Shown here: positions 1 to 64,000 of the stretch, in pieces
Layout of the letters: each line of letters begins with the position of its first letter
How positions within the stretch are numbered: position 1 is the stretch's first letter
Assembly: GCA_046757665.1 (NCBI GenBank)
Contig: JBHHYO010000003.1
Location: forward strand, 24,146-88,145
From: Nitrospinales bacterium
GTDB taxonomy: Bacteria > Nitrospinota > Nitrospinia > Nitrospinales > JAJDAT01
Direction: 5' to 3'
Length of the DNA: 64,000 bases
The notes under the pieces: model-generated
Database searches by the model: none
Told to the model about the DNA's origin: nothing
What the model saw: only the letters and a program-made list of their open reading frames with translations
Position numbers and translations under genes: made by a program

Positions 1-826
1 CATCGGTCGGATAGGCCAGGTTGGCCAAGGTCGCCGGGCCATAGTCGCCGCGGGAAGCGAACAAGCCGTCTCCGGCCACGGTAATGATGACTCCGTCTCT
101 GCCCACCTTGCGGACCCGGTTATTGCCCCGGTCCGCGATATACAAATTTCCCGCGCCATCCAGGGTGATTCCAAAAGGAAATTTTAAAAAAGCATCCTCG
201 GCGGGCCCGAAATCGCCGGCAAAACCGGCAACCCCCAAACCCGCGAAAGTCGTGATGATCCCCCTGGAATCGACCTTGCGGATTCGGTGATTGGAGCGGT
301 CGGATATATAAATGTTTCCGTCGCCGTCACAGGCCACGTCGGAAGGCAAGTTCAAGCTCGCTTGCGTCGCCGGCTCTTCATCTCCCGCATAGTCGGCGAT
401 GCCGTTGCCGGCGATGGTGGTGATGATCCCGGAAGGATCGACCTTGCGCACCCGGTGATTGTTGCGGTCGGCAATGAACAGGTTTCCCTGTTTATCGAAG
501 GCCAGCCCCGCGGGGAAGTTGAGCGAGGCTTCCACGGCGGAGCCGCCATCGCCGCTGAAACCGGCCTTGCCGTTTCCCGCCACCGTTGCGATAATTCCGT
601 TCTTGTCGATTTTCCGGACGCGGTTTTTGGAGCGGTGGGAAATGTAAATATTGCCTTCGGGATCCACGGCAATGCCGTCCACCAAAGTGAGAATGGCCGA
701 AAGCGCGGACCGCCCATCTCCAACGTCCTTGAAGAACCGCACGGGAGCGGAGATAGCCTCGCCCACAAAAACCAGCAGTGCCAGGGCGCAAATCAGCCCC
801 CTGTTCAAACAAGTTGTCATTTTCAT
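1..826 (-). CDS. Secreted NHL-repeat (beta-propeller) protein; 3' end runs off the window
   Basis: Not in the ORF track. Manual translation from ATG at 826 gives MKMTTCLNRGLICALALLVFVGEAISA (signal peptide), then repeated units such as TVAGNGKAGFSGDGGSAVEASLNFPAGLAFDKQGNLFIADRNNHRVRKVD; open to position 1. Confidence 0.9.
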   Translation of the reverse strand, partial: MKMTTCLNRGLICALALLVFVGEAISAPVRFFKDVGDGRSALSAILTLVDGIAVDPEGNIYISHRSKNRVRKIDKNGIIATVAGNGKAGFSGDGGSAVEASLNFPAGLAFDKQGNLFIADRNNHRVRKVDPSGIITTIAGNGIADYAGDEEPATQASLNLPSDVACDGDGNIYISDRSNHRIRKVDSRGIITTFAGLGVAGFAGDFGPAEDAFLKFPFGITLDGAGNLYIADRGNNRVRKVGRDGVIITVAGDGLFASRGDYGPATLANLAYPTD

Positions 827-872
827 ACTGCCCGCCAAATCGAAAGCTTCCCGCGGCAAGCCGTGCAGAGCG

Positions 873-1304
873 TCAGGGCGACCGGCTTGCCGTCTTGCCT
901 TCAGCCTCCATCTCAAAATTCTCCAGGATCGGACAGTCGGAAGTCGGCGCGTTTGTGCGGCATTTCTCGATCAGCCCGGTCAGCGCTTTGCGCATCGATT
1001 TCAAGTTCCTGATTTTTTTCTCAACCTCATCCAGCTTGCCCTGGGCCTTCCGCAAAACCGGTCCGCAGGCCTTGCCCTTGCGCACGCGGAGCTTCAACAG
1101 CTCGGCGATTTCCTCCAGGGTAAACCCCAGTTTCTGGGCGTTTTTGATAAAGCGGACCCGGGCGGCGTCCGACCCGGTGTAAAGCCGGTAGCCCTTCTCC
1201 GAGCGCAACGGCGGGTCGAGCAGTCGCCGGTTCTCGTAATAGCGGAGCGCCTCGATGTTGATTCCGCATCGGCGCGCCAATTCGCCGCGTTTCAAGTATC
1301 CCAT
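873..1304 (-). CDS. merR: MerR-family heavy-metal-responsive regulator (three-Cys, Hg(II)/divalent type)
   Basis: MerR HTH (GELARRCGINIEALRYYE...GYRLY...RFIKNAQKLGFTLEEI). Cys80, Cys115, Cys124 (CPIL) have the same 35/9 spacing as the Hg ligands C82/C117/C126 of Tn501 MerR. Confidence 0.85.
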   Translation of the reverse strand: MGYLKRGELARRCGINIEALRYYENRRLLDPPLRSEKGYRLYTGSDAARVRFIKNAQKLGFTLEEIAELLKLRVRKGKACGPVLRKAQGKLDEVEKKIRNLKSMRKALTGLIEKCRTNAPTSDCPILENFEMEAEGKTASRSP

Positions 1305-1328
1305 GATTCCTCCTGCCTCTCTCTCAAT

Positions 1329-1359
1329 AATATATCCCTGTATCTTGATACAGGGTCAA
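1329..1359 (-). promoter_or_regulatory. MerR-type promoter/operator upstream of merR (19-bp spacer)
   Basis: Minus strand reads TTGACC-CTGTATCAAGATACAGGGA-TATATT, with a perfect dyad CCCTGTATC-AA-GATACAGGG between the -35 and -10 elements. Confidence 0.85.
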
Positions 1360-1411
1360 GGAGAAAATGCGCCGGGGGCGATTTTCTCCCAAGTCCGGCG
1401 GGCGGTTGCGG

Positions 1412-2404
1412 TCAGGGCAACCCGCTTTTCAAGTGGAATATCTGAACGCGGTTGTTGCCCCAATCGACGGCATAGAGCCGGTTTTGCGAGTCCAGGGCGA
1501 GGTCGGTCGGCGCGTTGAACCGGCCCGGCTCCTCTCCCTTGCCGCCCCACTGGGCGAGATACGAACCCTGATCCGAGAAGACCTCGACGCGGTGGTTGTA
1601 GAAATCCGCGACGTACACGCGGCCGTCCCCGCCGACGGCAATTCCGGCAGTGACCCGGAACTGCCCGCCCAGGTACCCGGCGCCCCCCCATTGAAACAGG
1701 AACTTTCCCCCGGAGGTGAAAACCTGTACCCGGTTGTTGTAGGCGTCGGAAACGTAAACCCTGTCTTTCGGCCCCACGGCGATGCGGGCCGGATAATTAA
1801 AATTGCCCTCGGCGCCGGGATTGATCATGAAGGAAAAAAACGACCGCACCACATTGATGGGCCGGTACTCGCCCCATGCCTGCAAAAAGTTCCCCTGTGA
1901 ATCGAATTTTTGCAGTCGATGATTGTAGGTCTCGATGACGTACAGGTTGTCGTGGGAATCGACGGCCACGCCGCCGGGGGAATCGAACTGGCCATGCCCT
2001 TTGCCGTTGCCTCCCCACTGTTTCAGAAAGCGCCCCTCGGCGTCGAATTTCTGGATGCGGTCCAGATCGTAATCGCTGACATACACGTTGCCCCGCGAGT
2101 CCACCGCCAGGCCGGACGGTTTTTCAAATTGGCCCGGCGCGTCGCCCTGCCCGCCCCATTGCCGGACGAATTTGCCGCTGGCGTCGAATTGTTGCACGCG
2201 GTGGTTGCGCACGTCTCCCACATAGACCCGGCCCTTGCCGTCAACGGCAATGGCGTAGGGCTCATCGAACTCGCCCGGCCGCTCGCCTTTTTTGCCGAAT
2301 GCGTCAACCCCGGAAAACGGCGGCGCCCCGCCCGAACAGCCGCCGAGTAAAAGAACAACAAGAAAACCCAAGAGGAGGCAGACCATGCGGAAGCGTTGCA
2401 TCAT
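1412..2404 (-). CDS. NHL-repeat six-bladed beta-propeller lipoprotein
   Basis: Start at MMQRFRMVCLLLGFLVVLLLGGC (lipobox). Six repeats of the form GxFxxPxG(I/L)AVDxxGxVYVxDxxNHRVQxF. Start overlaps the stop of the HMA gene (ATGA). Confidence 0.88.
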   Translation of the reverse strand: MMQRFRMVCLLLGFLVVLLLGGCSGGAPPFSGVDAFGKKGERPGEFDEPYAIAVDGKGRVYVGDVRNHRVQQFDASGKFVRQWGGQGDAPGQFEKPSGLAVDSRGNVYVSDYDLDRIQKFDAEGRFLKQWGGNGKGHGQFDSPGGVAVDSHDNLYVIETYNHRLQKFDSQGNFLQAWGEYRPINVVRSFFSFMINPGAEGNFNYPARIAVGPKDRVYVSDAYNNRVQVFTSGGKFLFQWGGAGYLGGQFRVTAGIAVGGDGRVYVADFYNHRVEVFSDQGSYLAQWGGKGEEPGRFNAPTDLALDSQNRLYAVDWGNNRVQIFHLKSGLP

Positions 2405-2730
2405 TTGCCTCCCTTCGTTGCGGAGCGCGTGATGGGTCCGGGCGTAAATCCGGCGTCGTCCACCGCCCGGTTGACCGCCGCGTCGCTGAGCGTGGCGCCG
2501 GGCCTGAGATAGAGCTTGGCCACGCCCTGTTTCAAATGAACCTCGACCCGCGCCACCCCCTTCAGCCGCTTCAATTTTTTCTCGACGCCATAGGTGCAGA
2601 ACGGACAAAACATGCCCTTCACTTTTACGGTGATGACCTCCTTGCCGTCCTGCGCGAAAACGGGCGGCGCCGCTTGCAGGAGAAAGGCGGCCAGCACGGC
2701 GATCCAAAAAACGGATTTTGTATTTGTCAT
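2401..2730 (-). CDS. Exported heavy-metal-associated (HMA; MerP/CopZ-like) protein
   Basis: Signal peptide (VFA-Q) followed by VKVKGMFCPFCTYGVEKKLKRLKGV, a GMxCxxC HMA motif; RBS AGGAG upstream. Confidence 0.88.
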   Translation of the reverse strand: MTNTKSVFWIAVLAAFLLQAAPPVFAQDGKEVITVKVKGMFCPFCTYGVEKKLKRLKGVARVEVHLKQGVAKLYLRPGATLSDAAVNRAVDDAGFTPGPITRSATKGGK

Positions 2731-2746
2731 GGAGTCCTTCTCCTTT

Positions 2747-3640
2747 TTAAAAGGTGTAGCGAAAACTGAACGCAAGCTGATAATCGGATTCCAACTGGTT
2801 GCCGTTCAAGTCTTGCACGATCGGAACTTGAATGGAAAACCCGAAAATCGTCTGCTGATCGACGAACTGGATTCCCGGCGAAAGGAACAGCGTGTTGCCG
2901 CCGGAGGCCTCGACGGTACTTCCCCCGGCCGCATTGCGCCGGGTGTAGACGCCATTGAGTTCCAGGACGGCATTCCACTGGGTGTAAAGCCCCTCGTCGG
3001 GAAACGTCCAGGGCCAGAACCTTCTCTGGTAGGCGAAGTTGTAATTGAATTTGTCGCCGAAGTCGAAATCATTTGCCTCGCGATTAAATTTGTAGACGAC
3101 GTTGATGTCCACCTCCTGGGAGAGCGAACCGAAGGTGTACAATCCGCCGGCAATAAAATCCACGGAGCCGGACCCCAACTGCAAGGGCGCGGGGAGAACG
3201 CCCGCGGAGTCGCGCTCCTCATTGTCGCCCGTCGGCAGTTCCAGCCCGCCGATCACGGAAAACCGCGAAGTCGTTCCCTTGTAATCCAGGGTATAAAACC
3301 GGTACTTGCCCAGAAGCGTGGTGTCGCCCACCCCCTGGTTGCTCCGGGTGGAGCCGCCGGCGGTTCGCAAATCCTTGTTGATATAAGGCGCCTTCACCAG
3401 CACCGCGGCCCGGGACGTAATCCCGTAAACCCCCACCACCGGCAGGGTGAAAACGTCCAGCTTGCGGTTCCGGCCGGAAGGGTCGTCGGCCTTGCGCACG
3501 AACCGCGCCTGAGTGCGCACAATGACCTGTCCCTTGAAGGGAGTGAGGCCGACGTCGCTGTTGATCGGCGCGGCAAAAACCGGGCCGCCGCAAAACATGA
3601 GAACTATTAAGGACGATAATAAAAATTTCGGTTTAAACAT
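2747..3640 (-). CDS. Outer-membrane beta-barrel transporter (MetA-pathway/SphA-like family)
   Basis: Signal peptide; GVGDTTLLGKYRF, GLELPTG, LQLGSGSVD and GGNTLFLSPG motifs; C-terminal FSFRYTF with a terminal Phe (BAM signal). Confidence 0.78.
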   Translation of the reverse strand: MFKPKFLLSSLIVLMFCGGPVFAAPINSDVGLTPFKGQVIVRTQARFVRKADDPSGRNRKLDVFTLPVVGVYGITSRAAVLVKAPYINKDLRTAGGSTRSNQGVGDTTLLGKYRFYTLDYKGTTSRFSVIGGLELPTGDNEERDSAGVLPAPLQLGSGSVDFIAGGLYTFGSLSQEVDINVVYKFNREANDFDFGDKFNYNFAYQRRFWPWTFPDEGLYTQWNAVLELNGVYTRRNAAGGSTVEASGGNTLFLSPGIQFVDQQTIFGFSIQVPIVQDLNGNQLESDYQLAFSFRYTF

Positions 3641-3675
3641 AATCGGTTCCTTCCTTTTTGGACCTTTCAATATGC

Positions 3676-3707
3676 AGTATAGACTCTGTATTTAAGTACA
3701 GGGTAAA
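3676..3707 (-). promoter_or_regulatory. Second MerR-type promoter/operator (20-bp spacer), upstream of the beta-barrel gene
   Basis: Minus strand reads TTTACC-CTGTACTTAAATACAGAGTC-TATACT; carries the same CTGTA-N6-TACAG dyad as the site at 1329-1359. Confidence 0.8.
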
Positions 3708-3762
3708 GCATTAACCGGCCGCGTGGGCGGACATTCGGACGAAAGAAAAATGGAGGAACGGC

Positions 3763-4203
3763 TTAAAGGCGGAAAACGGATTGGAGCAGAAACAGCGGCG
3801 GCGTCTTTCCGGCCCGCACATGACCGGACGCAAGGCGGTCCGATGTGGACGATGTCCGCGGCAGAAGCCCGGCGGCGGCGCAATCGGCGGCACAGGGGAA
3901 GGCAATGGATTTGACCGATGGAGCCGAGGGCAGGATTTTCGCTACGGCGATAGTGGGAAAACGCTTGACTCCCATAACCGAGGCGCAACGGTCCTGGCAA
4001 CACTGGACATGCGCCGCGCCGCTTTCGCCGCAATTCTTCATGTCCCCATGCCCGTGCGCCTTCATGGCCGGTATCTTGTGGGAGCAGAAGATTTTGCAAC
4101 ACAGCCGGGCCTCGCCCGAGGCCACGGGAGCCTTGATGGGAAGTATCAAACCCGTTAAAACGAGGCCGAGAGCCAGCTTGTATGCAAACGATTTTTTAAT
4201 CAT
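3763..4203 (-). CDS. Cys/His-rich small exported or membrane protein, possibly a metal-sensing leader (DUF2946/HYC_CC_PP-like)
   Basis: N-terminal hydrophobic segment; CCKIFCSH, HGHGDM, HVQCCQDRC; C-terminus TPPLFLLQSVFRL. Confidence 0.6.
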   Translation of the reverse strand: MIKKSFAYKLALGLVLTGLILPIKAPVASGEARLCCKIFCSHKIPAMKAHGHGDMKNCGESGAAHVQCCQDRCASVMGVKRFPTIAVAKILPSAPSVKSIAFPCAADCAAAGLLPRTSSTSDRLASGHVRAGKTPPLFLLQSVFRL

Positions 4204-4327
4204 AAAATAGACGGAAACCGATTTCACATGTTCGGTTTAAATATACTCCCCGCACGGGGCGCAAAGTCAATCAAAAAAACACCCGCCGGGAGAAAACCGG
4301 GAACCGATGTCCGCCGCCTTATTGAAA

Positions 4328-4557
4328 GGGAACCTTAGCATAACCCGATACTTCGCCGCCCTCGGTGTCATCGTAGCTACCATGCGGAGCGGCTATTGCG
4401 CTTTCTGTTGTCTGACAGCAGTCAAAAGTTCAGCATATCTCCCGCGGGCGTATGCCCGCCTGGATTGCTTCGCTACGCTCGCAATGACAGGCAAACAAGG
4501 AGACTTGGTGGCTAAAACTTTTTTTCTTTCCTTTGCGTCCTCCGCGCCTTCGCGGTG
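4328..4557. repeat. Composite intergenic repeat patch
   Basis: 4395-4460 is homologous to 28553-28617. GGATTGCTTCGCTACGCTCGCAATGAC (~4462-4488) is a half-site of the GTCATTGCGAG family. CTTTGCGTCCTCCGCGCCTTCGCGGTG (4530-4556) resembles 13360-13385 in reverse. Confidence 0.7.
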
Positions 4558-4594
4558 AAAATGGTTTCCCCGTAGTTTTTCCCCTCCAGGAAAA

Positions 4595-5494
4595 TTATCC
4601 GTCGGTATGATTTAGCGGGTGGTTGTCGAAAAATTTTTGCATGAGGGGAACGATGCGCTCGTGGGCGTCCTCGACGACGTAATGTCCGGCGTCCGCAAAT
4701 TCGTGCAATTCGGCTTGGGGAAAATATTCCAGCCAGCGTTCCAGGTAGTGGTCGTTGAAGCAAAAATCCTTTTTCCCCCAGAGGATCAAAACGGGCCGGT
4801 CGGCGAACTGGGTCAATTGCTCCTGCATGGATTTGACGAGGGGGAAGCTCGGCGTTTTTCGCGACATCGGAATGTCCTGCACGAAGCGCAGGATGGCGAC
4901 GCGGTTGGCGTAGGTGTCGTAGGGGAAAAGGTAGCCGGCCTTGACTTGCGGGCTCATGGGCCGCCGGCAGGCGCGGGAAACCGCCAGGCCCGCGAAGGCG
5001 TTCAGGCCGCGGACGGCCAGGGGGCCGAATAGCGGCAGTCGGCACAGGTTGATGCTCCAGGGAATCTCCCGCGACAGGAAGGCGGCGGTGTTGAACAGCA
5101 CCAGGCGCTTGACGCGGCCGGGATGGCGGACGGCGTACCCCATGCCGATGGCGCCGCCCCAGTCGTGCAGAACCAGCGTCAGGCCGGTCAGGCCCAGATG
5201 CTCCACCAGCGCCTCCAGGTTGTCGACGTGCCGCGCCAGGGTGTAGTCGTATTGTTGCGGTTTGTCGGACAGGCCGCAACCCATGTGGTCCGGCGCCACG
5301 CAACGGCACTGCTCCCTCAACCCGAGGATGAGGTTGCGGTAATAAAAAGACCAGGTGGGGTTGCCGTGCAACATCAACACGGCGTCGCCCTGGCCCTCGT
5401 CCAGGTAGTGGTATCGCAGGGAGTCCAGGGAGAGGGTTCTGGATTGGAAGGGATACAACTCGGCGAACGCCCGCCGTTTGTCATCGGTCACCAT
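4595..5494 (-). CDS. oleB: OleB-like alpha/beta hydrolase (haloalkane dehalogenase family; beta-lactone decarboxylase)
   Basis: HGNPTWSFYYR, APDHMGCGLSDKP, HDWGG nucleophile elbow, RFVQDIP, DAGHYVVEDA; start overlaps the oleA stop. Confidence 0.85.
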   Translation of the reverse strand: MVTDDKRRAFAELYPFQSRTLSLDSLRYHYLDEGQGDAVLMLHGNPTWSFYYRNLILGLREQCRCVAPDHMGCGLSDKPQQYDYTLARHVDNLEALVEHLGLTGLTLVLHDWGGAIGMGYAVRHPGRVKRLVLFNTAAFLSREIPWSINLCRLPLFGPLAVRGLNAFAGLAVSRACRRPMSPQVKAGYLFPYDTYANRVAILRFVQDIPMSRKTPSFPLVKSMQEQLTQFADRPVLILWGKKDFCFNDHYLERWLEYFPQAELHEFADAGHYVVEDAHERIVPLMQKFFDNHPLNHTDG

Positions 5495-6534
5495 TCCAAC
5501 CCGAGCATCAGGCAGTTCAAGCCGCTGCCGATGCCGAGGAGCGCGGCCTTGTCGCCTTTTTTGAGGCACCCCGCCTCCTCGCCCAGGGCCAGGGTGGCCG
5601 GCAGGGAGGCGGCGCCCGTGTTGCCCAGAAACTCCAGGGTCGAGAAGTCCTTTTCCATCGGCAGGCGCAGGGTTTCGTACATGAGCTTGCGGTGCAGGTG
5701 ACCGACCTGATGGCAAAACACGCGGTCCACGTCGTCGTTGCTCCAGGCAAGCGTGGCCTTGGTTTTCTCCCAGGTTTTTCCCGCCAGCAGGCATCCTTGT
5801 TTCATGAGGGTTTCCGAATCGGTTGTCATGAGCGGCGTGGATTCGGCGTTCATGCCGCCGTCGGCGTTGCCGCGGCAGAGGTCGTTGAACTCGGTGGCGG
5901 CCCAGGCCTCGCCGCCCAGGAGTTTGTGGTAGGACCGGGACAAACTGCGGTGCGTCAGCAAGACCGCCGCCGCGCCGGAGCCGATGGTCAGCGAGGCGAA
6001 GGAGGATTTCACGTCGGCGCGTTTGAGTTCGGGGTTCGAGCGAAGCGTTTCGATGGTGTGGTCGATGAGGGGGCCGCCGTTCTCGCCGGCCACCACCAGG
6101 CCGGCGCGGATTTGCCCCAGCTCGATCATGTCGGCGATAATCACCATTCCGTTGAGCACGCCCAGGCAAGCGTTGGACACGTCGAACAGCAGGGCCTCCC
6201 GCGACAGGTCCAGATTGTGATGGATGACCGAGGCGGTGGCGGGCTCCAGAAAGTCGCGGCACACCGAGGCGCAAATCAGGCAACCGATTTCGCCGCGGTC
6301 CAGCCCGGATTTCTCGATGGCCTTTTCGCCGGCGACGGAGCTGATTTCGCTGGGATAGACGCCGTTGTTCCAGAACCGGCGCTCGCGGATGCCGCTCATC
6401 ATCTCCAGGCGGCCGTAGGGCAGTTTCAACCGGTCGTAAACCTCCGCCAGCCGCTGTTCCAGCTCCGCCGAGGGCACGATGTTTTCCGGCAAATGGCAGG
6501 CCACGGCCTCGACGCAAACATTTTCAAATTTCAT
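5488..6534 (-). CDS. oleA: OleA acyl-CoA:acyl-CoA alkyltransferase (thiolase/FabH superfamily)
   Basis: GIRERRFW, EPATA, FDVSNACLG (catalytic Cys), FASLTIGSGA, HQVG, GNTGAAS, GIGSGLNC. Confidence 0.9.
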   Translation of the reverse strand: MKFENVCVEAVACHLPENIVPSAELEQRLAEVYDRLKLPYGRLEMMSGIRERRFWNNGVYPSEISSVAGEKAIEKSGLDRGEIGCLICASVCRDFLEPATASVIHHNLDLSREALLFDVSNACLGVLNGMVIIADMIELGQIRAGLVVAGENGGPLIDHTIETLRSNPELKRADVKSSFASLTIGSGAAAVLLTHRSLSRSYHKLLGGEAWAATEFNDLCRGNADGGMNAESTPLMTTDSETLMKQGCLLAGKTWEKTKATLAWSNDDVDRVFCHQVGHLHRKLMYETLRLPMEKDFSTLEFLGNTGAASLPATLALGEEAGCLKKGDKAALLGIGSGLNCLMLGLEW

Positions 6535-6556
6535 AATTGCCGACGCCTTTCAAAAA

Positions 6557-6680
6557 AGAGCTTTGCATAAGTGTACTTGTTTGATTGTCATTGCGAGGGG
6601 CGAAGCCGACGAAGCAATCCAGAAAGGACCCATTCCTACCGGGCGTGGCCCGGCTGGATCGCCACGCCGCCGGCGCGGCG
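6557..6680 (+). repeat. Copy of a dispersed palindromic MITE-like element
   Basis: AGAGCTTTGCATAAGT end plus the core TGTTTGATTGTCATTGCGAGG...CGAAGCAATCCAGAAAGGA...CCGGGCGTGGCCCGGCTGGATCGCC, shared with 30884-31007 and (inverted) 28339-28497. Confidence 0.85.
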
Positions 6681-6713
6681 AAGAACCTCGGGCAGGGGAG
6701 CACCCGCCGCAAG

Positions 6714-8459
6714 TCAATTCCGATGCGGAACGTCAACAAACTGCATTTCATAATATTTTTGATAAATTCCACAGTTGGCGAGAAGTTCCTCGTGCGACCC
6801 TTCCTCGACGATTTGCCCGCTGTCGATGACGATGATGCGGTTGGCGTGCTTGATGGTCGACAGCCGATGGGCGATCACGAAGGTGGTGCGATTTTCCATC
6901 AAGCGGTCGAGCGCGTCCTGCACCAGTTTTTCGGATTCCGAGTCCAGCGACGAGGTCGCCTCGTCCAGCACCAGTATGGGGGCATCCCGCAACAGGGCGC
7001 GGGCGATGGCGATTCGTTGCCGCTGTCCGCCGGACAGTTTCACGCCGCGCTCGCCGATGACCGTATCATACCCTTTTTCCAGGGGGTCGACAAACGAATC
7101 GACATGGGCCGCCCGGGCGGCGTTCAGGACAGCCTCCTCCGATGCCGCCCCGGTTTCTCCAAAAGCGATGTTGTTGCGAATCGTGTCGTTGAACAGAAAC
7201 GTTTCCTGAGTCACCAGGGCCAGGTTGCGCCTCAGCGACTGCACGCTGAACTCCTGGATATCGACGCCGTCGATGAGGATTTTCCCCTCGGTGACGTTGA
7301 AAAAGCGGAACAGGAGATCGACCAGGGTAGTTTTCCCGGCGCCGCTCATGCCGACGATGGCGACGATTTCGGATTTTTTCACGGCAAGGTTGATGTCCTT
7401 CAACACCCAGGCGTCCCGGGAGGGATAACGGAAAGACACGCCGCGAAATTCGATGCAGTCCTCGAATCGGGCCAGCTCCCGCCGGCCGCCATCCACATCC
7501 TCCTCCTCCCGGTCGAGGATGGAAAAGACCCTTTCGGCCCCGGCGAGGGCGTTCTGGAAATTCGCGTAAATTTTGAACAACAGGCGGATGGGGCCATACA
7601 TCATGAACAAGGCGACGATGAAGCCGATAAACGTTCCCTGCGTCACTTGCCCCGTGAGCACCTGACTGCCGCCGTACCAGAGAATCAAGGCGCCGCTGAG
7701 CACGCCCAGAAACTCCATGAACGGCGAGGGGATTTCGATGTACTTGACGTTCTTTTTCATGACCTCCAGAAAACGCCGGTTCTGCTCGCCAAGTTTTTGC
7801 TTCTGCCGGTTTTCCAGGGAAAACGCCCGAACGATTTTTATCCCCGAAAAGGATTCCAGAATCGTCGAGTGAATGTCCGAGAGAATCTCCTGCCCCCTGT
7901 GGCTCAAGCGCCGCAACTTGCGCGCAATGTTGGAAATGGGGAAAACCGCCAGGGGAAAGATAATAAGCGCCAGCACGGCCCAGTCCCATTTCAGATAAAA
8001 AACCCAGCCGATCAGCCCCAGAAGCATGATGAAGTTTTGCAGGGACTCCTTGACCAGATTGGTGATGGAGGACTGCATGATGGAAACGTCGTTCATGATT
8101 CGGGAAATGAGCTGGCCGGTCGGGGTCTCTTCAAAGAAAACCAGCGGCAGGCGCTGAATGCGCTGGAACATTTTTTCCCGCAGAGACACCACCAGGTCCC
8201 AGGAGATTCCGAAAATGATTACATTTTGAATATAGGAAAAAATCCCCTTGACCAGAAACAGCGCCACCAGGGCCAGGGGGATCAGCTTGAGCATCAGAAA
8301 ATCTTTTTCGAGGAAGATGTCGTCGAAGGTTTTTTTGATCAAGGGAACCGGCGAGGTGGCGATCACCCCAACCACGATGGAACAAAAAATGGCAAACGCC
8401 ACCTTGCCCCGGTAGGGATGGAGGTATTGAAGCAACCGCTTGTAAAGTTTCAGGTTCAT
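6714..8459 (-). CDS. msbA: Lipid A export ABC transporter MsbA-like (fused TMD+NBD)
   Basis: Six-TM domain; Walker A GMSGAGKT; LSGGQRQR signature; LDEATSSLD; AHRLSTI. Confidence 0.85.
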   Translation of the reverse strand: MNLKLYKRLLQYLHPYRGKVAFAIFCSIVVGVIATSPVPLIKKTFDDIFLEKDFLMLKLIPLALVALFLVKGIFSYIQNVIIFGISWDLVVSLREKMFQRIQRLPLVFFEETPTGQLISRIMNDVSIMQSSITNLVKESLQNFIMLLGLIGWVFYLKWDWAVLALIIFPLAVFPISNIARKLRRLSHRGQEILSDIHSTILESFSGIKIVRAFSLENRQKQKLGEQNRRFLEVMKKNVKYIEIPSPFMEFLGVLSGALILWYGGSQVLTGQVTQGTFIGFIVALFMMYGPIRLLFKIYANFQNALAGAERVFSILDREEEDVDGGRRELARFEDCIEFRGVSFRYPSRDAWVLKDINLAVKKSEIVAIVGMSGAGKTTLVDLLFRFFNVTEGKILIDGVDIQEFSVQSLRRNLALVTQETFLFNDTIRNNIAFGETGAASEEAVLNAARAAHVDSFVDPLEKGYDTVIGERGVKLSGGQRQRIAIARALLRDAPILVLDEATSSLDSESEKLVQDALDRLMENRTTFVIAHRLSTIKHANRIIVIDSGQIVEEGSHEELLANCGIYQKYYEMQFVDVPHRN

Positions 8460-8537
8460 CACAAGGAACTTTACGACAAAACGGCGTTCAGGGCAAATCG
8501 GGAAATGGGCTCAAAGCCGGCGGCGCGGGCAACCCAT

Positions 8538-8574
8538 AAAAAAGCCCCCGCCCTTGAGGCGCAAGAGCGGGGGT
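8538..8574 (-). terminator. Rho-independent terminator of the USP-fusion gene
   Basis: Minus strand reads CCCCCGCTCTTG-cgcct-CAAGGGCGGGGGC-TTTTTT. Confidence 0.7.
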
Positions 8575-8619
8575 ATTGGCGTTCACGCGGGAAAGGAAAC
8601 CTTCCCCTTTTTCGATTTT

Positions 8620-10590
8620 TCAGGAGGAACTCACGCTTTCCTTCTTGGGCAGGAAATCCTCGATCGTCGCTCCGTTGGCGACGGCTTCCGCCATCATTTT
8701 TTTCGATTCCTCGATACCCTGCTCGGCCACCTGCAAGGTGATCTCGGTGGCATGAATCGACTCGGCGTATTGCAGGACGCGCTTTTTGGTGCTGTCCCTC
8801 ATGAACCCCTGGGGCACGAGTTCCAGCCGCTTGGTGGCTTCCGGGGTCCAGCGGAATTTGGACTCATCCACGGGCGCCGGCGCGTAGGGCGAACCGTTGC
8901 CGCCCTTGTCGCTACCCTTGGCGGTGGTTTTCTCGTTAAAAATCCTGTCGACGAAAGCCAGGGTGATGACGGGGACGTTTTGGACGCGGGCATTTTTCTC
9001 CACGCGGGCCTGGGCTTTTCTGCGGATGTGCCCCTTGGGGTAGTCATCGAGCCGTTCCCAGGCGCGCCGGGTCCACTGGTTTTCCTTGCCGTCGAAGGAG
9101 GTGACGATGGTGACTCCGCCTTCTTTTTCGGCATCGGCCTTGAAGGCTTCCTCGTCCACGGGCAGTAACCGCTCGGCGCCGGCGTTGCAGACGCCGCACT
9201 GGACGGCGCCGCCGCCCATCACCGCGCCGCAATTGGTGCATTGGAGTTTGGCGTCCGCCGGAGCCTTTCCGGCATGGGCCTTCGCCATTTCATCCTTCAG
9301 CATGTCAAGGTTGCCGGCGGCAAGGGGATCTTCTCCCTCCTTGGCCTGCTCCCGGAGTTTTTGGCCGATCATGTTCATCGCCTGCATGGCGCCGGCGGGA
9401 AGAATGTTCTCGCAGGCTTCGGTGATGACGCTGGAGGTGATCATGCTGTGGCCGCGCTCCAGGGCATAGCGCAAAATCGCCGCCGTCGCCATGGGCCGGA
9501 CAAAGCCGGGGATTTTCTGCAACCGCTCTTTCGACTCGGCGGTCCATTCGATGGTTTCCTCGGCGATCATGTCGATTTTCGGCTTGAACACGCGGCTGGA
9601 AATCAGGGTGTTGCACGGCACCATGCGGAGCAGGTTCTCGGTGTTGCCGCCGATATCCATATCCTGCGCGCTGTGCACGCCGATGCGGCCGAGGATCAGC
9701 AGGAAGGGGTTTTCCTCCCGGGCGTATTGCAGAACTTTTTCGAACACCTTGCCGTCCAGCAGACGGACGGTGCAATCCAACTCCTCCTCCTCGGCGATCT
9801 GGCGGGAGATTTCCAGGTGCGCCTGGTAAATCTTCGCCAACCCCTTGTCGATGATGTCTTCATGCAGTTTTTCCTGTTGCTCGAACTTAAACACCTTGCC
9901 GGCTTCCTTGGACAGAACGCCGGTGAGGCTGTTGAACATGGCGTAGTGAAAATAGGGATCGAAGGAGGAGATAATTTCCAGGGGACGGCCCAGCAGTTTC
10001 GCCAGTTCGATCCCGGTTTTCAGGCCGCCAAAGGCCTGGCCGCTACCGTCCACGGCGACGACGATTTTTCCGCTGGACGGTTTCTCCCCGTGCAGTTCGG
10101 GAATGTGCTTGACGATCAGGGTGTCGGTCTTGACGCGGCGGATCACCCGCTCGCAAACCGTGCCGATCTGGCTGTCCTTGATGGCGCCCAGCCCCATGAC
10201 CCCCATGATGACGAGGTCGTACCGGGATTCATTGATATCCTTCACCATCTCGATCCAGTTTCTTCCCTCCAGGGACTTGCCGACAAAGGGGACATTCTCC
10301 TTCTCGCACCGGAACCGGGGAACGTCCAGATAAGAATCGGTAATCACTTCCATGCCCTTGGTGATCAACTGGTCGTGAATGTTGCGCTGTTTTTCGAGTT
10401 CCTGCTCATCCTGATATTCTTCCGGCAGGCCGCTTTCCATTTGCCGGAAGCGCACGTCGTGCATTTTGGCGGCGTACACGTGGCTGGCCGTCAGGGTCGC
10501 CCCGGTCTTTTTGGCCAGCTCCAACCCGATGTCGATACAGGCGTTGGAATAATCCGAATTGTCCACCGGTAAATAAATATTTTTAAACAT
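8620..10590 (-). CDS. Tandem universal stress protein domains fused to three PCP_red-like domains and a rubredoxin-like knuckle
   Basis: MFKNIYLPVDNS...GVMGLG...IGTVCERV (USP1); KIVVAVDGS...GRIGVH...IGGNTENL (USP2); three W(T)xE(A)xxRLxx(I/V)Px(F/H)xR repeats; CTNC...CGVC. Confidence 0.85.
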   Translation of the reverse strand: MFKNIYLPVDNSDYSNACIDIGLELAKKTGATLTASHVYAAKMHDVRFRQMESGLPEEYQDEQELEKQRNIHDQLITKGMEVITDSYLDVPRFRCEKENVPFVGKSLEGRNWIEMVKDINESRYDLVIMGVMGLGAIKDSQIGTVCERVIRRVKTDTLIVKHIPELHGEKPSSGKIVVAVDGSGQAFGGLKTGIELAKLLGRPLEIISSFDPYFHYAMFNSLTGVLSKEAGKVFKFEQQEKLHEDIIDKGLAKIYQAHLEISRQIAEEEELDCTVRLLDGKVFEKVLQYAREENPFLLILGRIGVHSAQDMDIGGNTENLLRMVPCNTLISSRVFKPKIDMIAEETIEWTAESKERLQKIPGFVRPMATAAILRYALERGHSMITSSVITEACENILPAGAMQAMNMIGQKLREQAKEGEDPLAAGNLDMLKDEMAKAHAGKAPADAKLQCTNCGAVMGGGAVQCGVCNAGAERLLPVDEEAFKADAEKEGGVTIVTSFDGKENQWTRRAWERLDDYPKGHIRRKAQARVEKNARVQNVPVITLAFVDRIFNEKTTAKGSDKGGNGSPYAPAPVDESKFRWTPEATKRLELVPQGFMRDSTKKRVLQYAESIHATEITLQVAEQGIEESKKMMAEAVANGATIEDFLPKKESVSSS

Positions 10591-11084
10591 ATGCCGACAA
10601 TCTCCCCCCAAGCTGGTTGGGTATGTTTTTATATAACGATGTGCCCTCAAATCTAACCCCCCGCAAATTCCTTGTCCAAAAGCGGGAGAGTAAATTCTAG
10701 CAAAATAACGACGGCTGTCAACGCTGTCTGTCCAATGCTCTAAGGATAAACGATTTCGTCCGCCGTTTTCAAAAAAAAATTCATTCGCGGACTTCCCGTT
10801 TTCTTATGTCGTTCCGAAACACCAAAACCTTTCCCGGTGCGCGCAACGTATCGGCGCATATTAACGGGGCTTTGCGCGGAGCGGGGGTTGCGGGCCGCAG
10901 ATAGTTTTGCCGGAGACGGGGATTTGAGTTAAAATAACCGCAAAAACTATTCTCGTTCGCATCGGCAACCAACAAACAGAAACTGTATTTTAAAAGACAA
11001 TGGAGGATGGGCTTTTCCGGCCGCCTGCCGCCGAACGGGGTTTTTCCCGCGCCCGGCCGCGCCTGCCTCCAAAAGGAGAACACC

Positions 11085-12482
11085 ATGCCGGCAGTCAGCA
11101 AAGACGATCTTTTAAACGGGTTAAAAGGAATCATCGTCCTCAACGACGGCAACGCAATCATCGAGGACGCGGAAAAGTTGCGCGGGTCGCCCCTGGACCA
11201 TCTGCTGGCGGAAGCCGTGCTTAATAAAAATAAAGACGTCAGGGGAATGGCAAGGTACCTTATCAAATCGGCGGCCCGGCAGTTGGGAATTTTCCCCGCC
11301 AGCATTCAGGGGTTGTACGAAGCGCGGGGTCGGGGCGAGATGGGCGGCTTCACGGTTCCGGCGATCAACATCCGCGGCATGTCCTACCAACTGGCCCGGG
11401 CCATTTTCCGCGCCACCCACAAGATAGACTGCGGCGCGCAAATCTTCGAGATCGCCAAATCCGAGATCGGCTACACCTTCCAGCGGCCGCACGAATATGC
11501 CACCGTGATCCTCGCCGCCGCCATCAAGGAAAACCATAGCGGGCCGGTGTTCATCCAGGGCGACCATTTCCAGGTGAACGCCAAAAAGTTCGCCGAGAAC
11601 CGGGAGCAGGAACTCGCCGGTTTGAAAAACCTGATCCGCGAGGCCATCGCCGCCGGGTTTTACAATATCGACATCGACACGTCCACGCTGGTCGACTTGA
11701 GCCAACCCAGCGTCGCCGAACAGCAACGCGCCAATTTCGAGATCGGCGTGGAGCTGACCGCCCGAGTCCGCGAACTGGAACAGGAAGGCATCACCATTTC
11801 CGTGGGCGGAGAGATCGGCGAAGTCGGCAAGGAAAACAGCAATCCGGAAGAACTGAAAGCCTACATGGACAACTTCAACACCTGCCTGGAAGCCCTGAAC
11901 AAGGGCTATAAAAGCATCAGCAAAATTTCCGTGCAAACCGGCACGTCGCACGGCGGCGTGCCCCTGCCCGACGGCTCCGTCGCCGAGGTGAAACTCGACT
12001 TCGACACGCTGGAAGTGTTATCCAGAATCTCGCGGGAGCAGTACGGCCTGGCGGGGGCGGTGCAACACGGCGCGTCCACCCTGCCCGCCGAACTGTTCCA
12101 CCGCTTCCCGGAACTGGAAACCGCGGAAATTCACCTGGCCACCGACTTCCAGAACATGATCTACGAAAGCCCGCATTTCCCCGCCGACCTGAAAGCGGAA
12201 ATCTACAAGCACCTGCATAGCCGCTTCGCCGACGAAAAAAAATCAGGCCAGACCGACGAGCAGTTCATCTATAAAACGCGGAAGAAGGGGTTCGGCGAGT
12301 TCAAGAGCGCTTTCTGGAATTTGCCGGAGGAAGTCAAAACGGAGATCGGCAAGGAAATAGAAGCGCGGGTGGATTTCCTGCTCGACCAGCTCAACGTGAA
12401 GAACACCCGCCAACACACCGACCGCACCATCCAACCGGCCGACGTCAAACCCGACCTGCAATCCGAAATCGAGTGGAGTTGA
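11085..12482 (+). CDS. Class II (metal-dependent) fructose-bisphosphate aldolase family protein
   Basis: FTVPAINIR, QGDHFQ, GGEIGEVG, GTSHGG, QHGASTL; RBS AAGGAG. Confidence 0.85.
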   Translation: MPAVSKDDLLNGLKGIIVLNDGNAIIEDAEKLRGSPLDHLLAEAVLNKNKDVRGMARYLIKSAARQLGIFPASIQGLYEARGRGEMGGFTVPAINIRGMSYQLARAIFRATHKIDCGAQIFEIAKSEIGYTFQRPHEYATVILAAAIKENHSGPVFIQGDHFQVNAKKFAENREQELAGLKNLIREAIAAGFYNIDIDTSTLVDLSQPSVAEQQRANFEIGVELTARVRELEQEGITISVGGEIGEVGKENSNPEELKAYMDNFNTCLEALNKGYKSISKISVQTGTSHGGVPLPDGSVAEVKLDFDTLEVLSRISREQYGLAGAVQHGASTLPAELFHRFPELETAEIHLATDFQNMIYESPHFPADLKAEIYKHLHSRFADEKKSGQTDEQFIYKTRKKGFGEFKSAFWNLPEEVKTEIGKEIEARVDFLLDQLNVKNTRQHTDRTIQPADVKPDLQSEIEWS

Positions 12483-12525
12483 AATAAATAAGCAGTTGCT
12501 CAGCCGACCGTCCTCTAAAACTGGC

Positions 12526-12562
12526 TTGCCTTATGGTTACAAATGCTATACAATTGTAACCA
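12526..12562 (+). promoter_or_regulatory. Sigma70 promoter with autoregulatory inverted repeat for dinJ-yafQ
   Basis: TTGCCT-17 bp-TACAAT, overlapped by TGGTTACAA-N11-TTGTAACCA. Confidence 0.75.
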
Positions 12563-12577
12563 CAAGGAGGTGCTCAA

Positions 12578-12832
12578 ATGCCCACGGAACCGACAAATTT
12601 AAGACTGGATATAGAAGCCAAGAAAAAAGCGTACGCTATTTTTGCCAAAGTTGGTATTAAACCTGCCCAGGCGGTCAATCTTTTTTTTCGTCAGGTGGAG
12701 TTACACAAAGGTCTTCCCTTTGACGTTAAAATTCCAAACGCCGAAACCATTGAAGCCATGGACGAACTCGCCAAGGGCGGTGGGAAGCTTTACAAGAATT
12801 CCAAAGCCATGTTTAAAGACCTTGGCATTTAA
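12578..12832 (+). CDS. dinJ: RelB/DinJ family antitoxin
   Basis: RHH-type N-terminus; GLPFDVKIPNAETIEAMDE...MFKDLGI. Confidence 0.88.
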   Translation: MPTEPTNLRLDIEAKKKAYAIFAKVGIKPAQAVNLFFRQVELHKGLPFDVKIPNAETIEAMDELAKGGGKLYKNSKAMFKDLGI

Positions 12833-13107
12833 TGTACCAAACACGGCTTTCCACAAAATTCAGGCGTGATATCCGGCGTTGCAAAAAACAACGTAAGGAT
12901 ATGCAACTTTTCAAAGATATTGATGCGTTGCTAACCGCCGGTAAACCGCTACCCAAAAAGAATAAAGATCATAACCTCTCGGGCAACTGGAACGGATACA
13001 GGGAATGCCATATAGGACCTGATTGGCTTTTAATCTACCGCGTTAATGAGGATGAAATGGTTGTTGAATATGCTCGTACGGGAAGCCATTCAGAGCTTTT
13101 CAGTTAG
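12832..13107 (+). CDS. yafQ: YafQ family mRNA interferase toxin
   Basis: KDHNLSGNWNGYRECHIGPDWLLIY...RTGSHSELF; TAATG coupling to dinJ. Confidence 0.9.
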   Translation: MYQTRLSTKFRRDIRRCKKQRKDMQLFKDIDALLTAGKPLPKKNKDHNLSGNWNGYRECHIGPDWLLIYRVNEDEMVVEYARTGSHSELFS

Positions 13108-13257
13108 GAGTGAAGGCGTCAGAAACAATGACGATAGCAGGTGTGACCTTCCTCCAATCCATGAACACCTACCCCCATTGCCCTTCCAAGCCGCCGGATT
13201 TGCGGGCGTTGTTTCACCGCATACCTGCTCTGTGCGCTATATGTAAGGGATAAAAAA

Positions 13258-13535
13258 CAGGAGACGGGAGGCTGGAGACGGTCAATGGTCACGCTTCGAC
13301 GGGCTCAGCGTGACGGGGAGTCGGAAAAAACGGAGATCGGAGACCGGGGAAAAACGGGAACCGCAAAGGCGCCAAGGGCGCAAAGAAAAAATCCCCCCAG
13401 CCCCCTTCCAGAAGGAGGAGTAAATTTCAAATGGGATTTTTCTGTGTCCATCTGTGCGCCCTTTTGTAAGTCAGGGACAGGTATCGTGGTTAGATTTTTT
13501 GCTTTTCTCCGTGCTCTCGGTGGCTCCGTGGTGAT
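13258..13535. repeat. Cluster of degenerate short palindromic and iterated repeats
   Basis: GTCACGCTTCGACGGGCTCAGCGTGAC (13288-13314), ACCGCAAAGGCGCCAAGGGCGCAAAG (13360-13385), a CCCCCTT..AAGGAGG hairpin, TCTGTGTCCATCTGTG and CTCCGTGCTCTCGGTGGCTCCGTGGTG. Confidence 0.65.
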
Positions 13536-13888
13536 TTCGGTATGGTAAATTTTAATCTTCAAACGGCGGCCTTCGACATGCCAAAACCAGTTCTTATAAA
13601 TCGTTTTAAATCATTGGGATGCGCCGCAAAATGCGATCCGGTTTTTGGGCGATTTTCCGCGAAATTCGCTGATTTTTTACCTGACCGGAAACCCGGTAAA
13701 CAGCTTGCGGTGCAAGGGGTTGCCGGGTTTATGACCTGACATTTCGACTATTTCGTTCCTCGTTTTTCAAAAATTTTTTTTCCGCAAAATCGGCCCCGGT
13801 CAGGTGCAACCGACAGCACAAGCTTTCGTAAGGGGACGGCGAGGGCGGGATCGGTCAGGTAGTCGAATTTCCCAAGCCGGCCCCGGCT

Positions 13889-14911
13889 CTAATCGTGGGT
13901 TTGTAATTCGGCCAGCGTGTCGGCGAGGACGGTGAACACCGCGGACAGGCTTTCGGAGGAGCATTTGTCCAGGGTGTCGGCCTGGGTGTGCCAGTGGGGA
14001 TAGTCGAAGTCGATCAGCAGGACCGACGGGATACCGCGCGCGATGAATGGATAGTGATCGTCCAGGATGCTGTATTTGGCTTTTGACTTGAACTGGCGGA
14101 AGTTGTTCTTCTGGCGGGCGACGCGGTCGATGATGTCTATCAGCCAGGGAGCGCTTTTTACGGAATGGCTCTCCCGGTAAATTTGCAGGTCCTTGTCGCC
14201 TATCATGTCGATCACCACCACGGCGCGGGGCCATTGGGTTTTGTCCCCTTTTCGCAGTTGGCGGGCATAGTGCATGGAGCCCAGGAGGTACTCGGACGAT
14301 CCCTTGGCGCCATAATCCTCGCCGTCGAAAAAGACCAGGTGGACGGGGTTTTTCGGTTTGTGGTCATGAAGCAGTTGGGCAAGCGCCAGCAGGACGGCGG
14401 TTCCGGAGCCGCCGTCGTTGACGCCGGGGATGGGCCTTGTCCGCAGGGTGGGGTCGGGCTCTTCGTCGGCGAAGGGCCGGGTGTCGTAATGGGCGCCGAT
14501 GAGGATGGGCGCTCCGCTGTCGCCGTTAAAGCGCATTTCAATATTCGCCAGCGGCACCGGCGCCTGGCCGCGCACCCGATGGGTGAAGGGTTGCGGTACA
14601 ACGGCGTCGGCGAATCGCCTGCCGGTTTGCAGGATGTATTCTTTGAGCATTTGGTGACCCGGACTGCCTGGGTTGCGCGGCCCCATGCCGGCAATGGTTT
14701 GCAGGTAGCGCCAGGGAACGTCCCGATACTTTGCCAGGTCCGCCGGTTCGGCGGCGGCGGGCGCAAACAAACCCCGCGACAGCAACAGGAGAACCACCGG
14801 CAACAGGACACGGGATGTGATAAACCGCCTCCCGCCCTCTCTGGCAGATGGTCTGCCACCCTTCGACAAGCTCAGGGTGACAACCCTGTTCCCTTCACAG
14901 GACTTTTTCAA
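13889..14911 (-). CDS. M28 family peptidase / glutaminyl cyclase-like exported protein (start uncertain)
   Basis: GAHYDTRP, GVNDGGSGTAVLL, FFDGEDYG, DMIGDKD, DDHYPF, HWHTQADT; signal-like segment VLLPVVLLLL...APAAA. Confidence 0.85.
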   Translation of the reverse strand: MKKSCEGNRVVTLSLSKGGRPSAREGGRRFITSRVLLPVVLLLLSRGLFAPAAAEPADLAKYRDVPWRYLQTIAGMGPRNPGSPGHQMLKEYILQTGRRFADAVVPQPFTHRVRGQAPVPLANIEMRFNGDSGAPILIGAHYDTRPFADEEPDPTLRTRPIPGVNDGGSGTAVLLALAQLLHDHKPKNPVHLVFFDGEDYGAKGSSEYLLGSMHYARQLRKGDKTQWPRAVVVIDMIGDKDLQIYRESHSVKSAPWLIDIIDRVARQKNNFRQFKSKAKYSILDDHYPFIARGIPSVLLIDFDYPHWHTQADTLDKCSSESLSAVFTVLADTLAELQTHD

Positions 14912-14918
14912 CTCTCTG

Positions 14919-15347
14919 TCAGGGCCGGATTTTAACGGCGGGAGACCAGGTGGAACGGACATGAAAATAATCCTGAAGAATTTGAGCATGGTCGAAGACG
15001 AGCGGCCGCGGCAGGGTGTCTTTCGAGAACACGCCGACGGCTTTGGCGTCGGACGCGGCCCGCGGACTGCCGGAAGCGCCGGCGATGAATACGGTGGATA
15101 TGTTGTGCCGGCGCGGGTCACGCGCCGGGTCGGAATAGCTGTGAAACTGGCCGATCAGCTGTACGTCCAGGGAGGTTTCCTCCCGGGCTTCGCGGACGGC
15201 CGCCGCCTCCAGGGACTCGCCGTAATCGACATATCCGCCCGGCAAGGCCCAGCCGTGGGGCGGGTTACGACGCTCGATCAAGACGATCCCCCCGCCCGGC
15301 AATTCTATGATAACGTCCACGGTGGGGACAGGGTTTTTGTAGGCCAT
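14919..15347 (-). CDS. NUDIX hydrolase
   Basis: Nudix box [38 protein letters not shown]. Confidence 0.92.
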
Positions 15348-15502
15348 GATTCGATGCTTGTCGGAACCTGTTGGAACACCCGCGCTCCCTGGCAAAAGGC
15401 CGCCCCCAGCCGCCGCGAATGCGTTGACAACTTTTATTTTACTGGTATTTTGGCGAATAGCAAAGGGTTAAAGATCGGGCCTCAATCCGGCGCAAAAAAA
15501 GC

Positions 15503-15529
15503 TTAAGTTCCTGTGCGAGATTCCGATAA
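15503..15529 (+). promoter_or_regulatory. Sigma28 (FliA) promoter of flgM
   Basis: TTAAGTTC-N11-TCCGATAA versus the consensus TAAAGTTT-N11-GCCGATAA. Confidence 0.8.
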
Positions 15530-15702
15530 GAAGCTGTGGAAAGGCTCTTCGTTACACGCCGGAGCGCTAAAAAAAGTTGCACACAAGCGGCAATTGTTTT
15601 AAAATTCAATAAAATCAGTCGGTTATGACCGGATGATTTTGAAACCATCGCAAGAAGGGCCAGCGACGCTATTTCACCATAAAGAAAGGTCTAGTGGGCG
15701 GC

Positions 15703-16032
15703 ATGGAAATTCCAGGCAACGAACTTAGCAGAAAAGTCGGTCAGCAAAAAGTCGTGGGAAAGCCATCGGTCAAAAAAGACGGCGGCGCGCCGGCGGCGGC
15801 AGACTCCAAGCCCGTCTCGGGACAACCTGTTGCCGAGCAGGTCAGCGTGTCTTCCAAGGCCAGGGACATTCAACGGGCGCACGAGGTCATAAAATCTTCC
15901 CCCGACATCCGCACTGAAAAGGTTAACCGGATCAAGCAAGCCATCGCCGACGGCACGTTCAAAGTGGACAGTGAGAAGCTGGCGGGCAAGATTTTAGAGG
16001 ATATTATCACGCAGAGCGCCTTCCTCAAGTAA
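15703..16032 (+). CDS. flgM: Anti-sigma28 factor FlgM
   Basis: VSVSSKA...PDIRTEKVNRIKQAIADGTFKVDSEKLAGKIL. Confidence 0.9.
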   Translation: MEIPGNELSRKVGQQKVVGKPSVKKDGGAPAAADSKPVSGQPVAEQVSVSSKARDIQRAHEVIKSSPDIRTEKVNRIKQAIADGTFKVDSEKLAGKILEDIITQSAFLK

Positions 16033-16178
16033 CTCCCGCGGACGCCGGAAACGGACGCCAGTCCCTGCGCGTGCGATTTTTTTCCAGCGGGCATTTCCTC
16101 CGTATTTCCGTATTTTTCAGATGACAAACGAAAGGCGCGCCGCCTGCTTTTCGGCAAGGCAACGGTGGCGGGGCAGTC

Positions 16179-16424
16179 TTACGGCTTGTTGGAAAGGGAA
16201 ATGACTTCCGGGGGGGCGTCTGAAGGCAAATTGCGGATGAATTGCTTGAGTTTGCTGACCAGCAGATTGACATCCATGCCGTGCATCAGGGCGCCGTTTT
16301 CGAGGGTATCGAAGTTCACCGCAAAACATCCTGAACAACTCATGTTCAGGTCATTAAAGAATTTCAGGGTTTCGGGGTATTTGTGAAGGATGTCGTTGAT
16401 TGTCGTGTCGCTTCGGATAACCAT
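16179..16424 (-). CDS. DUF1858 domain protein (CxxC)
   Basis: TINDILHKYPETLKFF...MSCSGC...TLENGALMHGMDVNLL. Confidence 0.8.
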   Translation of the reverse strand: MVIRSDTTINDILHKYPETLKFFNDLNMSCSGCFAVNFDTLENGALMHGMDVNLLVSKLKQFIRNLPSDAPPEVISLSNKP

Positions 16425-16508
16425 GATTCAAATTTGACTTATAAAATTATTACCGTTATATTAGCATCCATTCTCGATCAACACAACGCTTAAGTACAGG
16501 AGCAATTG

Positions 16509-16700
16509 ATGTCCAGGAAATGTGACATTTGTGGAAAGGGCCCGATGTTCGGCCACAACGTAAGCCATGCCAACAACAAGACCAACCGGCGGTTCAACCC
16601 GAACCTGAAGAAGTTGCGCGTGGTGCTCAAGGGTTCGATCAAGACCAAGAAAGTGTGCACCCGTTGCCTGAAGGCGGGCAAAGTCAAAAAAGCCGTATAA
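16509..16700 (+). CDS. rpmB: 50S ribosomal protein L28 (Zn-binding C+ form)
   Basis: [33 protein letters not shown]...VCTRCLK. Confidence 0.97.
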
Positions 16701-16702
16701 TC

Positions 16703-18976
16703 TCAGCCGGCCGCCAATTTCCCGCCGCCCGCGGGATTCAAATCCGCAGACAGTTTTTTTGGGTTCATCTTGGGGGAGACCTTTTTGCGGAATTTTTTCA
16801 CCCGCTCGACGTGGATCACCCCTTGCGTTTTGGCGACTTCCTGCAGAGTCCGGTTAAGATGTTCCAGGTCGCAAACCTCGATGGAAAAATCGAAATAGGC
16901 TCTTTTGTAAGCGCCCTGTGTAATGGCGGCGCGGGTGATGTTGATATCGCTATTGGCCAGCACACCGCTGATTTCTGCCAGCAGACCGGGTTTGTCTTCT
17001 GAAACGATGGAGATACGCATGGGGTAGCAGGTTTTCCGGGCGGAATCCCATTCCACCTCTATCAGTCTTTCCGACTCCCCGGCAAGCTTGCCTATGCTGA
17101 GGCAATCGACGGTATGGACTGAAATCCCGCGGCCCCGGGTGATGTAACCCAAGATCTTGTCTCCCGGCACCGGCGAGCAACATTTCCCCATTCGCAACAG
17201 CAGGTCGTCGTTGTTGAAGTTTTTGACCTTGATCCCGATATCGCGGCGCTGTTGAGACGCCGTTCTCACTGCGGGTTTCAGATGCGGGGCGTCGCCTGCC
17301 TTCTGGCTTGCCAGCTTCTCCTTGGGGATAAGTTTTTCGGCAAAATGCCGGGCGGAGATTTTTCCGAACCCGATGGCCGCCAGCAAGCTGTCGAACGAGT
17401 TGAATCCACACGCTTGGATAGCGGCTTCCAAAGGTTTTCCCTTGAGCAGGGAAGCGGGATTGAGGTCGCACCTGGAAATTTCTTTTTCCAGCAATGTCTT
17501 GCCCAGCTCCAGGTTGCGTGCCTTTTCACGGCTGTTTAAAAAACTCAGGATTTTACTGCGCGCCCTGGAAGTTTTGACCAGGGCCAGCCAATCGCGGCTG
17601 GGCGTTTTTTGCTTGGAGGTGAGAATTTCGACGCGGTCGCCATTGCGGAGCTTGTATCTCAAGGGAACGATTTTGCCGTTCACCTTGGCGCCGAGGCAAT
17701 GGTGTCCGATATCCGTATGCACGAAATAAGCGAAGTCCACCGGGGAGGCTCCGTCGGGCAGGGCGACCACCTCTCCCATGGGAGTGAAAACGTACACTTC
17801 ATGGGGATATAAATTTACCTTGAAGGCGTCGAGGAATTCTTTCGGGTTTTTGAGTTCTTCATGGCCTTCCAGCAAGCGGCGCACCCAGACCAGTTGCTGT
17901 TCCATTTTTTTTGGCTGGCCACCGCCGCCTTCCTTGTATTGCCAATGGGCGGCGATGCCTTCCTCGCAAACCTTGTGCATTTCTTCAGTGCGGATTTGCA
18001 CCTCCACCCGTTGCCCGTCCGGCCCCATGACCGTCGTGTGAAGCGAGCGGTACATATTGGGTTTGGGCATGGCGACGTAATCCTTGAATTTGCCGGGGAT
18101 CGGTTTCCACAGAGAATGGATCAGGCCTAATATGGCGTAACAGTTTTTTACCGTATCCGTCAGCACACGCACACCGACCAGGTCGTACACGTCGTTGAAG
18201 TCAATGCCCTGGTCCTGCATTTTTTTGTAAATGCTGTAAAAATGCTTCGGCCTGCCCACAACGGTTCCATGGATGTTGGCCGCTTTCAGTTCCTTGGAGA
18301 CAAGGTCGCAAATGCCTTGCACGTATTTTTCGCGGGCTCCCTTGGCCTGGGCGATTTTTTGCCGAATCATCCGGTCTTCTTCGGGATAAATATACCGGAA
18401 CGCATCGTTTTCCAGTTCGGCTTTCAACCAGCCGATACCCAGTCGATTGGCCAGGGGCGCGTAAATTTCCAGGGTTTCCTTGGCGATTCTTTGTTGCGCT
18501 TCCCGGGACATGGAATCGAGTGTTTTCATATTGTGAGCACGGTCCGCCAGCTTGATCAAAACAACGCGGATGTCGCGGGCCATGGCAAGGATCATTTTGC
18601 GAAAATTTTCCGACTGTTTTTCCTCGCGGGTGGCGACTTCCATTCGTCCGGAAAATTCCATTTTGCTGATTTTGGTGACACCGTCCACCAGTTGAAACAC
18701 CTCTTCGCCGAATAGTTCCTTGATTTCTTCCGGCGTTGCCGTCGTATCTTCCACGGTATCGTGCAAGAGGCCGACGGCTACCGTGATTTCGTCCAGTTTT
18801 AATTTGGTAAGATTGAAGGCGACCGCCAAGGGGTGGGAAAGATAGGCGGCTCCGGATTGCCGGCTCTGCCCTCTGTGGGCCTTCGCGGAAAACACATAGG
18901 CTTCCAGGATGATATCCAGGTCCGCCTCTGGATGGTAACTGAGAACCGCGTTGGTGATGTCATCCAGTTTCAACAT
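16703..18976 (-). CDS. rel: Bifunctional (p)ppGpp synthetase/hydrolase
   Basis: LLHDTVED (HD), KLADRAHN, RPKHFYSIYKK, EVQIRT; TGS and ACT domains. Confidence 0.96.
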   Translation of the reverse strand: MLKLDDITNAVLSYHPEADLDIILEAYVFSAKAHRGQSRQSGAAYLSHPLAVAFNLTKLKLDEITVAVGLLHDTVEDTTATPEEIKELFGEEVFQLVDGVTKISKMEFSGRMEVATREEKQSENFRKMILAMARDIRVVLIKLADRAHNMKTLDSMSREAQQRIAKETLEIYAPLANRLGIGWLKAELENDAFRYIYPEEDRMIRQKIAQAKGAREKYVQGICDLVSKELKAANIHGTVVGRPKHFYSIYKKMQDQGIDFNDVYDLVGVRVLTDTVKNCYAILGLIHSLWKPIPGKFKDYVAMPKPNMYRSLHTTVMGPDGQRVEVQIRTEEMHKVCEEGIAAHWQYKEGGGGQPKKMEQQLVWVRRLLEGHEELKNPKEFLDAFKVNLYPHEVYVFTPMGEVVALPDGASPVDFAYFVHTDIGHHCLGAKVNGKIVPLRYKLRNGDRVEILTSKQKTPSRDWLALVKTSRARSKILSFLNSREKARNLELGKTLLEKEISRCDLNPASLLKGKPLEAAIQACGFNSFDSLLAAIGFGKISARHFAEKLIPKEKLASQKAGDAPHLKPAVRTASQQRRDIGIKVKNFNNDDLLLRMGKCCSPVPGDKILGYITRGRGISVHTVDCLSIGKLAGESERLIEVEWDSARKTCYPMRISIVSEDKPGLLAEISGVLANSDINITRAAITQGAYKRAYFDFSIEVCDLEHLNRTLQEVAKTQGVIHVERVKKFRKKVSPKMNPKKLSADLNPAGGGKLAAG

Positions 18977-19239
18977 ATGTTATGCCCATTGTGGCGAAAT
19001 TTTCCGTATCGGTTTTCCGGTCTGCAAAAAAACCTGCAGGCACGCCGAATGGCCGGAATAAACGCATTTTTTTCAATGAGTTCCCCATAAACATAAATAC
19101 TCCGGAACTTTGTAGTTGTCAACTTTCTTTTTTTCCGGTAAATGTTTGACGGCAAACGCCTCTGCCGCCGAACGAGCTTTTTCCGACCCGCGGGTTTGCA
19201 ACCGGTCGGCGGCACAACTGGAGAAATAATTCAATAAAC

Positions 19240-21369
19240 ATGAAAGTGCGCTCAAAACATATCAGCCCGCGTTCCCTGGACGACCCGATCCGATTCATCA
19301 AGGGCGTCGGGCCCAAAAGGGCCACTTTACTTCAAAAACGCAATCTTTTTACGGTCCGCGACTGCCTGTATTTTCTCCCTTACCGCTACGAGGACCGAAG
19401 CCACATGCAAAAAATTTCCCAACTGGTTGCCGGAGAGCAGGCGACCTTCACGGGAACCGTCGTCAATGCAGGTTCCTTTTCCGCCGGGAGTAGAAGAAAA
19501 ATTTTTGAGATGATCATTCAAGACGATTCGGGCGTTATCCGCGCCAAGTGGTTTCGCTTTAACGAACCCTACCTGCGTGAAAAATTCAAACCCCGATCGA
19601 CGGTCATTGTTTCCGGCAAACCCGGCATCAACCGCTATGGCGGTTCCGGCCTGGAAATCATCCATCCCAATATCGAAATCTTTTCCTCCGGCGACGATCC
19701 GAGCCTGGAAATGGGCAGGATCGTTCCGGTTTATCACAGCACGGAAGGTTTGCACGCGAAAAGCCTGCGGACTATTTTTAAATATGTGATCGATCATTAT
19801 TGCGATCTGATCGAAGAGATTCTTCCCGACGACATTCTTCGACGCAACCGGATGATGCCGCGGCAAAAGGCTGTTGCAGAGGCTCATCTGCCGCCCAACG
19901 GCACGTCCTTGACCCGTCTGCAAAATTTCACTTCGCCCGCCCAGCAACGCATTATCTTCGACGAACTGTTCCTGATCCAGTTGGGTCTGGCCTTCAAAAG
20001 GAAACACCGGACCAAACAGACACGCGGGCACAGCTTCAAAACCCGCGGCCCGACCATCAAAAAATTTGTCAAACGGTTGCGGTTCGAGCTGACCCGGGCG
20101 CAGAAAAAGGTTCTCAACCAGATCATGAACGATCTGGAGAAGGACACACCCATGAACCGGCTTCTGCAGGGAGACGTGGGTAGCGGCAAGACCATCGTTG
20201 CCCTGATCACCCTGCTGACCGGCGTGGACAACGGTTATCAAGGCGCCTTGATGGCCCCGACGGAGCTTTTGGCCGAACAGCACTTCTTGAATTTGCAAGC
20301 CGATTGCCAGGCCCTGGGCGTCGGCATCGAGTTGATAACTTCCGGCATCAAGGGAAAAACTCAAATTCTAAACGATATTCACGCCGGGAAAACCGCGATT
20401 ATCGTGGGCACCCATGCGCTGATTCAGAAACAGGTCCGGTTCCACAATCTGGGCGTGGCAGTCATCGACGAACAGCACCGGTTCGGCGTATTGCAACGCG
20501 AGGCGCTGGCCAGGAAAGGGTTGCACCCGCATACGCTCGTCATGACCGCCACCCCCATTCCCCGGTCGCTGGCCCTCACGCTGTACGGAGACCTGGATGT
20601 TTCCATCATCGACGAATTGCCGCCGGGCCGGATGCCCATTGATACGAAACTCAGTTTCGGAAACAAACGCCACGAGGTTTACGAATCCGTTCGCCGGGGA
20701 ATTTACGAAGGCCGGCAAGCCTACGTCGTCTGTCCCTTGATCGAGGAAACCGAAACCCTCGATCTGCAAACGGCGGTGGAGGTGCGGGAAGATTTAGCCT
20801 CCCTGTTTCCCGGCTTGACGGTCGGCCTGATCCACGGCAAGATCAAACCCGACGAGCGTAGCCGTATCATGTCCCGGTTCAAGGCCGGCGACATACATAT
20901 TCTGGTTTCCACCACCGTCATCGAAGTCGGCATCGACGTTCCCAACGCCACGGTAATGATTATTGAACACGCCGAGCGTTTCGGCTTGTCCCAGCTTCAT
21001 CAGCTTCGTGGCCGGGTGGGCCGGGGCGGCCATTCGTCCCAATGCCTGCTGATCGCCTATTATCCGCTGACCGACGAAGCCAAGGCTCGCCTTCAAGCAA
21101 TGCTGAAGACCGGCGACGGCTTTCGGATAGCGGAGGAGGATATGAATATCCGGGGGCCTGGCGATTTCATGGGCACCCGCCAGTCGGGCCTGCCTGAGTT
21201 GCAGGTTGCCGACCTCGTCCGCGATATTCGCATCCTGGAAGTAGCCCGCAAGGAGGCTTTTGCTCTTATAGAACGCGACCCCAACTTGCAAGACCACGGC
21301 AACCACAAGCTCAAGGACGATTTCCGCCGGTTCATGGGCAACCGGCTGGACCTGATGGACATCATTTGA
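19240..21369 (+). CDS. recG: ATP-dependent DNA helicase RecG
   Basis: QGDVGSGKT, DEQHRFG, TATPIPR, HQLRGRVGRG. Confidence 0.97.
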   Translation: MKVRSKHISPRSLDDPIRFIKGVGPKRATLLQKRNLFTVRDCLYFLPYRYEDRSHMQKISQLVAGEQATFTGTVVNAGSFSAGSRRKIFEMIIQDDSGVIRAKWFRFNEPYLREKFKPRSTVIVSGKPGINRYGGSGLEIIHPNIEIFSSGDDPSLEMGRIVPVYHSTEGLHAKSLRTIFKYVIDHYCDLIEEILPDDILRRNRMMPRQKAVAEAHLPPNGTSLTRLQNFTSPAQQRIIFDELFLIQLGLAFKRKHRTKQTRGHSFKTRGPTIKKFVKRLRFELTRAQKKVLNQIMNDLEKDTPMNRLLQGDVGSGKTIVALITLLTGVDNGYQGALMAPTELLAEQHFLNLQADCQALGVGIELITSGIKGKTQILNDIHAGKTAIIVGTHALIQKQVRFHNLGVAVIDEQHRFGVLQREALARKGLHPHTLVMTATPIPRSLALTLYGDLDVSIIDELPPGRMPIDTKLSFGNKRHEVYESVRRGIYEGRQAYVVCPLIEETETLDLQTAVEVREDLASLFPGLTVGLIHGKIKPDERSRIMSRFKAGDIHILVSTTVIEVGIDVPNATVMIIEHAERFGLSQLHQLRGRVGRGGHSSQCLLIAYYPLTDEAKARLQAMLKTGDGFRIAEEDMNIRGPGDFMGTRQSGLPELQVADLVRDIRILEVARKEAFALIERDPNLQDHGNHKLKDDFRRFMGNRLDLMDII

Positions 21370-21439
21370 GCGCGAAAAAAAATTCCTGCTACGGATTTAT
21401 GAGATAATCGGGTAGAAGAAAAACGGGAGCTGTTTCATC

Positions 21440-22222
21440 ATGAAAATCATCGTCTGCGTCAAACAGGTTTTAGATACCGCCGCGAAAATCCGCATTGCGG
21501 ACGGCGTGGTGGAGGCTGAAGAAATCCCGCGCATCCTCAACCCCTACGACGAGTATGCCGTCGAGGAGGCCGTCCGCATCAAGGAAAAAATGCCGGACAC
21601 CGAGGTTACGTTGCTCACGGTCGGGCCGGAAGGTTTCCGCAAGGTTTTGCAGACCGGCCTGGCGATGGGCGCCGACCGCGCGGCGCACCTGCTGGACAAG
21701 GCTTTTGAGGGGTTGGACCATTATGGCGCCGCCCGCGTTTTGGCCGATGCCGTTCGCTCCATGCCTTTCGACCTGATCCTGTGCGGACGTCAGGCGGTGG
21801 ATGACGACATGGCGCAGGTGGGGCCTGCATTGGCGGTACTGCTTGGCATTCCCTTCGTATCCGTCGTCACCGACTTGTCCCTGACAGCGGACGGAAAACG
21901 GGCCGTCGTCACCCGGCAGATTGAGGGCGGGTCGGAAACCCTGGACGCACCCTTGCCGCTCCTCTTGACCTGCCAAAAAGGCCTGAACGAACCTCGGCTT
22001 CCTTCTCTCAAAGGAATCATGGCCGCCAAGAAAAAAGAAATCCAGGCGCTGGATGCTCAGGCCATTGGGTTCGACCCCGCCACCCTGGGGCCAGGCAAGG
22101 CGAGGCAGGTCGATTTGTCCTTGCCCCCGCAAAGGAAAAAGGGCATTATCTTGGAAGGCCCCGCGGAGGAATCCGCCGCCAAGCTGGTAAAAATTCTGCG
22201 CGAGGACGTCAAAGTCGTTTGA
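21440..22222 (+). CDS. etfB: Electron transfer flavoprotein beta subunit
   Basis: MKIIVCVKQV, NPYDEYAVEEA, GRQAVDDDMAQV, NEPRLPSLKGIMAAKKK. Confidence 0.95.
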   Translation: MKIIVCVKQVLDTAAKIRIADGVVEAEEIPRILNPYDEYAVEEAVRIKEKMPDTEVTLLTVGPEGFRKVLQTGLAMGADRAAHLLDKAFEGLDHYGAARVLADAVRSMPFDLILCGRQAVDDDMAQVGPALAVLLGIPFVSVVTDLSLTADGKRAVVTRQIEGGSETLDAPLPLLLTCQKGLNEPRLPSLKGIMAAKKKEIQALDAQAIGFDPATLGPGKARQVDLSLPPQRKKGIILEGPAEESAAKLVKILREDVKVV

Positions 22223-22262
22223 TGAACCGCAAAATCAGCCCTCGAACAAACGCCATGGTCCC

Positions 22263-22427
22263 ATGATCACCCAATTAAAGGAAACCACCCGAAAATACAA
22301 AAGCGAGATCGGCCTCGCCGCGCTTGTCATTTATATTTTCTTGCTCGGCCTGGGCACCGTCGGCGAGCTTTGGGACATCGAATGGATTCTCGACCTGCCC
22401 ATTTTCCGTCCCCCCGGCAAGTATTGA
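22263..22427 (+). CDS. Small single-pass membrane protein (54 aa), below the ORF-track cutoff
   Basis: Manual translation: MITQLKETTRKYKSEIGLAALVIYIFLLGLGTVGELWDIEWILDLPIFRPPGKY*; GC3-rich codons. Confidence 0.65.
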   Translation: MITQLKETTRKYKSEIGLAALVIYIFLLGLGTVGELWDIEWILDLPIFRPPGKY

Positions 22428-22486
22428 CCCGACGGGCGGCCCCTGCCCTGTCCACCGGTTTGTTTAGCGGAAGGATGCGATGAGCT

Positions 22487-23695
22487 TCATACGACTCGAA
22501 ATTCCGGGACGGGAACGATGAATTTGCCGCCGGCCTCGCGCCATTGGGTTTCGCGGACATAGAATTCATCGAAAAACGCCCACGGCAGTACCAGAAAATA
22601 ATCCGGGCGCTCCCGCCGGGCCTGTTCCTCGGAGATGATGGGAATCATCGTTCCCACGGTGTACTTTCCCCATTTTTCCGGACTGCGTTCGGCGGCGGCC
22701 TTGATCCAGGAGTGGTCGAGCCCGTAATACTGCAAGATCGTGTTGCCCTTGGTGGAAGCGCCATAGACGTAAACCGTTTTTCCGCGCCCGACTTCCCGCT
22801 TGATGAAGTCCACGCACTTTTTTTTGTTTTCCTCGATGCGGCGGGAAAAGGCCTGGTAGTCGTCTTTCGTGTAGCGTTCGTCGAATGTGATTCCACCGCC
22901 CCGGTAATGCCGGCAGTAAATCCGGTAACTGCCGCCGTTGACATCGTTTTCTTCCAGCTTGAACATTTCCAGGCCATTGTGTTCAAAAAGGTAGCGCAGG
23001 GATTCGAGAGAATAAAACTCCAGATGCTCATGGCAAATGTTGCCGACGTCATTTTTTTCCAGCATGGGGCGCAGGCACATCAACTGCGCCACGAACACGC
23101 CGTCATCGGCAAGCACCCGGGTTACGTCGGCCACAAACTGGTTGGGATTCTCCATGTCGTAGAACATGCCGATGGCGGTGACGACTTTCGCCTTGCCGAG
23201 CCCATGGGCGCGGGCCAGGCTGTCGTACGCTTCGTAACTCCAGAAATCGTGAATGACGAAATCGGCGTTCTGCTTCAATTGGTCGATCAGGTTGTCGGCC
23301 GGTTCGCAACCCACCTTGCGGATGCCCTCCGCGGTAAAGGTTGTCAGCATGGTGCCGTCGTTGGCGCCGATGTCCAGCACCACGTCGCCCGGATTCAAGG
23401 GCGTCATCGCCTCGACGCTTGCCGTGATATCGCGCAGGGCGTTGCGCATGGTGTCCGTCACGCCGGACCGGTACCAGTAAAAACGCGAGTACATGAGTTC
23501 CATCGGCGCGGTGTGCCGCAATTGCAACAAGGAGCAGTTTTCGCATAAAATCATATCCAGCGGCGCCTTGATGCCTTCATCCTTACTGCTCACAAAGGTA
23601 GAGACGTACAGGTTGCCCAGCGTGAAGATTTCCTCCAGGCTTTCCGATCCGCACAGCCGGCAGGTAGTGCGGGTTATTATTTTTTTTTGATTCAT
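22487..23695 (-). CDS. NDP-sugar C-methyltransferase family (Zn-binding N-terminus, class I SAM)
   Basis: CRLCGS...CENCSLLQL, LDIGANDG, ICHEHLEFYS, YGASTKGNT, PDYFLVLPW. Confidence 0.87.
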   Translation of the reverse strand: MNQKKIITRTTCRLCGSESLEEIFTLGNLYVSTFVSSKDEGIKAPLDMILCENCSLLQLRHTAPMELMYSRFYWYRSGVTDTMRNALRDITASVEAMTPLNPGDVVLDIGANDGTMLTTFTAEGIRKVGCEPADNLIDQLKQNADFVIHDFWSYEAYDSLARAHGLGKAKVVTAIGMFYDMENPNQFVADVTRVLADDGVFVAQLMCLRPMLEKNDVGNICHEHLEFYSLESLRYLFEHNGLEMFKLEENDVNGGSYRIYCRHYRGGGITFDERYTKDDYQAFSRRIEENKKKCVDFIKREVGRGKTVYVYGASTKGNTILQYYGLDHSWIKAAAERSPEKWGKYTVGTMIPIISEEQARRERPDYFLVLPWAFFDEFYVRETQWREAGGKFIVPVPEFRVV

Positions 23696-23935
23696 CGGAT
23701 TCCTCTGGTGGAGCGGCCTTTTCCGCTTCCGCGGTCGATTGTGGTTGAAAGCCCGTTGCGGCTTTTGCCCGCCTATCTGATTTCCCGACACTTGGCGGGG
23801 CAAATGGATTAAACTACAAGGATTATCGTTACCCTTGGACGCTCGTCAAGGTTTTTTTCTCAGAAACCGAAAGCCGCTTGTTGCGTTCTCCAACAAAGCT
23901 TCGGTGAAAATCAATCCCCAAGGCTCGCTTGCCGG

Positions 23936-26260
23936 ATGAAAGGTCCTGTCGTTTCACTTTCAATTAAAACCCGGGTTTTGTGCTTGTTTGTGCTGACCCT
24001 GCTACCAATGGCGGCGTATTTTAACTCCCTGCAGGGATCGTTTCAATACGACGACGCTCAGATACTCGAACAACCCTGGACTTCCGATTTCGACCATTTC
24101 CGGAGAGACGTTGTTTTTCTGTTCGGCAAAGAGGGGCTGGACTTAAGCGCAATCGCCCATCGCCCCGTCCTTCTTTTGACCTTCGTCATCAACAACGTTC
24201 TCCATCCTCGCCAGGTTCTTGGCTTTCATTTGGTCAATCTTCTTCTCCATGTATTGGTGACGGTTTTGGTTTTCATGATTGTCGGGCTGTCAGGGGAGCT
24301 TCTTGATCGTGCCAGCGGCGCGGCGCGTGGCCAAGCAGAGGCGGCATCCCGATCCGGCGAGCAGGGAAATCCTTGCCGCTCGACGGCTATGCCGTTGACG
24401 ACGGCGCTCCTTTTTGCCCTGCATCCACTGGCCACCGATTCGGTATCTTATATTTCTTCCCGATCGACGCTTCTGGCGACGTTTTTTTATCTTGCGGGCT
24501 TGTATGCGTTTCTTCGCGTATTTTCTCTTCCAAAGGGCCGGGGCCGCTGGATTCTCCAAACCACTTTGGCGGTGGCCGTTGCCGTCTTGTACTATCTCGC
24601 CGTTGCTTCGAAACTGACGGCGGTGACGTTTCCCGTTCTGCTGGGCGTCTGGTTTGTCTTGATCGTCAGTCCCGGATGTTTTCCCCGCCTCCATGCCCGT
24701 TTGCTCAGCCCGGGGATGCTGATCGTTTATGCCATAGTACTGCTGGTTGCTTTAGGCGTGGCTCTCGGCTTCAAGCCGCGGGACAAGGGACTGGACATGT
24801 ACGGACAGTGGGGCTACTTTTCGACGCAACTTAAAGTAATCTTGTTTTATTACCTGAAGCTGTTTTTTCTCCCCTTCAACCAAAACGTGGACATTGGATT
24901 TCCTTTTGCCGCCGGAACGGACCTCAAAACTCTTCTGGCCATAATGGTTCTGTCCGGCATGGTGGTTGGGGTACTGCTGAAAGGCGGCCCGTTACTCAAG
25001 GCGGGGACAGCCTGGTTTTTTCTGACCCTTGCCCCCACGTCCAGTTTTATTCCGCTGAATGACCTTGCGGTGGAACACCGGATGTACCTGCCCATGTCGC
25101 TGGGGCCATGCCTGATTGCGGGGCTTTGGGCTTCTAAAATGGCCCGGCCGCGCCGATTGTGCGTCTGGATGCTCCTTTTCCTGACGGCGGGAGTTTTGAC
25201 CACCGCCCGAAACCGGGTCTGGCTCAGCGAAATATCCCTGTGGCAGGACGCAATGGCCAAGTCGCCCTATTCTCCGCGACCCTACAATAATCTAGGGAAA
25301 GCCTACTACGAAAAAAATGAGAAGGAGCGCTCCATGGCGTTTTTCCTCAAGAGTACCCGCTTGTCTTCAAACTTCGCCGAGCCTCACTACAACCTGGCTA
25401 ACGTCTACATGGATTTGAACCGTTTTGCGGATGCCGAGCGGGAATACCAAACCGCTATCCGCTTGGACCCGGAATATTACGCCGCCTACCTGGGTTTGGG
25501 ATCGATCTATAACCAAACCGGACGATACGAAGAAGCTGTTAAAAATTACCACCTGGCCAACGACGCCTGGAAACTTTACCGACCGGGCAACTATGCTTTG
25601 GCAAAACTAAACCTGGGCGAAACTTACGGTAAACTTGGCCGTCTCGAAGAGTCCATAAAAGAATCGCGGCAGGCCCTGGACGTTTTCCCAAAAATGCACA
25701 AAGCATATTTCAACCTGGGAACGGCATACATGAAGCGGGGCGACCTCGAAAACGCCGAGCGATCTTTCCTCGCCTGTCTGGATATTAACAGCGATTTTGA
25801 GCAAGCCCAGTTCAACCTGGCTCATCTTTTTCAGTTGAAAAAAGACTGGGGAAAATCAATCCAATGGTTCGAAAAATTTTTACAAACCCAGGGGCCCGAT
25901 GCCAAGGCGTATTTTGGAATTGCCTGGAGTTATCAACAAATGAAGCAGTGGGCTCAAGCCCGAATGTTCTATGAAAAAGCCCTCACCGCCAGGCCGGATT
26001 ATCTGAGCGCCCAAATCAATTTGGCTAACGTGTATATTCAACTGCAACAGTTCGACCAGGCCCTGGCTCATTTTGCCAAGGCCCTGGAGCAACAACCGGG
26101 ACAGTTCCGGATTCACGTTCAGATGGGACTTCTGTACTGGAAAACCAGGCAGGATAAAATCAACGCCAGGGCTCATTTCAAAAAAGCCCTTGAACTAGCT
26201 CCCGGAGCCCCAGAACAAAAACAGGTGGCCCAACTGATCCGGGCTTTATCGCAATCGTGA
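23936..26260 (+). CDS. TMTC-like GT-C membrane glycosyltransferase with C-terminal TPRs
   Basis: FQYDD luminal loop, HRP, FHLVNLLLH, LFALHPL..SVSYISSR, EHRMYLP, RNRVW.SEISLW, then many TPRs. Confidence 0.8.
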   Translation: MKGPVVSLSIKTRVLCLFVLTLLPMAAYFNSLQGSFQYDDAQILEQPWTSDFDHFRRDVVFLFGKEGLDLSAIAHRPVLLLTFVINNVLHPRQVLGFHLVNLLLHVLVTVLVFMIVGLSGELLDRASGAARGQAEAASRSGEQGNPCRSTAMPLTTALLFALHPLATDSVSYISSRSTLLATFFYLAGLYAFLRVFSLPKGRGRWILQTTLAVAVAVLYYLAVASKLTAVTFPVLLGVWFVLIVSPGCFPRLHARLLSPGMLIVYAIVLLVALGVALGFKPRDKGLDMYGQWGYFSTQLKVILFYYLKLFFLPFNQNVDIGFPFAAGTDLKTLLAIMVLSGMVVGVLLKGGPLLKAGTAWFFLTLAPTSSFIPLNDLAVEHRMYLPMSLGPCLIAGLWASKMARPRRLCVWMLLFLTAGVLTTARNRVWLSEISLWQDAMAKSPYSPRPYNNLGKAYYEKNEKERSMAFFLKSTRLSSNFAEPHYNLANVYMDLNRFADAEREYQTAIRLDPEYYAAYLGLGSIYNQTGRYEEAVKNYHLANDAWKLYRPGNYALAKLNLGETYGKLGRLEESIKESRQALDVFPKMHKAYFNLGTAYMKRGDLENAERSFLACLDINSDFEQAQFNLAHLFQLKKDWGKSIQWFEKFLQTQGPDAKAYFGIAWSYQQMKQWAQARMFYEKALTARPDYLSAQINLANVYIQLQQFDQALAHFAKALEQQPGQFRIHVQMGLLYWKTRQDKINARAHFKKALELAPGAPEQKQVAQLIRALSQS

Positions 26261-26279
26261 ACAAATCGCACCCAACGCC

Positions 26280-28205
26280 ATGCTAGGTATGCCCGCGAAA
26301 AAGTTTTCCGCCATGCTCATCCTTGCCGGCCTGGCGTTTCTGGGGTACTTGGGAACCCTGCACTCTCCGTTCCTATATGATGACGCACACGCCATTGTTC
26401 ATAATCCCCACATTCAGGAACTGGAGAAGTTTCAGGAAACCGTCGGCATCGGCAACATTCTCAACCGCTCCTTCGTGTTGCTGACCTATGCGTTGAATCG
26501 GGAACTCGGCAGGCTGGACGTTTTCGGTTATCATTTGTTCAATCTGGCGCTTCACGTTTTCGTGGGTATCGTTCTGTTCTTCCTGACCGCGGAACTACTG
26601 CGCCTGGAACCGCCCGAACGCCGAGGCCGATTACAAAACCTGCCGCTCCTGGTTTCGGTCATCCACGTGTTCAACCCCATGGCCGTGGAATCGGTCACCT
26701 ATCTTTCCAGCCGGTCTTCTCTTCTGGCAACCTTGTTTTTCCTGTTGTCGTTTTATTATTGGGTACGTTTTTTGGGGCCGGATGCCGAAGTCCGGCTCTC
26801 GAAAGAAAATTTTTACTGTCTGCTCCTGATCGGCGGATTTTTTTTCCTGGGTTGCGCCAGCAAGGAAACCATCGTCACCATGCCTCTCATGGGCGTTGTG
26901 TATCTTTGGCTCAAATCTCCGGGCTTGCCAACCGGCAAGAGCCGGACCGCCGGGATATTTATTCTGCTACCCCTTGTTCTCTATCTCGCCTACCGGACGG
27001 CCATGACAGGGAATCCTTTCGCCCTCCCCGCTGACTCGTCTTCCCATACCATGGACAGAGTCCTTTACCTTTTTACCCAGGCCGGGGTCATGGTTTTCTA
27101 TTACGGATTGAAGTTACTGCTACCGGTCAACCTGAATTTTGAACCGGACTTGAAAATGGTTTCAGGAGCGGCGGACCCGGTGTTTCTGGCGGCGGTTGGT
27201 GTCATTCTGCTGATTGGCTGGTACGGTTGGCGTCAGGAATCCCGCCTGGTTCGGTTTGCCCTGATCTGGATGTTAGTGACCGTTTTGCCGACCTCGAGTT
27301 TTATTCCCCTCAAACAGTTGGCGGCCGAGCACCGCGCCTACCTCCCCGGCCTCGGTCTCAATATCCTGGTCGGCGTCTGGTTTTTAAACTGCGCCCACCG
27401 GACTTCCTGGATAAAACCTTTGGCGCTCTGCTTTCTTGTGTTGATGTCTACCCTGACCGTTTTCCGGGGACTGGATTACCGGACGGCGGTCTCACTTTGG
27501 CGGGACACCGCAAAAAAATCTCCCGGAAAAGCGCTGGTGCATAATAACCTCGCCACTGTCTTGATCGACGAAAATTTATATGACCGGGCGTCGAAGGCCA
27601 TTGAAACCGCGTTGAGTCTGGACCCCCAATTCACCCTGGCTCTTAACAACCAGGGTCATATGTATTTCAAAATGGGCCGATTTGAGCAAGCTCGGGAAGT
27701 ATTCGACAAACTCATATTTTTTGGCGCTCAAGATGCGAACACCTATTACAACGCCGGGATGGCCCGCGTACGGCTGGGTCAAACCAGGGAAGCCCTCCCC
27801 TTTTTCCAAAAAGCCGTGGCAATCGACCCCGATTCCGCCGCCTTTCGATTTAGCTTGGGGAATGCCTATAAAAAAGAAAAACTCTACGACCGGGCTCTGA
27901 AAGAATTCAAGCTGGCCTTGAAATACCAGCCGAATTATCCCGACGCCATTAATAACATCGGAGTGATCTTTTGGGAGCTAAAATCTTTTGAATTGGCGGC
28001 GGCGGAGTTTCGACGAGTTCTCGCCATTCAAAAAAACCATATGGGAGCTACTAAAAACCTGGCGTCGGTCTATATGTTGCTGGGAAAATACCGGGAAGCC
28101 ATTCCCTATATTAGGCGCTCTATCGCCCATGACCCGGAAGATGCCAATGCCAGGGGTTTGCTTCATATCGCGGAAACCTTGCAACACGAGGAACCGCCCG
28201 GTTGA
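26280..28205 (+). CDS. Second TMTC-like GT-C glycosyltransferase with TPRs
   Basis: FLYDD, YHLFNLALH, ESVTYLSSR, SKET, EHRAYLP, then TPRs. Confidence 0.8.
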   Translation: MLGMPAKKFSAMLILAGLAFLGYLGTLHSPFLYDDAHAIVHNPHIQELEKFQETVGIGNILNRSFVLLTYALNRELGRLDVFGYHLFNLALHVFVGIVLFFLTAELLRLEPPERRGRLQNLPLLVSVIHVFNPMAVESVTYLSSRSSLLATLFFLLSFYYWVRFLGPDAEVRLSKENFYCLLLIGGFFFLGCASKETIVTMPLMGVVYLWLKSPGLPTGKSRTAGIFILLPLVLYLAYRTAMTGNPFALPADSSSHTMDRVLYLFTQAGVMVFYYGLKLLLPVNLNFEPDLKMVSGAADPVFLAAVGVILLIGWYGWRQESRLVRFALIWMLVTVLPTSSFIPLKQLAAEHRAYLPGLGLNILVGVWFLNCAHRTSWIKPLALCFLVLMSTLTVFRGLDYRTAVSLWRDTAKKSPGKALVHNNLATVLIDENLYDRASKAIETALSLDPQFTLALNNQGHMYFKMGRFEQAREVFDKLIFFGAQDANTYYNAGMARVRLGQTREALPFFQKAVAIDPDSAAFRFSLGNAYKKEKLYDRALKEFKLALKYQPNYPDAINNIGVIFWELKSFELAAAEFRRVLAIQKNHMGATKNLASVYMLLGKYREAIPYIRRSIAHDPEDANARGLLHIAETLQHEEPPG

Positions 28206-28244
28206 AAAGCGATAGAAGATTGTGATAGTTTTGGTGGCAAACAT

Positions 28245-28328
28245 GCCGAAGTGGTGAAACTGGTAGACGCGCTGGACTCAAAATCCAGTGGGGGCAACCC
28301 CGTGTCGGTTCGACTCCGACCTTCGGCA
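28245..28328 (+). tRNA. tRNA-Leu(CAA); CCA not encoded
   Basis: GCCGAAG/CTTCGGC acceptor stem, CTGGA-CTCAAAA-TCCAG anticodon arm, long variable arm, GGTTCGACTCC T-arm. Confidence 0.96.
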
Positions 28329-28338
28329 CTTTTCAAAG

Positions 28339-28497
28339 AGAGCTTTGCATAAGTCGAGATTCCTCGGCATCCCTGGAGTCATCGCGAGCCGCGACAAGCG
28401 GCGTGGCGATCCAGCCGGGCCACGCCCGGGGCGCTTTTCTGGATTGCTTCGCCTCCGCGCAATGACAATCAACCAAGGATATTTATGCAAAGGTTCC
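28339..28497 (-). mobile_element. MITE-like element with imperfect terminal inverted repeats, directly after tRNA-Leu
   Basis: Ends GAGCTTTGCATAAGT / ATTTATGCAAAGGTTC; the internal palindromic core is the inverted copy of 6578-6670 and 30884-30966. Confidence 0.7.
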
Positions 28498-28617
28498 TTC
28501 CCGCGGGCGTTGCCCGCCCCTGTCATGGTGAGCCAGTCGAACCATGACACCCATTGCGCTTTTCGATGTTTGATTGCAGTCAAAAGTTCAGCCCACTTCC
28601 CGCGGGCGTTGCCCGCC
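28497..28617 (+). repeat. Exact 22-bp direct repeats enclosing a TGTCATGGT..ACCATGACA hairpin
   Basis: CTTCCCGCGGGCGTTGCCCGCC at 28497-28518 and 28596-28617; a variant copy at 4439-4460. Confidence 0.8.
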
Positions 28618-28871
28618 TCCGGTCTCCGTTTTTTGTCCCTCATATATAGCGCCAGGTGCAGGTATGCGGTTGCAATAGCCTTTTTGTTCCGGCGGGTTGA
28701 CGAGGCATAGGGGGGAGGTATCGGCCCGGATTTTGATATGCCGTCCGCCTTTTGCCGCTTTATTTTTTCGCGGTTTTGGGCTATTTTGATGTTCACGGCG
28801 GCATTTGCCGGTCACGAGCCGTGATGCGCCTTGCGTATTCACAAAATTTTCAACGAGATCCGTCACGAGTC

Positions 28872-30890
28872 ATGAACCATTCCGCACCCGCGAAAACCCG
28901 CAACCCGGAGCCGTCCGCCGATCCCCTTGCCATCAGCGAGGCGGCAGGCCGCGGTCCGAACGCGGAAGCGCTGGACCGCGCCATCGACCGGTCGCGCCGC
29001 TTTCTGCTTTCCCAACAGGATGAGGACGGATTCTGGGTTGACGAACTGGAGGCCAACGCCACCATTACCGCGGAGCTGGTGTTTCTCATGCACTTCACGG
29101 ACCGGGTGGACCTGGAAAAGCAGAAAAAATGCGTCCGCTACCTTCTTCATCAACAGCGGGCCGACGGCAGTTGGGCGCTTTTCCATGGCGGCGCGGGCAA
29201 CGTCAGCACCACCGTCGAAGCCTACATGGCCTTGAAAATCGCCGGCAAGCCTCCGGACCGGCCCGAAATGGCCCGGGCGCGAGAGTTCATTCTGGCCAGC
29301 GGCGGCATCAAAAAAACCCGCGTCTTCACGAAAATCTTCCTCGCCATGTTCGGACAGATTTCCTGGAAATGGCTCCCCGCCATGCCGGTGGAGTTCACCC
29401 TGTTGCCGAACTGGTTTTTCATCAACATTTATGAAATGTCGAGCTGGTCACGGGGCGTCATCGTTCCCCTGCTCGTGGTTTACGCGCACCAGCCCGTGCA
29501 CCGCCTCGAGGACGACCGGGGCGTCCGGGAACTGTTTACGGAAAACGACCGCGACCTGTCGATCCCCTACAGCGGCACGGGGCTTTCGTGGCGCAACTTT
29601 TTTGTTTTTCTCGATGGCGTCATCAAGTTTCTCGGCAAATCGCCCTGGAAACCACTGCGCCGCCGGGCGCTGAAAAAAGCCGAGCAATGGGTGCTGGACC
29701 ACCAGGAGGAACAGGGCGATTGGGCGGGCATCCAGCCGGCCATGTTCAACGCCGTCCTGGCCCTGCACTACCTCGGCTATCCCAAGGACCATCCCGCCCT
29801 CGTCAAGGGTTTCGAGGCCATCGACCGGTTCATCATCGACAAGGGCGACCACCTGGTGATGCAATCGTGCATTTCGCCGCTGTGGGACACCGCCATCGCC
29901 TGCAACGCGCTGATGGACGCCGGTTTGCCCGCCGATCACCCGGCGCTGGTCAAATCGGGTCAATGGATGTTCAGCAAGCAGGTGGTCAAGCCGGGCGACT
30001 GGAAAATCAAAAACCCGCATACCGAACCCGGCGGCTGGGCGTTTGAGTTTTTCAACGAGTGTTACCCGGACACCGACGACACCGCCGAAATACTGATGGC
30101 CCTGCACCGCATCGAGAATCGGGATACGCGCTTCAAGTTAAGGGAGTTTCAGCGGGCCTTGACCTGGCTACTCAGTATGCAAAGCAAAAACGGCGGCTGG
30201 GGGGCCTTCGACCAGGACAACGATCTGGAACTTTTAAACAAGATTCCCTTCGCCGACCATGGCGCCATGCTCGACCCGCCAACGGCGGACGTGACCGGGC
30301 GCATCCTCTGGTTGCTGGGAATCCTGGGTTACAAAAAGGAACATCCGCAAGTCCGGCGAGCTATCGCCTTTGTCAAGCGCAACCAGGAAGCCGACGGCAG
30401 TTGGTACGGCCGGTGGGGCGTCAACTATGTTTATGGAACCTTCCTCGCGCTGACGGGACTGCGCTCGATCGGCGAGGCCATGGACCAGGCTTTCGTCCGC
30501 AAGGCGGTTGACTGGCTCGAGGCGCACCAGAATGAAGACGGCGGCTGGGGGGAAACCTGCGACACCTACGAAGACCCCAGCCTGCGCGGCGCCGGCGCAA
30601 GCACCGCCTCGCAGACCGCCTGGGCCGTCATGGGACTGCTGACCGCCGGGCAAGCCAACGGCGAACCGGCGCGCCGCGGCGTCGAATACCTGATCGCCCG
30701 GCAAAACGAGGCCGGCACCTGGTGGGAAGACCAGTTCACCGGCACCGGCTTTCCGGTCCACTTCTTCATCAAATACCACATGTACCAGCACTATTTCCCG
30801 CTGATGGCCCTGGCCCGCTACCGCGCCGCCATTCGCGACGGCGCCGTCGAACCGAGAAAAAAACCACACGACGAAAAAAAGTCTGTTTGA
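28872..30890 (+). CDS. shc: Squalene-hopene cyclase
   Basis: YPDTDDTAE (DxDD), QW repeats (QNEDGGWGE, QEADGSWYGRWG), TGTGFP. Confidence 0.96.
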   Translation: MNHSAPAKTRNPEPSADPLAISEAAGRGPNAEALDRAIDRSRRFLLSQQDEDGFWVDELEANATITAELVFLMHFTDRVDLEKQKKCVRYLLHQQRADGSWALFHGGAGNVSTTVEAYMALKIAGKPPDRPEMARAREFILASGGIKKTRVFTKIFLAMFGQISWKWLPAMPVEFTLLPNWFFINIYEMSSWSRGVIVPLLVVYAHQPVHRLEDDRGVRELFTENDRDLSIPYSGTGLSWRNFFVFLDGVIKFLGKSPWKPLRRRALKKAEQWVLDHQEEQGDWAGIQPAMFNAVLALHYLGYPKDHPALVKGFEAIDRFIIDKGDHLVMQSCISPLWDTAIACNALMDAGLPADHPALVKSGQWMFSKQVVKPGDWKIKNPHTEPGGWAFEFFNECYPDTDDTAEILMALHRIENRDTRFKLREFQRALTWLLSMQSKNGGWGAFDQDNDLELLNKIPFADHGAMLDPPTADVTGRILWLLGILGYKKEHPQVRRAIAFVKRNQEADGSWYGRWGVNYVYGTFLALTGLRSIGEAMDQAFVRKAVDWLEAHQNEDGGWGETCDTYEDPSLRGAGASTASQTAWAVMGLLTAGQANGEPARRGVEYLIARQNEAGTWWEDQFTGTGFPVHFFIKYHMYQHYFPLMALARYRAAIRDGAVEPRKKPHDEKKSV

Positions 30891-31007
30891 TTGTCATTGC
30901 GAGGCGGCAACCGAAGCAATCCAGAAAGGATCATTCCCACCGGGCGTGGCCCGGCTGGATCGCCGCGACACCGGAGCGGTAAAGTTTCGGGTTAGGCAAA
31001 GGTCTCT
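30884..31007 (+). repeat. Third copy of the MITE-like element; overlaps the shc stop codon
   Basis: Core nearly identical to 6578-6666; right end GTTAGGCAAAGGTCTCT. Confidence 0.85.
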
Positions 31008-31008
31008 T

Positions 31009-31563
31009 TTAGAAGTGGCGCAACATTTCCACGGCGAACCGGGTGCGGTTCAGCGGTTCCGTGGCCGACGCGATGACCTCGCCGGTCGCAATATCCACCA
31101 TGACCAGCTGGACGTCCAAGTTGGTGCCCAGGTCGGTGATCTTGCCGTTGACCAGGGCTTGCGCCTTGAGGGCTTCGCCGATTTCCCGGGTTTCCTCCTT
31201 GGCGTAAAACAGCGCTGGTTGCAGGTCGAGCCGAGTCAACACCTCCTGCACCTCGCCTTTTTGCGCGACGCGGAACGACTGGTCATGCGTTATTTCCTCC
31301 ACCAGCCGCTGGGCGAAATAACTGCCCAGGATCGGCGTCCGGTCCTTTTCGTCCACCAGGTCGATCACCGCCACCTTGTTGATCTCGTATTCCTCCACTT
31401 TCCCGGCGAGTTTTTTCACCAGAATGCGCGCCCGGTTGCGGTAGTATTCCGAGTCGCTTTCCGACTTGAAAACATTTTTCACCAAGTTGGAAGGCGCCAT
31501 GTAAACCTCACAGGCGGAAAGAAAAATGAAGGCGGTCAGGGCGAAAAGAAATTTGGTTTTCAT
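31009..31563 (-). CDS. FlgO/CsgG-like outer-membrane lipoprotein
   Basis: Lipobox FLSAC; KVAVIDLVD...LGSYFAQRLVEEI...IGEALKAQALVNGKITD...VDIATGEVIASA. Confidence 0.7.
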   Translation of the reverse strand: MKTKFLFALTAFIFLSACEVYMAPSNLVKNVFKSESDSEYYRNRARILVKKLAGKVEEYEINKVAVIDLVDEKDRTPILGSYFAQRLVEEITHDQSFRVAQKGEVQEVLTRLDLQPALFYAKEETREIGEALKAQALVNGKITDLGTNLDVQLVMVDIATGEVIASATEPLNRTRFAVEMLRHF

Positions 31564-31623
31564 AAGGGTCCCGGTTGTTCGTTGGCTGAATTGAGATGCA
31601 CGTTTCATGTCGAATCTGATTAA

Positions 31624-31700
31624 TGCAAAACAAATGCCAAAGACCAGCCCGCAATCGCCCCTAGCCCAATCATCATAACTTATTGTAAAATAATGTGTTA
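31624..31700 (-). promoter_or_regulatory. Sigma54 (-24/-12) promoter with an upstream IHF-like site
   Basis: Minus strand TTGGCATTTGTTTTGCA (GG-N10-GC) at 31640-31624; AT-rich TAACTTATTGTAAAATAATGTGTTA at 31676-31700. Confidence 0.7.
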
Positions 31701-31834
31701 TTTTTTAGTTCGAGAAGAGGCTCCGGGATGCCGATGGCGGTTTTTTCCGCATCGCCCTGCAAATTTCTCCCTAAAGCCAAAAGTTTGACGAGCGGCACGG
31801 GCGATTGATGGGGACAGTGGAGCGCAGTTGCGGG

Positions 31835-34242
<2,408 letters not shown>

Positions 34243-34243
<1 letters not shown>

Positions 34244-35490
34244 CAGCTGGCCTGTTTTTGTTTGGTGAAGAGCAGGATCGGTTTTTCGCTGTGCAAAATC
34301 ACTTCCTCGGTAATCACCACTTCGGCGATATCCTGGCGCGAGGGCAGTTCGTACATGGTTTCCAGCATGGCCTCCTCGAGGATGGAGCGCAGACCGCGGG
34401 CTCCCGTTTTGCGCTCGTAGGCCTGCTCGGCAATGGCCCGCATCGCGCCGTCGGTGAATTTCAGCTTGACCTGCTCAAATTCAAACATTTTCTGGAATTG
34501 CTTGATGAGAGCGTTTTTCGGTTTGCTCAACACCTCAATCAAGGCTTCCACGTTCAGCTCGTTCAAAGTGGCGACAACCGAGAACCGGCCGACGAATTCC
34601 GGGATCAAACCATATTTCAACAAATCCTCGGCCTGAACTTTCACCAGGGTTTCGCCGATGTTTTTCCGGTCGCGCGCCTTGATTTCCTGGCCGAATCCCA
34701 TGGATTTTTTACCGATCCGGTTGCGGATGATCCGCTCCAGGTCCACGAACGCGCCGCCGCAGATGAAGAGAATATTGGTGGTATTGACCTGCAAAAACTC
34801 CTGATGGGGGTGCTTGCGGCCGCCCTGCGGAGGAACGCTGGCGTTGGTTCCCTCGATGATTTTCAGCAGGGCCTGCTGTACGCCTTCACCGGAAACGTCC
34901 CGCGTGATGGAGGGGTTCTCGGATTTGCGGCTGATCTTGTCGATCTCGTCAATATAAATGATGCCGCGCTCGGCCTTTTCGACGTCGTAGTCGGCGTTCT
35001 GCAACAATTTCAGGATGATGTTCTCCACATCCTCGCCGACGTAGCCCGCCTCCGTCAGCGTTGTGGCATCGACGATGGTGAAGGGAACGTCAAGAATCTT
35101 CGCCAGGGTCTGCGCCATCAAGGTTTTGCCGGAACCGGTGGGGCCAATCAGCAAGACGTTGCTCTTTTGCAGTTCCACATCCTCCAGATCGATTCCCGAA
35201 TCGATCCGCTTGTAATGGTTGTGCACGGCTACGGAGAGAATTTTTTTGCACCGTTCCTGGCCGATGACATACTGGTCCAGGTGTTTGTAAATATCCTTGG
35301 GTTTGGGAAGATGCTTGAAATCCTCCTTTTTCTCCTGGGCCCATTCCTCGATCATCACCTCATTGCAGAGTTCGATGCACTCGTCGCAAATATAGACCGT
35401 AGGTCCGGCTATCAGCTTTTTGACTTCCTCCTGGCTTTTGCCGCAAAAGGAACATCGATAGTTCCCCGAACCGGCGCTTTTTTTTGCCAT
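34243..35490 (-). CDS. clpX: ClpX ATPase
   Basis: CSFCGK zinc finger, [18 protein letters not shown]. Confidence 0.98.
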
Positions 35491-35570
35491 TTATGCCCCC
35501 CAAGCCATGTTGAAAAATGGTTTCATGGTATTAACAATTCCTGCCGCTTGTCGATCAGTCAAAGGACTCT

Positions 35571-36200
35571 TCAATTTTTTTCGGACTTTGCCGACGGCGT
35601 TTCGTCCCTGCGGGCGATCACGTTATCGATGAGGCCGTATTTCTTTGCCTCCTCGCCGGTCATGTAGTTATCGCGTTCCGTATCCGTGTGGATTTTTTTC
35701 GGGTCCCGCCCGGTATGCTTGGCAAGAATGGTATCGAGCGCGTTACGCACCTTGGAAATCTCCTTGGCCTGAATCTCGATATCGGAATGCTGGCCCTGAA
35801 AACCTCCGGAAGGCTGATGGATCATGATCCGGGAATTGGGCAGGGCAAAACGTTTGCCCTTGGCTCCCGCCGCCAGAAGCAAGGCGCCCATGCTCGCCGC
35901 CTGGCCGATACAAATGGTTTGCAAGTCCGGCTTGATATACTGCATCGTATCATAAATCGCCAACCCCGAGCTGACGTTGCCGCCCGGACTGTTGATATAA
36001 ATGAAAATATCCTGCTCCGGTTCGTCCGATTCCAGAAACAGGAGTTGAGCAATAATCAGATTGGAAATGTGATCATCAATGGCGGTCCCCACAAAGATAA
36101 TCCGGTCTTTAAGCAAACGTGAGTAAATGTCATAAGAACGCTCCCCCCGGCTGGTCTGCTCGACCACCATGGGGATTAATTGGTTGTAAGTATTGCTCAT
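35571..36200 (-). CDS. clpP: ClpP protease
   Basis: [27 protein letters not shown]. Confidence 0.98.
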
Positions 36201-36339
36201 AGGCCTCTCGTGTTGGGGTGTCTGGGGGAAAAATGCTTCGGGCGGCGAACGCCGTCCCGGGAAACCGGCGGAATCCGCGGAATCACTTTTACGGCTAACT
36301 CTTTAAAAATCAACTTAATCAATGGGTTTGACCTCTCAT

Positions 36340-37674
36340 TTAATTATCGGCAATTACCTTTTCCCTGTCAACCATTTCTTCCTTGATCTTGATTTTCTCC
36401 ATCAGGCGGTCCAAGGTTTTTTCACGAATCATGCGGGTTCGCAGGCGGGCCACGGTGCCGTTTTTCTGCCAGTCCCTCTGGGTTTTTTTCGGGGTGTTGG
36501 CGCCGATGACTTTGAGAAAACTTTTGATTTCCCGGTTGAGTTCGTTTTCGCCGACTTCGATGCCGAGGTCTTCGGTGAGTTTGCCGATAATGATTTCCTG
36601 TTGCAGGATTTTGATGGCCGCCTCACGGTGGGCGCTCTCGTCTTCAGCGGAAACCGGCAAGGCTTTTCCGGGCGTCCGGCCCGATTCGCTCTCCGCGCCC
36701 GAACGGCTTTTGGCACGCTCCGCCATGAAGCGGATCTGCTCCTGCACCAGGGTTTCCGGCACGTCAATGGGATTCATTTCCGTCAGGGTTTCGGCGAGCC
36801 GTTTTTTCACCAGTTTTTTGGCGGCCTTGTGCTCTTCCTCTTCCAGCAGGTCACGGATTTTGGTTCGCATCGCCGCCAGGTCCGCGAATTTCCTTTCCGG
36901 GTCGGCGGTGCGGGCAAACTCGTCGTCCAACTCGGGCAACTGCTTTTCTTGTATTCCCTTTAGCGTCACCTGGAAATCCAGCGTTTTGCCGGCGATTTCC
37001 CGGCCGGGATAATCGTCCGGCGCTTTAATCCGGATGTCCCGGGTTTCGCCGATGTTCATGCCGACGAGCTGTTCCTCAAACCCTTCAATGAACCGCTTCG
37101 CCCCCACTTGCAGGATATGCTCCTTGCCTTCCCCGCCGGCAAAAGGCTTGCCGTCCATCGTACCCTTGAAATCGATTTTGACAAAATCCCGGTCCCGGAC
37201 CGGCCGGTCCGTCACCGGAACGCTTTTGGCGGCACGGTTTCTGTAATGCTCGATCACTTTCTCCACGTCCTCGTCCGTCACCCGCGCAATTTTCATTTCC
37301 ATTTCAATGCCGGCGTAATCCTTGATCGCGATTTCAGGAAAAACTTCCACCATGGCGGAAACCCGGATATCCGTGCCCTCCTCGGCCTGCACGTCGATAT
37401 CGGCGGGCAACCCGGCGGCATTGATCCCCTTCTCCTCAATGGCGGCATGAAGGCTTTCGGAAATCAACTGGCTCAAGACCTCCTTCCTGGCATCCGGCCC
37501 CACCATTTTTTCGATGATGGATTTGGGAACCTTGCCCTTGCGGAAACCGGGAATTTTCGCCTGGTTCCCAACCCGCATCAGATAGGCATCGACTTTTTGC
37601 CGATAGACCTGATGGGGGATTTGCAGGGTCAGCTTCTTGGTGCAGGAATCAATGTCTTCGATTTCTATTTTCAT
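36340..37674 (-). CDS. tig: Trigger factor
   Basis: IPGFRKGKVP, FKBP domain (FIEGFEEQL), LPELDDEFA; canonical tRNA-Leu-tig-clpP-clpX-lon order. Confidence 0.95.
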   Translation of the reverse strand: MKIEIEDIDSCTKKLTLQIPHQVYRQKVDAYLMRVGNQAKIPGFRKGKVPKSIIEKMVGPDARKEVLSQLISESLHAAIEEKGINAAGLPADIDVQAEEGTDIRVSAMVEVFPEIAIKDYAGIEMEMKIARVTDEDVEKVIEHYRNRAAKSVPVTDRPVRDRDFVKIDFKGTMDGKPFAGGEGKEHILQVGAKRFIEGFEEQLVGMNIGETRDIRIKAPDDYPGREIAGKTLDFQVTLKGIQEKQLPELDDEFARTADPERKFADLAAMRTKIRDLLEEEEHKAAKKLVKKRLAETLTEMNPIDVPETLVQEQIRFMAERAKSRSGAESESGRTPGKALPVSAEDESAHREAAIKILQQEIIIGKLTEDLGIEVGENELNREIKSFLKVIGANTPKKTQRDWQKNGTVARLRTRMIREKTLDRLMEKIKIKEEMVDREKVIADN

Positions 37675-37693
37675 ATCCGATGGTTCGGCGGTA

Positions 37694-37773
37694 TGCGAGA
37701 GGGGGGATTCGAACCCCCACGGTTGCCCACTGGATCCTAAATCCAGCGCGTCTGCCAGTTCCGCCACCCTCGC
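37694..37773 (-). tRNA. tRNA-Leu(TAG); CCA not encoded
   Basis: Minus strand GCGAGGGTGGCGGAACTGGCAGACGCGCTGGATTTAGGATCCAG...GGTTCGAATCCCCCCTCTCGCA. Confidence 0.96.
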
Positions 37774-37924
37774 TGGTTAACGGCTTGCGCCCCAAGCCGG
37801 CAAAAATTTATTTTTCCATCTTTTGCGGCGATTGTCAATTTTACCGCCGCCGCCGAAATCCGGGAAAAGGCCGCGGCCCAACGGCAACCATCCGCAAACG
37901 TTCTCCAGCGATAACCGGTGTCTT

Positions 37925-38734
37925 TTACCTGTCTCGAGCTTTGATTTTCCTTTTCGTCGGGGCGAGGAAGGAGTCGGGCCGGTAAAACCCCTTGGACAGG
38001 GTGGTGTTGGGATAAATCCAGCTGTGCTTGCCCACCAGGGTGCCGGGACATGTAACGGTATTGCAACCCAGTTCCACATAGTCTCCCAGAACGGCGCCCA
38101 GTTTTTCCATCCCGGCGCTCATTTCCTCCCCGGACAATTGCAAGGTGATGGGATGAATGAACTCCTGATCCTTTTCCTCCGCCGTGCGGAATTGCAGATT
38201 GGCCAGGCGCGACCCGGCGCCCAGGTTCACGTAGCTTCCGAGTATGCTGTCGCCGATATAATTGAAATGGCCGGCTTCGGTGTGGTTCATCATGATGGTG
38301 TTTTTGAGTTCGGTGGCGTGGCCGATGACGCAACGGTCTCCCACCAGGGCGTTGCCGCGAATGTAGGCCCCCTGGCGGATTTCGCAGTTTTTGCCGATGA
38401 CCGCCGGCCCCTTGATGATCGCCGTCGGTTCCAAAATCGTCCCTTCATCCAGGAAAATGCCGAGCTTTTCGAAATACACCGGCGCAACGGTCTGCGTCCA
38501 GTCGTTGATGAGAAGACAAGACTCCCGGTATCGGCCTTGCCGCGCGGAAAATTCCTTCTGCGTCGTACCCTCCAGAACACCGGCCCGGTTTTCCCCGCCG
38601 GAGATTTCGGACAAAATTTTATCAAGCGCCTCGGCAAGGCATTTCAAGGGGTCCCAGATGAATTCGATATCCTCGAATATCTCCTTGTGAGCGAAATCAT
38701 CCAGATGGTCGAAGTATGTGTCCTGGTTATTCAT
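37925..38734 (-). CDS. Stand-alone left-handed beta-helix (GlmU C-terminal-like) sugar-1-phosphate acetyltransferase
   Basis: IKGPAVIGKNCEIRQGAYIRG, GHATELKN, HFNYIGDSILG, NLGAG, KLGAVLGD; no nucleotidyltransferase domain. Confidence 0.8.
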   Translation of the reverse strand: MNNQDTYFDHLDDFAHKEIFEDIEFIWDPLKCLAEALDKILSEISGGENRAGVLEGTTQKEFSARQGRYRESCLLINDWTQTVAPVYFEKLGIFLDEGTILEPTAIIKGPAVIGKNCEIRQGAYIRGNALVGDRCVIGHATELKNTIMMNHTEAGHFNYIGDSILGSYVNLGAGSRLANLQFRTAEEKDQEFIHPITLQLSGEEMSAGMEKLGAVLGDYVELGCNTVTCPGTLVGKHSWIYPNTTLSKGFYRPDSFLAPTKRKIKARDR

Positions 38735-40874
38735 GACTCATTATACCAAGATACCATTTCCCCCGCGCCGCCAAACGGCAACCGTCTTCGTCCGCGCGAA
38801 TCAGAAGTTGTTTTTGCATTTCAGCCAGGAGGCGGACGGCGACCGCCCGCTCCAGGCCGATTTGGCTCCCGCGCAAACATTTCCCCCGACACCGGCGCAA
38901 GAAGTCCCGTTCCCACCGGTAAAAGGGATTGCCCGGGTCTTTCATGGAGGAAAACAGGAGACGGACGACCTGTTCTCCGAGAGATTTCAATTTCCCGGCG
39001 CTTTTGTTCGTACCGCGCAGGTTGACGCCGATCTTGTTTTCCGTGCCCGAATTGCGGACAAACACCGCCGCTTCCGGTGGCGTTGCGCCTGCCGGGCGCC
39101 GCGCACCGGACGGTTGAACAGCAAGCAACATATAAAGCATGTCCGGGTCCTCGGGAAACGCCACGGTTCGACAACGCATCCCGCGCTCCCCGGCCCAGGC
39201 GGAAACCTGCCGTTTCACCAGCCGCCACACCCGGGAGTTTTTGCAAAACAGTTCCTTTTTGACGTAATAGGCATAATGCGTTTGCTTGAATCCCGGCGCA
39301 AAGGGAGGGCGGAACCATCGGGAAGGCGGCGTGGTACCGCGGCGGATCAAATGCGCCTCCGCCGAAAACGTGTTCAAGGCGCTTTTCAATCCGTTACCGG
39401 CAAACACCTCGACCCGCTCGCCCGTTTCCCGCTCCAGCCAGGCCGATGTAACGTTGTGCCCGGTCTCCTCGCCGCCAACGGCAAAAAACGCCGACACATC
39501 AGCAACGCTTTTCGCCGGAACCCTCTTGTCCAGGGCCGTTTCGATGGCTTCCAGCCGCCTGACATCGAAAATTCCGCGCCTTTGAATTTCCCGAAACTCC
39601 CGCGCAAGACGATTGACGGCGCTCTTCTGCTTTGTGGAGACCGCATTTGCCGGAGAATTTTTCATCTGCCGGGCGCAAACATTCAACCGGTTTTCGATAA
39701 ACGCGGCGGCGATACGCGACAAAATCCACTTGTCGCCCACCGGCGTAACGCGCGGCTTCAACCCCAGCTTGCCGGCGGCCGACGCGGCATTGAAATCGCT
39801 TTCCACGGTGTTCAGATAAATAAAGTCCCGGCGCCGGCCGGGGTCCCGCTCCAAAAGGTAACGCGCCTGAAGAAAAGCCGTCTCGTCGCCGCTTCGCACC
39901 AGAATACTGTCCTTGAACGGATCATACTCCAGGAGGTAAAACCGGTCGCCGTCGGCGTCGAACACGGCCGCGCAAACACGGCATTTCCCCTGGCGGATGG
40001 CGTTTTGGCGTTTTTGTCCCAATCGCAAAAGTTTGGCAAGCGCGGTGTGCTTGCGGAACGCGCCCTTGCGAACCGCCTCCGGAGCAATGGAACTGTGTCC
40101 CTCCAGGTCCGCCACTCCGCCATGCAAATTCACGTCGCCGTTGAGCCGGTTGTTGACTTCAACGACTTGTCCGAACCCGGCCCGGTGAAAAATTTCCGCG
40201 GCAATCCCCGTCAAGGATCCATTGGCCGGGTCCACGACCAGCACAATATCCTTGAACGATACCGAGCCTTGCCACGAGTTTTCCGGGTCCAGGGAGAAAC
40301 GCATGAAAAATTCCAGGGCGTCCGTCCGGCAGAAAATCCGTTTTCCCCGGAGCTTCTTTTGGACAATAGAGGAATAGTCTTGGGTTAAGATAGCGCCGGT
40401 CAGGTCGGCGTCATTGCGCGGCAGACTTTTCAGTCCCCGGTAGGAGAAAAACGTTTTGATGCCGTTTTGGTCCCGGGGGTTGTGGGAAGCGGTGATCATG
40501 AATCCCCCGCCGGCTCTCTTGTACAGCATGTACAACGGCACGAGGGGCGTGGGGACCACCCCCACGACCAGCGCCGACGCGCCCGCCTTGCGCACTCCAT
40601 TGATTACCGCCTCGTTGAAAACGCCGCGCGTGTCGCGCGGGTCCCAGCCCACCACAATGGTGTCGCCGGGTTTCAGTTGCCCATCGGCCATGCACCGGTC
40701 AACATGGACGAAGGCGTAAAGCTCCATGAATTCCTCGGTAATCACCCGCCGGTCCAAAAAAGCTTCCTGGGGAGTGCAACCTTTTATGGCGGAAGCCGGC
40801 CGGGTCTCGCCGCGAACTCCATCGGTTCCCTGAAACCGGAAACCGGCGGGAATGTCGAAAGTTTGTTTTGCCAT
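38727..40874 (-). CDS. Divergent alpha-D-phosphohexomutase (GlmM/PMM-like)
   Basis: GTDGVRG, ITASHNP...NGIK, FDADGDR, VGDKWI, GGEETGH, RNSGTENK. Confidence 0.85.
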   Translation of the reverse strand: MAKQTFDIPAGFRFQGTDGVRGETRPASAIKGCTPQEAFLDRRVITEEFMELYAFVHVDRCMADGQLKPGDTIVVGWDPRDTRGVFNEAVINGVRKAGASALVVGVVPTPLVPLYMLYKRAGGGFMITASHNPRDQNGIKTFFSYRGLKSLPRNDADLTGAILTQDYSSIVQKKLRGKRIFCRTDALEFFMRFSLDPENSWQGSVSFKDIVLVVDPANGSLTGIAAEIFHRAGFGQVVEVNNRLNGDVNLHGGVADLEGHSSIAPEAVRKGAFRKHTALAKLLRLGQKRQNAIRQGKCRVCAAVFDADGDRFYLLEYDPFKDSILVRSGDETAFLQARYLLERDPGRRRDFIYLNTVESDFNAASAAGKLGLKPRVTPVGDKWILSRIAAAFIENRLNVCARQMKNSPANAVSTKQKSAVNRLAREFREIQRRGIFDVRRLEAIETALDKRVPAKSVADVSAFFAVGGEETGHNVTSAWLERETGERVEVFAGNGLKSALNTFSAEAHLIRRGTTPPSRWFRPPFAPGFKQTHYAYYVKKELFCKNSRVWRLVKRQVSAWAGERGMRCRTVAFPEDPDMLYMLLAVQPSGARRPAGATPPEAAVFVRNSGTENKIGVNLRGTNKSAGKLKSLGEQVVRLLFSSMKDPGNPFYRWERDFLRRCRGKCLRGSQIGLERAVAVRLLAEMQKQLLIRADEDGCRLAARGKWYLGIMSHE

Positions 40875-40974
40875 AACTGGAGGAAAATCCGGAGGTTAAA
40901 AAAAAACAGTGGCTGATCTTAGCACAATGTATTAACCTTTTGCATGTCAAAGACATATCACCAAGGGAGAGCTT

Positions 40975-41241
40975 ATGGCTTACAAGGCAAAAGTAAAAAA
41001 AGAAAAACGTGAAGTGATTATCCGCACCAGCCAGGAGAAAATCGAGGGCCATGTTTTTATACGCGCCGGACTCCGTCTCATGGATATGCTGAACAAAGAT
41101 GAAGAAAACTTTGTCGCGATGTCCGATGTCAACGTGTATTCCCTGCACACGGAGAGGCTGATCTTCGAGGCGGAGTTTCTGGTGCTCAGCAAAAACCAGA
41201 TCGTGCTTATCGCCGAAAGCTACAAGATTCCTCGAACATAA
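40975..41241 (+). CDS. Small conserved hypothetical protein (DUF6812-like)
   Basis: Good RBS; pattern IEGHVF...RLMDMLN...FVAMSDV...FLVLSKNQIV. Confidence 0.65.
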   Translation: MAYKAKVKKEKREVIIRTSQEKIEGHVFIRAGLRLMDMLNKDEENFVAMSDVNVYSLHTERLIFEAEFLVLSKNQIVLIAESYKIPRT

Positions 41242-41300
41242 AATCCGCTTACAATAACAAAGAGAGAAGAGGGCGCTCCACTTGACCCCTTTTGACTTTT

Positions 41301-43034
41301 CTATTTTTTCCGCAAGCTCCGACGAGACTTGACTTTACTTGCGGACAATCCTAAAGCGCGGCCGTTGACGGCGAGCTTGCCGTTTTTGAAGGTAACGGCC
41401 ATTTTATAATTACCCCCCTTTTTCTCCAGCAAACCAATCCCCTCCCACCGGTCCAAGGGAAAAGAGGCAAACCCATTTTTCAATGCGGGCACGGGAGCCG
41501 TCAAGGCGGCTTCGGCGTTCAAGGATTGAAAAACGGAAAACGGATTGGCCGGCAAGTCCAGACTGCCGGCATCGACGGAGATTTTTCCGTGACCGACGAT
41601 CTCGCCTTCCGGCGTTTTCAGGCTCAGTTGCGCGACTTCCAGTTCCGGCGATTTTTTCAGCACGGCGCCCAGCAACGCCATCAGGTCCTGTTGTTTTGCG
41701 ATGCCGGGACGGGACATCGCAGACAATTCCGAAAACTGGCCGCGTATTTTGCCGATCGAGGCGGCATCCAGACGGCGCACCTTGAAAGTCGCCGACCCCG
41801 GCCCATACCGCATTTTCTCAAAACCCGCCAACCGGGTTTTGACTTTGGCGGTGAAGTCCGCAAGCCCCGCCGCTTCCCGTCCGGAAAAGTCAAACTCCAT
41901 GCCTTCCAGAAAATAGCTCCCGCCAGAGTCTTTCAATGAAACCCGATCCAGCGCCAGCGTCGCCGAGCGGCGGACAACTCCGCCGGAGTTTTTTTGCAGG
42001 GTTGCAGTGGCCCGGAGCGGACTGAGGGCCAACGTCCTCTTCCCACGGCTTTGCCGAAAAGGCCGTACCGTAAGGGAGCCGCGGATATCGGCCCGGTCCG
42101 CGGAAAACGACACTTGCCCCTCCAACCCTTGCCAACTCACCGTTGCGGGCTGGGCGGCGGAATTGGCGTACGCAGGCATTTTGAAACGGCTTTCGCCGCT
42201 ACCGTCCAGACGAATTGTCGTTTGCACTTCAAGAGCGGGAACCGCGCCCGGCGAACTTTTCCCCGGACCGGGTTCGGGGGTGATTCGGCTGTCCACTCGT
42301 ACCTGAGCCGTGGCATCCGCAAAGTTGCCTTTCGCGATTTCCTCGAACAGAAGAGGCCCGTGGGTGATCTCATGGTGCATATTGAATTTAAAAACCGCGA
42401 CTTTGAGCAGGTTATCCGCCGAGGAACGCAACCACCCGCGCTCGAAATTTTTGTTGATCAAAATCGTATCACCGCTTTGGTAAACCTTTGCCGGGAGTTC
42501 GCTGAATTTCAACTCCACCTGCATACCGACCCAGTAGGGCAGTGCCGCCGCCACGGCAAGCAAGAGGAACACCGGGATCAAAACCCACCGGACGGACGAG
42601 GACGATTTGGCGCGCGGCGCTTTTTCCCTCGGAGGAGGCGCGGGTTCCGCCGCCACCGGTTCCTGGCGCGTGGCGGGTTTCTTCTTCCTGAATCGGTCCA
42701 GCCAGGAGGCGCGCGGCGCTTCTTCCTTTGGGGGCCACAATTCTTCATGCGCCTTGACTACTGTTTCCTTCGGTTCGGCGGGCGGAGCCTCCTTCCGGCG
42801 CACGGGGACCGGAACCCACTCCGTCTCGAACCCCAACTGCCGCAGGTACGTCTCGGCCTGTTCGACCTGCCGGTCGGCGATGTTCTTTTCAAACTCCCAG
42901 GGAACGCCCTCGGAAACCTGCTGTATCACCTCCGCGGCGCGTTCCGGAGTCATGCGAAACACCTTGGCCAGACGGGTGCCGGCATTGTCCCGGTCGAGCC
43001 CCGACCACTGAGTTAAAATGATGCGCTGGCTCAT
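41301..43034 (-). CDS. YdgA/DUF945-like membrane-anchored protein with an extra N-terminal domain
   Basis: TM followed by PYWVG, FERGWLRSSA, HEITHGPL, and C-terminal FKNGKLAVNG. Confidence 0.7.
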   Translation of the reverse strand: MSQRIILTQWSGLDRDNAGTRLAKVFRMTPERAAEVIQQVSEGVPWEFEKNIADRQVEQAETYLRQLGFETEWVPVPVRRKEAPPAEPKETVVKAHEELWPPKEEAPRASWLDRFRKKKPATRQEPVAAEPAPPPREKAPRAKSSSSVRWVLIPVFLLLAVAAALPYWVGMQVELKFSELPAKVYQSGDTILINKNFERGWLRSSADNLLKVAVFKFNMHHEITHGPLLFEEIAKGNFADATAQVRVDSRITPEPGPGKSSPGAVPALEVQTTIRLDGSGESRFKMPAYANSAAQPATVSWQGLEGQVSFSADRADIRGSLTVRPFRQSRGKRTLALSPLRATATLQKNSGGVVRRSATLALDRVSLKDSGGSYFLEGMEFDFSGREAAGLADFTAKVKTRLAGFEKMRYGPGSATFKVRRLDAASIGKIRGQFSELSAMSRPGIAKQQDLMALLGAVLKKSPELEVAQLSLKTPEGEIVGHGKISVDAGSLDLPANPFSVFQSLNAEAALTAPVPALKNGFASFPLDRWEGIGLLEKKGGNYKMAVTFKNGKLAVNGRALGLSASKVKSRRSLRKK

Positions 43035-43889
43035 CTAGTGATTTTTCCGGTCAAGAAACAATTTGTAATTCATGGCGTACTCTGCATCTATGACGGAAAT
43101 CTTGCCGATCGACGGGTTGCCCGGCATATCCTGGTACAAATGGGCGTAGGGGTCTGCATCGGCAATCCTCAGTTCCATCAATTTGGCGTTCATCGGATCG
43201 TGGCGCAGGCAGGCCAGAGCATATTCATCCAACCCGAAACCCTGCGCGATTTTCCCCAGGGCGGTCTCCGGCGTATCGCCTTCCGCCATCAGTTTTTGAA
43301 TTTCTTTTTCGATCTTGCGGTTCCGTTCCATCAGGCGGGCGTGGGGATAGTCCGGTTTGGACATGATCATGAAATCCAGATGGCTCCAGTAATTGTTGAC
43401 AAAATCGTCGAAATACACCTCGACACCCTTGCTGAGACGCAACTCATCGGCCTGCTCCCGCGAAGAAGACAACAGGTCGTTATAAAACTTCACCATATTA
43501 TGAACAACGTCGTAAACCACCATCCAGTGGTAAGAGTTCATGATTTCCAGGTCGCGGCTGTTTTCCATGGCGGTGATCAGAACGACCAGCATGGAATGCG
43601 CGTTTTCCATGTCCATGAAATGGGACGTCCAGGAATAATGATCCTGATACCAACGCGGAATATCGTCGGGGAACTCTTTCCGCCGGGAATCGGCGGGCGG
43701 ACGATAGTTGTTGTCCACGTAGCTCAACAGGTCGTCGAGGTCCTTGTAAGCCAGGTCCAGCGCGGACCGGACTATCGTGAAAGGAAACAGACTGCGTTGA
43801 TAGTCCATGTATTCCTTCAGCCCCGGGTCGATCTCCTCCCGGGAATGTTTGTGGCCTTTTTTGCGTATGTCCTTGGCGAAAACCAGCAT
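43035..43889 (-). CDS. Hypothetical protein
   Basis: 284-aa ORF with coding-like composition, tightly packed between co-oriented genes. Confidence 0.75.
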   Translation of the reverse strand: MLVFAKDIRKKGHKHSREEIDPGLKEYMDYQRSLFPFTIVRSALDLAYKDLDDLLSYVDNNYRPPADSRRKEFPDDIPRWYQDHYSWTSHFMDMENAHSMLVVLITAMENSRDLEIMNSYHWMVVYDVVHNMVKFYNDLLSSSREQADELRLSKGVEVYFDDFVNNYWSHLDFMIMSKPDYPHARLMERNRKIEKEIQKLMAEGDTPETALGKIAQGFGLDEYALACLRHDPMNAKLMELRIADADPYAHLYQDMPGNPSIGKISVIDAEYAMNYKLFLDRKNH

Positions 43890-43895
43890 GAGAGA

Positions 43896-44384
43896 TTATT
43901 TGGCCGATCGAATGGATTCGCCGATTTTTTCCAGTTGCTTGCACGTCGTGCTGAGACCTTCCAGACGGATCGCTTGCAACTCGTTGCACAGCTTGAGAAA
44001 AGCTCTGAGGATATCGGTCGAGGTGATGATGCCCACCAGCTTCCCCTTGTGCAAGACCGGTAGCGCGTCGAATTTCCGTTTTGCCATAATGGCGGCGGCG
44101 GCGGCCCGTTGGTCCGGACCGATGGAAACAACCCTGCGGGTCATGATGTGTTTGACTTTCTTGCTCGGAAACGTAATCGAGCCGTCCGATTTATCAATCA
44201 ACCTCTTTTGGGAGCCCAATATCTTCTTCAAGTCCCGGTCGGAAAGAATACCGACCAGGTCCCCATTTTCCAAAACCGGGATATGGCGTATGGCCTCGAA
44301 ATGGAACAGGATAAACACCGAGTCGACATTGTCGTTTGGACTCAGGGTAATCACTTTTTTGGTCATCAGCTCTTTAACTTTCAT
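43896..44384 (-). CDS. CBS-pair domain protein
   Basis: MKVKELMT...IRHIPVL...LVGILSDRDL; VKHIMT...LPVL...LVGIITSTDIL. Confidence 0.92.
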   Translation of the reverse strand: MKVKELMTKKVITLSPNDNVDSVFILFHFEAIRHIPVLENGDLVGILSDRDLKKILGSQKRLIDKSDGSITFPSKKVKHIMTRRVVSIGPDQRAAAAAIMAKRKFDALPVLHKGKLVGIITSTDILRAFLKLCNELQAIRLEGLSTTCKQLEKIGESIRSAK

Positions 44385-44482
44385 GGCTCCTTGTCGGTTG
44401 ATGGTTACGGGAAAAGGTTCGGCAACGTCCGCGGACGGCGGTTTGCAGGCTTGAAAGGCAAAAACGGCATGGGGCGCTCCGC

Positions 44483-44923
44483 TCAGGATTTGGGCTTGCT
44501 GATTCGGGCGAATAATTCCAGAATACCGGCTTTCTGTTCGGCGGTCATATTCTCCGCCATTTTGCGGATTTCCGCAAGTTGTTCGGGCGTCAGCCTGGCC
44601 AAATGTTCCTGTGCCAGCTCCTGAATATTTTCGATATTGACGATTTCTTTCAACCGGGAGAAATCCCGGCCGCCGCCCGGCTCGGTCGCGGGCTTTTGGG
44701 GGTCGGGCATGTGTTTTCCCGGCGCACGGAAAACCACGTAGTTGCCCTGGATTTCGCCGATAATTTGTTCGTTGCCCAGGTTCTTGAGAACCTGGTTTAA
44801 CCCGGCGCCGTTTTTTTTACAGCAATCGTAAAGCGCTTTGAAAGGCAGACGGACGATCTTGTCCGGAAAACCGTTTTTGACAATCGACTGCTTGATGCGT
44901 TCTTCAACCGGTCCGGTTTCCAT
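44483..44923 (-). CDS. Hypothetical protein
   Basis: 146-aa ORF with a helical C-terminus (LTPEQLAEIRKMAENMT). Confidence 0.65.
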   Translation of the reverse strand: METGPVEERIKQSIVKNGFPDKIVRLPFKALYDCCKKNGAGLNQVLKNLGNEQIIGEIQGNYVVFRAPGKHMPDPQKPATEPGGGRDFSRLKEIVNIENIQELAQEHLARLTPEQLAEIRKMAENMTAEQKAGILELFARISKPKS

Positions 44924-45113
44924 GGTTCTCACGTTAAAAGGCGATCAACTCCCATCAGGCCAGAGGCCGGGGTCTCCGGCGAACGACGCCGGGGAGGGTT
45001 GAACGGTTGGCGCCTAATTGTAGTATAATCCGTCTGCCGGTTCCCACAAAAAACAAACCTGCATCCATCCGTTTTTGCGGATACGCCGCGACGGCAAGCT
45101 TGAAAGGAGGTTC

Positions 45114-46847
45114 ATGAACGCCGCTCCACGCCGGACTGCCAAAACCGCCGAACCCCTTTCGGTGCGGGTTGCCCTGGCGCAGGTCAACGCCGTTGTCGGA
45201 GATTTCAAATACAACGCCGACAAGGTGAAAGCCTGCCTGCGCGAGGCCCGGCGACGGCAAGCCGACGTGATTTTGTTTCCGGAAATGGTCCTGACCGGGT
45301 ACCCGCCAGAGGATTTACTGCTGAAACGGGATTTCGTATCGCGGAGTGCGCGGGCTCTGGAGCGCGTGGTTCCCTTCTGCAAGGGGTTGACGGCGCTGAT
45401 CGGTTGCGTGGAACCCGCGGGCAAGGCGCTCTTCAACGCCGCCGCCCTGGTGGCCGACGGCAGGCTCATCGGCCGCTACCGTAAAATGCGCCTGCCCAAT
45501 TACGGCGTGTTCGACGAAAAACGTTATTTCAAGGAAGGCGCCACGCCCTGCCGGTTCGTCCAGAACGGCGTCACCTTCGGCGTCACCATTTGCGAGGACA
45601 TCTGGGAGGAGCCCGAACAACGCCTGGACGTTGACGTGCTTCTGAACATTTCCTCGTCGCCGTTCCATACCGGCAAGGGACGCCTGCGCGAACGCCTGAT
45701 CAAGAAGCGGGCCAGGCAGTTTGACGCCTATGTGGTTTACGCCAACCTCGTCGGCGGGCAAGACGAACTGGTGTTTGACGGACGCAGTCTGGTGGCTGAC
45801 CCCGACGGCAAACTGATCGCCCGCGGCAAATCGTTCGAGGAAGAGTTGATACTGCTGGACCTGCCGGTGCCGCGTCCGAAACTCGCCCGCGCCGGCGGCA
45901 GGAAACGCAAACCCCTGCCCGGCGTCAAAACCTGGCGGATCGCCCGCCGCCCACCGGCCGCCCAAAAATCCCTGCCGCCCAGGCCCATGCGCGCCCCCGG
46001 CGGCATCGAGGAAGTGTTCAAGGCCCTGGTCCTGGGCACGCGGGATTACATCGTCAAAAACGGGTTCAAGACCGTGGTGATCGGCTTGAGCGGCGGCATC
46101 GACTCCGCCCTCACGGCGGCGGTCGCCGTCGAGGCCCTCGGCGCGTCAAACATCGTCGGCATCCTCATGCCGTCGCCTTACTCGTCGGCGGGCAGTATCG
46201 ACGACTCCCGGCAACTGGCGGCCAACCTGAACATCCGCGCCTTCACCCTGCCCATCAAAGCCGCCATGCGCGCTTACGAAAAAACCCTGTCGCCGCTGTT
46301 CCGCGGCACGCCGCCCGGCATCGCCGAGGAAAACCTGCAAGCCCGGATACGCGGCAACCTGCTCATGGCCCTGTCCAACAAAATGGGCTGGCTGGTGCTG
46401 ACCACCGGCAACAAAAGCGAAATCAGCGTCGGCTATTGCACCCTGTACGGCGACATGGCGGGCGGCTTCGCCGTCATCAAGGACGTCCCCAAAACCCTGG
46501 TGTACGAACTCGCCGAATATTTCAACCGGCAAAAAGGCACGGACGTCATCCCCCGCAACATCATCGAGAAAGAACCCTCGGCGGAACTGCGTCCGAATCA
46601 AAAAGACACCGACTCCCTGCCGGAGTACCCGGTTCTGGATGCCGTCCTGCGGCGCTATGTGGAAGAAGATAAAGGCGTGGAGGAACTGAAAAAACTCGGC
46701 CCGCCCAAAAAGGAAATCGAACGCATCGCCCGCCTCGTCGACCGCAACGAATACAAACGCCGGCAGGCCCCGCCCGGCGTGCGCATCACCCCCAAGGCCT
46801 TCGGCAAGGACCGCCGCCTGCCCATCACCAACCATTTCAAAGGCTAG
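45114..46847 (+). CDS. nadE: Glutamine-dependent NAD+ synthetase
   Basis: Nitrilase domain (FPE...GYPPEDL, ICEDIW) plus GLSGGIDS, ENLQAR, GNKSE, PSAELRPNQ; RBS GGAGG. Confidence 0.96.
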   Translation: MNAAPRRTAKTAEPLSVRVALAQVNAVVGDFKYNADKVKACLREARRRQADVILFPEMVLTGYPPEDLLLKRDFVSRSARALERVVPFCKGLTALIGCVEPAGKALFNAAALVADGRLIGRYRKMRLPNYGVFDEKRYFKEGATPCRFVQNGVTFGVTICEDIWEEPEQRLDVDVLLNISSSPFHTGKGRLRERLIKKRARQFDAYVVYANLVGGQDELVFDGRSLVADPDGKLIARGKSFEEELILLDLPVPRPKLARAGGRKRKPLPGVKTWRIARRPPAAQKSLPPRPMRAPGGIEEVFKALVLGTRDYIVKNGFKTVVIGLSGGIDSALTAAVAVEALGASNIVGILMPSPYSSAGSIDDSRQLAANLNIRAFTLPIKAAMRAYEKTLSPLFRGTPPGIAEENLQARIRGNLLMALSNKMGWLVLTTGNKSEISVGYCTLYGDMAGGFAVIKDVPKTLVYELAEYFNRQKGTDVIPRNIIEKEPSAELRPNQKDTDSLPEYPVLDAVLRRYVEEDKGVEELKKLGPPKKEIERIARLVDRNEYKRRQAPPGVRITPKAFGKDRRLPITNHFKG

Positions 46848-46859
46848 AAATTCCCAACC

Positions 46860-46895
46860 GTTCAATCAACTTGAACTATGTTCAGCAGAATGAAC
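46860..46895 (+). repeat. Left inverted repeat of the TA cassette
   Basis: GTTCAATCAACTTGAACTATGTTCAG (46860-46885) followed by CAGAATGAAC. Confidence 0.85.
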
Positions 46896-46900
46896 AGTTG

Positions 46901-47224
46901 CTACGTCCCGGATGTTTGCAGTTTCTCCGGTTTCAGCCGGTAGCCCATGGCGTGCATGATGGCATTGATACTTTCCAGTCTTGGATTGCCCTCTTCGGAA
47001 AGCGCTTTTTGAATGCCGTTGCGGGTGATTCCGGTTTCTCTCGAAATTTCGGAAATGCCCTTCACGCGGCAGATAACGCGGAGGGAGGACAGCAGGGCCG
47101 CGGTGTTCCCATCTTCCGCAAATTCGTCAAAAATCTCTTTCAGGTATTCGTCTATTTCATCCGGATGTTCACGGAAATAGTCCTCCTCGAATTCCCGGAA
47201 CTTTCTGTATTTTCTTTTAGCCAT
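46901..47224 (-). CDS. Addiction-module antidote protein (HI1420 family, HTH)
   Basis: LRVICRVKGISEISRETGITRNGIQKALSEEGNPRLESINAIMHAMGYRL. Confidence 0.88.
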   Translation of the reverse strand: MAKRKYRKFREFEEDYFREHPDEIDEYLKEIFDEFAEDGNTAALLSSLRVICRVKGISEISRETGITRNGIQKALSEEGNPRLESINAIMHAMGYRLKPEKLQTSGT

Positions 47225-47555
47225 GCTTTCGATGCTCCTTCCAGTATTTCCTCGCCGTCTTAATATCCCTGGCCTGACTGCCTTTGTCGCCGCCACATAA
47301 CAGCACAATTATATTCCCGGCCTCCTCGCCAAAATAAACCCGATAGCCGGGGCCAAAAAAAATCCGCAATTCCATCACAGCTTCGCCGACAGGCTGACAA
47401 TCGCCATAAAGTCCGTGTTCCAGTTTTCCAATACGTCTTAAAATAACCCGGCGGCCTTTTCGGTCGCGCAAGCCTTTCATCCAATCGGTAAATGGCTCGT
47501 TCCCGCTTTCATCCTGATAAATGGTAACGGTTTTCGGCTTTACAGCTCCGGCCAT
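47217..47555 (-). CDS. RelE/ParE-superfamily addiction-module killer protein (HI1419 family)
   Basis: PFTDWMKGLRD...GDCQPVGEAVMELRIFFGPGYRVYF...LLCGGDKGSQARDI. Confidence 0.9.
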   Translation of the reverse strand: MAGAVKPKTVTIYQDESGNEPFTDWMKGLRDRKGRRVILRRIGKLEHGLYGDCQPVGEAVMELRIFFGPGYRVYFGEEAGNIIVLLCGGDKGSQARDIKTARKYWKEHRKHG

Positions 47556-47572
47556 CCCCGATCCTTTCTATA

Positions 47573-47602
47573 AAGATACTATTGCATACTATATTATGCA
47601 AT
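47573..47602 (-). promoter_or_regulatory. TA promoter with a palindromic operator
   Basis: Minus strand TTGCAT-17 bp-TATCTT; palindrome ATTGCATA-N6-TATGCAAT (47581-47602). Confidence 0.7.
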
Positions 47603-47613
47603 TAATTTCAAGG

Positions 47614-47649
47614 GTTCAATATTCTGAACATAGTTCAAATTGATTGAAC
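47614..47649 (-). repeat. Right inverted repeat of the TA cassette
   Basis: Reverse complement of 47624-47649 is GTTCAATCAATTTGAACTATGTTCAG, 25/26 identical to 46860-46885. Confidence 0.85.
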
Positions 47650-47865
47650 AGACGGCGCAAACGAGGCAACCTGGACATAAATCCTCTTAAAGAACCACCA
47701 CGAGAAAATAAATTGATCCCCCTGAGGAATCCCGAAGACAGAATTCAAAGGTCCCTTTGACCTTCCCCGTTTCAAGCCGATGTGATAAAATTCAATCCGA
47801 ATCCAGCAACATTCACTCATCGGGAAAACCGGGTCAAACTCCCACGGGGACAAGCGGAGGGTGTC

Positions 47866-48531
47866 ATGAAAAAGAAAATCGGTGTGGTGCTTTCGGGATG
47901 CGGCGTTTATGACGGCGCGGAGATTCATGAATCGGTGCTGACCCTGCTGGCCATCGACCGGGCGGGAGCGGAAGCGGTCTGCATGGCTCCCGACGTCGAT
48001 CAGATGCACGTGGTCAACCACCTGACCGGCGAGGAAGCGGCGGGGGAAAAACGCAACGTGCTGGTCGAGTCGGCGCGCATCGCCCGCGGCCAGGTTAAGG
48101 ACATCAGCGCGGTGAAAGCCGACGATATTGACGCGCTGATCTTCCCCGGCGGGTTCGGCGCCGCCAAGAACTTGTCCGATTTCGCCGTCAAGGGAGAACA
48201 TTGTAGCGTCCATCCGGAAGTCGTCCGCCTCATCCGCGAGTTCGCCGCCAAGGAAAAACCGCAAGCCGCCTGTTGCATCGCCCCGGCGATGTACGCCAAG
48301 GTCTTCGAGGGACAGGGCGTCCATCCCACCCTCACCGTCGGCAACGACAAGGAAGTCAGCGGAAAAATCGAAACCATGGGCGGCAAGCACCAGGAATGCG
48401 GCGCCGAGGACATGGTGTTCGACGAGGCAAACAAAATCGTCTCGACGCCGGCCTACATGACGGGCCAGAGCATCGGTCAAGTCGCCGCCGGCATCGAAAA
48501 AACCGTCAACAAGCTGGTGAGCCTGCTGTAA
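47866..48531 (+). CDS. elbB: Glyoxalase ElbB (DJ-1/PfpI/ES1 family)
   Basis: LSGCGVYDGAEIHE, RNVLVESARIARG, PGGFGAAKNL, CIAP, STPAYM. Confidence 0.95.
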   Translation: MKKKIGVVLSGCGVYDGAEIHESVLTLLAIDRAGAEAVCMAPDVDQMHVVNHLTGEEAAGEKRNVLVESARIARGQVKDISAVKADDIDALIFPGGFGAAKNLSDFAVKGEHCSVHPEVVRLIREFAAKEKPQAACCIAPAMYAKVFEGQGVHPTLTVGNDKEVSGKIETMGGKHQECGAEDMVFDEANKIVSTPAYMTGQSIGQVAAGIEKTVNKLVSLL

Positions 48532-48609
48532 ATCCGGGGCCTCCTATGCTACAATTTAAATCTTGTTGCCTGGAATTGCGGACTTAAACCAACACCCAAA
48601 ATTCGTTCG

Positions 48610-50019
48610 ATGAAAATACTTTTACTCAGACCCCACGCCGACGACCGGGACATCTCCCGGGTCATGCCTCTGGGCCTGATCGCCGTCGGCTCCGTTTTGA
48701 AACGCGAAGGGTACGATATCCGCATCCTCGACCTGCGGTTGTCGTCCGACCCCGACGCGGACCTTAAAAACACTCTGGCGGAGTTTGCCCCGGACGTGGT
48801 GGGCATCGGTTTGATGACGGTGGAAAGCGACTACGCCTTCGCCGCCGCCCGGCAAGTGAAATCCCTGAAACCAAACGTCACGCTGATTTTCGGCGGGCCG
48901 CACTGCGCCCACGAGCCGCAATTCATTCTGCACGACCCCAACGTCGATCTCATGGTGGTCGGCGAGGCGGAGTTGACCGTCGTCGAGTTGCTGGCCGCCC
49001 TCCGGGACAAAAAGGAACTCTCCGGCATCAAGGGCATCGCGTTTAAAAAAGACGGCCAATACGTCAAAACCGCGGCGCGGGAAAAAATCACCGACCTGGA
49101 TTCGCTCGACCAGAACTACGATCTTCTCGAGGTTCACCGCTATTTCAATTTCGACTGCTCGCACGAATACCTGCCCGCCACCCACAGTTTCATGCCCATC
49201 GTCACTTCCAGGGGGTGCCCGTTCACCTGCATCTATTGCCATGATATTTTCGGCAAGGACATCCGCTACCGCTCCCCCGAGGCGGTGATCGACGAAATGC
49301 AACACATGCAGGAAGCCTATGGCGTGCGTGAGTTTCACATCCTCGACGATTCGTTCAACATCGACATGCCGCGCGCCAAGCGCATCTTCGACATGATCGT
49401 CGAACGCAAAATGGACATCAAAATATCCTTTCCCAACGGTGTGCGCGCCGATTTTTTCGACGACGAAATGATCGAGAAAATGAGCGCCGCCGGAGTGTAC
49501 CGGCTGGCGTTGGGAATCGAGTCCGGCTCACTCCGCATCCAGAAAATGATCTCCAAGAGCCTGGACATCGGCATCCTCAAGGATGTGGTGAGCAAGCTCG
49601 CCAGGGCGCGCATCAGCGTCAACGGATTTTTCATGCTCGGTTTTCCCGGCGAAACCATCGACGAAATGAAACAAACCATTCAATTCGCCTGCGACCTGGA
49701 CTTGAGCACGGCGTTGTTTTCCCTGGTCATCCCCAATCCCGGCACGGCACTGCGGGACATGGTTCTCGAGGAAGCGGAGACCCAGAATGCGAATTTTTCC
49801 GATTACTCCATTAACGCCGTCAACAGCAACGCCAGCCGGCTGGAGCCCGCGGAATTGATCAAATTGCAAAAACAAGCCTACCGGCGGTTTTATTTCAATC
49901 CCCGGCGGGCGTGGCACATCTATCAGACGACGCGCTCCAAAAAATTGCTGTTAAGCAAATTTTTATCCCTTCTCAAACTGACGAGTTCATGGTCGAATCG
50001 GTTGAGCTATCAATCGTAA
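48610..50019 (+). CDS. B12-binding radical SAM enzyme (class B methyltransferase-like)
   Basis: PLGL...GGPH...GEAE cobalamin domain; TSRGCPFTCIYC; DDSF; GIESGS. Confidence 0.9.
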   Translation: MKILLLRPHADDRDISRVMPLGLIAVGSVLKREGYDIRILDLRLSSDPDADLKNTLAEFAPDVVGIGLMTVESDYAFAAARQVKSLKPNVTLIFGGPHCAHEPQFILHDPNVDLMVVGEAELTVVELLAALRDKKELSGIKGIAFKKDGQYVKTAAREKITDLDSLDQNYDLLEVHRYFNFDCSHEYLPATHSFMPIVTSRGCPFTCIYCHDIFGKDIRYRSPEAVIDEMQHMQEAYGVREFHILDDSFNIDMPRAKRIFDMIVERKMDIKISFPNGVRADFFDDEMIEKMSAAGVYRLALGIESGSLRIQKMISKSLDIGILKDVVSKLARARISVNGFFMLGFPGETIDEMKQTIQFACDLDLSTALFSLVIPNPGTALRDMVLEEAETQNANFSDYSINAVNSNASRLEPAELIKLQKQAYRRFYFNPRRAWHIYQTTRSKKLLLSKFLSLLKLTSSWSNRLSYQS

Positions 50020-50918
50020 TTCCTGTTTTCAACGAAGAACCCGTTCTCGATGAACTGTACCGGCGGTTGAAACCGGTTTGCGAAGCTACCGGCAAATCCT
50101 ATGAACTGTTGTTCGTGGACGACGGTAGCGGCGACGGCTCGTTCGAGGCGTTGAAGAAATTCAAGTCCCGGGACTGCCGGGTGCGGGTCGTCCGTTTCAC
50201 GCGCAACTTCGGCCAGCAGGCGGCGGTGCTCGCCGGGTTTCGTTACAGCCGCGGCGCGGTGGTGGTGCAGATCGACGCCGACCTGCAAAACCCGCCCGAG
50301 GAAATCCCGAAACTCCTCGACGCCTTGCGGGCCCCTTACGACCTGGTCGTCACGCGGCACAAAAGGCGTCACGACGAGTTTTGGCGCGTCGCCGGGTCGA
50401 AGCTCCTGCAATGGTGCGGCCAAAGATTTCTCGGCCGGTCGTTCCGCCTGAACCTCAGTTCCTTCCGCGCCATGCGGCGCGGCGTGATCGAAAAAATCGA
50501 TGCGTGTAGCGACCGGTCGCGTTACCTGGCCGTCCTCGTCAGTTGGATGGCCGTACCGTCCGTGGAAATCGAGGTGGAGCACCAGAACCGCGCCCGCGGG
50601 GAAACCAAATACGGGTTTTTCGACCTGCTCAAACTCGCCTGGGACCTGGTCGCCGGTTACTCCAGCGCGCCCCTGCGCTTCGTCACCTATCTCGGCCTTC
50701 TGGGCGCAGTGCTGGGGCTTTTGCTGATGCTGTTCCTTTTGTTCCAGCGGTACGTGCAGGGCATCGACATCGAGGGATTCGTCGTGCTGGCGGCGGTGTT
50801 TTCTTTTTTCGCCGGCGCGCAATTGTTGTCCGTCGGCATTCTCGGCGAATACGTCGGCAGAATTTACCTGCAAGTGCAGAACCGTCCCGATTACATTGTC
50901 GACAAAGAGATCGAATAA
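49989..50918 (+). CDS. GT2 polyprenol-phosphate glycosyltransferase (ArnC/GtrB-like)
   Basis: SIVIPVFNE, VDDGSGD, RNFGQ, DADLQNPPE; two C-terminal TMs; GILGEYVGRIY. Confidence 0.9.
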   Translation: MVESVELSIVIPVFNEEPVLDELYRRLKPVCEATGKSYELLFVDDGSGDGSFEALKKFKSRDCRVRVVRFTRNFGQQAAVLAGFRYSRGAVVVQIDADLQNPPEEIPKLLDALRAPYDLVVTRHKRRHDEFWRVAGSKLLQWCGQRFLGRSFRLNLSSFRAMRRGVIEKIDACSDRSRYLAVLVSWMAVPSVEIEVEHQNRARGETKYGFFDLLKLAWDLVAGYSSAPLRFVTYLGLLGAVLGLLLMLFLLFQRYVQGIDIEGFVVLAAVFSFFAGAQLLSVGILGEYVGRIYLQVQNRPDYIVDKEIE

Positions 50919-51772
50919 TGGAAATCAAAAAGCTGACCTCCCTCATCATCGAACCGACCAACACCTGCAACCTGCGTTGCACGTTCTGTTTCGTGACGGA
51001 GGGCATGGCGCGTCCGGAAGGATTCATGGACCTCGACCTGTTCAAGAAAGTCGTCGATGACTGCCCCGGCCTGGAGCATCTGTGCATGCACAACTGGGGC
51101 GAGCCGCTCCTGCACAAGGACATTTTCAAGATGTTCGATTACGCCGCCCGCGCCGGAATCCGCCACATCGTCATGAACACCAACGGCACGCTCCTGACGC
51201 ACAAGATGATCGACAGAATCATCGACAGCCCCCTCAGCATCATCCGGTTTTCCATCGACGGTTCCGCGGAAACCTTCAAGAGAATTCGCGGCGTGGAACT
51301 GGATAAAATCGAGCGCAACATTCTCGAATTGAAAAAGCGCAAGGAGGCGCGGCGGCCGGAACTCGGCATGGGCGTCGTATTCACCGTGGAGGAAGACACC
51401 CAGCAGGACGCGGACGGCTTCATCGCCCACTGGCGGGAGATTGTCGACCACGTCCGCCTCCAGCCGAAACTGGCGCAAAGCCCGCGCCACGAAGTGTGCC
51501 CGGAACTGTTCGGCAAGGATTACGGCAAGCTCGTGGTGCTGTGGGACGGCACGGTCATCCCCTGTTGCGTGGATTACAACGCCACCCTGGCCATGGGCAA
51601 CGCCTGGAAGGACTCCATTCCGCAACTGTGGCGCGGCGCCGCCATCGACCGGTGGCGGGCGCAACACCTGGCCGGCGAGTTCCCGTCCACCTGCGCCAAC
51701 TGCAACGAATGCGACACCGGCAAAACCCAAAAACGGTTTTTCTATCCCGAACCGGCGGCGGAAAAAACTTAG
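50918..51772 (+). CDS. Radical SAM/SPASM(twitch) domain protein
   Basis: TNTCNLRCTFC, WGEPLL, NTNG; C-terminal CPE...DGTVIPCC...CANC. Confidence 0.9.
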   Translation: MEIKKLTSLIIEPTNTCNLRCTFCFVTEGMARPEGFMDLDLFKKVVDDCPGLEHLCMHNWGEPLLHKDIFKMFDYAARAGIRHIVMNTNGTLLTHKMIDRIIDSPLSIIRFSIDGSAETFKRIRGVELDKIERNILELKKRKEARRPELGMGVVFTVEEDTQQDADGFIAHWREIVDHVRLQPKLAQSPRHEVCPELFGKDYGKLVVLWDGTVIPCCVDYNATLAMGNAWKDSIPQLWRGAAIDRWRAQHLAGEFPSTCANCNECDTGKTQKRFFYPEPAAEKT

Positions 51773-51794
51773 TACTTCGTTGCAAAACGTTTCT

Positions 51795-51853
51795 TCACGC
51801 TTCGACAAGCTCGGCGTGACAGTTTGGTTGTCGTCCCGAGCCTGTCGAAGGAC
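51795..51853. repeat. Paired TTCGACAAGCTC-family palindromic repeats inside the operon
   Basis: TCACGCTTCGACAAGCTCGGCGTGAC plus inverted GTCGTCCCGAGCCTGTCGAAGGAC; same family as 13288, 14857 and 28521. Confidence 0.7.
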
Positions 51854-51861
51854 AATGATTC

Positions 51862-52677
51862 ATGCCCCGCACCGATGAAAACGACATCAGAAAAAAAATC
51901 CTCGAGGAAAACCGGCGGGTGCACGCCCTGGAGAACCGCCTGTACCTGAAACGCCATCCGGAGCAGACCAATTTTTACCAGGCCCGCCTGCTGAACGAAA
52001 CGCTCGACACCGTGGACCGCCACCTGGGCGGCCGCGAGGCGCGCATCCTGGAGCTGGGGTGCGGCACGGGTTACCTTCACCTGCCGCTTTTGCAACGCGG
52101 CCACCACGTCACCGGCGTCGATCTGTCTCCGGAGATGATCGCCGTCCTGCAACAAAACATCCCCGACGGTCAAAAGACGCGGTCGCAACTGGTGGTCATG
52201 GAAGCCGAGACATTCGTCGAACAGGATGAAAACACTTACGACGCCGTGGTCATGTCCGCCCTGCTCCATCACCTGTTCGACTACCGGGCGGTTGTCAAAG
52301 CGCTTTGCGCCAAGGTAAAACCCGGCGGACTGTTTCTGGTTTTCTTTGAACCGTTGAAACAGGAAATCGACGCGCCTCTGCGTTATGCCTTGCACAAGGC
52401 ATTGGCGAACCTGGACGAATACCTTTACCGGAGGAAAATGCGGGCCCTGCGGATTCCGCTATTTGAGGAGGACTATGAACTGTCCGACTACCAGCGGCGT
52501 TTCGGCGGCATCGACCCCAACCTCCTCGCGGAGACCCTGACGCAGGCCGACATGCGGGTCGTCGAAACAAAAAAATACTGCGCCCGCCGTTGCGGAGCGA
52601 GCGCCTGGATCGCCAACCGCATCCTGCGCACGTCGAACACCTTCAACCTGCTGGCTAGAAAAACCGGAGGGGAATAA
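51862..52677 (+). CDS. Class I SAM-dependent methyltransferase
   Basis: ILELGCGTG, GVDLSPEM, YDAVVMSALLHH, VKPGG. Confidence 0.9.
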   Translation: MPRTDENDIRKKILEENRRVHALENRLYLKRHPEQTNFYQARLLNETLDTVDRHLGGREARILELGCGTGYLHLPLLQRGHHVTGVDLSPEMIAVLQQNIPDGQKTRSQLVVMEAETFVEQDENTYDAVVMSALLHHLFDYRAVVKALCAKVKPGGLFLVFFEPLKQEIDAPLRYALHKALANLDEYLYRRKMRALRIPLFEEDYELSDYQRRFGGIDPNLLAETLTQADMRVVETKKYCARRCGASAWIANRILRTSNTFNLLARKTGGE

Positions 52678-52709
52678 AAAAGCCCGGCCCGCTTGAGGCA
52701 GGAGGCCGG

Positions 52710-55700
52710 TCAGTTCAAGTGCACCGAAACCACCTTCGACACGCCTTTCTCCTCCATGGTGACTCCATAAAGGACGTTGGCGAACGACATGGTTTTCTGG
52801 TTGTGGGTGATCAGGATAAACTGGGTGTCACCGGCAAGTTCCTTGAGGATTTCCTGAAACCGGACGACGTTCAGTTCGTCAAGCGGCGCGTCCACTTCAT
52901 CCAGGAGGCAAAACGGGCTGGGGCGCACCTTCAGCAGGGCGAAGACCAGGGCAATGGCCGTCATGGCCTTTTCCCCGCCGGACAAGAGAGAAAGGTTCTG
53001 CATCTTTTTGCCCGGCGGCTGAGCGGAAATTTCAACTCCGGACTCCAGGGGGTCCGACTCATCGCAAAGAACCAGCTGAGCCTTGCCGCCCTGGAACAGA
53101 CGCGCATAAATGGCCTGAAACTGCTCGTCCACCTGGTGGAAGGTTTCCAGAAACCGCCGCCGCGTGGTGCGATTGATGGTTTCGATCGCCGTTTGCAGAA
53201 TGCGAACGGACTCCGCCAAGTCATCCGTCTGCCGTTTCAAAAAACCGTGCCGCTCGTTTGTCTGCTCGAACTCCGAGACGGCGGCCAGGTTGACCTCGCC
53301 CATCTTTGCTATCTTGTCCTTGAGCGTCCGCAGGGCTTCCTCCGTCTCCGCCTCATCCACCTCGCCGTCATACAGCGAAAGCATTTCCTTCACGGACACG
53401 TTGAAATCCTCGAACGCCTGCTCCGCCAGATGAGAGGACTGAATTTTAATTTCAGAGCGTTTCAGGTCAAGTTTTGACAGCGCCTCCGTCAGTTCCTGGA
53501 CCCGTTTGGAAACGGTCCTGGACTCCTGTTCTTCCCGCCGAAGAGTCTCTTCTTTTTCGCCGAGGTTTTCTTCTTCACCGGCCAGTTCCTCGGCCAACCG
53601 GTCTTTTTCGCGGGCGCATTGCAGGACTTCTTTTTCTCGAGATTCAATCTCTTCCTTGTGCGCGTCGATTTTGGCGGCGTTGCCTTGCAAGTCCCGCTCC
53701 CTCTGCTCGATGCGCCGACGCAAACTATCCTGTTGCTGAAGCAGACGGTTGATATCCAAAAGGAGAATGTCCCGGCGGCCTTGCAGGGAAGCGATCGCCA
53801 CCTTGACCTCGTTGGCCTGGGCGGATTTCTCCTCGAGTGCTTCCTTGAAAACCTGCAAGTCCTTGCGAAGCGTTTCCAGCCGTTCTTCCTCGCCGGTTTT
53901 TTCTTCTTCCGCAAGGGCGGTGTCCCGCGCCAGGGCCTGCTCCTCCGCCGCCAATTCGCCGAAGTTCGCGGACTCTCTTTCGTAATCCAGGACGGACAGC
54001 TTTTCGCGCAAGCGTTCGGTTTCTTTTTTTAGTTGCTCAAGGTCCTTGCGGGAGTTGGCCTGGGCGATTTCGGCCTCATGGACCGCGGGCCGGATTTGGT
54101 TGATGTTTTCCTCCAGGCCGCTCAACTGGCCGGTCAGTTCGCCGTGCAGGCGGTCGAGCGAGTCCAGTTCCTGTTTGAGCGCGGCGACTTGAACCGCAAG
54201 ATCGTCCATTTCCCTTTTCCGCGCCAGCAACCCGGCGGAACCGCCCGAACCCTCGCCGCCCGAAATGACTCCCTGGGAATCTATCACCTCGCCGTTGCGG
54301 GTCACCACAACTCCCCGGAAATCCGGGCGGGTGTGCAAGGTCATGGCGGTTTCCAGGTCCTGGACCAAAACCACGTCGCCCAGCAACTGCTCGATCAGGG
54401 GCCGGTATTCTTCCCGGCATTGAATCAAATCCTTCATCTTTCCCAGCACCGCCGGATTACCGTTGAGGTGGATCGGCACAACCGGTACGGACTTGGGATG
54501 AATGGGGATGAAAGAACCGCGGCCGGAGCGATGTGATTTCAGATAACCTATCGCCTCCACGCTGTCGGCATAGGAATTGACGATCACGCTTTGCAACTTT
54601 TCGCCCAGCACCGCTTCCACCGCCGGCTCGTATTCGCTTGGCGTCTGAAGCACGTCCGCCAGCACGTCGCGCAGTCCCCGCAACCGTCCGCCATTGCCGT
54701 TTTGCGCCATCAGGGACTTGACGCCGTCCTTGAAACCCTCGAACCGGGCGCGCAGGTCCTTGATCGAATTTAAAAGGGAATGTTGAGAGAGGTACCGGTC
54801 CTTGGCGGCCGCCAGGCGTTCGGAGTGCTCTTGAAGCTTTGCCTTGCAGGCTTCGCCCTGCCGCATGAGGTCTTCCTGCCGGGCTTTCAAGGATTCGAAC
54901 CGCCGCAATTTTTCGCCGTAATCCGTTTCGGCATCGGCAGTCGCCCGGCAGGCTTTTTCCAGGGTTTCCCGCGTTTGCTCCTCTTCGCCCCGGAGCTTTT
55001 CCGCCTGGCTTTGCAAAAACTGTTTCCGCGTTTGCAGAGCGGCGGTTTCGTTTTTCTTCAGGGAAATCCGTTGGTACAGTTCCATTATTCTTTCTTCGAC
55101 GGCGCGGCCGGTTTCTTCTTTTTGCCGCAGGAGAATCTTGTCCTGGTCCAATGCCTGGATGAGGCGGCCGCAGTTTTCCTCTTGGGCGGCGATCTCTCCG
55201 GAAACCCGGCTCAACTCCGCGCGCCGGTCTTCCGCCTCACCGGAAAGGGTCTCGACTTCTTCCTGCATTTGCGAAATTTCCTGAGTAGCGGCAGAGGAAT
55301 CCTGCGCGGCGGTCTCGATCTGCGAACGCCGAAGCTCGATCTGGTGTTCGCCGTCGCCGATCCGCGATGCAAGCTCATACATCCGCTCGCGCTTGAGGTT
55401 GACGGCATTTTTCAATTCATCAATGGCGATCTTGAGGTTCGCCACCTCGTTATCCAGGGAACTGACGCGGGCCGCTTCGAGCGATTTGTCTTCCTGGATG
55501 CGCTGGTACTCGCCCTCAACCCGTTTCAGCTCCTGCTGGTACAGGCGGATTTTTTTCACATACAGATTCAGGCTCAGTTCCTTGATCTCCAGCTTGAACC
55601 GCTTATAGCGATCCGCCTTGGCCGCCTGGCGTTTCAGGGATTCCGCCCGGCGGCCCAGTTCCTGAACGATATCGCCCAGACGCAACAGGTTTTGCCGGGA

Positions 55701-56264
55701 AATTTCCAGCTTGCACTGCGCCTCGTGCTTGCGGTGCTTGAATTTCAGTATCCCCGCCGCTTCCTCCAGCAAATGCCGGCGTTCTTCCGGTTTTGAAGTG
55801 ATGATGTCCTGAATCTGGTTCTGTTCAATGATGGTCATCGACCGGCTGGTGATCCCCAAATCCAGAAACAAATCGACAACGTCTTTCAATCGGCAGGGAA
55901 TCCCGTTGATGTAATATTCGCTTTCCCCGGACCGATAATAGCAACGGGTGATTTTGACCTCTTCCGCAAGATTCTGCACATTGGCGATACGCAGGCCGGG
56001 CGGAAGGTTGCCGATAACCAGATTGATTTCCGCCCGGTTGACCGGTTTCCTCGTTTCACTGCCGTTGAAGATGAGGTCGGCCAGCTTGAGGCCGCGTAAT
56101 AACCTGGAGTTTTGCTCGCCGATTACCCAGCGGATGGCATCGGAAACATTGCTCTTGCCACAGCCGTTGGGGCCGACGATGGCCGTAAACCCCTTGGTGA
56201 AATCCAAATGGGTTTGCTCGACAAACGATTTAAAACCAACCAGTTCCAAACTTTTTAGAATCAT
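52710..56264 (-). CDS. smc: Chromosome segregation protein SMC
   Basis: GFKSF, GPNGCGKSN, long coiled coils, hinge, LSGGEK, LLDEVDAPLD. Confidence 0.97.
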   Translation of the reverse strand: MILKSLELVGFKSFVEQTHLDFTKGFTAIVGPNGCGKSNVSDAIRWVIGEQNSRLLRGLKLADLIFNGSETRKPVNRAEINLVIGNLPPGLRIANVQNLAEEVKITRCYYRSGESEYYINGIPCRLKDVVDLFLDLGITSRSMTIIEQNQIQDIITSKPEERRHLLEEAAGILKFKHRKHEAQCKLEISRQNLLRLGDIVQELGRRAESLKRQAAKADRYKRFKLEIKELSLNLYVKKIRLYQQELKRVEGEYQRIQEDKSLEAARVSSLDNEVANLKIAIDELKNAVNLKRERMYELASRIGDGEHQIELRRSQIETAAQDSSAATQEISQMQEEVETLSGEAEDRRAELSRVSGEIAAQEENCGRLIQALDQDKILLRQKEETGRAVEERIMELYQRISLKKNETAALQTRKQFLQSQAEKLRGEEEQTRETLEKACRATADAETDYGEKLRRFESLKARQEDLMRQGEACKAKLQEHSERLAAAKDRYLSQHSLLNSIKDLRARFEGFKDGVKSLMAQNGNGGRLRGLRDVLADVLQTPSEYEPAVEAVLGEKLQSVIVNSYADSVEAIGYLKSHRSGRGSFIPIHPKSVPVVPIHLNGNPAVLGKMKDLIQCREEYRPLIEQLLGDVVLVQDLETAMTLHTRPDFRGVVVTRNGEVIDSQGVISGGEGSGGSAGLLARKREMDDLAVQVAALKQELDSLDRLHGELTGQLSGLEENINQIRPAVHEAEIAQANSRKDLEQLKKETERLREKLSVLDYERESANFGELAAEEQALARDTALAEEEKTGEEERLETLRKDLQVFKEALEEKSAQANEVKVAIASLQGRRDILLLDINRLLQQQDSLRRRIEQRERDLQGNAAKIDAHKEEIESREKEVLQCAREKDRLAEELAGEEENLGEKEETLRREEQESRTVSKRVQELTEALSKLDLKRSEIKIQSSHLAEQAFEDFNVSVKEMLSLYDGEVDEAETEEALRTLKDKIAKMGEVNLAAVSEFEQTNERHGFLKRQTDDLAESVRILQTAIETINRTTRRRFLETFHQVDEQFQAIYARLFQGGKAQLVLCDESDPLESGVEISAQPPGKKMQNLSLLSGGEKAMTAIALVFALLKVRPSPFCLLDEVDAPLDELNVVRFQEILKELAGDTQFILITHNQKTMSFANVLYGVTMEEKGVSKVVSVHLN

Positions 56265-56369
56265 ATTGTTACAGCCGAAAGATTTGTCATGCGAGCAGGC
56301 CCGGGACAGGCCGCACACTCTGTTTTCGCAAAAAGGTTATCCCAACCAAAAAGGGTTGTAAAGCGAATA

Positions 56370-56416
56370 ATACAATTTCTGGTGTATTTTTTTTAATAGA
56401 CCACCATATATTGTGG
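56370..56416. promoter_or_regulatory. Tandem NrdR boxes
   Basis: ATACAATTTCTGGTGT (56370-56385) and CCACCATATATTGTGG (56401-56416), 31 bp apart; consensus acaCwAtATaTwGtgt. Confidence 0.7.
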
Positions 56417-56538
56417 GTATCTAAAGAAATGGATCAGCAAGCGAACGGGAGAAAGCCGGACAACATCCATCAAGATTGACAAAAAATCATGCTATACTGG
56501 TTGACCTTTCGCGGGGAACAGCGGAACCGGAGATTTCG

Positions 56539-56916
56539 ATGATCAAATACTATCATTATAATAAATGCGGCGCCTGCCGGAAGGCAAAAAAATTTCTCGA
56601 CGAGCACAATATCCGATATCAGGAAACCGATATCACGCTCAATCCGCCGCCCAAAACTGTTTTGAAAAAAGCCCTGCGGGCAAAGGGCATCAAAAAACTC
56701 TTCAACACCAGCGGCGTCGAGTACCGGGAAAAGAAGATCAAGGATAAAATCGCCGCGATGACCGAGACGCAAGCTCTGGAACTGCTGGCCGGCAACGGCC
56801 GATTGATCAAACGGCCGATCGCCGTGGATGGGGAGCGCCTGACGGTCGGCTTTGATCCTGATGAATACCGGAAAGTCTGGGTGAAAAAACAGGGACGCCC
56901 CGGCGCTACTTTATGA
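56539..56916 (+). CDS. ArsC/Spx/MgsR family protein
   Basis: KCGACRKAKKFL, LFNTSGVEYRE, GRLIKRPI, VGF. Confidence 0.88.
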   Translation: MIKYYHYNKCGACRKAKKFLDEHNIRYQETDITLNPPPKTVLKKALRAKGIKKLFNTSGVEYREKKIKDKIAAMTETQALELLAGNGRLIKRPIAVDGERLTVGFDPDEYRKVWVKKQGRPGATL

Positions 56917-57869
56917 AAGCAATCAACATCCTGTTTCTCGCCCCCAACTGGCGCGTGTCCCTCGTCAATGCCTTTCAAAAAACGTTGCGGGATTTGCCCT
57001 GTCCGGGAAAACTGTCGGGAGCCGACAGCGACCCGCATTCCCCCGCGTTGCAAGTGGTGGATCGCGCCCACGTCATCCCCCGCTTCGAGTCGCCCGAATG
57101 CCTGGGCGAAATTCTGACCCTGTGCGACCGCGAAACCATCCATGCCATCATCCCGCTGACCAACAGGGCGGTGGAATTTCTGGATGCCAACCGAACGGCC
57201 TTCAGCCAACGCAACCTGCATCTCCTGATCAACGACAAGGCCGTCATCGAAACCTGCCACGACAAACTGAAGCTGGCGCGATTTTTCCGCGAAGCAGGCA
57301 TCACCTCCCCGGAAACCGTTCCTGCCGACTCGCCGAAACAAAAAATCTCCTTGCCCGCATTTGCCAAGCAGAGGCGCGGCGAAGGCGGGAAAAACCGGAT
57401 GGTACTGCAAGACGAACGCGACCTGGAGTTTTGCGCCGCGAAATTCCCCGGCCACGTGGTCCAGCCGCTCATCCGCGGCATGGAATACAGCATCGACTGG
57501 TTTGCCGACCGCAACGGCACGCCGCGGGTCATCGTACCCCGCGAGCGTCTGGCGGTCCGCGCCAGCGAGGTGATGGTCAGCCGCATTCGCCTGCATCCGG
57601 AAATCATCGACGCCGCCCGCCGGGCGGGATTGCAACTGGGCTTGCGCGGGCCGGCCACTCTTCAGGGAATTCTTGACGAAGCCGGGCGGTTCCATTTTAC
57701 CGACGTCAATTTGCGGTTCGGTAGCGGGTCAATTCATAGCATCGCCGCTGGCGCCGACATCCCGCTTCTCATTTACCGGGAACTGTTGGGCGAACCGCTT
57801 CCCGACAAGGCCGACTCGGTGCAGGACGGCGCGGTCATGACGCGGTTTAGCGACGCTTTTTACATCTGA
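56913..57869 (+). CDS. ATP-grasp protein (carbamoyl-phosphate-synthase-like/PylC-like)
   Basis: CHDKLK, GMEYSID, VPRERL, TDVNLRFGSG; ATGA overlap with the upstream gene. Confidence 0.8.
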   Translation: MKAINILFLAPNWRVSLVNAFQKTLRDLPCPGKLSGADSDPHSPALQVVDRAHVIPRFESPECLGEILTLCDRETIHAIIPLTNRAVEFLDANRTAFSQRNLHLLINDKAVIETCHDKLKLARFFREAGITSPETVPADSPKQKISLPAFAKQRRGEGGKNRMVLQDERDLEFCAAKFPGHVVQPLIRGMEYSIDWFADRNGTPRVIVPRERLAVRASEVMVSRIRLHPEIIDAARRAGLQLGLRGPATLQGILDEAGRFHFTDVNLRFGSGSIHSIAAGADIPLLIYRELLGEPLPDKADSVQDGAVMTRFSDAFYI

Positions 57870-57992
57870 GCGGGGCAACGCTTTCCGAAATCCGCCCCCA
57901 CGCTCCAAATTCCCGCCGGATGGGAAAAACACGGGGGAAAACAAGTTGACAGATCGCCTCAAATATAATCTAATCTTGCGGGGAGACGCGAA

Positions 57993-58844
57993 ATGAAAAA
58001 AATCCTGTTCACCTTACTTGTGTTGTCGTTCCTGTCTTTCGGCCCGGTCATGGCGGCGGAAACCACCGGCAACGCAAGCACCATCAAGCGGCTGGAAGCG
58101 CTCGTCAAGAAAAACCCCAGAAGCGCCAAACCGTACTACGATCTCGCCAAGGCCTATTCCCTGTCCGGGCTTTACGCCAAGACCATGAAACCGCTGGTGC
58201 AGGCGATCCGCATCAACCCTCGCTATGACGCCGCTTACCTCCTCCTGGGCATCAGCCTGGTGAACGAGGGCCATTTTCATGAAGCCATCAATCCCCTGTT
58301 GGAAGCCGCCAGGTTGAACCCCGATTTCGCCGATGCCTACTCCTTTCTCGCCAAAGCTTATCTCGGCATAGACAAGCCCCAAAAAGCGATCGCCTATCTG
58401 AACGAGTCCTTGAAGCGGAATCCCAATAACCTTTACGACCAGTTGGCCGCGGCTTCAATTTACGCCGCCAAGGGGTTCCGTCTCGAAGTTATAGAACACC
58501 TCAAAAAAGCCGCCGAGATCAAACCGCAATCCAGCGACATTCTCTACAAGCTGGGCAAAGCCTACGGGGTGGCGGGACGTTACGAGGAAGCCGCGGCGAA
58601 TTTGAGCCAGGCGGCGAAATTAAATCCCAACTGGTACGGCGCCTACTATTACCTTGGAATCGCCTACGCCAATCTGGGACAGAACGACAAGGCCGTCGAT
58701 GCCTTTTACAAAACCCTGCAAATCCAACCCGACCTCGCCGAGGCCCATTACAACCTGGCCGTCGCCCTCCACAACATGGGGCAAACCCAGGAAGCGGACA
58801 AGCATTATAAAAAAGCGTTGCAACTCAATCCGAACCTTGGATAA
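57993..58844 (+). CDS. Exported TPR protein
   Basis: Signal peptide (VMA-A) and about seven TPR units. Confidence 0.9.
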   Translation: MKKILFTLLVLSFLSFGPVMAAETTGNASTIKRLEALVKKNPRSAKPYYDLAKAYSLSGLYAKTMKPLVQAIRINPRYDAAYLLLGISLVNEGHFHEAINPLLEAARLNPDFADAYSFLAKAYLGIDKPQKAIAYLNESLKRNPNNLYDQLAAASIYAAKGFRLEVIEHLKKAAEIKPQSSDILYKLGKAYGVAGRYEEAAANLSQAAKLNPNWYGAYYYLGIAYANLGQNDKAVDAFYKTLQIQPDLAEAHYNLAVALHNMGQTQEADKHYKKALQLNPNLG

Positions 58845-58885
58845 AACGACATCTCGACGAAACGGAAAACAGGTCCCGTTACCGG

Positions 58886-59584
58886 CTAGGTTTTGAACAA
58901 ATAACGCAGTCCCTCCACGCCATCCTCGAGCACGAATCCGGTAATTTTCGCAAACCCGTCCAGAATCAGCAAGCTGTTGATATTCGCATCGCCGGACGAC
59001 ATGTCCCTGATCCTTTCCGCCAGCCCCATGTTGACCGTCTCCACTTCGCTCAGCGTATCGGCCAGTTCCTGCCAGTCTATGGGCGGCGGCGTTTTCTTGT
59101 CCTTGCTTTCCAGATATTTCCCCAGCAAAAAAATGGCGGCGGAACGAAACGTGGTTTCCTCCGGCGACCCAAAAGGCAAATGAAAACGAACCATCGGGCG
59201 CAACTTCGACAAAACCGGACACCCGCAAGTGACGTTGACGATTCCGATCATGCTCGAAATGCCCGCTTGCAGACTGGTTTCCTTGAAATAATAACGATCC
59301 TCCACCTTGACCAACACCTTCACCCTTTCGTAAGATAAACTTTTCGCAAAACTGTCCAGGATGACGCGGTATTCCTTGGCCACCGGACAATAAGCGTGCT
59401 CCTCTTCTTTCAACGTACAGTTGGAACATTTATGAAACTGCAAGCGGGTCCAGTCCGGCATACCTTTTTCCTCGGCAGAGGATTTCAAAGCCAGACTGTC
59501 CTTATCAAGGACAAAAAGAAAATCCCGCTTCCTTTTATCCGCAAAGCGAAATTGATATCGAATAGTAAGGTCTTTCCGCAACAT
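58886..59584 (-). CDS. Conserved hypothetical protein (DUF6901-like, Cys-rich)
   Basis: PDWTRLQFHKCSNC...CPVA...GCPVLSKLRPMVRFHLPF. Confidence 0.7.
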   Translation of the reverse strand: MLRKDLTIRYQFRFADKRKRDFLFVLDKDSLALKSSAEEKGMPDWTRLQFHKCSNCTLKEEEHAYCPVAKEYRVILDSFAKSLSYERVKVLVKVEDRYYFKETSLQAGISSMIGIVNVTCGCPVLSKLRPMVRFHLPFGSPEETTFRSAAIFLLGKYLESKDKKTPPPIDWQELADTLSEVETVNMGLAERIRDMSSGDANINSLLILDGFAKITGFVLEDGVEGLRYLFKT

Positions 59585-59705
59585 AGCCCGGTCTTCAAGT
59601 TTGTTTCCACTAAACTTAATATTGGTCTATCATAGTCGTCAGGGTTTTTAAAGACTATATTGACACCCTGGCGGTTTCCACAAACCGGCCCGGAAAAGAG
59701 CTTCC

Positions 59706-60452
59706 ATGAATGAAGACGGTTTGAAACGAGCGGCACAAAAGATCATTTTCGCCCTGGACGTTCGCGATTCGCACGAAGCCGTACGCTACGCCAAAATGCT
59801 GGACGGCCTGGTCGGTTGCTTCAAAGTAGGACTGGAACTTTTCATCAGCGAAGGGCCGCGGGTGTTGCAGGCGATCCGCGAAAACAGCTCGGCGGAAATT
59901 TTTCTCGATCTGAAATTGCACGATATCCCCGCAACCATGCGCGGAGCCTTGCGGTCCGCCACCAGATACGGCGTCCGCTTCATCACCGTGCATCTGGACG
60001 GCAACGAATCCCTTCCGGAAATAACGCCCGGAAGTGACGGGCCGGAGGTCCTGGCGATCACCGTTTTGACCAGTCTGGCCGAAAAGGACCTGGGCGCGAT
60101 GGGATTCCGCGAGGGATTGACAATCCTCCAACTGGCCTTGCAACGGGCGCAAACGGCACGGCAAGCGGGTTGCGCCGGGGTCGTCTGCTCCGGCCGGGAA
60201 GTCACCGCCGTCAAGGAAGCCTGCGGCGGGCATTTCAAGGTCATCGTTCCCGGAATACGTCCGGCCTGGGCCGCCGTTGCCGGAGACGACCAGGCGCGCA
60301 CCGCCACGCCCGCAAGCGTCATCGCCGCCGGAGCCGATGCGATTGTCGTCGGACGGCCCATCCGCGACGCCTCCGACCCCAGGGACGCGGCCAAAAAAAT
60401 CGCTACGGAAATTGAGCGCGTGCAAGACGTGGGAAAATTAAGATGGCTTTGA
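59706..60452 (+). CDS. pyrF: Orotidine-5'-phosphate decarboxylase
   Basis: FALDV, KVGLELF, DLKLHDIPAT, PGIRP, DDQAR, VVGRPI. Confidence 0.97.
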   Translation: MNEDGLKRAAQKIIFALDVRDSHEAVRYAKMLDGLVGCFKVGLELFISEGPRVLQAIRENSSAEIFLDLKLHDIPATMRGALRSATRYGVRFITVHLDGNESLPEITPGSDGPEVLAITVLTSLAEKDLGAMGFREGLTILQLALQRAQTARQAGCAGVVCSGREVTAVKEACGGHFKVIVPGIRPAWAAVAGDDQARTATPASVIAAGADAIVVGRPIRDASDPRDAAKKIATEIERVQDVGKLRWL

Positions 60453-60519
60453 TTTCTATGAATCAGTGGGGGGAAATCCCCCCCCTTCCTTGAAAGGGGA
60501 GGAATATTTTAAATTTCCC

Positions 60520-60978
60520 ATGGTCGCTATCCAATTCATTTATATCCTCAGCCTGGTGGTCTGGATCGGCGGCATTGTCTTTTTTTCCTTTTTCACCGCC
60601 CCCGCGGTATTCAAAACTCTGGATCGGCAGAAGGCCGGAGAAGTGGTGGGCGTCATCTTTCCCAGGTATTATGCTCTCGGCTACGTTTGCTGTATCCTGT
60701 CCATAACCGCCCTTCTGATTGCCGGCGGCGGCGTTATCAGCCTCCAACTCGTGTTCCTGGCGGCGATGGCGGGGTGCACGTTTTATTCCGGACGGGTCAT
60801 CGGCCCCCGCGCAAAAAATCTCAAGGAAGAAATCAAATCCCAGGACAACCCGGAACAAAAGGATGCCTTGAAATCGCGGTTCGACAAAATCCACACATTG
60901 TCCGTAAGGCTGAACGGAGCCGTGCTGGCGCTCGGGTTGGGAGTGCTGTGGCTGACCGCCGGGGGCATGAAACTTTAA
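60520..60978 (+). CDS. DUF4149 (TMEM205-like) membrane protein
   Basis: WIGGIVFFSFFTAPAVF...AGEVVGVIFPRYY...FDKIHTLSVRLN. Confidence 0.85.
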   Translation: MVAIQFIYILSLVVWIGGIVFFSFFTAPAVFKTLDRQKAGEVVGVIFPRYYALGYVCCILSITALLIAGGGVISLQLVFLAAMAGCTFYSGRVIGPRAKNLKEEIKSQDNPEQKDALKSRFDKIHTLSVRLNGAVLALGLGVLWLTAGGMKL

Positions 60979-60991
60979 AGGTCGCGCATCC

Positions 60992-62806
60992 ATGAACATC
61001 CTGGGCATATCGGCATATTATCACGACTCGGCGGCGTGCCTGGTGCGCGATGGCGAGATCATCGCCGCCGCCCAGGAAGAACGATTCACCCGCAAAAAAC
61101 ACGACTCCGGGTTTCCCCTGCAAGCCGTCCGCTACTGCCTGCAAGCCGGAGGGATCACCACCGCCGACCTGGATTACGTGGGATTTTACGACAAACCGTT
61201 TATCAAGTTCGAGCGCATCCTGGAAACTTACCTGAGCGTCGCGCCCCGCGGAATCGGCTCCTGCCTCAAAGCCCTGCCGCTCTGGTTGAAGGAAAAATTG
61301 TGGACCCGCTGGAACATCCGCCGGGACCTGGAATACGCGGGCCCCGTTCTGTTCGCGGAACACCACGAATCCCATGCCGCCAGCGCGTTTTTTCCATCGC
61401 CTTTCGAGGAGGCGGCCATTCTCACGATGGACGGCGTCGGCGAATGGACGACCAGCAGTATCGGCATCGGCCGCGGCAACAAGATCGAACTGGTCCACGA
61501 ATTGCATTTTCCGCATTCCCTGGGTCTGCTCTATTCCGCCTTCACCTATTACCTGGGATTCAAGGTCAACAGCGGCGAGTACAAAGTGATGGGCCTCGCC
61601 CCCTACGGCCGGCCCAGGTACGCCGATTTGATCCGCGACCGCCTGCTCGACATCAAGGAAGACGGCTCGTTCCGCATGGACATGAGCTGTTTCAATTACC
61701 TGTCTGGCCTCACCATGACCAACGCCAACTTCGACCGGTTGTTCGGCGCGCCGCCACGCGGGCCGGAATCAAAAATCACACAGCGCGAGATGGACATCGC
61801 CGCTTCCCTCCAGGCGGTGACCGAGGAAATCATGCTGAAGATGGCGCGCCACGCGCGCCGGCTCACCGGCATGAAACACCTTTGCCTCGCCGGCGGGGTG
61901 GCGCTCAACTGCGTCGGCAACGGTAAAATCCTCAAGGAAAAAATTTTCGACCGCGTGTGGGTCCAGCCCGCCGCCGGAGACGCCGGCGGGTCCCTGGGCA
62001 TCGCCCTGTACATCTGGCACCAGGCGCTACAACACTCCCGGCAAACCAATCAAAGCGATACCATGAAGGGCGCCTACCTGGGCCCCCGGTTTGACGCCGC
62101 GTCCATCCGGGATTTTCTCGAAAAAAACCAGGTCCCCCACAAGGAACTGGAAGAAAATGACCTCATCCGCTCCGTCGTCGCCAACCTGAAGCAAGGGAAA
62201 GTGGTCGGTTGGTTTCAGGGACGCATGGAGTTCGGCCCGCGCGCCCTGGGCGCCCGCAGTATCCTCGGCGACGCCCGCAACCAAACGATGCAATCGACCA
62301 TGAACCTGAAAATCAAGTATCGCGAATCCTTCCGCCCCTTTGCCCCCTCCGTCCTCGCGGAAAAAGTTCACGAATGGTTCGAGATGGACTCCGAAAGCCC
62401 CTATATGCTTTTGGTGGCGCCGGTCCGGGAAGATAAAAAAACCCCCATGACCGAAGATGAAAAACGGCGGTTCGGAATCGACCTGTTAAACGTGCCCCGG
62501 TCGCAGGTGCCCGCCGTCACCCATGTCGATTACACCGCCCGCATCCAAACCGTGCATCAAGGCACCCATCCCCGGTATTACAACCTCCTGAAAACCTTCG
62601 GGGAGGAAACCGGCTGTCCCGTTCTCATCAACACCTCCTTCAACGTGCGCGGCGAACCCATCGTATGCACGCCGGAGGAGGCGTACCGCTGTTTCATGCG
62701 CACCGAGATGGATTATCTCGTCATGGAAAATTTCATCCTCGACAAACGCGACCAGAAACCCCTCGACCAGGACACCGACTGGCGCAACGAGTTTGAACTG
62801 GACTGA
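60992..62806 (+). CDS. NodU/CmcH-family O-carbamoyltransferase
   Basis: YHDSAA, EERFTRKKHD, HHESHAASAF, EYKVMGLAPYG, EFGPRALG, NTSFNVRGEP. Confidence 0.93.
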   Translation: MNILGISAYYHDSAACLVRDGEIIAAAQEERFTRKKHDSGFPLQAVRYCLQAGGITTADLDYVGFYDKPFIKFERILETYLSVAPRGIGSCLKALPLWLKEKLWTRWNIRRDLEYAGPVLFAEHHESHAASAFFPSPFEEAAILTMDGVGEWTTSSIGIGRGNKIELVHELHFPHSLGLLYSAFTYYLGFKVNSGEYKVMGLAPYGRPRYADLIRDRLLDIKEDGSFRMDMSCFNYLSGLTMTNANFDRLFGAPPRGPESKITQREMDIAASLQAVTEEIMLKMARHARRLTGMKHLCLAGGVALNCVGNGKILKEKIFDRVWVQPAAGDAGGSLGIALYIWHQALQHSRQTNQSDTMKGAYLGPRFDAASIRDFLEKNQVPHKELEENDLIRSVVANLKQGKVVGWFQGRMEFGPRALGARSILGDARNQTMQSTMNLKIKYRESFRPFAPSVLAEKVHEWFEMDSESPYMLLVAPVREDKKTPMTEDEKRRFGIDLLNVPRSQVPAVTHVDYTARIQTVHQGTHPRYYNLLKTFGEETGCPVLINTSFNVRGEPIVCTPEEAYRCFMRTEMDYLVMENFILDKRDQKPLDQDTDWRNEFELD

Positions 62807-62827
62807 AAATAATTGAGCGTCCCGTCA

Positions 62828-64000
62828 ATGCCTGCCGAGACCACAACTTCAAAACAACTTCCCCGCCAGGCTCCGTTTTATGCCCGTTCCCGATTTTTGT
62901 TGATCGCGCTGGCGCTTGGCCTGGTGTACAGCTACGGCTGGCGGGTAACGGAAATCGATCCACGGGAATTGATCCGCGATTTCCACCTCGTCAAACCCCT
63001 TGTCACTGCCTTGGCGCACCCCGACCTGGTAACGGCAAACACGGAGTCCGCAACTGTCGAAGCTTCTTTTCTGTTGAGACCGTCCTCGGTGCCGCAAAAA
63101 ACCATTCAACCACCCGGGACATCCCGCCCCGCACTTCTCCTTTCCCGACAGGAAGGAAAAATCGGCGATGCTCTGGTCGTGGAGGGATTCAACCTCAAGC
63201 CCGACAGCAAGGGAAAGCTGGTCTGGGTGAACTCCATCGACCAGGAGTTTCCCCTGGCCGCCATTAGCACCGACAGCAAGGGAAAGTTTTACCGCGAAAT
63301 CCGCGTGCCCGAGCTGGCCCGGGGAAAGGAACAACGGGTCAAGGCGGTATTGACCTGGAAAACCGGCGGCTGGCGGGTCAGCCATACACTCAAGCTGGCC
63401 GTCGATAAAATGATCGAAACCGTTTTCCTGGCGCTGATGGCGACATCGCTGGCGGTTCCGGTCGCGGTGCCGCTCAGTTTCCTCGGCGCGCGCAATTTGA
63501 TGTCGCCGCATCCGCTCGGAATGGCGGCGTATTACGCCGTGCGCACGGTGTTCAACGTGTTGCGTTCCATCGAACCGCTGATTCTGGCGATCCTTTTCGC
63601 CGTGTGGGTGGGAATCGGCCCGTTCGCCGGAGTGCTGGCGCTGGGACTGCACTCCATCGCCGCCCTGGGAAAACTGTATTCCGAGCAGATCGAAAGCATC
63701 GACCCGGGTCCCGTCGAGGCGGTCACCGCCACCGGCGCCACGCGCTTGCAAGTGATTTTGTACGCCGTCGTTCCGCAGGTAGTGCCGCAGTTCCTGGCCT
63801 TCACATTTTACCGGTGGGACATCAACGTTCGCATGTCAACGATTATCGGATTCGTCGGCGGCGGGGGAATCGGTTTTCTGTTGCAACAGTGGATCAACCT
63901 GCTCCAGTATAACCAGGCGGGAACCGCCTTGCTGATCATCACCCTGGTGGTCATCACCCTCGACACCATCAGCGCCAAGGTACGCGAAAAGATGATCTAG
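62828..64000 (+). CDS. phnE: PhnE/PtxC-family phosphonate/phosphite ABC permease with an inserted soluble domain
   Basis: RSIEPLILAILF...GPFAGVLAL...KLYSEQIE...VEAVTATGA...RWDINVR.STIIGFVGGGGIG; stop codon at 63998-64000. Confidence 0.85.
   Translation: MPAETTTSKQLPRQAPFYARSRFLLIALALGLVYSYGWRVTEIDPRELIRDFHLVKPLVTALAHPDLVTANTESATVEASFLLRPSSVPQKTIQPPGTSRPALLLSRQEGKIGDALVVEGFNLKPDSKGKLVWVNSIDQEFPLAAISTDSKGKFYREIRVPELARGKEQRVKAVLTWKTGGWRVSHTLKLAVDKMIETVFLALMATSLAVPVAVPLSFLGARNLMSPHPLGMAAYYAVRTVFNVLRSIEPLILAILFAVWVGIGPFAGVLALGLHSIAALGKLYSEQIESIDPGPVEAVTATGATRLQVILYAVVPQVVPQFLAFTFYRWDINVRMSTIIGFVGGGGIGFLLQQWINLLQYNQAGTALLIITLVVITLDTISAKVREKMI

Follow-up and report, generated by a model that had tools for sequence, protein, structure and literature searches.

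A MerR-type regulon of a Nitrospinota bacterium with an outer-membrane barrel, an exported HMA protein and NHL propellers, whose relatives are linked to mer operons

Proteins of the MerT type are importers in mer systems, and in Gram-positive mer operons merR stands first in its own operon. Periplasmic copper handling of the CusF/CusCBA and PcoB/CopB types uses a metallochaperone together with an outer-membrane protein, under the control of a metal sensor. In the accessible text of a 2021 survey of mer genes neither 'beta-barrel' nor 'propeller' is mentioned, and the legend to its Figure 1 has some steps drawn as diffusion. The accessible accounts of studied COG4313 members propose that these are uptake channels for hydrophobic molecules. 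Our searches of the literature found no published account of the envelope-spanning protein set described here under a MerR-type sensor.

The locus lies in a 64,000-nt stretch of DNA (the window) from a vent bacterium, a nitrite-oxidizing member of the Nitrospinota. The regulon is ~8.5 kb in length with two promoters, and most of it forms the left end of the window. All five window genes, and the other features given below, are on the minus strand. A reading made from the sequence alone had described five same-strand genes and two long-spacer promoters with a common dyad within 1-3707, and these are borne out by the ORF list, Pfam and the sequence. Promoter P1 (3676..3707), 5' of the barrel gene, has −35 = TTTACC (3702-3707) and −10 = TATACT (3676-3681) with a 20-nt spacer, and the dyad CTGTA-N6-TACAG at 3686-3701 touches the −35 element. 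P2 (1329..1359), 5' of merR, has −35 = TTGACC (1354-1359) and −10 = TATATT (1329-1334) with a 19-nt spacer, and its dyad CCCTGTAT-N4-ATACAGGG at 1336-1355 also touches the −35. By score the latter dyad doubles as a weak terminator-like hairpin. The window has two copies of CTGTA-N6-TACAG, at 1338-1353 and 3686-3701, compared with none in 100 shuffles, and the 2.97-Mb genome has only three. The same type of dyad precedes the orthologous merR in two other loci, L033 and L038. Barrel, CPFC-HMA protein and NHL lipoprotein together make up a cassette that recurs across phyla. In 24 of 80 related loci, as counted from the listing, the side facing the cassette has a TTGAC hexamer with CCGTAC-N4-GTACGG or CTGTA-N6-TACAG behind it, and one of these promoters has its match between merR and merT in an annotated mer operon. 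The transport arm of mer operons (MerR and its operator, MerP, MerT/MerF) similarly combines a three-cysteine MerR-type activator with a dyad that lies between −35 and −10 elements 19-20 nt apart. As in Gram-positive mer operons, merR is the first gene of its own operon.

The merR gene (873..1304) encodes a 143-aa metal sensor containing PF09278 (MerR-DNA-bind) and PF13411 (MerR_1), with cysteines at positions 80, 115 and 124. Among solved structures its best relative is 4ua1, a Bacillus MerR with Hg(II) bound (E = 2.7e-26), in which Cys79, Cys114 and Cys123 align with these three, with identical 8-residue spacing. The accessible part of the 4ua1 paper gives these cysteines as the Hg ligands and the 8-residue spacing as favoring tridentate Hg; it also names Pro115 and Lys118 as MerR-specific residues. 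The window MerR has Arg and Ala at these two loop positions. The proposal of a MerR-type regulon is upheld. The protein is under the cut-off of every NCBIfam equivalog, scoring 124.8 bits against ZntR PRK09514 (cut-off 143), 122.5 against MerR TIGR02051 (cut-off 150.85) and 108.3 against CueR, so that the ZntR model is slightly above the MerR model. In a 55-row tree it forms a separate clade with the sequences of L068 and L057, distinct from the mer-operon MerRs and also from the main group of cassette MerRs. In the same tree the cassette MerRs group apart from the mer-operon MerRs, and both kinds are present in the same loci. Two groups side by side therefore suggest separate signals.

The barrel gene that follows P1 (2747..3640) encodes 297 aa from its ATG, assigned from its relatives and a structural model to the outer-membrane beta-barrels of the COG4313 / PF13557 kind. 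The window sequence itself has no Pfam match at E up to 0.1; PF13557 is carried by most of the barrel relatives among the matches listed. DSSP assigns 13 strand elements to the model (pLDDT 90.1), which Foldseek matches to FapF (5o65, TM 0.68/0.73) and Pput2725 (4rl8, TM 0.66/0.72). The closest folds are 12-stranded barrels of ~300 residues, as in the COG4313 / PF13557 channels Pput2725, TcpY and SphA, and the protein is probably a 12-stranded COG4313-type outer-membrane channel. Unlike those channels it lies in a metal-sensing context rather than one of aromatic or lipid catabolism, and its subfamily is a distinct one, for which 463 cluster representatives are found at E up to 1e-30.

The exported HMA protein (2401..2730, 109 aa) carries GMFCPFC and matches PF00403 with 29.4 bits (cut-off 24.8). 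The family motif is G-[LM]-x-C-P-F-C, with C42, P43 and C45 invariant in 71/71 relatives. Its CPFC sets it apart from MerP, and its score of 34.2 with TIGR02052 is far under the MerP cut-off of 92.55. The start of the NHL lipoprotein (1412..2404, 330 aa, lipobox LLGGC) overlaps the HMA stop. This is a six-blade propeller (PF01436, 162.7 bits), modeled with pLDDT 93.5, and its nearest folds by Foldseek are the binding domains of TRIM-NHL, Brat and PknD (TM 0.8-0.95, 25-36% identity), from which it differs in being a bacterial lipoprotein within a metal regulon. No PAL-type enzyme is found among its best Foldseek ranks, up to 50. Across 56 NHL lipoprotein sequences there is no conserved column of Cys or His; the sole frequent soft ligand is a Met (77%), which is Ser in the window protein. 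Given the lack of conserved Cys or His and the TRIM-type binding-propeller fold, the earlier suggestion that the propellers accept metal from the HMA chaperone is unsupported.

The P2 operon extends ~3.5 kb outside the window, past position 1. The gene after merR had been taken to encode a secreted NHL protein. The gene is there (2..826 in the window, an ORF of 275 N-terminal codons that continues past position 1), but it encodes a secreted double propeller of 716-746 aa (whole gene L009:14676-16916; TEN_NHL 280 bits, NHL 186 bits). A 75%-identical orthologue comes after merR in L038. A paralogue of this big NHL protein is found among multihaem cytochromes, so the family is not confined to metal-stress settings. 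Beyond position 1 the operon also encodes an exported LRR protein, a MerT homologue, a DF-family thioredoxin-like protein next after it (NF049942, 121 bits, cut-off 70) and a YnfA-like membrane protein. The MerT homologue, ~2.5 kb past position 1, is truncated, with two helices and a vicinal Cys pair. Its profile aligns with that of true MerT at 98.2% and E = 5.9e-14 (hhalign), and in L033 and L038 its orthologues are found together with the orthologous MerR.

An exported HMA protein, combined with a MerT homologue of the inner membrane that bears a vicinal Cys pair, is again shared with the mer transport arm. In contrast to that arm, the MerT homologue has no third helix, no MerA was found, and the system further includes a dedicated outer-membrane barrel, propellers, an LRR protein and a DF protein. 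The sequence-only reading had the regulon 'without mer machinery' and named merA or merT just outside the window as evidence to the contrary. With a MerT homologue in the same operon that description is only half true, and what stands is that no MerA was found. No MerA over the cut-off is found in the source genome, and its four best candidates are without the C-terminal CC pair. As had been claimed, the gene products from within the window are extracytoplasmic. That no pump is present also holds for the contig, searches of which found no P1B ATPase, CDF or RND pump; a single P1B ATPase is encoded elsewhere in the genome. The regulon resembles CusF/CusCBA and PcoB/CopB in that a periplasmic metallochaperone and an outer-membrane protein are paired and placed under a metal sensor. 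It differs in that the contig has no RND pump or membrane-fusion protein, the barrel is of another family, and the sensor is of the three-Cys MerR type.

Upstream of the barrel an ORF (3763..4227) encodes an exported or membrane-anchored Cys-rich protein of 146-154 aa with two CC pairs and no family match in Pfam or NCBIfam. Such a gene stands ahead of the barrel in the window's barrel clade, and homologues are immediately upstream of the barrel in 6/6 loci (L039-L044). The gene has a promoter-like site (4240..4270; TTGACT, 19 nt, TATATT); its dyad, CCCCG-TG-CGGGG, is of another, GC-rich kind and is also scored as a hairpin.

A neighborhood search, as had been proposed, found the combination of barrel, HMA, NHL and MerR kept far outside the source genome. 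HMA and NHL genes adjoin the barrel in 10/10 loci from relatives. Across phyla, the 80 loci include HMA in 74, NHL in 56, the full trio in 52 and MerR in 49; 14 loci lack NHL although there is space for it. L038 has the same gene set as the window locus, all in one direction. Relatives of the cassette are found within or adjoining merRTPA operons. Eleven of the 80 loci have a MerA with the C-terminal CC pair no more than 6 kb from the cassette; in six of these it exceeds the TIGR02053 cut-off and is accompanied by MerT, MerP, MerC, MerF or MerE. The cassette is directly downstream of merA in L079, L096 and L102. In L079 the merA stop is followed by a mer-operator-like promoter and then the cassette; this promoter shares its half-site with the mer operator of the locus, with no second MerR between. 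In L096 and L102 a small CC-bearing ORF separates merA and cassette. Pairing with a P1B efflux ATPase is seen in 6/80 loci, plus L037. MerA was found in none of the 20 cassette-bearing Nitrospinota genomes. In a quick tree the window barrel falls in a six-row Nitrospinota clade that contains none of the 12 merA-near cassettes (those of the 11 loci plus L103, a cut locus). For the window's cassette the mercury link is therefore indirect.

A scheme can be drawn upon the gene content, promoter anatomy, homologies, conservation and mer-operon linkage in other bacteria; its inducing metal, direction of flow and every protein contact are what we infer. The sensor would bind a thiophilic metal, most likely Hg(II), and activate both over-long-spacer promoters. 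P1 would give the barrel, the periplasmic HMA protein as a MerP analogue and the NHL lipoprotein, and P2 would give merR, the double NHL propeller, the LRR protein, the MerT homologue, the DF protein and the YnfA-like protein. The HMA protein would capture metal that enters or stays trapped in the periplasm; thiol exchange would then hand this metal to the MerT homologue, from which it would go to the DF thiol protein in the cytoplasm. The barrel would be the system's own regulated route across the outer membrane, and the propellers and LRR protein probably act as binding or scaffold partners rather than metal sites. No mercuric reductase would take part.

Several points count against this scheme. 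The window MerR reaches no equivalog cut-off, lacks the two MerR-specific residues and branches away from the mer-operon MerRs, and the window barrel is in a clade without merA-near cassettes. No MerA was found, and import without reduction seems harmful; the pairing with P1B efflux ATPases fits export at least equally well, and the substrates proposed for known COG4313 channels are hydrophobic molecules. Expulsion or exclusion has a modest chance of being the true function. The HMA protein would then scavenge periplasmic metal, including that pumped by P1B ATPases, and pass it through the barrel to the outside, with the propeller lipoprotein gating or anchoring the barrel and the MerT homologue a side branch. 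The single P1B ATPase of the genome would suit this, FapF, the closest fold match, is an export channel, and a cassette without MerA throughout the cassette-bearing Nitrospinota suits protection better than import. Yet the outer membrane has no energy source and there is no membrane-fusion protein, MerT-type proteins import, and in the three loci where the cassette follows merA, import feeds detoxification. The uptake role proposed in the accessible accounts of COG4313 members also points inwards. There is a small chance that inducer and substrate are another soft or borderline metal (Pb, Cd, Zn, Cu(I), Ag(I) or Au), proximity to mer genes then reflecting metal-resistance islands. The ZntR, MerR and CueR scores, each under its cut-off, the absence of the MerR-specific loop Pro and Lys, the separation of cassette from mer-operon MerRs in the same loci, and the ATPases among cassette neighbors are all consistent with this. 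Against it are the three cysteines with the 8-residue spacing of Hg-MerR (CueR has a 7-residue, two-Cys loop), operators of mer type, the common half-site in L079, and the MerT homologue in the operon.

It is very improbable that the propellers are the end point, where metal received from the HMA chaperone would be sequestered or would serve to metallate a propeller enzyme. The HMA/NHL overlap suggests translational coupling, NHL stands alongside the HMA-barrel pair in most loci, and the regulon has two different NHL proteins. But the ligand columns, the nearest folds, the 14 loci lacking NHL and the paralogue beside multihaem cytochromes all argue the other way. We also give little credence to a barrel that admits neutral or hydrophobic thiol-reactive species (organomercurials, or neutral Hg-thiolate or chloride complexes), with the propeller binding such ligands. 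The accessible work on COG4313 members ties them to hydrophobic substrates and the NHL fold is a platform for ligand binding, but MerB was not seen among the scanned neighbors and the invariant CPFC-HMA partner suggests an ionic metal.

On balance we somewhat favor a regulon for mercury-type soft metals that is independent of MerA, in which the MerP/MerT thiol relay would be extended to a dedicated outer-membrane channel.

Six genes lie on the minus strand between positions 1 and 4227 of the window (C3:24146-88145). In the direction of transcription they encode a Cys-rich exported protein (3763-4227), an outer-membrane barrel of 297 aa (2747-3640), an exported HMA protein of 109 aa with the motif GMFCPFC (2401-2730), an NHL lipoprotein of 330 aa (1412-2404) whose start overlaps the stop of the HMA gene, a MerR-family regulator of 143 aa (873-1304), and the 5' part of a second NHL protein that starts at ~826 and leaves the window at position 1. 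Pfam and NCBIfam agree on the HMA protein, the NHL lipoprotein and the regulator; the barrel and the Cys-rich protein matched no family in either collection. The latter returned just three proteins in a word-based search, and unnamed clusters only in the ESM Atlas.

Two promoters in this region share a CTGTA-N6-TACAG dyad, at 1338-1353 and 3686-3701. These are the two copies in the window, compared with none in 100 shuffles, and there are only three in the whole genome of 2.97 Mb. In gene orientation both begin immediately 3' of the -35 hexamer. The promoter before merR (P2) reads TTGACC, 19 nt, TATATT, with AGGAGG between it and the merR start, and that before the barrel gene (P1) reads TTTACC, 20 nt, TATACT. 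The operator dyad is located within a spacer of 19-20 nt, the arrangement of Hg(II)-responsive MerR promoters. As expected, a standard promoter scan restricted to spacers of 16-18 nt missed both. P2 should be read with some caution, as its dyad is also scored as a weak terminator-like hairpin 3' of the NHL gene. The sequence-only reading had described five co-oriented genes with two long-spacer promoters sharing one dyad, and all of this is borne out. Searching the genome revealed a single MerR-family gene resembling the query. The third dyad lies at ~4083 of L123, a segment of another contig (C6:48082), between ORFs with no match in Pfam, and we have left it out of the regulon. The Cys-rich gene has its own site, TTGACT-19 nt-TATATT at 4240-4270, the spacer of which contains a perfect CCCCG-TG-CGGGG dyad of an unrelated, GC-rich type.

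We included in the analysis the 16 kb that precede the window on contig C3 (L009). The second operon runs past position 1 on the same strand. The first gene beyond the window is that of the second NHL protein, a double propeller of 716-746 aa (TEN_NHL, 280 bits). It is followed by genes for an exported leucine-rich-repeat protein (LRR_6), a two-helix protein of 90 aa containing VCCVGP (L009:13210-13482), a DF-family thioredoxin-like protein of 108 aa (L009:12879-13205; NF049942, 121.1 bits against a cut-off of 70) and, last, a YnfA-like membrane protein identified by a weak match, all on the minus strand. A convergent S-adenosylhomocysteine hydrolase gene bounds the unit.

The two-helix protein is homologous to MerT. 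As a single sequence it scores weakly (E = 3e-4 and 1.5e-3) and below the MerT cut-offs (PF02411, 19 against 32.9; NF010314, 20.9 against 150). When aligned together with its two orthologues against MerT of true mer operons, hhalign gives a probability of 98.2% with E = 5.9e-14. Both Cys pairs of MerT are found, with the VCCVGP pair in the first helix, and cysteines at RC and TCE after the second. The protein of the window genome stops after helix 2, short of the three helices of MerT; the third is retained in the orthologue at L033, a cassette locus of another genome. DF-family (seleno)protein genes recur just 3' of the NHL lipoprotein or MerT-homologue gene (L029:10242-10568, L038:8997-9395, L009:12879-13205), and human NHLRC2 has been described as a fusion protein in which a thioredoxin-like domain and an NHL propeller are joined.

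MerA was not found. TIGR02053 has no match above its cut-off in the genome, and none of the four best flavoproteins has the Cys pair (CC) present at the C-terminus of MerA. The sequence-only reading held that the mer machinery is absent, and stated that merT just beyond the window would count against it. The match of the MerT homologue at 98.2% partly realizes that case, leaving the claim standing for MerA. The sole P1B ATPase of the genome is on a contig other than C3, and no CDF or RND pump was found on C3. Since the HgcA cap-helix motif is absent from the six-frame translations of the genome, this test does not support a link to methylation here. The sequencing runs listed for the genome include no RNA, and the only DNA runs among them bear a hydrothermal-vent label and may be those from which the assembly was made.

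The regulator comprises a winged-helix DNA-binding domain and a dimerization helix (PF13411, 65 bits; PF09278, 70 bits). Among solved structures it is closest to MerR from Bacillus megaterium with Hg(II) bound (4ua1), with which Cys80, Cys115 and Cys124 align at Cys79, 114 and 123, with an identical 8-residue spacing. In that protein the three cysteines are the Hg ligands, and the spacing is stated to favor tridentate Hg (PMC4551924). The three positions are retained in 38, 44 and 44 of 44 cassette MerR sequences respectively. Several points nevertheless weigh against a MerR in the strict sense, judged from its sequence. The protein reaches no equivalog cut-off, scoring 122.5 bits with TIGR02051 (cut-off 150.85) and marginally higher, 124.8 bits, with ZntR (PRK09514; cut-off 143). 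The Pro and Lys of the metal loop, termed MerR-specific (PMC4551924), are replaced by Arg116 and Ala119. Lastly, in a tree of 55 rows it forms a separate clade with the regulators of L068 and L057 (100/95), apart from the MerR proteins of mer operons (12 rows) and from the main cassette group (29 rows).

The HMA protein (PF00403) has an N-terminal hydrophobic leader and the CPFC motif, and so combines the signal peptide, HMA fold and CxxC of MerP. Its score with the MerP model TIGR02052 is 34.2 bits, below the cut-off of 92.55. Every one of the 71 HMA sequences compared retains the C-P-x-C pair. The barrel is predicted to have ~12 strands (model pLDDT 90.1), consistent with a 12-stranded channel of ~270-320 residues. 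The model matches FapF (TM 0.68/0.73) and the COG4313 channel Pput2725 (4rl8; TM 0.66/0.72). PF13557 gave no match in the window barrel at E up to 0.1, and a precomputed match is present in most of the relatives listed.

The NHL lipoprotein has six stretches matching PF01436 (162.7 bits) and is modeled as a six-blade propeller (pLDDT 93.5), nearest to the TRIM-NHL proteins (Thin, TRIM71, TRIM2/3 and Brat, 25-36% identity) and the PknD sensor domain. A 738-aa paralogue of the double propeller is encoded on contig C10 (L122:17235-19451). Its neighbors (L122:10731-15547) are genes for a dihaem cytochrome c and for two large c-type cytochromes, of 880 and 721 aa, that are multihaem proteins. Given this neighborhood, the double-NHL family is not tied to metal stress. 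The Uet electron-uptake cluster has been reported to include the NHL-repeat proteins UetHI.

The combination of genes is conserved elsewhere, as the sequence-only reading would require. In the ten best barrel loci of 40 relatives, labeled Nitrospinales or Nitrospinaceae, HMA and NHL genes adjoin the barrel in every case, and MerR is present in six. A single barrel protein recovered no related loci, and an alignment was needed as query. Scanning with the barrel alignment, one genome per species, gave 146 confirmed relatives; the comparison covers the best 80 loci, which overlap with the ten. They span Nitrospinota, Nitrospirota, Thermodesulfobacteriota and Alpha- and Gammaproteobacteria, and include Planctomycetota, Acidobacteriota, a cyanobacterium and others. 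Among these best 80 of 146, a CPFC-HMA gene lies beside the barrel in 74, an NHL lipoprotein gene in 56, and the full trio is found in 52. The NHL gene is absent despite room for it in 14, and in the other 10 that lack it a contig end cuts the locus. MerR occurs anywhere within the locus in 49, and upstream on the same strand in 38. In Nitrospinota, strong barrel matches are found in 20 of 120 genomes, a patchy distribution that fits an accessory, mobile trait. MerA was found in none of these 20. Eight records of a plasmid collection matched, just one of which covers at least 80% of a proteobacterial barrel. A relaxase gene (RlxS; L118:2832-4817) and an IS66 TnpB gene (L087:11196-11555) lie beside islands carrying both cassette and mer genes, suggesting mobility in Proteobacteria.

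In some other genomes the cassette lies near mercury-resistance genes. A MerA with the C-terminal Cys pair is encoded within 6 kb of the cassette in 11 of the 80 loci, and a twelfth (L103) is cut at that point. Six of the 11 (Thalassospira, Sedimenticola, Halomonas elongata, Haliea, Algihabitans and an enterobacterial bin) have MerA above the NCBIfam cut-off together with MerT and MerP, and some have MerC, MerF or MerE. The linkage is tightest in three loci. In H. elongata the order is merR, divergent merP-merF-merA, a promoter, then the genes for HMA, barrel and NHL; merR is present only once. That promoter, TTGACT-CCGTAG-N4-GTACGG, is immediately 3' of the merA stop, and shares its half-site with the mer operator of the same locus. 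L096 and L102 have merA, a small ORF bearing CC, then the cassette. More generally, CCGTAC-N4-GTACGG or CTGTA-N6-TACAG, allowing one mismatch, is found 3' of TTGAC on the cassette side in 24 of 80 loci. One promoter of this type, from a Nitrospina cassette, can be aligned to the sequence between merR and merT in an annotated mer operon of an Alteromonas plasmid. The window half-site CTGTAT differs at two bases from CCGTAC, the form in most related loci, and intermediates occur (L051). A strict regular-expression search found long-spacer promoters before 10 of 39 cassette merR genes; the looser dyad search was more informative. In six of the 80 loci, plus L037, a P1B ATPase gene is beside the cassette instead. 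Other neighbors include a 649-aa ORF just upstream of the barrel in a planctomycete (L110:3814-5763), combining a CopZ-N-terminal Fe-S-type domain, MerT, HMA and a thioredoxin/DsbD-like domain, an ArsP-type permease after the NHL gene (L033:9945-10898), and an ArsR-type regulator with an SBF/ACR3-like carrier before merR (L038:1049-2578).

The locus of the window genome appears to be a mosaic. In a quick tree of 79 barrels, that of the window forms a clade of Nitrospinota (SH-aLRT 99) with five more rows, L039, L040 and L042-L044. These five have the gene order Cys-rich, barrel, HMA, NHL, with no MerR within 6 kb. The barrels of L057 and L068, whose regulators are kin to that of the window, belong to another clade of 62 rows that holds all 12 cassettes labeled as near merA. 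L038, the same locus as L057, has in one direction merR, the big NHL, LRR, MerT homologue, HMA, barrel, NHL, DF and LRR genes, a set equal to that of the window regulon. We infer that the window genome joined a cassette of the Cys-rich type to a merR/NHL/LRR/MerT-homologue unit and added a copy of the operator to the cassette, probably leaving the Cys-rich gene outside the joined regulon, downstream of its separate TTGACT-19-TATATT site. In L033 the regulon is found at the corresponding place in the chromosome, with genes for ACP_syn_III_C and Abhydrolase_1 on one side and the S-adenosylhomocysteine hydrolase gene on the other. The former (L033:2231-5151, and L029:3947-6499) are syntenic to two ORFs upstream of the Cys-rich gene, at 4595-6534 of the window.

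At the level of sequence, a MerR-type sensor with mer-type operators evidently governs an outer-membrane channel, a periplasmic HMA protein with a Cys pair, a MerT homologue, a cytoplasmic protein of thioredoxin fold and three exported repeat proteins. Induction would be by Hg(II), or perhaps by a different thiophilic metal. In this reading the HMA protein would take the role of MerP, passage across the outer membrane would be regulated through the barrel, and the exported repeat proteins might serve as scaffolds. We consider it on balance probable that this is a mer-type inward thiol relay extended to the outer membrane. In this it differs from the mer transport arm, and in the window genome it is uncoupled from MerA, the component that also distinguishes it from the merRTPA operon.

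The thiol relay might instead run outward, capturing metal and releasing it from the cell. The P1B ATPase neighbors would suit such expulsion, as would the fact that none of the 20 Nitrospinota genomes with the cassette has a MerA, yet the MerT homologue and the positions of cassettes downstream of merA favor the inward direction, and we regard expulsion as unlikely. That a different metal is the inducer or substrate seems to us improbable. Passage of hydrophobic substrates through the barrel would agree with the description of COG4313 channels as probable uptake channels for hydrophobic molecules (PMC4493636), but is given very little weight here. The propellers were earlier proposed to accept metal from the HMA chaperone. 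This is argued against by the NHL lipoprotein family, where 56 members have no conserved Cys or His column and the invariant residues are those of the repeat scaffold, and we regard that proposal as highly unlikely.

Our search of the full text of articles found no description of a cassette of barrel, CPFC-HMA and NHL proteins, though it brought up general papers on mercury and on Nitrospina. In the passages searched of a 2021 survey of mer genes, the outer-membrane step is assigned to no protein, the words beta-barrel, propeller and Nitrospin do not occur, and according to the legend of Figure 1 some steps are shown as diffusion. The step missing from that picture would be supplied by a channel that is under the control of a sensor and has a chaperone of its own. 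We tentatively suggest, as a possibility short of an expectation, that the cassette is an arm of mercury-type metal handling dedicated to the outer membrane, the first of its kind, in which a MerR-switched channel, CPFC chaperone and propeller lipoprotein control the crossing of Hg(II) and similar metals. In Nitrospinota lacking MerA, the cassette, MerT homologue and DF thiol protein might together make up a full route for taking up or sequestering mercury that needs no reductase. The cassette lies repeatedly in or beside mer operons, and 463 cluster representatives belong to its barrel subfamily at E up to 1e-30. As some carriers are culturable (Halomonas, Thalassospira and Sedimenticola), the question is open to direct test. 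Relatives of the nitrite oxidizers of the Nitrospinota have been discussed as mercury methylators in the ocean, and a MerA-free cassette in this phylum bears on the uptake or exclusion of mercury by these nitrite oxidizers.

Follow-up and report, generated by a model that had tools for sequence, protein, structure and literature searches.

In the 64,000-nucleotide stretch of DNA analysed here (the window), a toxin–antitoxin (TA) operon forms a discrete, foreign, self-contained insertion between nadE and elbB, the unfilled sites used for comparison coming from another family with 70–80% nucleotide identity. The operon is enclosed by two inverted-repeat arms, with which it makes up a segment of 790 bp. 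We tentatively favour the interpretation that this is a single, now fixed TA insertion in a cassette hotspot, its arms being orphaned terminal sites left by the delivery vehicle. The features of the locus are collected in Table 1.

Table 1. Features of the nadE–elbB locus, in window coordinates.
Feature	Position	Strand	Basis and remarks
nadE (glutamine-dependent NAD synthetase)	45075..46847	+	PF02540 1.7e-73, PF00795 4.8e-29; conserved left flank of the hotspot
Left arm	46860..46900	.	36-nt four-half-site block at 46860-46895; weaker likeness to the right arm up to 46900
Antitoxin gene (HI1420-type, HTH)	46901..47227	-	TIGR02684 4.6e-18, PF21716 1.3e-15; full-length profile matches
Toxin gene (HI1419-type, RelE/ParE family)	47217..47555	-	TIGR02683 (upstrm_HI1419) 6.2e-34, profile positions 5-94 of 95
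Putative operator palindrome ATTGCATACTATATTATGCAAT	47581..47602	.	Repeat search; overlaps the putative -10 (TAATAT, minus strand, 47591-47596)
Right arm	47609..47649	.	36-nt block at 47614-47649
Terminator-like hairpin and T-run	47715..47731	-	66 nt beyond the right arm
Extended -10-like box of elbB, TGTGATAAAAT	47781..47791	+	Conserved in short-spacer relatives
elbB (DJ-1/PfpI-type glyoxalase)	47866..48531	+	NF008747 2.4e-99; conserved right flank of the hotspot

The operon between the arms is intact, lies on the minus strand, and is of the RelE/ParE type, with two overlapping genes in the toxin-first order; the toxin gene overlaps the start of the antitoxin gene by 11 nt. The toxin scores 116.3 bits against TIGR02683, for which the curated cut-off is 62.85, and the antitoxin scores 65.2 bits against TIGR02684, with a cut-off of 53.7. 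A Pfam search of the toxin assigned no family. The pair is a type II TA system of the HI1419/HI1420 family, and the genes themselves are nothing unusual. The palindrome upstream of the toxin gene is a putative operator of the antitoxin, and a TTGC..A/T..GCAA dyad occurs at the equivalent place in all 8 aligned TA-homologue loci, which come from several phyla. Like other HI1419/HI1420 systems, the operon matches over the full length of both genes, has the toxin gene first and overlapping the antitoxin gene, and carries a conserved dyad operator at the -10; among the homologue loci examined, flanking arms were found at this copy only.

A candidate promoter for the operon consists of TTGAAC (47614–47619, minus strand), the innermost hexamer of the right arm, followed after 17 nt by TAATAT. 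It is missing from the promoter-scan list because it matches 8 of 12 consensus positions, one below the scan threshold. The innermost half-site of the right arm is thus likely to be the -35 of the TA promoter. At the same place, G001 has TTGAAG and G023 has TTCAAA. Since this inner half-site is shared, as a -35, with homologues that have no arms, part of the right arm would be native TA promoter.

The C-terminus of nadE is intact relative to its relatives, and 12 nt separate the end of the ORF from the left arm, which itself abuts the antitoxin stop codon (46901–46903). The GC content inside the segment is 0.43–0.52, compared with 0.59–0.68 in nadE and elbB. Close relatives are represented by metagenome contigs only. 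A nadE contig from run X3, 95% identical, ceases to match at 46857, and one from run X4, 88% identical, ceases at 46855; both continue into unlike sequence. Since these matches end 3–5 nt short of the left arm, this arm is part of the variable DNA and not of the backbone. On the right side, likeness to relatives returns near 47753–47781. The 100–130 nt or so past the right arm (47650 to about 47753–47780) have no match in relatives and are therefore also non-backbone, so that the right arm is not clearly an edge of the insert. From its position, the terminator-like hairpin probably belongs to the non-backbone DNA. L054 and L052 also have the extended -10-like box of elbB in their spacers, and L053 and L055 have slightly different versions of it (TGTGATAGAAT, TATGATAAGCT).

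Of 40 relatives compared, 14 have matches to the 3′ end of nadE and the 5′ end of elbB on a single contig and no more than 5 kb apart. All 14 belong to family f2, another Nitrospinota family, which has 15 members in the comparison; in relatives of the window's own family, and likewise in f3 and f4, the two genes are not adjacent. The spacer is 86–243 bp in seven of the 14 f2 loci, and the other seven hold 1–3.4 kb of differing cargo. This cargo comprises a Gp49/HTH_37 TA pair with a split Mrr and a GIY-YIG gene (G006), a Gp49/HTH_37 TA pair with an ion channel (G018), a DUF4411 gene (G021), an HTH+Peptidase_M78 gene (G037), a 1017-aa Metallophos/STAND protein (G009), a UDG-like gene (G025), and unknowns (G033). 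Seven short spacers and seven different cargoes between conserved nadE and elbB show that the site is a cassette hotspot. A scan of the seven filled hotspots found no comparable inverted repeat flanking the cargo. The locus is similar in this respect to the minimal mobile elements of Neisseria, which by definition do not require terminal repeats (PMC3082526): two conserved genes enclose different cassettes in different genomes. The genomes compared at nadE–elbB belong to a different family and are not strains of one species.

Of 119 other Nitrospinota genomes, only 6, which represent 5 genera, contain DNA homologous to the TA operon, with identities of 86%, 80%, and 74–68%. The nucleotide identity of the TA core to G001 is 86%, but that of nadE and elbB is only 69–74%, which indicates lateral transfer. 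A TA contig from metagenome run X4, 94% identical, aligns solely over 46896–47611, and the shared stretches in G001 and G023 are 46916–47621 and 46916–47537, respectively. The left arm falls outside the DNA common to the homologues, which starts at 46896–46916. The recurring unit, at about 46896–47620, comprises promoter, operator, toxin, and antitoxin, and the two 36-nt arms lie outside it. Local alignment of either 36-nt block with 14 TA-homologue loci gave scores at the level of shuffled sequences, and the arms are absent from these loci. A homology of the right arm to the region upstream of the operon in G001 was suggested by eye, but MAFFT aligned the region differently, and we make no claim for it. 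As judged from these alignments, the TA core is itself mobile and travels without the arms.

The settings of the TA unit in other genomes are varied. In G001, the core adjoins a 149-aa resolvase-domain ORF in a plasmid-like stretch, and just two GTTCA pentamers occur in 3.7 kb around this serine recombinase. Directly behind the antitoxin gene of G001 there is a different inverted copy, 27 nt long and corresponding to the toxin/antitoxin junction. In G023, the unit is located between perfect 29-nt direct repeats that resemble a tRNA 3′ end, and ARAGORN found no intact tRNA at the locus. In G013 and G022, the unit is in a multi-hairpin direct-repeat array, near an RHS gene and beside a ParDE pair. 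No inverted repeats longer than 13 nt flank the other TA-homologue loci (7 of 9 species-genome loci had flanks that could be scanned), and no TA relative was found in viral contigs.

The arms are based on the 26-mer GTTCAATCAACTTGAACTATGTTCAG, which is found at 46860–46885 on the plus strand, with a one-mismatch copy (25/26) at 47624–47649 on the minus strand. In 100 shuffles of the window that preserved dinucleotide composition, the 26-mer had no match at ≤3 mismatches. Inward of the 26-mer, each arm extends to a further TGAAC, giving a 36-nt quasi-palindrome of the form GTTCA-N7-TGAAC-N3-GTTCA-N6-TGAAC with TAT at its centre, i.e., four half-sites in two tandem dyads. A repeat search lengthens the pair to 41 nt at 85% identity (Table 1). 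In a genome-wide scan (2.97 Mb) for inverted pairs (arms ≥22 nt long, ≥85% identical, and separated by 150–4000 nt), the arm pair was recovered as 36 nt with 32/36 identities, the third longest of 21 pairs. The arm pair is real and far beyond chance. The differences between the left and right arms are confined to the spacers, at 4 of 16 positions, and affect none of the 20 half-site positions (one-sided Fisher test by hand, 0.031). The four-half-site architecture is non-random, and each arm looks like a multi-site protein-binding end. The outer-dyad spacers differ at one base, ATCAACT and ATCAATT, and the left arm holds ATGAAC, the mirror copy of the innermost hexamer of the right arm, the putative -35. 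The junctions with the flanking DNA read CCAACC|GTTCAA (left) and TTGAAC|AGACGG (right); no direct repeat of 2–9 nt is present there, hence no target-site duplication. As single strands the arms fold weakly, with −7.3 to −8.5 kcal/mol and z of −2.5 to −3.3. Rfam gave no matches at E up to 1, and a known RNA was set aside; a terminator role was set aside as well, since the terminator scan found none in the arms and they fold weakly.

The initial annotation, made from the window alone, had described the two inverted 26-mers with their inward extension, the HI1419/HI1420-type genes, the AT-richer composition of the segment relative to its flanks, and the 12-nt gap after the nadE stop, and each of these descriptions was borne out. 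Its statements that a transposase, a recombinase, and a target-site duplication are absent, and that the ends match neither attC nor dif, also agree with our results on contig C3, at the outer edges, and in the comparisons described below.

Further copies of the arms were sought widely. The genome itself contains two copies of the 26-mer at ≤6 mismatches, the two arms. In 119 other Nitrospinota genomes there was no match to the pattern GTTCAA-N5-TTGAAC-N3-GTTCA and none to the 26-mer at ≤3 mismatches, not even to one arm, and the exact four-half-site pattern has no match in 185,579 species genomes (596 Gb). The outer 25-mer pattern gave six unrelated, single, AT-rich matches in JGI metagenomes, with 23–28 of 41 positions in common and none paired, which are chance-like. 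A relaxed 17-base pattern gave 30 loci in IMG/VR; most come from a single phage lineage whose iteron-like GTTCAAAAANTTGAAC array shows no sequence relationship to the arms. With a 47-nt arm query there was no match in phages, and the best match in plasmids, with E of 0.2, was not significant. The scans of these collections used exact patterns and would miss diverged relatives; within the collections searched, the arms are unique to this locus. With no second copy in any of them, there is no positive evidence that the arms ever moved anything.

The half-sites do not define a regulon either. The genome has 11 GTTCA-N5-8-TGAAC sites, the arms accounting for 4, and 29 GAAC-N3-GTTC sites, compared with about 45 expected by chance on our own estimate, with no promoter pattern. 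An abundant repeat or regulon site was rejected on these counts. LexA/Cheo-type boxes have a 4-nt dyad spacing. The central dyad of the arms has a spacing of 3 nt, and no regulon was seen, so this type of box was also rejected.

The initial annotation had further proposed that the segment is a non-autonomous or invertible cassette moved in trans, and that it possibly represents a new class. The first proposal stands in part: the TA operon is a foreign insertion at a site that is filled in some genomes and unfilled in others, the unfilled sites being found in distant relatives only, but a role of the ends in moving the segment or in defining a class is unsupported. The second gained no support from the searches above, in which no arm pair was found around other cargo or around an autonomous element. 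Two findings that would have spoken against the proposal were not made: the arms are not an abundant repeat or regulator site, and no known IS end matched in the plasmid search, which is a weak test. With these outcomes on one side and no further arm pair on the other, arm-driven mobility is neither shown nor excluded. The assembled contigs of four runs showed neither inversion nor excision at the arms and no circle joint there, although contigs cannot show minority forms.

Which enzyme could have acted on the arms? The source genome is a MAG of 160 contigs, 97.6% complete, with a GC content of 54.8%. No match to any recombinase or transposase family was found on C3, the contig of the window. 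In the whole assembly there were no matches to PF00239, i.e., no serine recombinase and no invertase-type gene, and none to PF01797, i.e., no Y1 transposase. Three tyrosine recombinases in the genome type as XerD, XerC-like, and a P4-type integrase; XerD, on C11, scores 379.7 bits against TIGR02225, above the cut-off, and the XerC-like protein, on C29, scores 328.9 bits against TIGR02224, just under the cut-off of 335. There is one DDE fragment in the genome. No integron integrase (TIGR02249) scored over the cut-off in this genome (G000) or in the four TA-bearing relatives G001, G013, G022, and G023.

The closest known systems in layout are the dif modules of Acinetobacter, which include a 768-bp 'add dif' TA module and have 28-bp ends of 11-6-11 structure in inverse orientation (Mindlin et al. 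2019, PMC6449649). On that account, the TA module and the present segment have in common a size of about 0.8 kb, a TA pair with its own promoter, short sites in inverse orientation, no duplication, and no recombinase gene. The ends of dif modules are described as resembling the host dif, the site of XerC/XerD, and as occurring in many contexts, whereas the present arms are unlike the dif candidate and occur once only. The host dif candidate, AGTTCCCATAAGATATATTATGTAAAAT, is located on C35. The best matches of the arms to it are 15/28 and 14/28, scores that are reached by 236 and 1283 of 2000 shuffles, respectively, and the dyad symmetry in any 11-6-11 frame of the arms is at most 6/11, compared with 8/11 in the dif candidate. 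An Xer-dependent dif module has the presence of XerC and XerD, the inverse ends, and the size near that of the 768-bp module in its favour, but with arms at shuffle level against the genome's own dif candidate and no recurrence of a module with the same ends, it was rejected and we consider it hardly credible.

A second comparison is with mobile insertion cassettes (MICs). As described in PMC3913671, these are bounded by inverted repeats, lack a transposase, usually show a duplication of the target, and rely for mobilisation on an IS that shares their ends. MIC231 and its relatives, and MITE-like elements, resemble the segment in carrying passenger genes between inverted repeats with no transposase nearby; the ends in common with an autonomous IS and the usual target-site duplication, both reported there for MICs, are not seen here.

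Integron cassettes were considered on account of cargo and ends. TA cassettes are common cargo of integrons, and the arms share with attC ends a GTT... start and an ...AAC finish. The arm hexamers GTTCAA and TTGAAC deviate from the integron R′/R″ consensus at the fourth position. An integron cassette has a single attC of 57–141 nt at one end, but no such site is seen here by eye; with no TIGR02249 match over the cut-off, an integron cassette was rejected. REP/REPIN elements were rejected because there are only two copies and no PF01797 match, and the REP-like families of the genome differ in sequence. IS200-type hairpin ends were rejected because there is no Y1 transposase.

The history that we tentatively suggest is as follows. 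A horizontally travelling HI1419/HI1420 TA operon would have been inserted once into the nadE–elbB spacer, which appears to be a Nitrospinota hotspot where small accessory cassettes replace one another, and would now be fixed there. The vehicle that first delivered the operon may have been a non-autonomous inverted-repeat cassette or a pair of recombinase sites, and the arms, which may once have been acted on by a protein, would be its orphaned terminal sites. They would now be fossil, with no partner enzyme in the genome and no relatives in public data, and later spread at the hotspot may have occurred through homologous recombination in the flanking genes. The absence of a target-site duplication at the arm edges counts against reading the arms as terminal sites, since most DDE-type inverted-repeat elements leave one. 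Moreover, because part of the right arm would be native TA promoter, an inverted duplication or a regulatory role fits this part as well as a terminal site does. The main rival, which we regard as somewhat unlikely, is that the arms are functionless in themselves and derive from the target or from a duplication: the TA core may have split a pre-existing palindrome at its centre, or a 36–41-nt stretch upstream of the promoter may have been copied in inverted orientation behind the antitoxin in a messy insertion. There is almost no gap or overlap between the blocks and the TA core (46895|46896 and about 47613|47614), there is no target duplication, the arms are confined to one locus, and the ATGAAC of the left arm mirrors the native -35 hexamer, which would be expected had the left arm arisen as a copy of the right one. 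The 27-nt inverted copy behind the G001 antitoxin shows that inverted micro-duplications occur in this TA family, which also supports a duplication. However, the exactly kept half-sites beside diverged spacers suggest constraint after the two copies separated, no relative has the intact palindrome or, among the 119 Nitrospinota genomes, even one arm, and the arm hairpins are weak.

The same pattern of drifting spacers and kept half-sites would be expected if the arms were operator-type arrays for a DNA-binding protein, the right arm repressing or activating the TA promoter from its position over the putative -35 and the left arm forming a loop or insulating the operon from convergent nadE transcription. 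The tandem dyads with a conserved 5-nt half-site fit such arrays, but the operator of the family is a different dyad in every homologue locus aligned, GTTCA arrays are upstream in 0 of 7 homologues, and the motif counts reveal no regulon; moreover, we know of no precedent in TA autoregulation for an operator copy downstream of the operon. We thus consider this reading unlikely. It is distinctly unlikely that the arms are working sites today for an undescribed recombinase or transposase that acts in trans and reads four GTTCA half-sites per end. Two particular forms of activity can be weighed separately. The 790-bp segment might be invertible, with a recombinase encoded elsewhere flipping the operon and changing read-through into nadE or elbB. 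Inverted repeats of 26–36 nt, dyads with 6–7-nt spacers, the lack of a duplication, and a promoter-bearing segment are all consistent with inversion, and invertible segments are often unique to one locus. Inversion is nevertheless very unlikely in our estimate, as there is no invertase-type gene or resolvase-domain match in the genome, the tyrosine recombinases are accounted for as XerD, XerC-like, and P4-type, and the one-base difference between the outer-dyad spacers is of the kind that disfavours strand exchange by tyrosine recombinases. Alternatively, the segment could be an active example of a new class of non-autonomous cassettes that depend for their movement on an undiscovered trans-acting enzyme with specificity for iterated GTTCA/TGAAC sites. 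Its layout is that of known passenger cassettes such as the TA dif module (PMC6449649) and the MIC elements (PMC3913671), and the diversity of vent Nitrospinota is thinly sampled. To this, too, we assign little probability, given that no other member was found in the collections searched by exact patterns, which could miss diverged members, that the TA core moves without the arms, and that there is neither a duplication nor an enzyme.

The significance of the locus depends on whether the arms work. If they do, this would be the first sighted TA-carrying non-autonomous cassette, or whole-operon inversion switch, in Nitrospinota. Its layout would parallel that of the Acinetobacter dif modules independently of Xer/dif, so that the dif-module layout would have arisen with a different type of site in an uncultured marine phylum, and it would point to a recombination system not yet described. 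If the arms are fossil, the operon would be an ordinary addiction or defence module in a hotspot, and the main value of the locus would lie in nadE–elbB as a site at which TA and defence cassettes land repeatedly throughout one Nitrospinota family. The case cannot at present be generalised because the ends occur once; more reproducible are the hotspot itself and the occurrence of the TA unit in repeat-bounded settings elsewhere in Nitrospinota.

The sequencing runs that contain the stretch are labelled as hydrothermal vent metagenomes, and none of the listed runs containing it is an RNA run. A contig from X1 has a loose end at 47667, and in both X1 and X4 there is extra depth in the bin 47546–47679.

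The spacer between nadE and elbB, in which the TA operon of the window lies, serves repeatedly as a landing site within one Nitrospinota family, and differing small cargo is found there in 7 of the 14 relatives whose loci were fetched (L051–L064). This cargo comprises two Gp49/HTH_37 TA pairs, DUF4411, HTH plus Peptidase_M78, a split Mrr, GIY-YIG, and a 1017-aa Metallophos/STAND protein.

The homologous TA unit is associated with several kinds of repeat in other Nitrospinota genomes. In G023, it lies between the copies of a perfect 29-nt direct repeat, which are 1069 nt apart and look like a tRNA 3′ end; ARAGORN found no intact tRNA in this locus. Together, the TA unit and these repeats resemble a minimal islet that is bounded by att sites and has no integrase. 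In G013 and G022, the unit lies in an array of multi-hairpin direct repeats of 45–130 nt, such as a 91-nt unit present four times, and is adjoined by a ParDE pair as well as small unknown ORFs, with a 1355-aa RHS-repeat gene upstream. No integron integrase is present. The repeat array is possibly a recombinase-less cassette array. In G001, the junction of the toxin end and antitoxin start recurs as an inverted repeat (27 nt, 85%) in the DNA directly behind the antitoxin stop. The gene that follows is a resolvase-domain ORF of 149 aa with no DNA-binding domain.

Coordinates of the repeats, segments, and sites described in the text
Feature	Location	Positions
nadE–elbB spacer	window	46848-47865
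29-nt direct repeats, G023	L003	1331-1359, 2400-2428
Repeat array with TA unit, G013	L084	9800-15300
Repeat array with TA unit, G022	L085	11000-14300, 18100-19400
27-nt inverted repeat, G001	L069	3309-3335, 3659-3685
Resolvase-domain ORF, G001	L002	2323-2772
REP-like copies	window	near 13290, 14857, 51796
Second-family inverted pair	window	28405-28472 with 30887-30964
Second-family inverted pair	window	4478-4506 with 6569-6597
Segment with terminal inverted repeats	G000 C9 (L097)	20895-21513
PDDEXK_3 gene	G000 C6 (L095)	38897-39324
dif candidate	G000 C35, minus strand	25921-25948
Phage dyad array	L021	1999-2090

The genome of the window (G000) has repeat families of its own. A REP-like hairpin family, CACNCTTCGACAAGCTCAGNGTG, has about 45 sites at ≤4 mismatches, and its stem bases covary (CACGC/GCGTG, CACCC/GGGTG, CATGC/GCATG, and CACAC/GTGTG). 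On contig C41, members of this family lie on either side of a DUF2283/DUF4258-like pair and a PIN gene. A Y1 (RAYT-type) transposase is absent from the assembly. A second family, CGCAATGACAATCAA... / ...GAAGCAATCCAGAA, forms inverted pairs around window segments of 2.1–2.5 kb, with a perfect 25/25 match in one arm pair.

On contig C9, a segment of 619 bp has inverted repeats of 34 nt (33/34) at its ends and contains only a weak DUF772 transposase fragment. This segment is an internally deleted IS, and it exemplifies the appearance of a true IS relic in this genome. On contig C6, mirror-image arrays of the heptamer CGCAAAG are located on both sides of a PDDEXK_3 (GxxExxY-type) nuclease gene, which is broken into two ORFs.

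A canonical-looking dif candidate, AGTTCCCATAAGATATATTATGTAAAAT, with 8/11 dyad symmetry, is accompanied in the same genome by XerD (C11) and an XerC-like gene (C29). In an IMG/VR phage lineage of about 20 related contigs, four GTTCAAAAANTTGAAC dyads form an iteron-like array where ORFs adjoin. These are identical in half-site and spacing to the outer dyad of the window arms, the inverted blocks that bracket the TA operon, but are otherwise unrelated to it.
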